From a virus (taxonomy: Duplodnaviria; Caudoviricetes), in the IMG/VR virus record IMGVR_UViG_3300046779_000069, positions 1-25,610 of that record: a stretch of 25,610 nt of DNA, one strand, 5' to 3'. Position numbers and translations under genes: made by a program. Numbering within the stretch: position 1 is the stretch's first letter; each line of letters starts with the position of its first letter. The notes below the pieces were generated by a model that worked only from the letters and a program-made list of their open reading frames with translations, searched no databases and was not told the origin of the DNA. Below are positions 1-25,610 of the stretch, piece after piece.

Positions 1-1
1 C

Positions 2-187
2 GACGCGCTCAAGCAACTGCACAACGAGGGTATCTTCATCGACACCATCAACAAGCGCATGTCCAAGGGCATGAAGATGAACTCCCCCGCCGTGCGTGCC
101 CTGCACTTCAACACGAAGAACTTTGATAACCTCGTCCCTGTGGAGCCCGAAGCCGATGCAGATCGAGACGGTGACGTACCGAATTAA
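2..187 (+). CDS. 3' end of a probable replication protein (DUF927 / primase-helicase-like C-terminus), partial
   Basis: Open frame from the window edge to TAA at 185-187 (DALKQLHNEGIFIDTINKRMSKGMKMNSPAVRALHF...VPN*). It is not in the ORF track. KRMSKG...P.VRAL.F resembles the C-termini of phage DUF927 proteins (recognised from memory). Confidence 0.55.
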   Translation, partial: DALKQLHNEGIFIDTINKRMSKGMKMNSPAVRALHFNTKNFDNLVPVEPEADADRDGDVPN

Positions 188-350
188 CTGGGCCAAGTTC
201 CGACGCGGCTACTCCTTTTTTGTACCCTGCATTGACCACGAGGCGGCAAGGAAGGAGTTAGCCCGAGTTTGTCGGCGACTGAAGATCAAAGTTCTAACCA
301 AGGTGACCATCGAAGATGGCATCAAAGGATTGCGCGTCTGGAGGGAATGA
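156..350 (+). CDS. Small conserved phage protein (64 aa, SFFVP...GLRVWR family), possibly DNA-binding
   Basis: ATG at 156 overlaps the end of the upstream gene. Basic protein with the GYSFFVP and terminal GLRVWR motifs seen in small phage proteins. The ORF-track start at 96 lies deep in the upstream gene and is unlikely. Confidence 0.75.
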   Translation: MQIETVTYRINWAKFRRGYSFFVPCIDHEAARKELARVCRRLKIKVLTKVTIEDGIKGLRVWRE

Positions 351-358
351 CATAAACT
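330..358 (+). promoter_or_regulatory. Putative sigma70 promoter
   Basis: TTGCGC (330-335), 17-nt spacer, TAAACT (353-358), pointing into the intergenic region that ends in a terminator. Confidence 0.45.
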
Positions 359-363
359 AACCT

Positions 364-420
364 CGGTTGTTCATGGAATCTCCTCTGAGACTTAGCCCCG
401 CCTAGTGCGGGGCATTTTTT
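364..420 (+). ncRNA. Candidate small RNA with an anti-SD / anti-start-codon tract
   Basis: Lies between the predicted promoter and a U-tailed terminator. Contains GTTGTTCATGGAATCTCCTCT, the reverse complement of AGAGGAGATTCC-ATG-AACAAC. Confidence 0.35.
395..420 (+). terminator. Rho-independent terminator
   Basis: Stem GCCCCGC (395-401), loop CTAGT, stem GCGGGGC (407-413), then ATTTTTT. It sits at the junction of convergent gene blocks. Confidence 0.85.
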
Positions 421-3400
421 ATTTCTTTGCCGCCTTCTCTTCGCGGTCCAACTTCTTAGCGCTTGGCTCAAGGATTTCGACGAGCTGCGGGTAGAACTTC
501 TTGTCGATGGGGAAGCCACGATCCGAAACAATCTTGCGCTGCATTTGTTTCTTCAACGAAGCCGACAAGTCATCACCACCGATGGAGTTCATTGGGTTCT
601 TTGAGTTGAACTTAAAGATGTTCTCGAACGCTTTGCTGACATCCTCATCGTTACCTTTATCAATCTCCAGCTCCAAGCGGTCCATCAAGCTCGTGCGCTC
701 ACGTTTAACCTTCATCACTTCGCCTTGGAGTTTGAAGATAGCTTCGCGGCGTGCTTGGAGTCCCTCGGTTGCAAAGCCAAGTGATTGCGCAATGAGCTGG
801 CCTTGAGTGAACTCATCCTTGTCCTTGATGATCGCACCGGAGGTAGTGGTCGCGCCCTCTTTACCATAGCGTGCCGCAGTCATTGGTGCACGGAAGATAG
901 CAGGCATCAAAGTCTCCATACCTTGGAAAATCTTGCCTTGGTTGAAGTAGTCCACCGCCTTGGGGATTTGTTTGACAAACAGCGATGCACCGGGGCCGAT
1001 CAAAGACATGAAGTAGTCTTGCACTTCCGCAGAAGCAGTAGCGCCTTCTTTCACTTCGGGGAACCACATGTTGTTCATCGACAAGCTGCTGCTAATGTCG
1101 TAGCCGGTTAGCGCGGCAATCAAACCACGGTCAAGCAATTCATCGAGCGTATGGTCGCCGACCTTCACATTACCGAAAGTCTTAGGCAGCCAAATGTTGC
1201 GGAACCAGAACTCCAAGTCGCGACCTTCCAGCGGATCGTCCTCACCGTCACCACGCAAACCGTTCAAGATGCCTTGCAGCACGCCGAAAGTAAAGCTGAT
1301 GCCGGGAATACCGACCATGCCAGCCAATGCGTAGGACATGGTGAGTGAACCAATAAACTGCTGTGCGGCTTCTTTGCGCACCTTGGGGTCCGACTCCAAC
1401 GAAATGGCGCGGTAGAAGTTACGCACGAAGTATGTAGTCACAAACGCAGGGAACATCTTGAACTGGAACAGCGAGCGGCCCATCGGCTTGTGCGCATTCA
1501 GCAGCACTCTATGTTCTTGGTCGGCCAGCAAACCACGGGGGCGGTTTGAGGCGTGATAGTTACCCAGTGCCTCATGGCTTTCTTGCTCGGCCAAACGCAG
1601 GGCTTGCTCGTGTGTCTTACCCTTTTCTCTGTTCAAGCGATACGAAGTCATGAACGTTAGCTCACGAATCATGCGCTCGGCATGGTGGAACAACGCAGTC
1701 ATAGCGTTGCCGGTGCCACGGAGAACCTTACGCGCTGTGCTCTGGTTGAGAGCAGTTGCTTCGTTACGGCGGTTGCCCAAGTCATAGGCCAGCGTGGTTT
1801 CGCTGATGCCGTGGTCGAGCATGTATTGAGCAGCGCGCTGTTCGTCCGCAGTCAAACTTGTCAGGTTGGACATAGTCGGCATCGTGAACTTGCCGTCTTT
1901 GTCGGTAACGCCCAAACCGTTGAAGATGTTCATGGACTTACCCAAAGCCGCAGCAGTCTTGACCATGCCGTGTTTGGACGACAGCACAGGAGCTACGAAG
2001 ATAGGGATAGCTGTGAACTGAGACACCATGGTCTTGATCGAAGTCATCAACCACAAGAACGCCGATTTGTTAATCAAGTTGGAGGCTGCGAAACCGATGC
2101 TGCTCTCTGGGTCAGGGCGAACCTGCTGCTCTGTGCGAATACGCATCTCGGTAACGAACTCACCCAAACGTGACTTGTCGGGGTTGCCTTGCAACGAAGA
2201 TTGCGCACGCTCAATCTGGTTCATGATGCGTGGGCCGTATTTCAAGCGAGCCAACTGGCTAGCCGAGTCGGTACCAGACACCACGAAGTTGCGGTGAATA
2301 TCACCACCGAAGCCAGCCTTACCTTGACGGTGCATGTACTTGCGACGGAAGCTGCGCTCTGGGAGCGTGTGCAGGTACAACTGATAAATCTCGTCCTTGA
2401 GCTTGTCGGCGTCAACTTCTGTGCCGCCCTTCTTCCCAGCGTCGATGCTGTTGAAGATTTCCTTGAGCATGGTGCTCGCATCCATGTCTTGTTTGCGGGC
2501 GTTGGTCAAGTCGTTGCCGGAGTCAATGTCTCCGTCTTCGATCATCTTTTCAAGGGTGCGTGTATCTCCAGACTCATTGAGTTGGCGCACGCGGGCGCGC
2601 AGGAAACGCTCTCGGTCGAAAGCGCTCTCGAACATTTGGAATTCACCGCTCTTACCTTTGCCGACGCGAGCCCAATACTGACCGTAGCGCATCAGTGGGA
2701 AGTACGGATACAGCTTCTTGCCTTCTTCGTACATCTTCTTGATCTCAGCGATCAACTTACCTTTGGGGCTGTTGGGGTCGTTGGCTTTGCCAGACAAATC
2801 TGACTGCTTGATCTGTTCCTCCAGCAGCATGTGATACAGCTCGTGGTTCTGTTTATAGAAGTCACGCACCTCAGCGTACAACTGCTTGCTTGTATCAGTC
2901 AGGCCGCTCCACAACTTGTCGAGTCGTGGGTTGCGGATAGTAGCCGTGCTTGGGTCGTAGGACGACAGCGTGGTGGCGTGCATCACGTTGGCCAGCTTCT
3001 GGTATTGGTCCGCATCTTTAGAAGCCAACTCTTGGAGTCGGTCGGCGACCTTAACCATGGCGTTCGTGCGCTTGTTACGCATTGCGCTCATGTCACTGAT
3101 ACCTTGCCATGCTTCTGTGATGCCCTTGATGCCGAGTCGATCAGCCCAAGCTACGATGGTTTCTGTTTGCAACGCTGGGAGCAACTGCTGCAAAGACTTG
3201 AGGGCGAAGGACTTCCAGCCTGACACCATCACATCGACAAACTCGTTCTGGTCACGCAGCTTGGTCAAGTCGGTAATGGTCTCATTGCGGATGCTGTCGG
3301 CGAGATTGGACTTCTGCAACTTAACAGTAAGTGCATCCACCTTCTGCTTCTTCTGACGCACCTTCTTCTTGACCTGCGAAGAAACCTCGGCTGGCCCGAC

Positions 3401-6358
3401 GGCTGCGGCTTGTTCAGCAGCCAATTGAGTGCGCATACCTTTGTCCAGCTTACCGCTAATCAGTTGGTCGGTGATGTCGATGATGTCCGAAAGAGCGTTG
3501 GTTGTGTCTCCGCTCATGCCGAAGAAGGCACGGACGTTGTCCACGAACTGAGTCCACAAAGACTTCTTAATGTGGCCGGGGGTGTTGCGCAAGAACTTCT
3601 GGAACTCAGGGTCGGTCATTGCATAGGCAACAAACTCTCGTGGGTCGTCAAAGATTCCAGCGTCCACCAACTCTTCCATGTAGGCAGGTGTGATGCCACG
3701 GTCGATGTACTTGTTCAGGCGCTCTGCCGTCAAGTTCATTGTTTTAAGCAGGTCGTTGTAGGCACGGATGAGGCCCGCATCGCTAACGCGTCCACTCTGG
3801 ATGGCGTCGAGTGCCAAGTCCATCTTCTTGTTGAGCGCAGCGTGCAGCAGCTCGTGCAGCACGGTAACGTTGTTGGCGCCTTGTCCTGTACCTGCGCTGG
3901 TACCACGAATGAAAACATAGCGCTCGCCTGTCTTGGTGATGCGCAGGAACAAACCACGGGACACATTCCAGTCGTCAATTGCACCGCCTTGGGCGATCTG
4001 CGTAGGCGTGGGTTCGCCTTCCTCAACCACTTGGAACTTCACATCCTTGACGAATGGAAGCAGTCGGCGAGCCAACAACTGCTGGAATGTATTGCCTGTC
4101 TTCAGAACAATAGCGAGTGCCTGTGCACCGGTGGTGGCAGTCTTGAAGTCGTCGTTGCCCTTGCTGGTTGTGCCGGTGGTGGACTTAGAAATCTGACGCT
4201 CCATGCCAGCTTTGATGTCGGCGAGCTCTTTGGGCGTTACGTTGGCGGCCTTCAGCTTGTCGTTGATGCGTTTAACAAAACCAGTTCCCTTGAGAGATTT
4301 CTGGAGCATCAACAATGACTTGATAGCCTGCACGCGACCAATACGCTTTTCGTCCTCAGCACTGACCAAGGCTTCACGCGTTTCAATCATCGCTGGGTCA
4401 ATCGGCGCCAGCGCAGTGTCGAGCAGAGTTTCCGCAGCTGTAACAGCTTTGTTGTTGCGGTTGTAATCCAACCGTTGTTGCTTGCGTCGATCTTCAGAGA
4501 CAGCCTTCTGCTCAGGTGTAAGCGCCTTGCGCCCGCCGATACCCTTGCGGCTTGGCTTGGGTTTCTCTTCAGCTACGGCTTCTTCAGTAGGCGCTCCTTC
4601 GAGCGTGGCTTCCGCAGGCACGTCAACCTTCTCGGCAATCACCTCGGTGGGTTGGCCAGCGAGTTCTTGCACCTGTGTTTCGGCTTGTGGGGCTTCAATA
4701 GTTTCGGCGCCAACTGGGGCTGCTTCGGGGGCAGGGGCTGCTTCAATGCCGGGTTGCGCAGGGGCTTCTAATGCAACGGGCTCGACTGCTTCTCCTGCAA
4801 CAGTAGGTGCAACATTCTCTCCAGCAGGAACCATTCCATCGGTTGTAGGTTCTCCAACTCCTGTGGTGGGGGCGATTTGATCGGGCTGTCCAACCAACTC
4901 AGGGCTGACTCCACCTGCTTCGGTGATAGGTTCTCCAACATCTGCTGCTCCTGTTGCTTCTCTCTCGGCAAGCGCATCGTCCTGTGCCTCCCTTGTTGCT
5001 ACCGCAGTGGCTTCTTCAAGTGCTTCGGCCTCGGACATACCAATTTGTTGGTACTGATCCTTGAGGTCCATGATTCGTTCGGGGTCGGCTTGAACGCCTT
5101 CCAACCCTTCGGGTGTTGGGGCAGCCTGCTCTTGCTTGGCTTCATCGGCGACGATCTGTTTGGCCAGACCAACCGCCTCTTCTTCCATCAAACCGTTCTT
5201 TTCTTGTAGCTCAAGCGCAATGTCCTGCACGCGTTCTTCGGGTGTGCCGGTAACTCCAGCCGCCTCTTGGAACTTGTCGATGGCTTCACCAGCTTCTTTT
5301 CTACGCAGCTCTTCTTTGGCTTGTAACGCTTCACGCGCACCGGCAGTAGCACCCAAACCAGCGCCAGCCAAACCTTCCAAAGTAGCCTGCCCAACCACGC
5401 CGCGCATGGTGGGTACATCAAAGCCTTCACGCTGAAGAGCTATGTTTTCTGCGAGTTGTTCTTGGCCACCTTCCGCCGCTTCACCTGCGAATTCCTTAGC
5501 ACCGGTAACACCAGCTTGTTTGACGGCTCCACGACCAGCGATCTTTGCGGTCTCCTGTGCGGCTTGTTCTGCGGCTTCTTTGGTAGCCGCTTTCGTAACG
5601 ATGCTCTTGGCCAACTGACGTGCAGCGGCAGGCTCGAAACCTGTAGTCGCGCCGATTGTGCCGAGGGCGGCACCGCCCAGAATCATGTCTAAGTTCTTGC
5701 CGCCGTACTCCTGCGCCACTTGCGCACGAGCTTCGATCTGTTCTGGCGACATGTCTGTCTTACCAAGCGCGTCCTTGACGGCGTCATAGATAGAACCCTT
5801 GACGGTACCTGCACCCATGGTGGCACCAACACCTGCGCCAACTGCGGTAGCAGCGAGTGCGCCAGCACCGAGCACAGAAGCACCAAGCCCAGCAACGATT
5901 GCAGGAGCTGAAGTACCCAGCGCGTTTACGACTGTGTCGATAGGAGCAACAGAGAACGCTTTCACGGCTGCCGTGACTTGGTCGGCAACACCCTTATCCT
6001 CCGCTTCCTTCATGATGCGGGCGATCTCTTGGGAGTCCTTCTTGGACTGGGCGCTATACAAAGCACCGATGTAGTCCTCGACCCCCTTGATGGAGTTGGA
6101 CACGTCACTACCCGCGCCGAAGGCGTCAGCGATCATACGCACACCGGTGGCCACACCGGATACGGCTTTCAAGGGGACGTCGGCAACTTGCCGCAGGAAG
6201 GACTGATCTTCCGGCTTTGGTTCAGGCTTAGCGAACTGCGCCCAAGGGCCAGACTCTACGGGTTTTTGTTCCGCAAATTGTGCCCAAGGACCCTGTTCTT
6301 GGGGTTCACTCGTTTCAGCCTGTTGTGTTTTGAATGAATCCCAAGGTCCTGTCGCCAT
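419..6358 (-). CDS. Large internal virion / DNA ejection polyvalent protein (1979 aa) with zincin-like metallopeptidase and PLxRFG-type domains
   Basis: N-terminal GPW repeats, Gly/Ala hydrophobic segments and an acidic P/A/E linker. HELLH (3842-3856) is followed by EFVAYAMTDPEFQKFL. YFPLMRYGQYW (2672-2704) is PLxRFG-like. Last gene of the structural block. Confidence 0.8.
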   Translation of the reverse strand: MATGPWDSFKTQQAETSEPQEQGPWAQFAEQKPVESGPWAQFAKPEPKPEDQSFLRQVADVPLKAVSGVATGVRMIADAFGAGSDVSNSIKGVEDYIGALYSAQSKKDSQEIARIMKEAEDKGVADQVTAAVKAFSVAPIDTVVNALGTSAPAIVAGLGASVLGAGALAATAVGAGVGATMGAGTVKGSIYDAVKDALGKTDMSPEQIEARAQVAQEYGGKNLDMILGGAALGTIGATTGFEPAAARQLAKSIVTKAATKEAAEQAAQETAKIAGRGAVKQAGVTGAKEFAGEAAEGGQEQLAENIALQREGFDVPTMRGVVGQATLEGLAGAGLGATAGAREALQAKEELRRKEAGEAIDKFQEAAGVTGTPEERVQDIALELQEKNGLMEEEAVGLAKQIVADEAKQEQAAPTPEGLEGVQADPERIMDLKDQYQQIGMSEAEALEEATAVATREAQDDALAEREATGAADVGEPITEAGGVSPELVGQPDQIAPTTGVGEPTTDGMVPAGENVAPTVAGEAVEPVALEAPAQPGIEAAPAPEAAPVGAETIEAPQAETQVQELAGQPTEVIAEKVDVPAEATLEGAPTEEAVAEEKPKPSRKGIGGRKALTPEQKAVSEDRRKQQRLDYNRNNKAVTAAETLLDTALAPIDPAMIETREALVSAEDEKRIGRVQAIKSLLMLQKSLKGTGFVKRINDKLKAANVTPKELADIKAGMERQISKSTTGTTSKGNDDFKTATTGAQALAIVLKTGNTFQQLLARRLLPFVKDVKFQVVEEGEPTPTQIAQGGAIDDWNVSRGLFLRITKTGERYVFIRGTSAGTGQGANNVTVLHELLHAALNKKMDLALDAIQSGRVSDAGLIRAYNDLLKTMNLTAERLNKYIDRGITPAYMEELVDAGIFDDPREFVAYAMTDPEFQKFLRNTPGHIKKSLWTQFVDNVRAFFGMSGDTTNALSDIIDITDQLISGKLDKGMRTQLAAEQAAAVGPAEVSSQVKKKVRQKKQKVDALTVKLQKSNLADSIRNETITDLTKLRDQNEFVDVMVSGWKSFALKSLQQLLPALQTETIVAWADRLGIKGITEAWQGISDMSAMRNKRTNAMVKVADRLQELASKDADQYQKLANVMHATTLSSYDPSTATIRNPRLDKLWSGLTDTSKQLYAEVRDFYKQNHELYHMLLEEQIKQSDLSGKANDPNSPKGKLIAEIKKMYEEGKKLYPYFPLMRYGQYWARVGKGKSGEFQMFESAFDRERFLRARVRQLNESGDTRTLEKMIEDGDIDSGNDLTNARKQDMDASTMLKEIFNSIDAGKKGGTEVDADKLKDEIYQLYLHTLPERSFRRKYMHRQGKAGFGGDIHRNFVVSGTDSASQLARLKYGPRIMNQIERAQSSLQGNPDKSRLGEFVTEMRIRTEQQVRPDPESSIGFAASNLINKSAFLWLMTSIKTMVSQFTAIPIFVAPVLSSKHGMVKTAAALGKSMNIFNGLGVTDKDGKFTMPTMSNLTSLTADEQRAAQYMLDHGISETTLAYDLGNRRNEATALNQSTARKVLRGTGNAMTALFHHAERMIRELTFMTSYRLNREKGKTHEQALRLAEQESHEALGNYHASNRPRGLLADQEHRVLLNAHKPMGRSLFQFKMFPAFVTTYFVRNFYRAISLESDPKVRKEAAQQFIGSLTMSYALAGMVGIPGISFTFGVLQGILNGLRGDGEDDPLEGRDLEFWFRNIWLPKTFGNVKVGDHTLDELLDRGLIAALTGYDISSSLSMNNMWFPEVKEGATASAEVQDYFMSLIGPGASLFVKQIPKAVDYFNQGKIFQGMETLMPAIFRAPMTAARYGKEGATTTSGAIIKDKDEFTQGQLIAQSLGFATEGLQARREAIFKLQGEVMKVKRERTSLMDRLELEIDKGNDEDVSKAFENIFKFNSKNPMNSIGGDDLSASLKKQMQRKIVSDRGFPIDKKFYPQLVEILEPSAKKLDREEKAAKK

Positions 6359-6361
6359 CTG

Positions 6362-8824
6362 TTACACCTTTTCCCAGTTCGCTTGATCTGCGGGGTTGCC
6401 GCCTTTGAAGCGATAGCCTTGCATGATTTGCCCGGGTTTAATTGTAGGCGCAGCAGGTGTTTGTTGGGTAGGGGTTTCAGTAGGCTTACCGCCTTGTGGT
6501 TTCTTGCTTGAGATAACGGCAGCCACTTGGTCACGGATGCGAGCAGCTTCCGCGTAGTCTCCCTTTTGCATCGCCTTGATGTACGGACCGTTCACCTCCA
6601 GCGCGGCTTTCAATTCAGCACTCTCAGCCTTAGCTTCAGCGGCGTTAGTAGCTGCTTCAGCACGAACAGAACCGGGGTAACGACCGAGCTGGTCGGCGGC
6701 AGTAGCACGAGCCTGAGCCATGGTTTCTGCTCTCTTGACGGGGTCGGTAGCGATAGATGGGTCTTTGGCCACCCTTGCATCGAACAGAGCTTGAGCCTGC
6801 TTGTCCAAATCGGTAGGTTTGTTAACCCCGGCCATAGAAGCCGCAGCCTGACGCTTGGAGTTCTCGATACCTGCTTGGATGGTAGCCTGCTTCTCGGTAA
6901 TGTTGATTCGACGTTCGAGAGCTTCTTTTTCTTGCGCTCTTGACTTGTCGTACAGAGCCTCGGCTTTGCCTTTGAGGCCGTCTGCACGTGCTTGTTCTGC
7001 GGTAGCCAAAGTGATTTCGGACTGGCGCAAGAGGCGGTCGGCTTCGCGCTGTTCCTTCTTCATCTTCACAACTTCTTGACCGAACGCACCCATGGCGCCA
7101 GCAATAGCACGAGAAGTACTACCGGGACGCAGCAAAGCTTGAGACGCAGCAAGTGCGCCAAGGCCGACGCCTTCATCAGACATTTTGCTCAATCCAGCGC
7201 GCTCTTTTTTGACGTCCTCCATGTAGGGGGTCAACGCACTTTTTCCGTATCTCGCTTCAACAGCAGGCATCGCTGCACTGATCCCAGCTTCGATTTGCTC
7301 GGGTGTCTGAGAAATATCCTTCTTGCCTAGCTCGCTCAGCGTATTCATATAGTCATTGACGCCACCACCAGCGAACGCAACCACGCCACCACCGGCCATA
7401 CGCTCAGCAACTTGAGGTGTGATACCGGAGGCCAAACCGCGGCGCTCAGAAGCGCGCATGCCCATCTCGCTTTGAATGGCTTCGAGTTGGTCCATATCAC
7501 CACGGGCTTGTGCAGCCTGCGCTGCTTGTTGGAGCTGCTGATCTGACAGTTTGCTTACGATGCGTCCCACGTTGTCGGGAGAGTCCACAGAACCGCCGTC
7601 GGCGTAGGTCATGCCACCCTCGGCCATAAACTTGCTCAAGCCATAGGCACCCAAACCAATAGAACCGATCTGTTGCGCCATGCCGGGGTTTGGCTCGTAC
7701 ATACTCTTGGCTGTTTGTTGACCCAGAGGTAGACCGCGAATCAAGTCGCTGAAGAAGCCCAACTGCTTGTATGGGTAGTTCTGCTCGTTCTGGAAGTCTT
7801 CGTAAGCTTGAGACAGACCTTGCTGACGCAGTGCCTGCTGCTGGCCACCGTAAGCGGATTGCAACTTGTTGATGTCCATGCCTTGCTGGAACTGCTGACC
7901 GCCCAAAGTACCAAGCTGGCCAGCACCTTGAAGCGCAGTTTGAAGCCCCTGTAACCCAAGACCAGCACCGTATTGGCGTGACTGTTCACCGAGCTGGTTG
8001 GCAGCTTGACCGTATTGAGCACCGAGGCTGGCGGATTGCAGACCTTGGCCAGCACCAAACTGACGAGACTGTTCCCCCAGTTGCTGCGCTTGCAGGCCGT
8101 ATTGTTGGTTTGCTTGTTGTGCTTGCAGTCGGCGAGCTTGGTCAGCGTTGAATTGCTGCTGTGCTTGAGTAAACGCAGCTTGTTGGCCGGTAGCCTGAAT
8201 GTCGCCCAGTTGTGTAGCTAGATTGCGCTGGCGCTCGGCTTCAACCAAACCTTGACGAGAACCACCAAACGCACCGGCGCCGACGGCTTGAGCCTGCTGA
8301 CCTTGACGTGCTATATCCGATGCGCGACGAGCTTCGCGCTGTTGAACATCCACCACATTCTGCATGTAGGGTGACATGTAATCTTCGGCTGCACCGGGCT
8401 GGTTAAACGACTGAGTGCCGATTCGGTCGGCACGGAAGCGCCCAGCTTGGTATGGGTCAGGAGCTTGGAATTGGTTTTGGAACTGACCGGCTTGGTAGTT
8501 GGTACCGAGCCCACGCCCTGCAACTTCTGCGGCAACATCAATACCCGCACCGGTGGCACCGGAAGTCTGCATGTTTGCGGCGTTTTGTTGCGCCTGCTGC
8601 TGCATTGGGCTGAACCCAGCGATACGGGGCTGATCGTAGGCTTGGTACCCTTTCTCGGAAAGAGCTGCGCCTTTCTCTAGGGTTGACTTGGCGTAAGGAC
8701 GAGCCCATTCTGGGAGCTCTTGGATTTGAGTGCCGCCACCGCTGCTGGAGCCACCACCGCCGTCCATGGGGTACAAGCGGATACCGTCGCGTGAGTAGCC
8801 TTCAGATTTAAGCTTTGGAATCAT
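6362..8824 (-). CDS. DNA transfer / ejection (pilot-like) protein, 820 aa
   Basis: Gln/Ala/Gly-rich helical N-half (LPEWARPY, YMSPYMQNVVD, GAFGGSRQG), central MAEGG/YADGG/MAGGG/FAGGG motifs, C-terminal GYRFKGGNP.D..NW motif. ATGA overlap with the GNAT gene. Confidence 0.75.
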   Translation of the reverse strand: MIPKLKSEGYSRDGIRLYPMDGGGGSSSGGGTQIQELPEWARPYAKSTLEKGAALSEKGYQAYDQPRIAGFSPMQQQAQQNAANMQTSGATGAGIDVAAEVAGRGLGTNYQAGQFQNQFQAPDPYQAGRFRADRIGTQSFNQPGAAEDYMSPYMQNVVDVQQREARRASDIARQGQQAQAVGAGAFGGSRQGLVEAERQRNLATQLGDIQATGQQAAFTQAQQQFNADQARRLQAQQANQQYGLQAQQLGEQSRQFGAGQGLQSASLGAQYGQAANQLGEQSRQYGAGLGLQGLQTALQGAGQLGTLGGQQFQQGMDINKLQSAYGGQQQALRQQGLSQAYEDFQNEQNYPYKQLGFFSDLIRGLPLGQQTAKSMYEPNPGMAQQIGSIGLGAYGLSKFMAEGGMTYADGGSVDSPDNVGRIVSKLSDQQLQQAAQAAQARGDMDQLEAIQSEMGMRASERRGLASGITPQVAERMAGGGVVAFAGGGVNDYMNTLSELGKKDISQTPEQIEAGISAAMPAVEARYGKSALTPYMEDVKKERAGLSKMSDEGVGLGALAASQALLRPGSTSRAIAGAMGAFGQEVVKMKKEQREADRLLRQSEITLATAEQARADGLKGKAEALYDKSRAQEKEALERRINITEKQATIQAGIENSKRQAAASMAGVNKPTDLDKQAQALFDARVAKDPSIATDPVKRAETMAQARATAADQLGRYPGSVRAEAATNAAEAKAESAELKAALEVNGPYIKAMQKGDYAEAARIRDQVAAVISSKKPQGGKPTETPTQQTPAAPTIKPGQIMQGYRFKGGNPADQANWEKV

Positions 8825-9228
8825 AATTCAATCCTCATCACCTTATGGGTGTTTGCCATGCCCATCTTCTCGTACATGGGCACCAAGTTGTCCTGACACC
8901 AGCACTGAGCTTTCGTAGCCCCATGTGCTCGCATCCAATTCATAGCCTCTTCAAACACGTGCTGTTTGACGATGCCTTTACCACCCATCAAGTTCACATG
9001 CGCTACACGCGCACGGGGGTAGTCAATAAAATCAACTGTCACTGCACCGGTCACGCCTACGCCGGGTTCGTCCCACACCAAAAGGTGTGATTGGCCTGTT
9101 CTTACCGCATACTCAACCTGCTCGATGGTCACGGCTGAGGGGTCAATATCAATCGCTTTCTGGAGCATGGGCGCGGCTGTCGGCCACACCTGCGGTAACT
9201 CTCTGGGTTGGATGTGATACAGGGGCAT
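8821..9228 (-). CDS. GNAT-fold acyltransferase-like protein (T7 gp13-like position)
   Basis: 135 aa with beta-strand pattern LLVW...GAVTVDF...AHVNLMGGKG, then A..HGATKAQCWC and MYEKMG, typical of GNAT C-terminal motifs. It lies among the ejection genes. Confidence 0.65.
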   Translation of the reverse strand: MPLYHIQPRELPQVWPTAAPMLQKAIDIDPSAVTIEQVEYAVRTGQSHLLVWDEPGVGVTGAVTVDFIDYPRARVAHVNLMGGKGIVKQHVFEEAMNWMRAHGATKAQCWCQDNLVPMYEKMGMANTHKVMRIEL

Positions 9229-9230
9229 CT

Positions 9231-10406
9231 TTACGCTGGCAGAAGTTTGTCGGCGCGGCTGTCTTTAGCCACTTTGCCTTTACCGATGGACTTCTTGCGC
9301 GCAGACTGCACACGGTCAAGCATGGCGTACAACTTACGTGCACCTGCTTCAGTAGAGCCATTACCCAACTCAGAAACGATACGTGCAGGTACCACAAACT
9401 CCCCGTCAGCTAAACGCGCAGGTTTCTTTTTGCCGATCACAGCAGGGATAGAGTCAGATACACCATCACCGGGCCCACGAAGCAGTCGGCCACCATCAGA
9501 ATAAGAACCCAAGTCAGAGAGTCCACCTCGCGCCATAGCGGTGTACGGTTCTTGGAAGTCGGGGGTCGGCTCAACTGCGCCTCCTTCGGCCAGCATCTGG
9601 CCAGTCATGCGGTTCACTCCGGTGTCGGCAGTGCCAGCCACTACGTTTTGACTCACGGGTGTTTGCCATGGTGTTGCGTACGCATGGCCAGTAATGTCGG
9701 CTTGAGGGTATCCGGTGTTCTGGCCCACAGCGTTAGCTTGAGACATGGCCTCAACTGGACCACCGCTCATATAGCCACCTGCGGCATAGCCACGGATCGA
9801 CTTGGCTTCTTCAGGAGTAATGTTCTGATACCCAGCATTTGGGAAGTAGCGTTGTTGGCGGCCAAAGTCTTGGCCTAGATTGTCGTAGCCGGGCACGTCT
9901 GGTGCTGGCAAAGGTGTTGCTGTGCCTTGGTTGTATTTCAAACGTTGAGGCATTGTGCTGTCACCGACAGGCATTTGAGGTTGTTCAGTTGTAGGCATCA
10001 TCATTGGTGCCGTAGCTGCAAGTCCAGTTTTGAGTAAACCAGAACCACCACCAACTCTAGCCATGAAGGCATCACGCCCAGCTTGTGAACCCAACCCCTG
10101 AGCTCCGGCTGTCATTTTGTCCATTCCACCCATTGCGTTGATACCAGCAGTTGGGTCACCCGCAGCGGCGGCCATCTGCGCGCCTTCTGGAACGGTAGTA
10201 GCTGCGGAAGCTGCCAAACCTTGTCCAATACCGGCACCGCCATAAGCACCCAGACCGGCCATCAAACCTTTATTAAGGTCGCCAGTACGCGCAGTTTGAA
10301 GACCGCCCACAATCAAGCCAGCGGTCATTGGGTTAATGGTACCGCCCGATGCAGCCATAAGGCCAGCACCAGCGATTGTTGGGAGCATGGAAGATAAAAA
10401 GCCCAT
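9231..10406 (-). CDS. Internal virion protein (391 aa) with a C-terminal tape-measure-like GPGDG-SDSIP-GEFV domain
   Basis: Hydrophobic Gly/Ala/Met-rich N-terminus (MGFLSSMLPTIAGAGL), several xAxGG motifs, and C-terminal GPGDGVSDSIPAVI...ARLADGEFVVPA. GAGG RBS upstream. Confidence 0.75.
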   Translation of the reverse strand: MGFLSSMLPTIAGAGLMAASGGTINPMTAGLIVGGLQTARTGDLNKGLMAGLGAYGGAGIGQGLAASAATTVPEGAQMAAAAGDPTAGINAMGGMDKMTAGAQGLGSQAGRDAFMARVGGGSGLLKTGLAATAPMMMPTTEQPQMPVGDSTMPQRLKYNQGTATPLPAPDVPGYDNLGQDFGRQQRYFPNAGYQNITPEEAKSIRGYAAGGYMSGGPVEAMSQANAVGQNTGYPQADITGHAYATPWQTPVSQNVVAGTADTGVNRMTGQMLAEGGAVEPTPDFQEPYTAMARGGLSDLGSYSDGGRLLRGPGDGVSDSIPAVIGKKKPARLADGEFVVPARIVSELGNGSTEAGARKLYAMLDRVQSARKKSIGKGKVAKDSRADKLLPA

Positions 10407-10434
10407 TAAAGCCTCGCGAATTGGGGGTTAACAG

Positions 10435-10463
10435 AGTCTATCATGTCAAGATAGAAGACACAA
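10435..10463 (-). promoter_or_regulatory. Putative sigma70 promoter for the ejection-protein cluster
   Basis: Minus strand: TTGTGT (10463-10458), 17-nt spacer, TAGACT (10440-10435), with extended -10 TGn (TGATAGACT). It lies at one of the longest intergenic gaps of the late region. Confidence 0.5.
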
Positions 10464-11094
10464 ATGTGAGAGTAGCCACGACTGACGGAACGGCAGGCAT
10501 AGCGAAGGGGGAAGTTTGAGCAGCAAGGGCATCAAAAGTCACAGCGGTGTTACTCGCGGCGGCCCACATTTCAACGGTATCGTTAGCTTGTAGCTCAACA
10601 AAGAAATTACACGCGGCAATGTTGTATCCGGGTGTGCCCCCGTGCGAAGCGGTGACATCAAACTTACTGCCGGTACCAAGCACATCAACGTTATTTACCC
10701 TCAACCAAATCCAAGCCGAGTGAATCTGCGTATCGGTGTTCTTCAACTGCACGCTGAACTGATAGTTGTATATGCCCGCTTGATCTACCGCAATACCATC
10801 GGTGCCGTCGTTGGTTGCACCGTTGATGTAGTCCGTTTGGTCAAATGTAATTTGTGTCGCAGTGTTTGCTGTAAAGGTCTTGTCAGTCGTGCGTTGGATA
10901 GCAGCGTACACATTGTTGATGTACTTACCGCCTTCTGGCGCAAGTACCGATGCCAGCCCGTTGCTGAGCTGGTTAAAAAACAAACGAAGTACGTTGGTAA
11001 GGTCGTCACCATATCGTTGGCTGTACTCCACCGGTGCCGCAGGTAAGCGCGGCGGGGCAACTGTTTGTAGTTGATTGCGTTGGTTCGTTGCCAT
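10441..11094 (-). CDS. Virion protein with an N-terminal helical segment and C1q/TNF-like beta-sandwich (possible tail needle/tip)
   Basis: PPRLPAAP.EY...VLRLFFNQL N-terminus. ITFDQT...GIYNYQFSVQL...WLRVN...L.ANDTVEMW is a C1q-like pattern. TAATG coupling to the nozzle gene. Confidence 0.6.
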   Translation of the reverse strand: MATNQRNQLQTVAPPRLPAAPVEYSQRYGDDLTNVLRLFFNQLSNGLASVLAPEGGKYINNVYAAIQRTTDKTFTANTATQITFDQTDYINGATNDGTDGIAVDQAGIYNYQFSVQLKNTDTQIHSAWIWLRVNNVDVLGTGSKFDVTASHGGTPGYNIAACNFFVELQANDTVEMWAAASNTAVTFDALAAQTSPFAMPAVPSVVATLTFVSSILT

Positions 11095-13322
11095 TAGCGT
11101 CGTCCGTCTGGGCGCACATCAATACGCGGTGTGCCGAGTTGCCAAGCAACACCAAGGTCGTTGGAGCTAATTTTGAACGCCATCTGACGACCACGGATAC
11201 GCACGTAGGCATACTCGGTGAACTGCTGCACGTTGTATGTGCGTTGGCCTGAGTAGTTATTGCCGCTCGTGATGGTGGGGCTGTCAGATGTGCCGTATGC
11301 CGTGCCGGGGTTTTGGCGTGGGCGCACAGTGAAATCCAACGAAGGTGATGCAGTGTCTGACCCGTCAAAGGTCACATCGGGGATGATGCGCCACACAATA
11401 CCGAAGTTGTGTCCGTCACCAATATCAAAGTCAGAAGATTGGCAATACGCCTCAATCGGCGAGACGGGTGTTGTGGTTCCGTCGTCGTTACCTGTCTCGT
11501 GGTAAATCAACTGCCCGTTGTAACCGGCAGCCATAGGAACAGTACGCAGTGGGCTATCGAGCCAAGCAGTGCGCGCCATCGTGCCGTAATACCAAGTGCG
11601 TTCGAGGTGATTGAACACCACATACTTGTCGATTGTGTTACTGTTGGCCGAGCAGTAGAACCACCAAATCTCGTTGTAGCCCTCATTAGTGCTAGAGAAG
11701 AATTGGTAGGACTGAGTCATGTTGATGTCTTGGAAGACATACTGACGCAAGGTGCATGGCAACGTTTCCACACGGCCTGAGTACATGTAGAACTTGTCGG
11801 TGCCCATCCAATAGGTCACGTTATTTGCCACAGACACCACGTTCGGTCCGGCAATGGACAAGTTGTCACCCATGATCTGGAAGCCCCAAACATATGGGGG
11901 GCCCAAGTACTGCATAGAGTACAAGGCGGCATCAGTCCACACCAAAATCTCTTGGCGGGTTTGTTGAGTGGCTACGATCTCAGAGCCACGGCTCAATCGG
12001 TAATCACCTGCTTGGTTTGTTGGTGAAGGCGTCCATGTGTAGAACTCTTCTTGCTGTGACCAACGAATAAGCAATGGGTCTTGCGCCCCATTAAGTTCAG
12101 GAAACAATGTCTCTGATGGGTCATTGGTACCAAAACAAATAACAAATCGCGAAGAGTCTGACACCATCACAATATTTGAAATGGAAGGCGTTGTGCTATC
12201 CATGACCGCGCCATTAACGGTTGTGCCTGCTTGCATAACCACACCACGATCAAATATGTTGGGGTTAGCGTTCACCGACCAGTAATACAGCGCACCACCA
12301 CGGGGGTTGAAGATCAAGTCTTCGCCGTAGTTTGATTGGCTCCAGATACGCAATTGAATACCAACACCGCTTGCAGCAGCCTGACCCCAACCGGTCCAAG
12401 AAGAGGCAACTTGAGTGACGGTAGCGCCGGAAGTGTGAGCCGCAGCAGTCGTACCGTTGGCGCCGCGGACGCAACCAGTCAGGGTGTTTGTTGATTTGCC
12501 GGAGTATGTGATGGACTCGGTATCAATAACAATAGTGCCAGACGCAGTAAAGGATGCTGCGGATGTCAATGTGATGGAGGTGGCACTTGAGTTGATCGAG
12601 CCGTTCAATGTGGTCGTGACAGAGCCTGCTGTAGTACCGCCCCAGTTACCCGCGCCCCAACCAGTAGCCACAGTGTATGTAGCCGAACCTGATGTGATTT
12701 GATAAGTGAGAGTAGCAGTGCCCGCAGTGCCAGTAGATGTAGCAGGAGCACTAACCGAGATGTTGTACTGGTTGCCGTTCAGGTATGTGATCTGGAACTC
12801 TTTGTTTAACGCTGTATCGGGAATGCCATTGACCGCACCGCTCACGCCAGAGATCATCACAAAGTCACCCGTCTGGGCACCATGTCCGGGGTCGTTAACA
12901 GTTACGGTAGTAGAAGCATTGACCGTCGAAAACGCAGTGCCAGCCGAAGTTGTGTTTGTGTCACGAATAGGTGTGATGTCGTAGAAGTAACCGTTGGGGC
13001 CGTTTTGGATATAGAACTTCAAGTTCGTACCTAAACCCAAGTAGTTGTTACCGGCCAATGAGTACCAATTCCACATGGAACGACATACGCCCCAATACGC
13101 ACCGGCTGGAGGAGCCGCTGATGTTTCTGTACCGCTCGCCACGAGCGTGCCTATGGGGGCAGTTGGGTAGTACGTGCCGGTATCAAGAATCCAACCGCCT
13201 AACTTCTCGGGGAAGCCCGAACGAAAGCGAATTTTGTCGCACTCAAACCAGCCACCTTCGTTGGCTAGGGTTGTACCTTCGCGGTTGACACCGGGGCGGA
13301 ATTGAAGTTTTTGTAACGGCAT
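11094..13322 (-). CDS. Tail nozzle / packaged-DNA stabilisation protein (P22 gp10 / T7 gp12-like), 742 aa
   Basis: MPLQKLQFRPGVNRE...W..CDKIRFRSG.PEK.GGW start. Propeller-like Trp-rich segments (IRWS.QE, EILVWTD, YWMG, EIWWFY, RTAW). Ends RIRGRQ...WQLG.PRID..PDGRR. Confidence 0.7.
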   Translation of the reverse strand: MPLQKLQFRPGVNREGTTLANEGGWFECDKIRFRSGFPEKLGGWILDTGTYYPTAPIGTLVASGTETSAAPPAGAYWGVCRSMWNWYSLAGNNYLGLGTNLKFYIQNGPNGYFYDITPIRDTNTTSAGTAFSTVNASTTVTVNDPGHGAQTGDFVMISGVSGAVNGIPDTALNKEFQITYLNGNQYNISVSAPATSTGTAGTATLTYQITSGSATYTVATGWGAGNWGGTTAGSVTTTLNGSINSSATSITLTSAASFTASGTIVIDTESITYSGKSTNTLTGCVRGANGTTAAAHTSGATVTQVASSWTGWGQAAASGVGIQLRIWSQSNYGEDLIFNPRGGALYYWSVNANPNIFDRGVVMQAGTTVNGAVMDSTTPSISNIVMVSDSSRFVICFGTNDPSETLFPELNGAQDPLLIRWSQQEEFYTWTPSPTNQAGDYRLSRGSEIVATQQTRQEILVWTDAALYSMQYLGPPYVWGFQIMGDNLSIAGPNVVSVANNVTYWMGTDKFYMYSGRVETLPCTLRQYVFQDINMTQSYQFFSSTNEGYNEIWWFYCSANSNTIDKYVVFNHLERTWYYGTMARTAWLDSPLRTVPMAAGYNGQLIYHETGNDDGTTTPVSPIEAYCQSSDFDIGDGHNFGIVWRIIPDVTFDGSDTASPSLDFTVRPRQNPGTAYGTSDSPTITSGNNYSGQRTYNVQQFTEYAYVRIRGRQMAFKISSNDLGVAWQLGTPRIDVRPDGRR

Positions 13323-13338
13323 GGCTGTATTTTCCTAC

Positions 13339-13998
13339 TTAGGCGCGGCACTGTCCATAGCACGCATCGTACAACGCTTGGCGCGCTTCAAGCCCGATAT
13401 ACCCACCGTTGATTTTCTTCGTCATGCCTTTGATGTCGCCTACATCAGCGAAAGCAGAAAGGTTATTAGCTTTCCAAAACCATCCAGCACTACGGGCAGC
13501 AGCCATAGGTTCAAGAAGAAGATCAGGGTTAGCAACGAGATCAAGACCAAGCGCGGCACCACATTTTTCATAATTAAATTTCCCGGTCAATTGCTTCAGC
13601 CCGCGCCCGCGGTACAGCCACCCTTCACCAGACTCGGCGGGGCCGTTGCCCATACGACCGCTGTAAACCAAGTTGGCGATGAGCTCCGGCTTACCGGCTA
13701 TGCTGTTAGCCACAGCAGTGGGAGTCAGTTTCCCCTTCTCATCCTTCACGGGTTTCTTGTCTGGACCGAGCACCGCAAAGCGGTTGGGCCAGCACGCAGC
13801 CAGCGTAGCCGCCTTGTAGTTGAGGTTCTCACTCAGCATGGTGTAGCCACCAGACTCGTGGCTGGTCTGGGCTAAGAACCCAGCGATGCGCTGGGGTGTG
13901 TTGATCTCGAACTCTCGGCAGGTAACACGCACTGCCTCCAGCCACTTGGCTGGGTCTTTGATCTTGGCTGCTTGCAAGTCGGCGAGTTCAGGTGTCAT
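13339..13998 (-). CDS. Endolysin, glycoside hydrolase family 19
   Basis: GH19 motifs FLAQTSHESGG, ENLNY, YRGRGLKQLTGKFNY, SAGWFW, TKKINGG..GL..R. Confidence 0.93.
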   Translation of the reverse strand: MTPELADLQAAKIKDPAKWLEAVRVTCREFEINTPQRIAGFLAQTSHESGGYTMLSENLNYKAATLAACWPNRFAVLGPDKKPVKDEKGKLTPTAVANSIAGKPELIANLVYSGRMGNGPAESGEGWLYRGRGLKQLTGKFNYEKCGAALGLDLVANPDLLLEPMAAARSAGWFWKANNLSAFADVGDIKGMTKKINGGYIGLEARQALYDACYGQCRA

Positions 13999-14498
13999 TT
14001 GTCACCTTTCAAGTCTTTCATCTGCTTCATGGTGTCTTCACGTGCTTTGTTGGCCTGACCGTAGAAGAACGCGATGATCGCTGGAATAGTCGTACCGATC
14101 AAGAAGCCCAAGATAATGTTCACGAAGTCACGGTTCTTGTTCTGCACTTCCAAGAATGACACAGCGAAGAAGTACGAACAGGCGAAGATGCCCCAGAACC
14201 AAGCGTAGTAATAGAGGAAGCGCCGCACAAATTGGTCGGATGACATCATCGCAGCCATCTGCATGTCGGTCGCACGCTGTGCGGACTTCTCGTCCAGAGC
14301 AGCCATAAACTCGCTGTGGCGGTTGGCTTCTTCTTGCAGCTTGGCGTTGTACTCGGGGGTGGCTTCGCCTTCTGGCTTGAGCTCGATACCCAGCTTCTCC
14401 TGCACGGCGTCCACGCCCTTTTCGATGACTTGGTCGGCGACCTTGTGCATCCCGTTGTTGATGAGGTTGGCTACGATGCCTGCAACGATTGGTAACAT
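13995..14498 (-). CDS. Putative holin (167 aa, two C-terminal transmembrane helices)
   Basis: TM segments FLYYYAWFWGIFACSYFFAVSF and FVNIILGFLIGTTIPAIIAFFYG, charged tail, ATGA-coupled directly upstream of the endolysin. Confidence 0.65.
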   Translation of the reverse strand: MLPIVAGIVANLINNGMHKVADQVIEKGVDAVQEKLGIELKPEGEATPEYNAKLQEEANRHSEFMAALDEKSAQRATDMQMAAMMSSDQFVRRFLYYYAWFWGIFACSYFFAVSFLEVQNKNRDFVNIILGFLIGTTIPAIIAFFYGQANKAREDTMKQMKDLKGDK

Positions 14499-14684
14499 TT
14501 ATTCTTCCTTGTCTGGTTTCGGTTCAATTTTTGGTTTCTGCTTCTTTTCGAGCTGCTCGGCACGTTGGAGAATGACCTCGGCCTTGCGCACTTGTTGGTA
14601 CGAGAACAACGCTGACGCGATTGAAAACCCCAGCAGTGCAATCAAACATGTGACGATAAGTACCCACCAGTAGAACTCCTTCAT
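14499..14684 (-). CDS. Small single-pass membrane protein (61 aa), lysis-associated
   Basis: ATG at 14684 overlaps the upstream TGA (ATGA). MKEFYWWVLIVTCLIALLGFSIASALF TM helix followed by a charged coiled tail. Confidence 0.65.
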   Translation of the reverse strand: MKEFYWWVLIVTCLIALLGFSIASALFSYQQVRKAEVILQRAEQLEKKQKPKIEPKPDKEE

Positions 14685-15412
14685 AGAGCGGAAAACAGTG
14701 CCGTCATCCATACCCCCAGCACCAGCACCACGACCGCGTACCCCAGCTTGGCTGCCCTGATTTGTTGTTGGTACTCGCGTTGCCATCTTGCATCAATCTC
14801 TTGTTTGCGTTTCAGCGCTCTGTCGAACTCGCGCTCTTCCAGAATCTGGTCGTACATCTTCAAGAACCGTGTGTAGATCGACTGCAACCCGATATCTTTG
14901 GGCGTGTAGATCATGGTCTCCCGAATCTGAACTGTCATCTGTTCAAGCTGCATTTCGATCTGAATCCTGTCTAGCGCGGCACCTTCAATGTCGGTTGTGG
15001 TTTTCGATTCTTCTTCAAGCTCGTGACAGTATTCTTGCAACTGCCTGCGTATCTCGAAGAAGGTCTTGAGCTGTTCGCAAATCTGGTGGATGGCTTGGGT
15101 CTGGTACTCCTCGTAACTCAGTTGCTCAACGGGCTTTGGTTTGTAGTTAACGGCTCGGCTGGAAGGTTTCGCAGTACTTGTTTGGACCGTAGGCGCAGGT
15201 GCGTTGCTTTTCTTTGAACCACCGAATAAGCTGGAAATCCAGCCCCATAGACCGACGATTTCGGCATATATAGCCTTCCCGTCCCCGACAGCCTTTTCAA
15301 TTGCAGCCTTCGTCTTTGTAATTTCAGCTTTGCCCTGAGACAGCATCTCGCACCCGCTGCGAATAGCCGCAACGGTAGCCTGCGCTGCCATGAGTAGGCT
15401 GAAGGGGTCCAC
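14681..15412 (-). CDS. Coiled-coil protein with C-terminal transmembrane anchor (243 aa), function unknown
   Basis: GTG start 3 nt after the upstream stop. MDPFSLL amphipathic N-terminus, helical body, C-terminal LGYAVVVLVLGVWMTALFSAL. Confidence 0.75.
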   Translation of the reverse strand: MDPFSLLMAAQATVAAIRSGCEMLSQGKAEITKTKAAIEKAVGDGKAIYAEIVGLWGWISSLFGGSKKSNAPAPTVQTSTAKPSSRAVNYKPKPVEQLSYEEYQTQAIHQICEQLKTFFEIRRQLQEYCHELEEESKTTTDIEGAALDRIQIEMQLEQMTVQIRETMIYTPKDIGLQSIYTRFLKMYDQILEEREFDRALKRKQEIDARWQREYQQQIRAAKLGYAVVVLVLGVWMTALFSAL

Positions 15413-15415
15413 ATC

Positions 15416-15862
15416 TTATTGAGGTGGTGTTGGCCAAACGATGTTGTGTGGGAAACCAGCTTGCTGCGGTACATCGCGCAGTGCCTGACGGTACGGTGCC
15501 CACTTGTCTTTTGTAGCTTGTGGGATGTCGGCGTTCTGCGTCCAGTCAGTAGCGGTAATGCGTTTAAGACGTTCAAGACGAGCATCTTGCGCAGATGTAT
15601 CTGGTGGGGGCAAACCGGTATCTGGGTCAACACCTTCTGCTAGGTTAATGATCTCACCCGCAAAATTACCTTCTACGATCTGCTGGTACACCCATTGGCC
15701 TGTCTCAGCCACATCGGAAGCGCGTGCTACATACCTAACTTCCTCGGGCGGTTCGCCGTTGAAAGTCAAAGTTAACTTACAAAAATAAGTTGCGGTATCT
15801 CCATTGATCGTGCGCACATCACGGATGCCGCTAAGTGTGGTCTGCCCAAATGTTCTTGACAT
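15416..15862 (-). CDS. Tail fibre assembly chaperone
   Basis: C-terminal R..RL...DWTQNADIP...W..YRQALRDVPQQAGFP.NI.WP..P signature. AAGGAG RBS. Follows a fibre gene. Confidence 0.85.
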   Translation of the reverse strand: MSRTFGQTTLSGIRDVRTINGDTATYFCKLTLTFNGEPPEEVRYVARASDVAETGQWVYQQIVEGNFAGEIINLAEGVDPDTGLPPPDTSAQDARLERLKRITATDWTQNADIPQATKDKWAPYRQALRDVPQQAGFPHNIVWPTPPQ

Positions 15863-15871
15863 AGTTGCTCC

Positions 15872-17095
15872 TTACGCGGTGCGTGTGTATGGTTGCCAGT
15901 ATTCAGCGGTGTTGTAGTACGCGTTATAGGGCGCAAAATAACCTCTGGCTCTCCATGTTCCGGACAAAGTGGTAGAAAACACACCGCCACCAGTACCAAA
16001 ACTTTCATTACCAGCAATAATAATATAGCCTGGAGGGGGTCCCGCGTTTCTGTTTGCGATAGACGGAGACGAGACCCCCGGAGTGCCAGAACCTAAGTAA
16101 ACGATAACTGTTGTGCCTACCGCAAAGTCAACGAGGGTTACGTTGCTTGTGTTTGACAAGACAACGGCATTGGCAGATGAGGCGGTGGTGGCTGTTGTGG
16201 CCGAACTTGCTGATCCCGCACTGTTGGCATAGTTGACCGACTGACTGCCGATGTTGCTTGACGTGATGAACGAACCGCCCGACTGGGGTGATGTGGCAGT
16301 TCCCGCGTTTCCAGTACATGCCGCAACTGTTTGGCTACCGATATTGCTTGATGTGATGAACGAACCACCGCTTTGGGGCGCAGTAGCTGTGGCAGCATTA
16401 CCTGTTGTGTTTTGGTTCAGGGTTGGGAATGTACAGTTTGTAAGGGTGCCAGAAGCAGGTGTGCCCAGCGCACCACCGTTTACGACAGGGGCGCCAGCAG
16501 AGCCAACGTTCACAGCCAAGGCGGTAGCCACACCGGTGCCAAGCCCAGACACGCCAGTAGAAATCGGCAGCCCAGTAGCATTGGTCAGCACACCAGAAGC
16601 AGGGGTACCCAAAGCAGGGGTTGTCATCGTTGGGCTAGTCAGGGTAGCCGTGGCGATAGTGGGGGAGATGAGGTGTGTGTTTTGCTGGGCGACGTTTGTG
16701 CCTTCGCTCCACACTGCCATGACTTTGCCCGCAGGGATGGCTACGCCGGTACCAGCAGCGGTTGTGTTTCCAGTAACGGTCGAGTTGTAGACCGTCGCCA
16801 CATAAGGAGACGCGTTGTAGAAGATGTATGACTTGGACGACGCTGGGATGTAAACCGCGAAGTTAGCGGTGGTGGTCGTGGTCAACGCAATCATGGCGTT
16901 GCGTGACTGATCTTCCAAACCATCAATGGCCGTCAACGCTTGGCTTGAGCTTGTGATTGAGACTGAGGTGTAGCCCGCCACTGCGTCTACGAGCAGAGTG
17001 CCAAGGTTGTTGTTGGTCGTCTCGCCCCAGATACCGGCTTGTTCACCGGTGCCGATCATTTCTAAGCGTAGCGCGTTGTTATAGGAACTAGGCAT
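15872..17095 (-). CDS. Tail fibre protein (407 aa)
   Basis: Conserved-looking N-terminus ([21 protein letters not shown]), Thr/Gly/Ser-rich repeats, C-terminal LSGTWRARG, followed by a chaperone gene. AAGGA RBS. Confidence 0.75.
16235..16405 (-). repeat. 90-nt period tandem duplication inside the fibre gene
   Basis: [24 protein letters not shown] occurs twice. DNA ccgat(g/a)ttgcttga(c/t)gtgatgaacgaacc at 16248 and 16338. Confidence 0.9.
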
Positions 17096-17104
17096 GTTGC
17101 GTCC

Positions 17105-17887
17105 TTAAGTTTGAGTCTTGATGACGTTCCAGTTCGTGCTCTGGGCGTCGTTGATTGTCTGCCAGCCGGGGGTCTGGGCGTCGTTGATATTTTGCCAGTT
17201 TGCAGTCTGGCTGTCATTGATAATGTTCCACAAAAACGCACCAAGGATGGTGTCTGCGCCAACGCCCGACTCGGATACCGAGGCAAGGAAGGCAGCTTGC
17301 GCAACGAGCGTGTCGAGCGCTTGAGAAGCTTCGGTAATGGTAGCTGCAAAGTTGACTGCTGTGGATACGGTGTCCGTGCCTGTGACCGACTCGGCGATCT
17401 GCCCAACAAACGCAACAGTGGGATACACAAGATCAATAGCTGTGGCTGTCTCGGGCACGGTGACAAAGTATGCGTTGGCTGGCACAAGTGTCTCTGAACC
17501 CGCAACTGACTCGGCGATCTGGCCAACAAAGTCAAGCCCAGCGTACGCGAACTCGTAGGCTGTGGATGTTTCAGAAATCTGGGTGGCGAAGTTCTGTGCT
17601 GTGGCAACCGTGTCGGCACCAGTGGCTGATTCGCTGATGGCTGTTGGGAACGTGGCCAGCGCCGAGATGCTGTCTGACCCGGCAATGCTCTCAAAGATTT
17701 GGCTGACAAAGGCTGCACCGGGGTACACCAAGTCGTTGCCAGTAGCTACTTCAGCGATGGAAGAAAAAAGTGCCACCTGCGAGGAGACGGCATCAGACGC
17801 AGTTACGCCCTCGGCAATAGCCGATACAAAAGACGATCCCCCTAGACTAGCGTAGGGGGACTGGGCGTAAGCTGATATGCCAAACAT
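17105..17887 (-). CDS. Acidic virion protein with ten 20-aa repeats and 11-aa Trp repeats (260 aa)
   Basis: MFGISAYAQSPYASLG start, ten gap-free 20-aa units, then W..IND.Q... three times. TAATG coupling. Confidence 0.8.
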   Translation of the reverse strand: MFGISAYAQSPYASLGGSSFVSAIAEGVTASDAVSSQVALFSSIAEVATGNDLVYPGAAFVSQIFESIAGSDSISALATFPTAISESATGADTVATAQNFATQISETSTAYEFAYAGLDFVGQIAESVAGSETLVPANAYFVTVPETATAIDLVYPTVAFVGQIAESVTGTDTVSTAVNFAATITEASQALDTLVAQAAFLASVSESGVGADTILGAFLWNIINDSQTANWQNINDAQTPGWQTINDAQSTNWNVIKTQT

Positions 17888-18042
17888 TACTCAGTGATAA
17901 CGTCTGTGGGCTGTGCTTGTTGCTGCTGTTGTGCAGCCTGCTGCATACCCTGAATCAGTTGGAACACTTGATCGTATGGCTGTTTGCCGAGGTAACCCAA
18001 GACAGCGTTGGCCAAGTCGATAGGCAGTGTGATTTCTTTCAT
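17887..18042 (-). CDS. Small hypothetical protein (51 aa), not in the ORF track
   Basis: CAGGAG RBS. MKEITLPIDLANAVLGYLGKQPYDQVFQLIQGMQQAAQQQQQAQPTDVITE*. Fills the gap exactly, with a TAATG overlap to the next gene. Confidence 0.8.
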   Translation of the reverse strand: MKEITLPIDLANAVLGYLGKQPYDQVFQLIQGMQQAAQQQQQAQPTDVITE

Positions 18043-18044
18043 GT

Positions 18045-18389
18045 TTACTCCTGTGGTGTCACCCAAGGCAAGGGAGGCTGCACGATGGGCGGATTGATTT
18101 GGTTGTCGATTTGCTGCTGAACAGCGGCCTCAGTAGCAGCTTGGTCTACGCCTGACGCCCACACCCAGCCCAACACCTGCTCTTGTGTCAAGTCTGCGTA
18201 AGGGGTGAACGGCTGTTCGGGGTTAAGTGTAAATGAAGCTGTGTTGTACACAGAAGCGTTGTATGTGTTATCCCCATCAACTTGTTCACCATTGCACGCC
18301 CAACCCGCCGAAATAACAACATCGGTTTGACCGTCGTACTGGGGGTAGGCTTGCATCCATTGGATGGTCCATGTGATTGTTGCTGACAT
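18045..18389 (-). CDS. Tail-fibre-associated hypothetical protein (114 aa)
   Basis: AAGGA RBS. TWTI...DVV....W...FTPYADLTQEQVLGWVW...PPLPW pattern, commonly seen after fibre genes of aquatic phages. Confidence 0.75.
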   Translation of the reverse strand: MSATITWTIQWMQAYPQYDGQTDVVISAGWACNGEQVDGDNTYNASVYNTASFTLNPEQPFTPYADLTQEQVLGWVWASGVDQAATEAAVQQQIDNQINPPIVQPPLPWVTPQE

Positions 18390-18398
18390 TTTGTTTCC

Positions 18399-19574
18399 TT
18401 ATGGATGGGTTAATTTGTAGGCGTCGAACTCGGCCTTGAGTTCTTGGATAGCGGCGGTCAATGTGGCAACCAAGAAGCTGGTGTCGATGCCTTGATAGAC
18501 GGGGTTGCCATTGTCGTCAACAGCGTCTTTCTCACCGATTACGCATTCAGGAACAACTTCTTGCAATTCGTGAGCAATAAAGCCTTGAGTTGATTCACCT
18601 GTTGGTTTCCAAGAATAAGTGCAAGGCTTGAGTTGAGCAACAGTTGCCAATGCACCTGTCATCGGCACAATGTTTTCTTTCAGTCGGTAGTCTGAAGAAG
18701 TGGCGTACTGTGTCGTAGTTCCAGAAATAGAAATACTTCCGCAATAGCTAACTGAATTGCCGTTGTTGTAAAAGGCAGCGGCATAGTATTGAGAAGTTCC
18801 ACTTTGGTTAGTTACTGCAATAGCTGAACCAGTAACACCGTTATTTCCTGCAATAGCAAGTTTCCCGACTGCTGGATTGGTTGTAGTCCCCACCAGCAAG
18901 TTACCGCTGGAGTCAAAGCGACCTACTTCAGAATTTCCAACAGAAAATGTCAATGGCGCTGCTGAACCAGAACCTGTTGATGAATCAAGAATAGTTCTGT
19001 AAACAGAAGGATGAATGATTCCATATACCGTGAACACACTAGCAGTTGCTTGGGTTCCAGATGTCTGCTGTTGAAACAATGTTCTAGTTGCTGAACTGGC
19101 TCCGCTGTCACCTGATTGAGCGGCGTTTGTTGACAGCTTGGCATTAGCATCAAGCGTCATTGCTTGGGTGAAGGTGATGGCGTTACCTGCTGTTCCAGAA
19201 GCTGCGTTGTACCAAGCATGACCTCCTGTATTACCATTACCAGCAGCGTATCGGTTAGCGTATCCAGTAGTAGCGTATTTCCAGCCACTGTTGTAGTAAG
19301 CATTTGATTCCACATTGGCATCGTTAGTACCAGCACCACGGAAAGCATTACCTTTTGAAGTGCCAACTTCTACGACAGGGCCAGCGCCACTCCAAGCACT
19401 AGGCGTAACACCTACACCCACATTCTGTGATGTATCAATAGTCACCGCAGTGGTCGGAGTTCCCCCCGCCGTTGTCGTTTGCAACAGCATTACGCCGTCA
19501 TTCCCGCCGGACGTCTTGAGTCCGGCCGAGCCGCTGGTAGCGCCGTTGTCAGAAAGGATTGTTACGCTGGCCAT
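18399..19574 (-). CDS. Tail fibre with C-terminal peptidase S74 intramolecular chaperone (391 aa)
   Basis: TSSDYRLKENI...LKP..Y.W...GFIAHELQEVVPECV...LVATLTAAIQEL is an S74 signature. GGAGG RBS. Confidence 0.88.
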   Translation of the reverse strand: MASVTILSDNGATSGSAGLKTSGGNDGVMLLQTTTAGGTPTTAVTIDTSQNVGVGVTPSAWSGAGPVVEVGTSKGNAFRGAGTNDANVESNAYYNSGWKYATTGYANRYAAGNGNTGGHAWYNAASGTAGNAITFTQAMTLDANAKLSTNAAQSGDSGASSATRTLFQQQTSGTQATASVFTVYGIIHPSVYRTILDSSTGSGSAAPLTFSVGNSEVGRFDSSGNLLVGTTTNPAVGKLAIAGNNGVTGSAIAVTNQSGTSQYYAAAFYNNGNSVSYCGSISISGTTTQYATSSDYRLKENIVPMTGALATVAQLKPCTYSWKPTGESTQGFIAHELQEVVPECVIGEKDAVDDNGNPVYQGIDTSFLVATLTAAIQELKAEFDAYKLTHP

Positions 19575-21055
19575 GTTTTAGCCTCCAGTGCTTCAAGGCG
19601 TTCGTTGAGTTCTTGTATGGCTTTGACGAGCATTGGTATCAACACGGTTGTTTTGACTGCTTTGGTTGAGTTGCCGTTTTCATCTGGGCGTGTGGTGTCA
19701 ACCAAACGAGGGAAAACCTGTTCGACTTCTTGCGCAACAAAACCAAGCTGCTTGACGCCGGGCTCTGAAATAAAGTTGAAGTTGCGCACGCGCAGTTGCA
19801 TCAACTCAGCCAACTTGGAGGTTGCGTCAACAATGTTTTCTTTCAGGGTCGCATCAGAAATCGTACCCCATGTGCCTGTGGTGCTATAAGCTGCGCCGCC
19901 ATCAGTGAAGTAAAAACGACGAACCCAGCCACTGCCGCCGTAAGGACCCCACTCCCACTGCCATCCAGTGTTGTCGCCCATATACACACGACCGCACACT
20001 GGGGACCCCTGCGCACCAGCAAAAGCAATTTGGCCACCAATATTTGAAGAAGGTGAGTAGTTGCTGTAAGGAGAAATCAAACCAGCAACATACAAGCCTC
20101 CTGAAGCACTGATAGGCGCAGATGTTATGTTCACCAGAATGTTTGCGCTGGAATCAATACGCATACGTTCCGCCCATGCAGAACCGCTATAAGTCCAAAA
20201 TGTCAAGGAGCTTGCTGCGCCAGCAGATTCTGGATAAATAATTCCAATTTGGCCGCTTGTGTCATACCCAAGAGCAACGCCTCTGTATGTGGTTTGATCT
20301 TGCAAAACACGGGCAACATATCTTGCTGTGCCCGTTAAAACTCCGCCAGTACCAACAACATCTAAACGAACCCCCGGAGAGGAAGTACCAACACCCAAGT
20401 TACCCGATGCGTTAAGAGTCATCGCTTGGGTGAAGCTGATGGCGTTACCGGCGGTGCCTGAGCCTGCGGTATTCCAGATATGTGCGCCAGAGGACTGAGA
20501 ATACCAAGTAGCGCTAGCGGTGTTTATATATTTCCAACCAGCGTTGTAGTACGCATTGCTGGCAATATTAATTCCAGAACTACCGGCCAACGTGCCATAT
20601 TTGGTCTGTATCGCGCTTTCCCCACTCCCCCATGCCGCTGGGGTAACCCCTACACCAAAGTTACCGTTGGAGTCGATACGGGCGCGTTCTGCCGATGTGC
20701 CCGAGCCTGTTGTATAGAACAGCAATGCGCCGCCATGAGAACCCGCAGTTGATGAAACAACATCGCCCAAGATGCCAGCGTACTGCACTTGCGCAGAAGA
20801 CGCGTTGTTTGCAAAAAATGTTAAATAGGCAGAGCTAGAGGTTGAATTGCGCCCCAAACGAACCTGCTCTTGTGTGCTTGCATATATGTGTAAAGGTGTT
20901 GCAGGGTTTGATGTGCCAATACCAACATTCTGCGATCCATCAATCGTCACAGCCGTAGTTGGCGAAGCGCCTGTCTTGAAGACAAGCGTGCCTGTACTGT
21001 CCCCCGTGACTACATACGCGGTTGTTGACGTGGTTGATGCGCTGATCGTAGACAT
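19562..21055 (-). CDS. Tail fibre with C-terminal peptidase S74 intramolecular chaperone (497 aa)
   Basis: ISDATLKENI...GFVAQEVEQVFPRLV...IPMLVKAIQELNERLEALE, with repeated ER.RIDS.GN.G.G shaft motifs. Start placed at the TAATG overlap (21055) rather than 21070. Confidence 0.88.
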   Translation of the reverse strand: MSTISASTTSTTAYVVTGDSTGTLVFKTGASPTTAVTIDGSQNVGIGTSNPATPLHIYASTQEQVRLGRNSTSSSAYLTFFANNASSAQVQYAGILGDVVSSTAGSHGGALLFYTTGSGTSAERARIDSNGNFGVGVTPAAWGSGESAIQTKYGTLAGSSGINIASNAYYNAGWKYINTASATWYSQSSGAHIWNTAGSGTAGNAISFTQAMTLNASGNLGVGTSSPGVRLDVVGTGGVLTGTARYVARVLQDQTTYRGVALGYDTSGQIGIIYPESAGAASSLTFWTYSGSAWAERMRIDSSANILVNITSAPISASGGLYVAGLISPYSNYSPSSNIGGQIAFAGAQGSPVCGRVYMGDNTGWQWEWGPYGGSGWVRRFYFTDGGAAYSTTGTWGTISDATLKENIVDATSKLAELMQLRVRNFNFISEPGVKQLGFVAQEVEQVFPRLVDTTRPDENGNSTKAVKTTVLIPMLVKAIQELNERLEALEAKTWPA

Positions 21056-21558
21056 TAGATGGTCACCCAAGTTTGGCCGCTGGTAACCGTGACGGTTACG
21101 CCGCTTTCTACAGTGACAGGCCCCACAGAGATTGCGTTGTACCCTGCGGGGAGTGTGTAGTTATTGCTGATTGTTGTGGCGTTGACGATCAAGCCGCCGT
21201 TACCTTGAGCGTTGTTTGCGCCATAGATCGTTTGGTCGTTTGCGCCCACATACACAGTACGTTCAGCGGGCTGCGTTACAAACACATCCTTTGTGCCAGA
21301 CGAAAAGTTGACAAGTGAGCCGCTGTTGGACGATGAGAGCACCGTGTCGCGTGAGAGCGTAGTGCCGCTGGAAGTGTAGGTACCGATACCCACTTCCCAT
21401 TCGTTCGTGCCTTGACCTGCGATGGTGTAGTAGGTCGAGTTGCCGTCGCCAATCGCGGAGAAGGTTTGGAAGCCGGTCGCGGCTCCACCAAGGGTGACGG
21501 TGCCCGTACCCGTAGTCGTCGTTGTCTCACGGACACGATCAGCAAGTACGAACGCCAT
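21055..21558 (-). CDS. Virion structural protein / fibre attachment protein (167 aa)
   Basis: MAFVLADRVRETTTTTGTG...WEVGIGTY...LSR..V..SSN...VNF..GTKDVFVT.PA N-domain and NAISVGPVTV.SG.TVTV..GQTWV C-motif, both typical of aquatic phage tail regions. Confidence 0.75.
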   Translation of the reverse strand: MAFVLADRVRETTTTTGTGTVTLGGAATGFQTFSAIGDGNSTYYTIAGQGTNEWEVGIGTYTSSGTTLSRDTVLSSSNSGSLVNFSSGTKDVFVTQPAERTVYVGANDQTIYGANNAQGNGGLIVNATTISNNYTLPAGYNAISVGPVTVESGVTVTVTSGQTWVTI

Positions 21559-21561
21559 AGA

Positions 21562-21741
21562 TTACACCCCTGTCAAAGCATCTTCGTCAAACCAACGTTC
21601 TTGTGCATTGCCGTCAGCGTCTGTCCATGCAACCAAGCATTGAACAGTACCGTCTTCCAACATGCGCAGTGCCTGAACCGGACCTTGTGGGGTCACGGTT
21701 TTCAGCCGAACGACGTCACCTTTTTTGAATTGCGTTGCCAT
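21562..21741 (-). CDS. Small SH3-like protein (59 aa), YodC/DUF2158-like; not in the ORF track
   Basis: MATQFKKGDVVRLKTVTPQGPVQALRMLEDGTVQCLVAWTDADGNAQERWFDEDALTGV*. Fills the gap between neighbours with 2-3 nt spacers. Confidence 0.75.
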   Translation of the reverse strand: MATQFKKGDVVRLKTVTPQGPVQALRMLEDGTVQCLVAWTDADGNAQERWFDEDALTGV

Positions 21742-21743
21742 GA

Positions 21744-22262
21744 TTAAGCCGCATCCAAGCTGAAGGTGTAGGTCACAGTCAATGTGTCACCAGACACAAC
21801 TGTACGGTCGCCGGGCGATTGGAAATCTGAAGCAGAGAACAAAGTGCCCGATGTGCCTGTGGCAACAGTACACAAGAACGCGCCAGCAACCACGCCGCCA
21901 CCACCACTGATGGTGAACTGCGAAGGAGAACCAGAGTTGTCAATCACTGATGGGTCAGCAGTTGTAGCTGTACCAAACGTCACAGCCTTGCGGTTACCAG
22001 AGTAGTTGGTGAACTCGGTCCAGCCAGAGTGCGAAGCCAATGTATCAGCAGCAGCGATTGTGGTGCCCGAGCCGGGACCAGTAATCAGACCCAAGTACCA
22101 AGCAGCAGTGTATGAGCTGCCAGAAAAATATTTGGTGTTCATGTCTTGCAGACCCGTGTTCACCACGAGGTTGTGGGTTGTTTCTTCCCACTTGAAATTA
22201 CCATCGGCGTCGTGGCAAACCACTTTGTAAACGCCACCGGCTTTAGCTGTGTTGGTCAACAT
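21744..22262 (-). CDS. Virion structural protein (172 aa)
   Basis: AAGGAG RBS. KWEE..HNLVVN.G...WYLGL...ADTLASH.GW.E...GTLFS...GDTL.VTYTF beta-rich pattern. Confidence 0.75.
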   Translation of the reverse strand: MLTNTAKAGGVYKVVCHDADGNFKWEETTHNLVVNTGLQDMNTKYFSGSSYTAAWYLGLITGPGSGTTIAAADTLASHSGWTEFTNYSGNRKAVTFGTATTADPSVIDNSGSPSQFTISGGGGVVAGAFLCTVATGTSGTLFSASDFQSPGDRTVVSGDTLTVTYTFSLDAA

Positions 22263-22272
22263 TTGTTGCTCC

Positions 22273-22701
22273 TTAAGAAATGCGAATGATTGCGGCAGTG
22301 CTGGTGACAGCAGGGAACTGCACAGTGAAAGTTGTGGTTGATGTCTTGTCGCCGCCGAAGTCCAGCACGCAAACGCTTGGGTTTCCAGAACCTGATTTGT
22401 AGATCAGCGCGCCGCGTGCAGTCAAAGCTGAAGTCCATGTGACATTCGCAAACGACAAGTACACCGTGGCGTTACCTGTTTGGTTACCGATTGTAGGTGT
22501 CTGCGTAACAGTAAGCGTTTCGCCGCCAGCGGTGTAGCCCGAAGCCACAGTCTCGCCATCAGTTGTGTACGCAGTTGTGTCTGGACCAATCGACGCTGCA
22601 CCGGTGTACAACGCGATCTTGAATGTGTCTGTGCCAAAGTCAAAGTCGCCGTTTGGCAACCCAAGCTTGAACGTGTTTGTTGCGCCTTGAGTGATCGCCA
22701 T
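22273..22701 (-). CDS. Virion structural protein (142 aa)
   Basis: FK......FDF..DTFKIALYT...GYTAGG..L...ARGALIY...VLDFGGDKTS...F.VQFP pattern. TGATG coupling. Confidence 0.78.
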   Translation of the reverse strand: MAITQGATNTFKLGLPNGDFDFGTDTFKIALYTGAASIGPDTTAYTTDGETVASGYTAGGETLTVTQTPTIGNQTGNATVYLSFANVTWTSALTARGALIYKSGSGNPSVCVLDFGGDKTSTTTFTVQFPAVTSTAAIIRIS

Positions 22702-23340
22702 CAGGTCACCGCCTCAAATTTGTTTGATTTACGCACATTGTCTGCCCCCGAAATTACCTGCAAATTGTATGGGGTGTGAAGCCCAGACACAAGTTTGCCT
22801 TGAAGCGGAAGCACATGGTCAACATGCCAAGAAAAACCAAATAGCTTGGTGCGCAAAGCGGCCAGCTCGTATGCCTGCTCAATCATCCATTGATCGTCGG
22901 GAGTAAGCCATTTAGGTGTGCGGTTAATTTTTGCTAAGCGGCGTTTGACTGTGTGCGCCAATGTACGACCAGAGTTAAGCGATTTGGTTTTCTTTGCGTA
23001 CGCTTTGACTTTCTCGGGATTGCGTGCACTCCACGCAACAATAATGGCGCGGCATCTGTCTCTGTTTTCTTTGCGGTACTGAGCGTCGCGTTCGCGTTTC
23101 TTTTGCGCCATCTCTGGTTTTGCCATCATTTTTAGCGTGTCTTTACGACGTTGCGCCTGCGTACGTTCTTTATTTGCGGCTCGATTAGCCTTCAATGTTT
23201 CTTTAGCGCACTCTACACAAGCGCCAGACACGCGCCGAAGCCCCTCAAGCTCAGGGTGTTTAGCGCACGTTGAGCCATAGCACGTAGGTAGCCCAAGCGC
23301 TTTAGCTTCTTGTCTGTTACGGCGCATCATGTCACCGCCT
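22699..23340. repeat. 16-bp direct repeat (15/16) flanking the HNH gene
   Basis: catcaGgtcaccgcct at 22699-22714 and catcaTgtcaccgcct at 23325-23340. Confidence 0.8.
22701..23330 (-). CDS. Free-standing HNH endonuclease (209 aa)
   Basis: HVDHVLPLQG..VSGLH...NLQV.....N..KSN HNH motif, N-terminal C..H...CVEC, very basic. Sequence is visibly AT-richer than its neighbours. Confidence 0.92.
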   Translation of the reverse strand: MMRRNRQEAKALGLPTCYGSTCAKHPELEGLRRVSGACVECAKETLKANRAANKERTQAQRRKDTLKMMAKPEMAQKKRERDAQYRKENRDRCRAIIVAWSARNPEKVKAYAKKTKSLNSGRTLAHTVKRRLAKINRTPKWLTPDDQWMIEQAYELAALRTKLFGFSWHVDHVLPLQGKLVSGLHTPYNLQVISGADNVRKSNKFEAVT

Positions 23341-24037
23341 GACGGTATTGCCCGGTTCTATAACTGTCGGTTCGCTCCATGCCGTCACCCAGACGTTTAG
23401 CCATCGCAAGCGCTTCGTTGTACTTGGTGTTGTACAACAGCACCATATCTTGCTCGCCCTTCATGAAGGTGTAAGCCTCAACCAGCGAGCCGTACAACAG
23501 CACGCTGTCAAAGTTGTCACCCAACCATGTACGACCATCCGCCGCATCAACGATTGACTCGGGGTAGTAATAGTAGTGCAGCTCAACGCTGTAAGCTGCA
23601 TCAGGTGTGGGGCCCAAGATGAAGGACAGCTCATCAGTGATGATGGGCGTCGCATCGTTGGTGGTTGTTGGACCAAACAAAGCGTAGTACCGAGGAATCG
23701 ACGTATCTGTCGGCTGTGGGTACGCTTGCCGAATGAAGTTCACATCCTTGTTCAACAAATACTCATACGCACCGGTGGCATCAATCACTGCCAAAGAATA
23801 GACAGCCAAGAAGTCGCTGGGGGCAGACAAGTACTTGTTGTTCAGGGTTGTAGTGCCGGTGACGTTCTTACGCAACGATGGGAACTGCACCGTGTTGAAG
23901 ATGCGCTGTTCCGCCTGCTTGATGAAAGTGTCAATCTGCGTCTGGGTAGACACAGCACTGCCATCAGCAAGGTAAGTCTCAGGGAACTGATTTTCCGTGT
24001 AAGACTGGATCGAAGCGTAGAGTTCGTCGTAGGTCAT
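23327..24037 (-). CDS. Head-tail adaptor / tail tubular A-like protein (236 aa)
   Basis: MTY.EL...IQ.YTEN...FI.QAEQRI...LRKN...P.DFL...PRYYA...LGPTPD..Y..ELHY...TWL......LLYGSLVEAY.FMKG pattern of podovirus adaptor proteins. Confidence 0.7.
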   Translation of the reverse strand: MTYDELYASIQSYTENQFPETYLADGSAVSTQTQIDTFIKQAEQRIFNTVQFPSLRKNVTGTTTLNNKYLSAPSDFLAVYSLAVIDATGAYEYLLNKDVNFIRQAYPQPTDTSIPRYYALFGPTTTNDATPIITDELSFILGPTPDAAYSVELHYYYYPESIVDAADGRTWLGDNFDSVLLYGSLVEAYTFMKGEQDMVLLYNTKYNEALAMAKRLGDGMERTDSYRTGQYRQAVT

Positions 24038-24039
24038 TA

Positions 24040-24240
24040 TTAAGCCATGGGTCCGCGAGCGTACAAGCCTTTAGTCGCAGCGCCTGTGCCACGAATCTTG
24101 ATGCCCGAAGTTTTGGTGGGTTTGTAGTCTTGGCTGCGTGTGTTGGCCACGGACACGTTAGCGTCCTTCATGGTTTTCTTCGCGGGCTCTTCGCCCACCA
24201 CAACAGACTTGACCTTCTTTGGTGTTTTGTATGTAGCCAT
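24040..24240 (-). CDS. Small basic protein (66 aa)
   Basis: AAGGAG RBS. Lys-rich, ends GIKIRGTGAATKG..ARGPMA. Confidence 0.75.
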   Translation of the reverse strand: MATYKTPKKVKSVVVGEEPAKKTMKDANVSVANTRSQDYKPTKTSGIKIRGTGAATKGLYARGPMA

Positions 24241-24242
24241 GA

Positions 24243-24437
24243 TTAGGCTCCTTTGCGACCGGTGCTGCGTTGGTTCATGACCTTGGCCATGTTGCGACCA
24301 TACTTGAGCATGTCGGCGTTGGTCTTACCACCGGCCTTCATCTTGGTCATAGGCTTACCGGGGTGCATGGCTTTCTCGTGCTTGTGCACGGCCTTTGCAG
24401 CGGTCTTTTTATCTTGTGCGAGGTCTTTCTTGTCCAT
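24243..24437 (-). CDS. Small basic Lys/Met/His-rich protein (64 aa)
   Basis: TAAGGAG RBS 6 nt before ATG at 24437. MDKKDLAQDKK...AVHKHEKAMHPGKPMTKMKAGGK. Confidence 0.78.
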   Translation of the reverse strand: MDKKDLAQDKKTAAKAVHKHEKAMHPGKPMTKMKAGGKTNADMLKYGRNMAKVMNQRSTGRKGA

Positions 24438-24447
24438 GGGGGACTCC

Positions 24448-24876
24448 TTATGTCGTTGCAATAGTGACTGTACCAATTTCCACGACTAAAGCCAAGTAGT
24501 TCGGCGTTAATCCGTCATCGTCTAAGCTCGCGCCACCCACAGGGTTCCACCCCCATTGAATGTCTCGACTGCCTTCGCCTTGGTAACCTTGAGCGAGAAC
24601 GTCGGTGCTGTTGCTGTTGATGATCTGAAGTCCGGTTGTACCAGATGTAATGTAGCTGCGATCAGGGCGTGGGTTACGCAAACCTTGTGGGTCATCAACC
24701 GGATACATACCCAGTTGAAGTTGAGGTTGGTCGGGGTCCCAGCACTCTGGACAAACCAAGAGTTCATAGTTCTTGGTCTTGATGATCTCGCGCTTGAGCT
24801 GCTTCAGTTTGAAGCGAGCGTCACAACGATCACACTGCGCAATCGCATACTTACCGGAAGCAAACCGGTTAGCCAT
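24448..24876 (-). CDS. Conserved phage protein with a CxxC...CxxC zinc ribbon (142 aa)
   Basis: A.GKYA.A.CDRC...LVCPECWDPDQPQL...DPQ.LRNPRPD. TAATG coupling. Confidence 0.78.
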   Translation of the reverse strand: MANRFASGKYAIAQCDRCDARFKLKQLKREIIKTKNYELLVCPECWDPDQPQLQLGMYPVDDPQGLRNPRPDRSYITSGTTGLQIINSNSTDVLAQGYQGEGSRDIQWGWNPVGGASLDDDGLTPNYLALVVEIGTVTIATT

Positions 24877-25610
24877 TACATCGCACCCCCGATGTACTGT
24901 TGGCGTGGCACGAAGCGAATCGCTGCCTTCTCATGATCTTCATAAGCCGCCAACTCCCAAGCCTCATCGTACTGTTGCTTGAGCATCACCAAGCGCTCGG
25001 CGCCCTCGGGAATCTTGCCTGCAATGTAGTACGCCAAACCGGCAGCCATGCAGGGGATGAATCGGAAAGGCACGTCCATCACGTTCACACCACCGCCCGC
25101 ATCTTGGGTGCGGCGTAGACGCCAGTAAACGAACTGATAGCTCTGGGCTGCATCAGGTGTGGGCCACACAGTCACGGCTGGCAGACTCTGCACGGATACA
25201 GGGGCTGCTGCCAAATGAGAAGCGGCAGTTGTGCCGTTTTGCCCACGGAAGCAGCTAATCAGGTCGTTACCGCTGATTGAGGTGTAGTTGATGGTCTCGT
25301 TGCCAATTTTCACAAAACCCGCTGCTGGCATGCCCAGAGTGGATGTCAACGAGATAGTTGAGTCTGTAGCCGAAATGCCAGACGCAAGAGTCGTGATTGC
25401 CGCTGCCGTTTGACCATCAAGGCGCTGTACCCAAACCTGAATCGGACGAGCTTGCTGAAGTTTGTTTGGGAGAGTCGCATAGGTCGAAACGCTGATGCGG
25501 GTAATTGTCAGGTCGGCTTGGTTGGATTGCTGCCCCGCCTGTGTGCGGATGACATGCTCCAACAAGTCAACGGTGTCGTTGGGGAGTGCATAGGTGCTCT
25601 GCCCCTGAAC
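24876..25610 (-). CDS. Head-tail adaptor-like protein, 5'-partial
   Basis: Frame stays open to the window edge (VQGQSTYALPNDTVDLLEHVIR...). Motifs RISVSTYATLPNK....RP.Q, VWPTPD, DVPFRF.PC..AGLAYY, LK..Y.E....A..ED. Confidence 0.7.
   Translation of the reverse strand, partial: VQGQSTYALPNDTVDLLEHVIRTQAGQQSNQADLTITRISVSTYATLPNKLQQARPIQVWVQRLDGQTAAAITTLASGISATDSTISLTSTLGMPAAGFVKIGNETINYTSISGNDLISCFRGQNGTTAASHLAAAPVSVQSLPAVTVWPTPDAAQSYQFVYWRLRRTQDAGGGVNVMDVPFRFIPCMAAGLAYYIAGKIPEGAERLVMLKQQYDEAWELAAYEDHEKAAIRFVPRQQYIGGAM

Follow-up and report, generated by a model that had tools for sequence, protein, structure and literature searches.

Do the short glycine-rich peptides that recur in several proteins of this phage mark places where those proteins are cut? 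The window (i.e. the whole 25,610-nucleotide stretch analysed here) belongs to an uncultured, likely short-tailed phage, and the usual assumption for podophage ejection proteins is that they enter the particle uncut. About 14,000 IMG/VR stretches match the capsid patterns of this phage family. Should the site be cut, polyproteins would be the form in which this very abundant family of aquatic phages builds its cargo, and the mature products would become predictable from sequence. The motif, as used for our family counts, has five residues, Phi-[AKSN]-x-G-G. It was noticed in a sequence-only reading of the window as [MYFL]-[AKS]-x-G-G, and all ten peptides cited there are exact in sequence and position, on the minus strand (Table 1). 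Nine of the ten fit the pattern as first written; YMSGG (9759–9773) does not, because its second residue is Met. Literature searches turned up no description of the motif, and the portions of Iyer et al. 2017 (PMC5512222) that were available name none.

Table 1. Minus-strand features of the window that carry, adjoin or serve as controls for the motif
Feature	Positions	Strand	Basis or remark
1979-aa large polyvalent ejection protein; lacks the motif, negative control within the window	419..6358	-	LPD39, E 7.6e-10; motifs 0 vs 0.57 expected
820-aa ejection protein	6362..8824	-	phrog_4287 DNA ejection protein, E 1e-6
MAGGG-VVA-FAGGG, start of C-terminal cargo of 820-aa protein	7361..7399	-	positional counts 7/7 and 4/7
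~69-aa module between the two motif pairs of 820-aa protein	7397..7603	-	similar segment begins second gene in split forms
MAEGG-MT-YADGG, end of Gln-rich N-domain of 820-aa protein	7592..7627	-	34 relatives: stop codon at same position
135-aa likely GNAT-fold protein between two motif carriers, without motif	8821..9228	-	weak Pfam match, E 0.008
391-aa protein, first of the ejection module and likely head-internal; body variable and rich in Gly/Ala, C-terminal module conserved	9231..10406	-	ORF; sits after nozzle and 217-aa gene
C-terminal module of 391-aa protein, residues 303-391	9234..9500	-	invariant G-x-G-x-G-x-x-D ... G-E-x-V; tape-measure distal-module homologue
MARGG and YSDGG, opening C-terminal module of 391-aa protein	9489..9536	-	motif upstream in 73/73 homologues with segment
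LAEGG, optional-module end	9579..9593	-	positional test weak, 17/73
Motif pair YAAGG-YMSGG, opening conserved ~60-aa optional module	9759..9788	-	motif just upstream in 28/28 homologues with segment
64-aa basic protein; MKAGG at 24327-24341	24243..24437	-	family enrichment

Within the window the motif is concentrated in three proteins. Against 5000 composition shuffles it occurs four times in the 820-aa protein (0.47 expected, p 0.0014), four times in the 391-aa protein (0.43 expected, p 0.0014) and once in the 64-aa protein (0.03 expected, p 0.026), or, with GG dipeptides held fixed, at p 0.014, 0.005 and 0.08, values that are optimistic because the pattern was derived from those very proteins. 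The other 24 of the 27 window proteins, Gly-rich fibres, nozzle and 1979-aa protein included, have no match at all. Better tests are family counts and, across families, a control for what precedes GG. Counted over homologues, which like the alignment pairs discussed below are not independent of one another, the 391-aa family has 317 motifs against 46.5 expected from shuffling, the 820-aa family 111 against 25.9, and the 64-aa family 22 against 1.1, in 17 of 25 sequences. The motif prefix stands before 289 of 1015 GG dipeptides in the 391-aa family, 77 of 539 in the 820-aa family and 176 of 358 in basic core proteins, compared with 13 of 1254 in control families. Capsid (0 motifs vs 8.7 expected, 79 sequences) and portal (1 vs 3.7) have few or none, and neither the scaffold (2 vs 0.8, 61 sequences) nor the 1979-aa family (6 vs 10.8) is enriched. 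The sequence-only reading held that the motif is common to several proteins, and proposed counting it in this genome and its relatives against a composition-shuffled null; it exceeds such a null in all three families, its position is conserved, and it is limited to some likely head-internal proteins. The equivalent proteins of the cultured phages HTVC023P, Yong1 and GB2A carry it too.

Could all this simply follow from a composition rich in Gly and Ala, or reflect a signal in the DNA such as a ribosome-binding site? The carriers are 11–17% Gly, and the pattern was defined after the data had been seen. The nozzle (3 vs 20.6) and 234-aa (0 vs 7.1) families are depleted, though, despite being equally Gly-rich, and the GG-fixed null is still rejected; as for DNA, the motif uses GGA less often (19 and 37 of 428) than the genes do overall. 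Family counts, the GG-prefix control and codon use largely refute this explanation, to which we attach next to no credence. A relic of a ribosome-binding site or start codon was rejected on the same GG-prefix control and codon use.

Eighty relatives of the 391-aa protein have two to seven copies each, in short tandem pairs. Of 6185 internal alignment starts among homologues, 2857 lie at -4..+2 relative to the motif's small residue, with a peak at -2..0, whereas the same range captures 462 of 9123 random positions and 1270 of 6117 at non-motif GG. One seam is unmarked: 54 of 188 homologues have an optional leader, and it runs on to ~17 residues beyond its motif. The motifs had been said to cluster at boundaries between compositionally distinct segments, and this holds for the 820-aa protein (Gln 19% before residue 400, 7% after 485), but only weakly for the 391-aa protein.

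By sequence comparison, the C-terminal module of the 391-aa protein also occurs in siphophage tape measures. The module is found in 9413 cluster representatives at E<=0.001, and when that of a relative is used as query, in 854 phage records; its profile matches the Douge tape measure (8ZDO) in two copies with E 1.9e-9, as well as PHROG tape-measure families and the tape measure of JBD30. The sequence-only reading drew a link to tape measures; for Douge, JBD30 and the PHROG families it is supported by homology between a motif-opened module and their distal modules, a homology that concerns only the last motif site of the 391-aa protein and is not significant for T5 pb2 or lambda gpH themselves. 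The module stayed without a name in Pfam, NCBIfam and single-sequence PDB searches; the nearest named family in the Atlas is crAss_CARG1, PF25725 (score 0.84, a lead only), the profile of which matched none of five genomes (0/5). The AlphaFold model is poor (pLDDT 58, below 50 for residues 1–25), and fold comparisons gave no meaningful match, with a best Foldseek E of 3.8 and a best VIA-align Z of 3.0.

A module so widespread in tape measures, and a motif so often multiplied in tandem—in GB2A mainly at the module start—might suggest that the motif is only a hinge or flexible turn with which a mobile, tape-measure-derived module begins, a recombination seam spread by duplication and served by no dedicated reader. 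We think this unlikely. The copies differ in codons, with background-like Gly codons, and so it is at the level of protein that the motif is conserved; the same prefix is kept in unrelated proteins, and the 7–8-aa spacers between tandem copies reappear in many homologues.

The 820-aa protein corresponds to two separate genes in many relatives. In 114 homologues its N-domain ends at one position: 80 have a motif there (50 fused, 30 short-tailed) and 34 a stop codon. Counted from a fixed landmark, the median distance is 53 residues to the small residue in the 50 fused and 30 short-tailed forms, and 55 to the stop in the 34 motif-less ones. A stop codon in some relatives where others have the motif makes it likely that the motif marks a cutting place. 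A segment similar to the ~69-aa module was placed at the start of the second gene by a match in Yong1 (E 0.007) and, for other split forms, by inspection only. A search with the module profile had returned 0 splits in 45 loci because diverged second genes escaped the profile, and the landmark test was used in its place. In this family, alignment starts show no excess at the motif (35 of 4398).

The N-domain result also fits a second explanation, since a tag, too, would begin at a domain end: the motif and the tail downstream of it may stay uncut and dock on the portal, the scaffold or the capsid interior, loading proteins into the prohead. Conservation lies downstream of the motif, the scaffold is without it, 125 ORFs yielded no protease candidate (below), and residues A425–G428 of crAss001 gp45 are ordered on the portal wing, according to the available parts of PMC10172136. 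Docking does not, on the other hand, explain why T5 cuts exactly at such a motif, why 34 N-domains have no tag whatever and the 1979-aa protein no motif, or why fused and split genes coexist. We regard it as possible but somewhat doubtful. The related suggestion of a general capsid-targeting signal is doubtful as well, because the largest ejection protein is without the motif.

The third class of carriers is the small basic core proteins. Where these have the conserved tail ADG-x-A-x-RGKT, the motif lies no more than 14 residues upstream in 60 of 60, and the tail that follows it has a median length of 27 aa. The motif is restricted to these three protein classes, is enriched in them, sits at their seams and is interchangeable with stop codons. 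The family of the 135-aa protein, whose counterparts at the same place in the related genomes G003 and G004 match Acetyltransf_1, has none (0 vs 0.6 expected).

We put at roughly 55% the chance that cargo is released from assembly anchors by cutting at Phi|AxGG. Phi-[A/K/S/N]-x-G-G at the module seams of likely head-internal proteins would then be a maturation site, cut before the small residue, and every cargo would lose the short anchor by which it is likely docked during assembly. The anchors would be the C-terminal module of the 391-aa protein, the ~22-aa tail of split N-domains, the ~27-aa basic tail of the small core proteins and the ~70-aa module of the 820-aa protein. By analogy with T5 and crAss001, cutting of the motif, and at this position, is likely.

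What might do the cutting? No prohead-type protease was found among 125 ORFs of related genomes G004, G003 and G001, nor, by Pfam, an adenain-like cysteine protease; the 125 comprise 83 of the 97 ORFs in G004, 41 of the 92 in G003 and one in G001, many of them unannotated. The head module contains no protease of the prohead kind recognisable by Pfam or PHROGs, and the conserved 157-aa protein that follows the scaffold belongs to no family known to either. A DUF2201 zincin occurs among the G004, G003 and G001 ORFs; it was rejected as a universal reader because HTVC023P, a motif carrier, lacks it. Speculatively, the most economical candidate is the tape-measure-type module, which has an invariant Asp and Glu and would act both in cis and in trans; the C-terminal module of the 391-aa protein would then be a candidate reader as well as a candidate anchor. 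Scaffold and capsid, the usual substrates, have no motif, nor does the 1979-aa protein, and this speaks against a cut.

Viral proteases directed at GG exist, and the sequence-only reading had drawn the analogy with adenovirus and ASFV; on that analogy the cut would fall after Gly-Gly and be made by an adenain/Ulp-like or JAB protease. The GG is indeed invariant, and a hydrophobic residue stands upstream. We consider this very improbable, nevertheless, and the analogy probably wrong, because the only cut mapped in such a motif, that of T5 pb2, precedes Ala, four residues before the end of the GG. In gp45, A425–G428 are part of the ordered piece on the downstream side, conservation begins at -2..0 rather than past the GG, and no such protease family, adenain-like or other, appears among the 125 ORFs.

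Head-internal maturation has precedents. The T4 prohead protease, gp21, acts through a capsid targeting sequence, a short motif on many head-internal substrates from which the targeting pieces are removed; in SPN3US, gp245 reportedly matures head-internal proteins in the same capacity. Proteases of this type cut after Glu, and they process scaffold and capsid as well; here, unlike in T4 and SPN3US, scaffold and capsid are without the site and no such protease was found.

Tape measures offer further parallels. The distal modules of Douge gp16 (8ZDO) and JBD30 (8RK3), significantly homologous to the C-terminal module here, are opened by YAxGG; here the module ends a podophage-type ejection protein. 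The Douge text reports no cut, and the JBD30 authors speculate that one falls after, not before, the module (PMC11445458). T5 pb2, according to the portions of Linares et al. 2023 (PMC10038345) at hand, which do not mention a motif, is cut after R1127. This places the cut at R|AEGG; A-x-G-G occurs only twice in the 1219 aa, and this one is kept in 120 of 120 close relatives. Like the cut proposed here, that at A-x-G-G in pb2 (yielding pb2* and pb2C) parts the ejected portion from a C-terminal piece anchored in the particle (PMC10038345, same portions); the difference is that pb2 is a tail protein with a single site and Arg at P1, whereas here there are many sites, in several likely head proteins, with mostly M/Y/F/L at P1. 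An x|A-x-G-G at a domain seam, as in T5/lambda-type tape-measure maturation, is present in this phage too. Lambda gpH has FATGG at 733 and YATGG at 778 flanking a G-E-F-V segment, a resemblance to the protein here. Its maturation to gpH* and gpHC is described with site and enzyme unknown (PMC12617516); a cut at 733/734 predicts a ~12.5 kDa piece, compared with a reported ~14 kDa and a gpH* of ~710 residues.

In crAss001 gp45, as in the 391-aa protein, the gene is the first after the nozzle/muzzle and the product has several A-x-G-G peptides. The available parts of Bayfield et al. 2023 (PMC10172136) give the ordered, portal-bound part as residues 425–552, model gp45 as one uncut chain and assume a 420-Å 'bridge'; the ordered part opens with the Ala of N-A-F-G-G, at 425, and no motif is spanned by any of the four stretches that the text names as covered by MS. 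These links to T5, lambda and crAss rest on the short motif and its context, because the module profile does not match significantly: for T5 pb2, lambda gpH and crAss gp45, respectively, 146, 10 and 109 of 200 shuffles reach the score, and hhalign gives E 0.47, 0.006 (weak, pairwise) and 0.44. Searches begun with T5 pb2 and lambda gpH to bridge the gap brought up nothing but near-identical proteins.

Fairly unlikely, in our view, yet far-reaching, is the idea that a single maturation code, Phi|AxGG, might be common to T5/lambda tape measures, crassvirus cargo and this podophage family, with the G-E-x-V module as its self- and trans-cleaving protease. A cut at the motif would give residue-level predictions for two points that published work leaves open, namely the site and enzyme of lambda gpH (PMC12617516) and the crAss001 gp45 bridge (PMC10172136); under a single code the cut in gpH would be fixed at 733/734, and gp45, instead of being threaded through the portal as a chain, would be a polyprotein.

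The pentapeptide Phi-[AKSN]-x-G-G, where Phi is M, Y, F or L, sits at the seams of its carrier proteins, and in the 820-aa family such a seam is also the point at which the gene undergoes fission. The sequence-only reading had proposed a shared cleavage or capsid-targeting signal that turns such proteins into polyproteins. Every peptide it cited was located exactly where it had been placed, and its pattern fits nine of the ten, one falling outside. The comparison with a shuffled null, which it had suggested as a check, shows enrichment, with observed/shuffled counts in the window of 4/0.47 (820-aa protein), 4/0.43 (391-aa) and 1/0.03 (64-aa basic); a scan of the other 24 window proteins gave no match. 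The pattern was derived from the window's own carriers, and was therefore tested on relatives, by counting [MYFL][AKSN]xGG over 160 loci. Observed/shuffled counts there are 317/46.5 for the 391-aa family (76 of 76 sequences), 111/25.9 for the 820-aa family (51 of 62), 22/1.1 for the 64-aa family (17 of 25) and 8/1.6 for the 66-aa family, figures to be read as effect sizes, not p-values, because homologues lack independence. No enrichment appears in the capsid (0/8.7), scaffold (2/0.8), portal (1/3.7), terminase (0/2.5), nozzle (3/20.6) or 1979-aa (6/10.8) families. The 7/1.1 of a 142-aa structural family comes from one conserved site, YTAGG in the window protein, probably a structural turn. 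The two residues that define the motif before x-GG accompany 289 of 1015 GG dipeptides in the 391-aa family, 77 of 539 in the 820-aa family and 176 of 358 in the basic core proteins, but merely 13 of 1254 in control families. Codon use in the motif is close to background, so the constraint acts at the protein level. Composition is very unlikely to be the source of the motif.

In the 391-aa family, the motif is where conservation begins: 2857 of 6185 internal alignment starts fall between -4 and +2 of the small residue (position 2). The corresponding figures are 462 of 9123 when positions are drawn at random and 1270 of 6117 at GG dipeptides outside the motif. The last motif of the protein opens a C-terminal module of ~89 aa, found in 9413 cluster representatives and sharing sequence homology with the distal tape-measure module. 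The match to Douge gp16 has E 1.9e-9, with two copies and YAxGG before each, and that to JBD30 has E 0.0015. Queried with the module copy of Caulobacter phage GB2A, the search returned 854 phage records at E<=1, tape measures making up most of the 40 matches listed; in a second clade, xxxGG opens 67 of 76 modules. GB2A gp65 itself bears a tape-measure label, probably a misannotation, yet has the ejection-module position and the same C-terminal module. An optional leader of ~54 aa, ending NP-x-TGLPEA, occurs in 54 of 188 homologues and terminates ~17 residues beyond its motif; some seams therefore lack one. GFL follows the leader directly in 42 of the 54, and the window protein begins MGFL, so a protein that lost its leader would start with the same Gly; the likely GNAT gene lies next door.

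The 820-aa family shows a different pattern, alignment ends being enriched at the motif (530/4795 vs 111/5123) and alignment starts not (35/4398). The 114 distinct homologues of its N-domain comprise 50 fused forms like that of the window, 30 that close with the motif and a tail (mostly 16-30 aa) and 34 terminated by a stop codon; Yong1 and HTVC023P have split forms. Measured from one fixed landmark, the small residue of fused and tailed forms lies at a median of 53 residues, and the stop codon of the stop forms at 55. Cutting before Ala would yield the same product as the stop codon. The 391-aa starts gather about the small residue, and a cut located after the GG is highly unlikely. Several small basic proteins lie between capsid and adaptor genes in relatives, and 108 of 180 carry the motif. 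In those with an ADG-x-A-x-RGKT tail it stands a short way upstream in 60 of 60, with a median of 27 aa after it and 31-338 variable residues before.

The window is a late region in which every late gene lies on the minus strand, and the phage, which is uncultured, is likely short-tailed. Head genes were taken from G001, a near-identical record, and the complete relatives G003 and G004; the capsid protein of G001 shares 73% identity with its counterpart in Yong1/MinM2 and 63-65% with those of Pelagibacter phages HTVC023P/027P.

Features of the window and of related loci (L-numbers; G-numbers are related genomes)
Feature	Position	Strand	Remark
Two SU10-type adaptors	late region	-	
Fibres with S74 chaperones	late region	-	
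GH19 lysin	late region	-	
Nozzle-like 742-aa protein	late region, before 217-aa gene	-	
217-aa gene	after nozzle-like protein, before 391-aa gene	-	
391-aa protein	9231..10406, between 217-aa and 135-aa genes	-	
135-aa protein	between 391-aa and 820-aa genes	-	likely GNAT
820-aa protein	6362..8824, after 135-aa gene	-	phrog_4287, DNA ejection protein
1979-aa protein	after 820-aa gene	-	LPD39
64-aa basic protein	24243..24437	-	
YTAGG of 142-aa protein	22522-22536		
HNH/endonuclease VII-like gene	22701-23330		between adaptor and 142-aa gene; G001 lacks it at this place
GroES-like co-chaperonin	L081:4077-4487		between portal and scaffold; present in all relatives examined
157-aa protein	L081:5505-5978 (G001)		between scaffold and capsid genes
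Optional leader	L007:9167-9330; L010:3513-3680		also further relatives of window 9231-10406
GB2A gp65	L422:16459-18201		
Small basic proteins, recurring, without motif	L100-L179, capsid-adaptor interval		DUF6321 tail; 77-aa phrog_14910
Small basic protein, His-rich variant	L109:7565		
DUF2201 zincin-vWA gene region	L087:15550-19458; L083:16813-19500		

We favor, at roughly 55%, a scheme in which the carriers would be synthesized as cargo joined to an anchor, the anchor would dock the protein inside the prohead, and a presumed enzyme would then cut at Phi|AxGG. From the four pattern matches in each, the 391-aa protein is predicted to give pieces of 207, 65, 19, 11 and 89 aa, and the 820-aa protein pieces of 400, 7, 69, 8 and 336 aa. 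A search of 125 ORFs of related genomes for a prohead-type protease found none. The conserved 157-aa head-module protein, 38-80% identical across HTVC023P, Yong1 and G003-G005, is a candidate reader of the motif; its family search matched nothing known. G003, G004, G005 and Yong1 each carry, among their early genes, a DUF2201 zincin-vWA gene that lies close to an AAA ATPase; HTVC023P, which has the motif, lacks this zincin, and it was rejected as a universal reader. A docking signal that stays uncut is a possible reading, though clearly a weaker one. The protein-level constraint speaks against a joint with no reader at all; we regard that reading as doubtful. Structure prediction for the module was poor.

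Proteolytic maturation of tape measures and head-internal proteins is already known; the literature searched, which was short of subscription papers, held no description of an A-x-G-G site common to podophage cargo. The module profile matches none of T5 pb2, lambda gpH and crAss001 gp45 significantly, the PF25725 profile has no match in the genomes searched, and an Atlas score of 0.84 for a crAss link of the module is a lead only. Cleavage is nowhere mentioned in the available text on Douge (PMC13033339), and the JBD30 authors speculate, in the portion available, that a cut lies after the module (PMC11445458).

CrAss001 gp45 has eight A-x-G-G. Its modelled pieces, as far as the accessible text gives them, are portal-bound 425-552 and 214-245 (PMC10172136); residue 425 is the Ala of an A-x-G-G, 214-245 sits between two motifs, and in 19 gp45 relatives the invariant columns start at the GG of the motif opening 425-552. 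In the accessible text gp45 is an uncut chain by its authors' assumption; the four MS-covered stretches given there span no motif. For cutting at Phi|AxGG, lambda gpH has FATGG at 733, predicting a fragment of about 12.5 kDa, whereas the available text reports ~14 kDa and a gpH* of ~710 residues, with site and enzyme stated to be unknown (PMC12617516). In T5 pb2, Linares et al. place the cut, in the portion available, after R1127 (PMC10038345); the sequence there is R|AEGG, one of only two A-x-G-G among 1219 residues.
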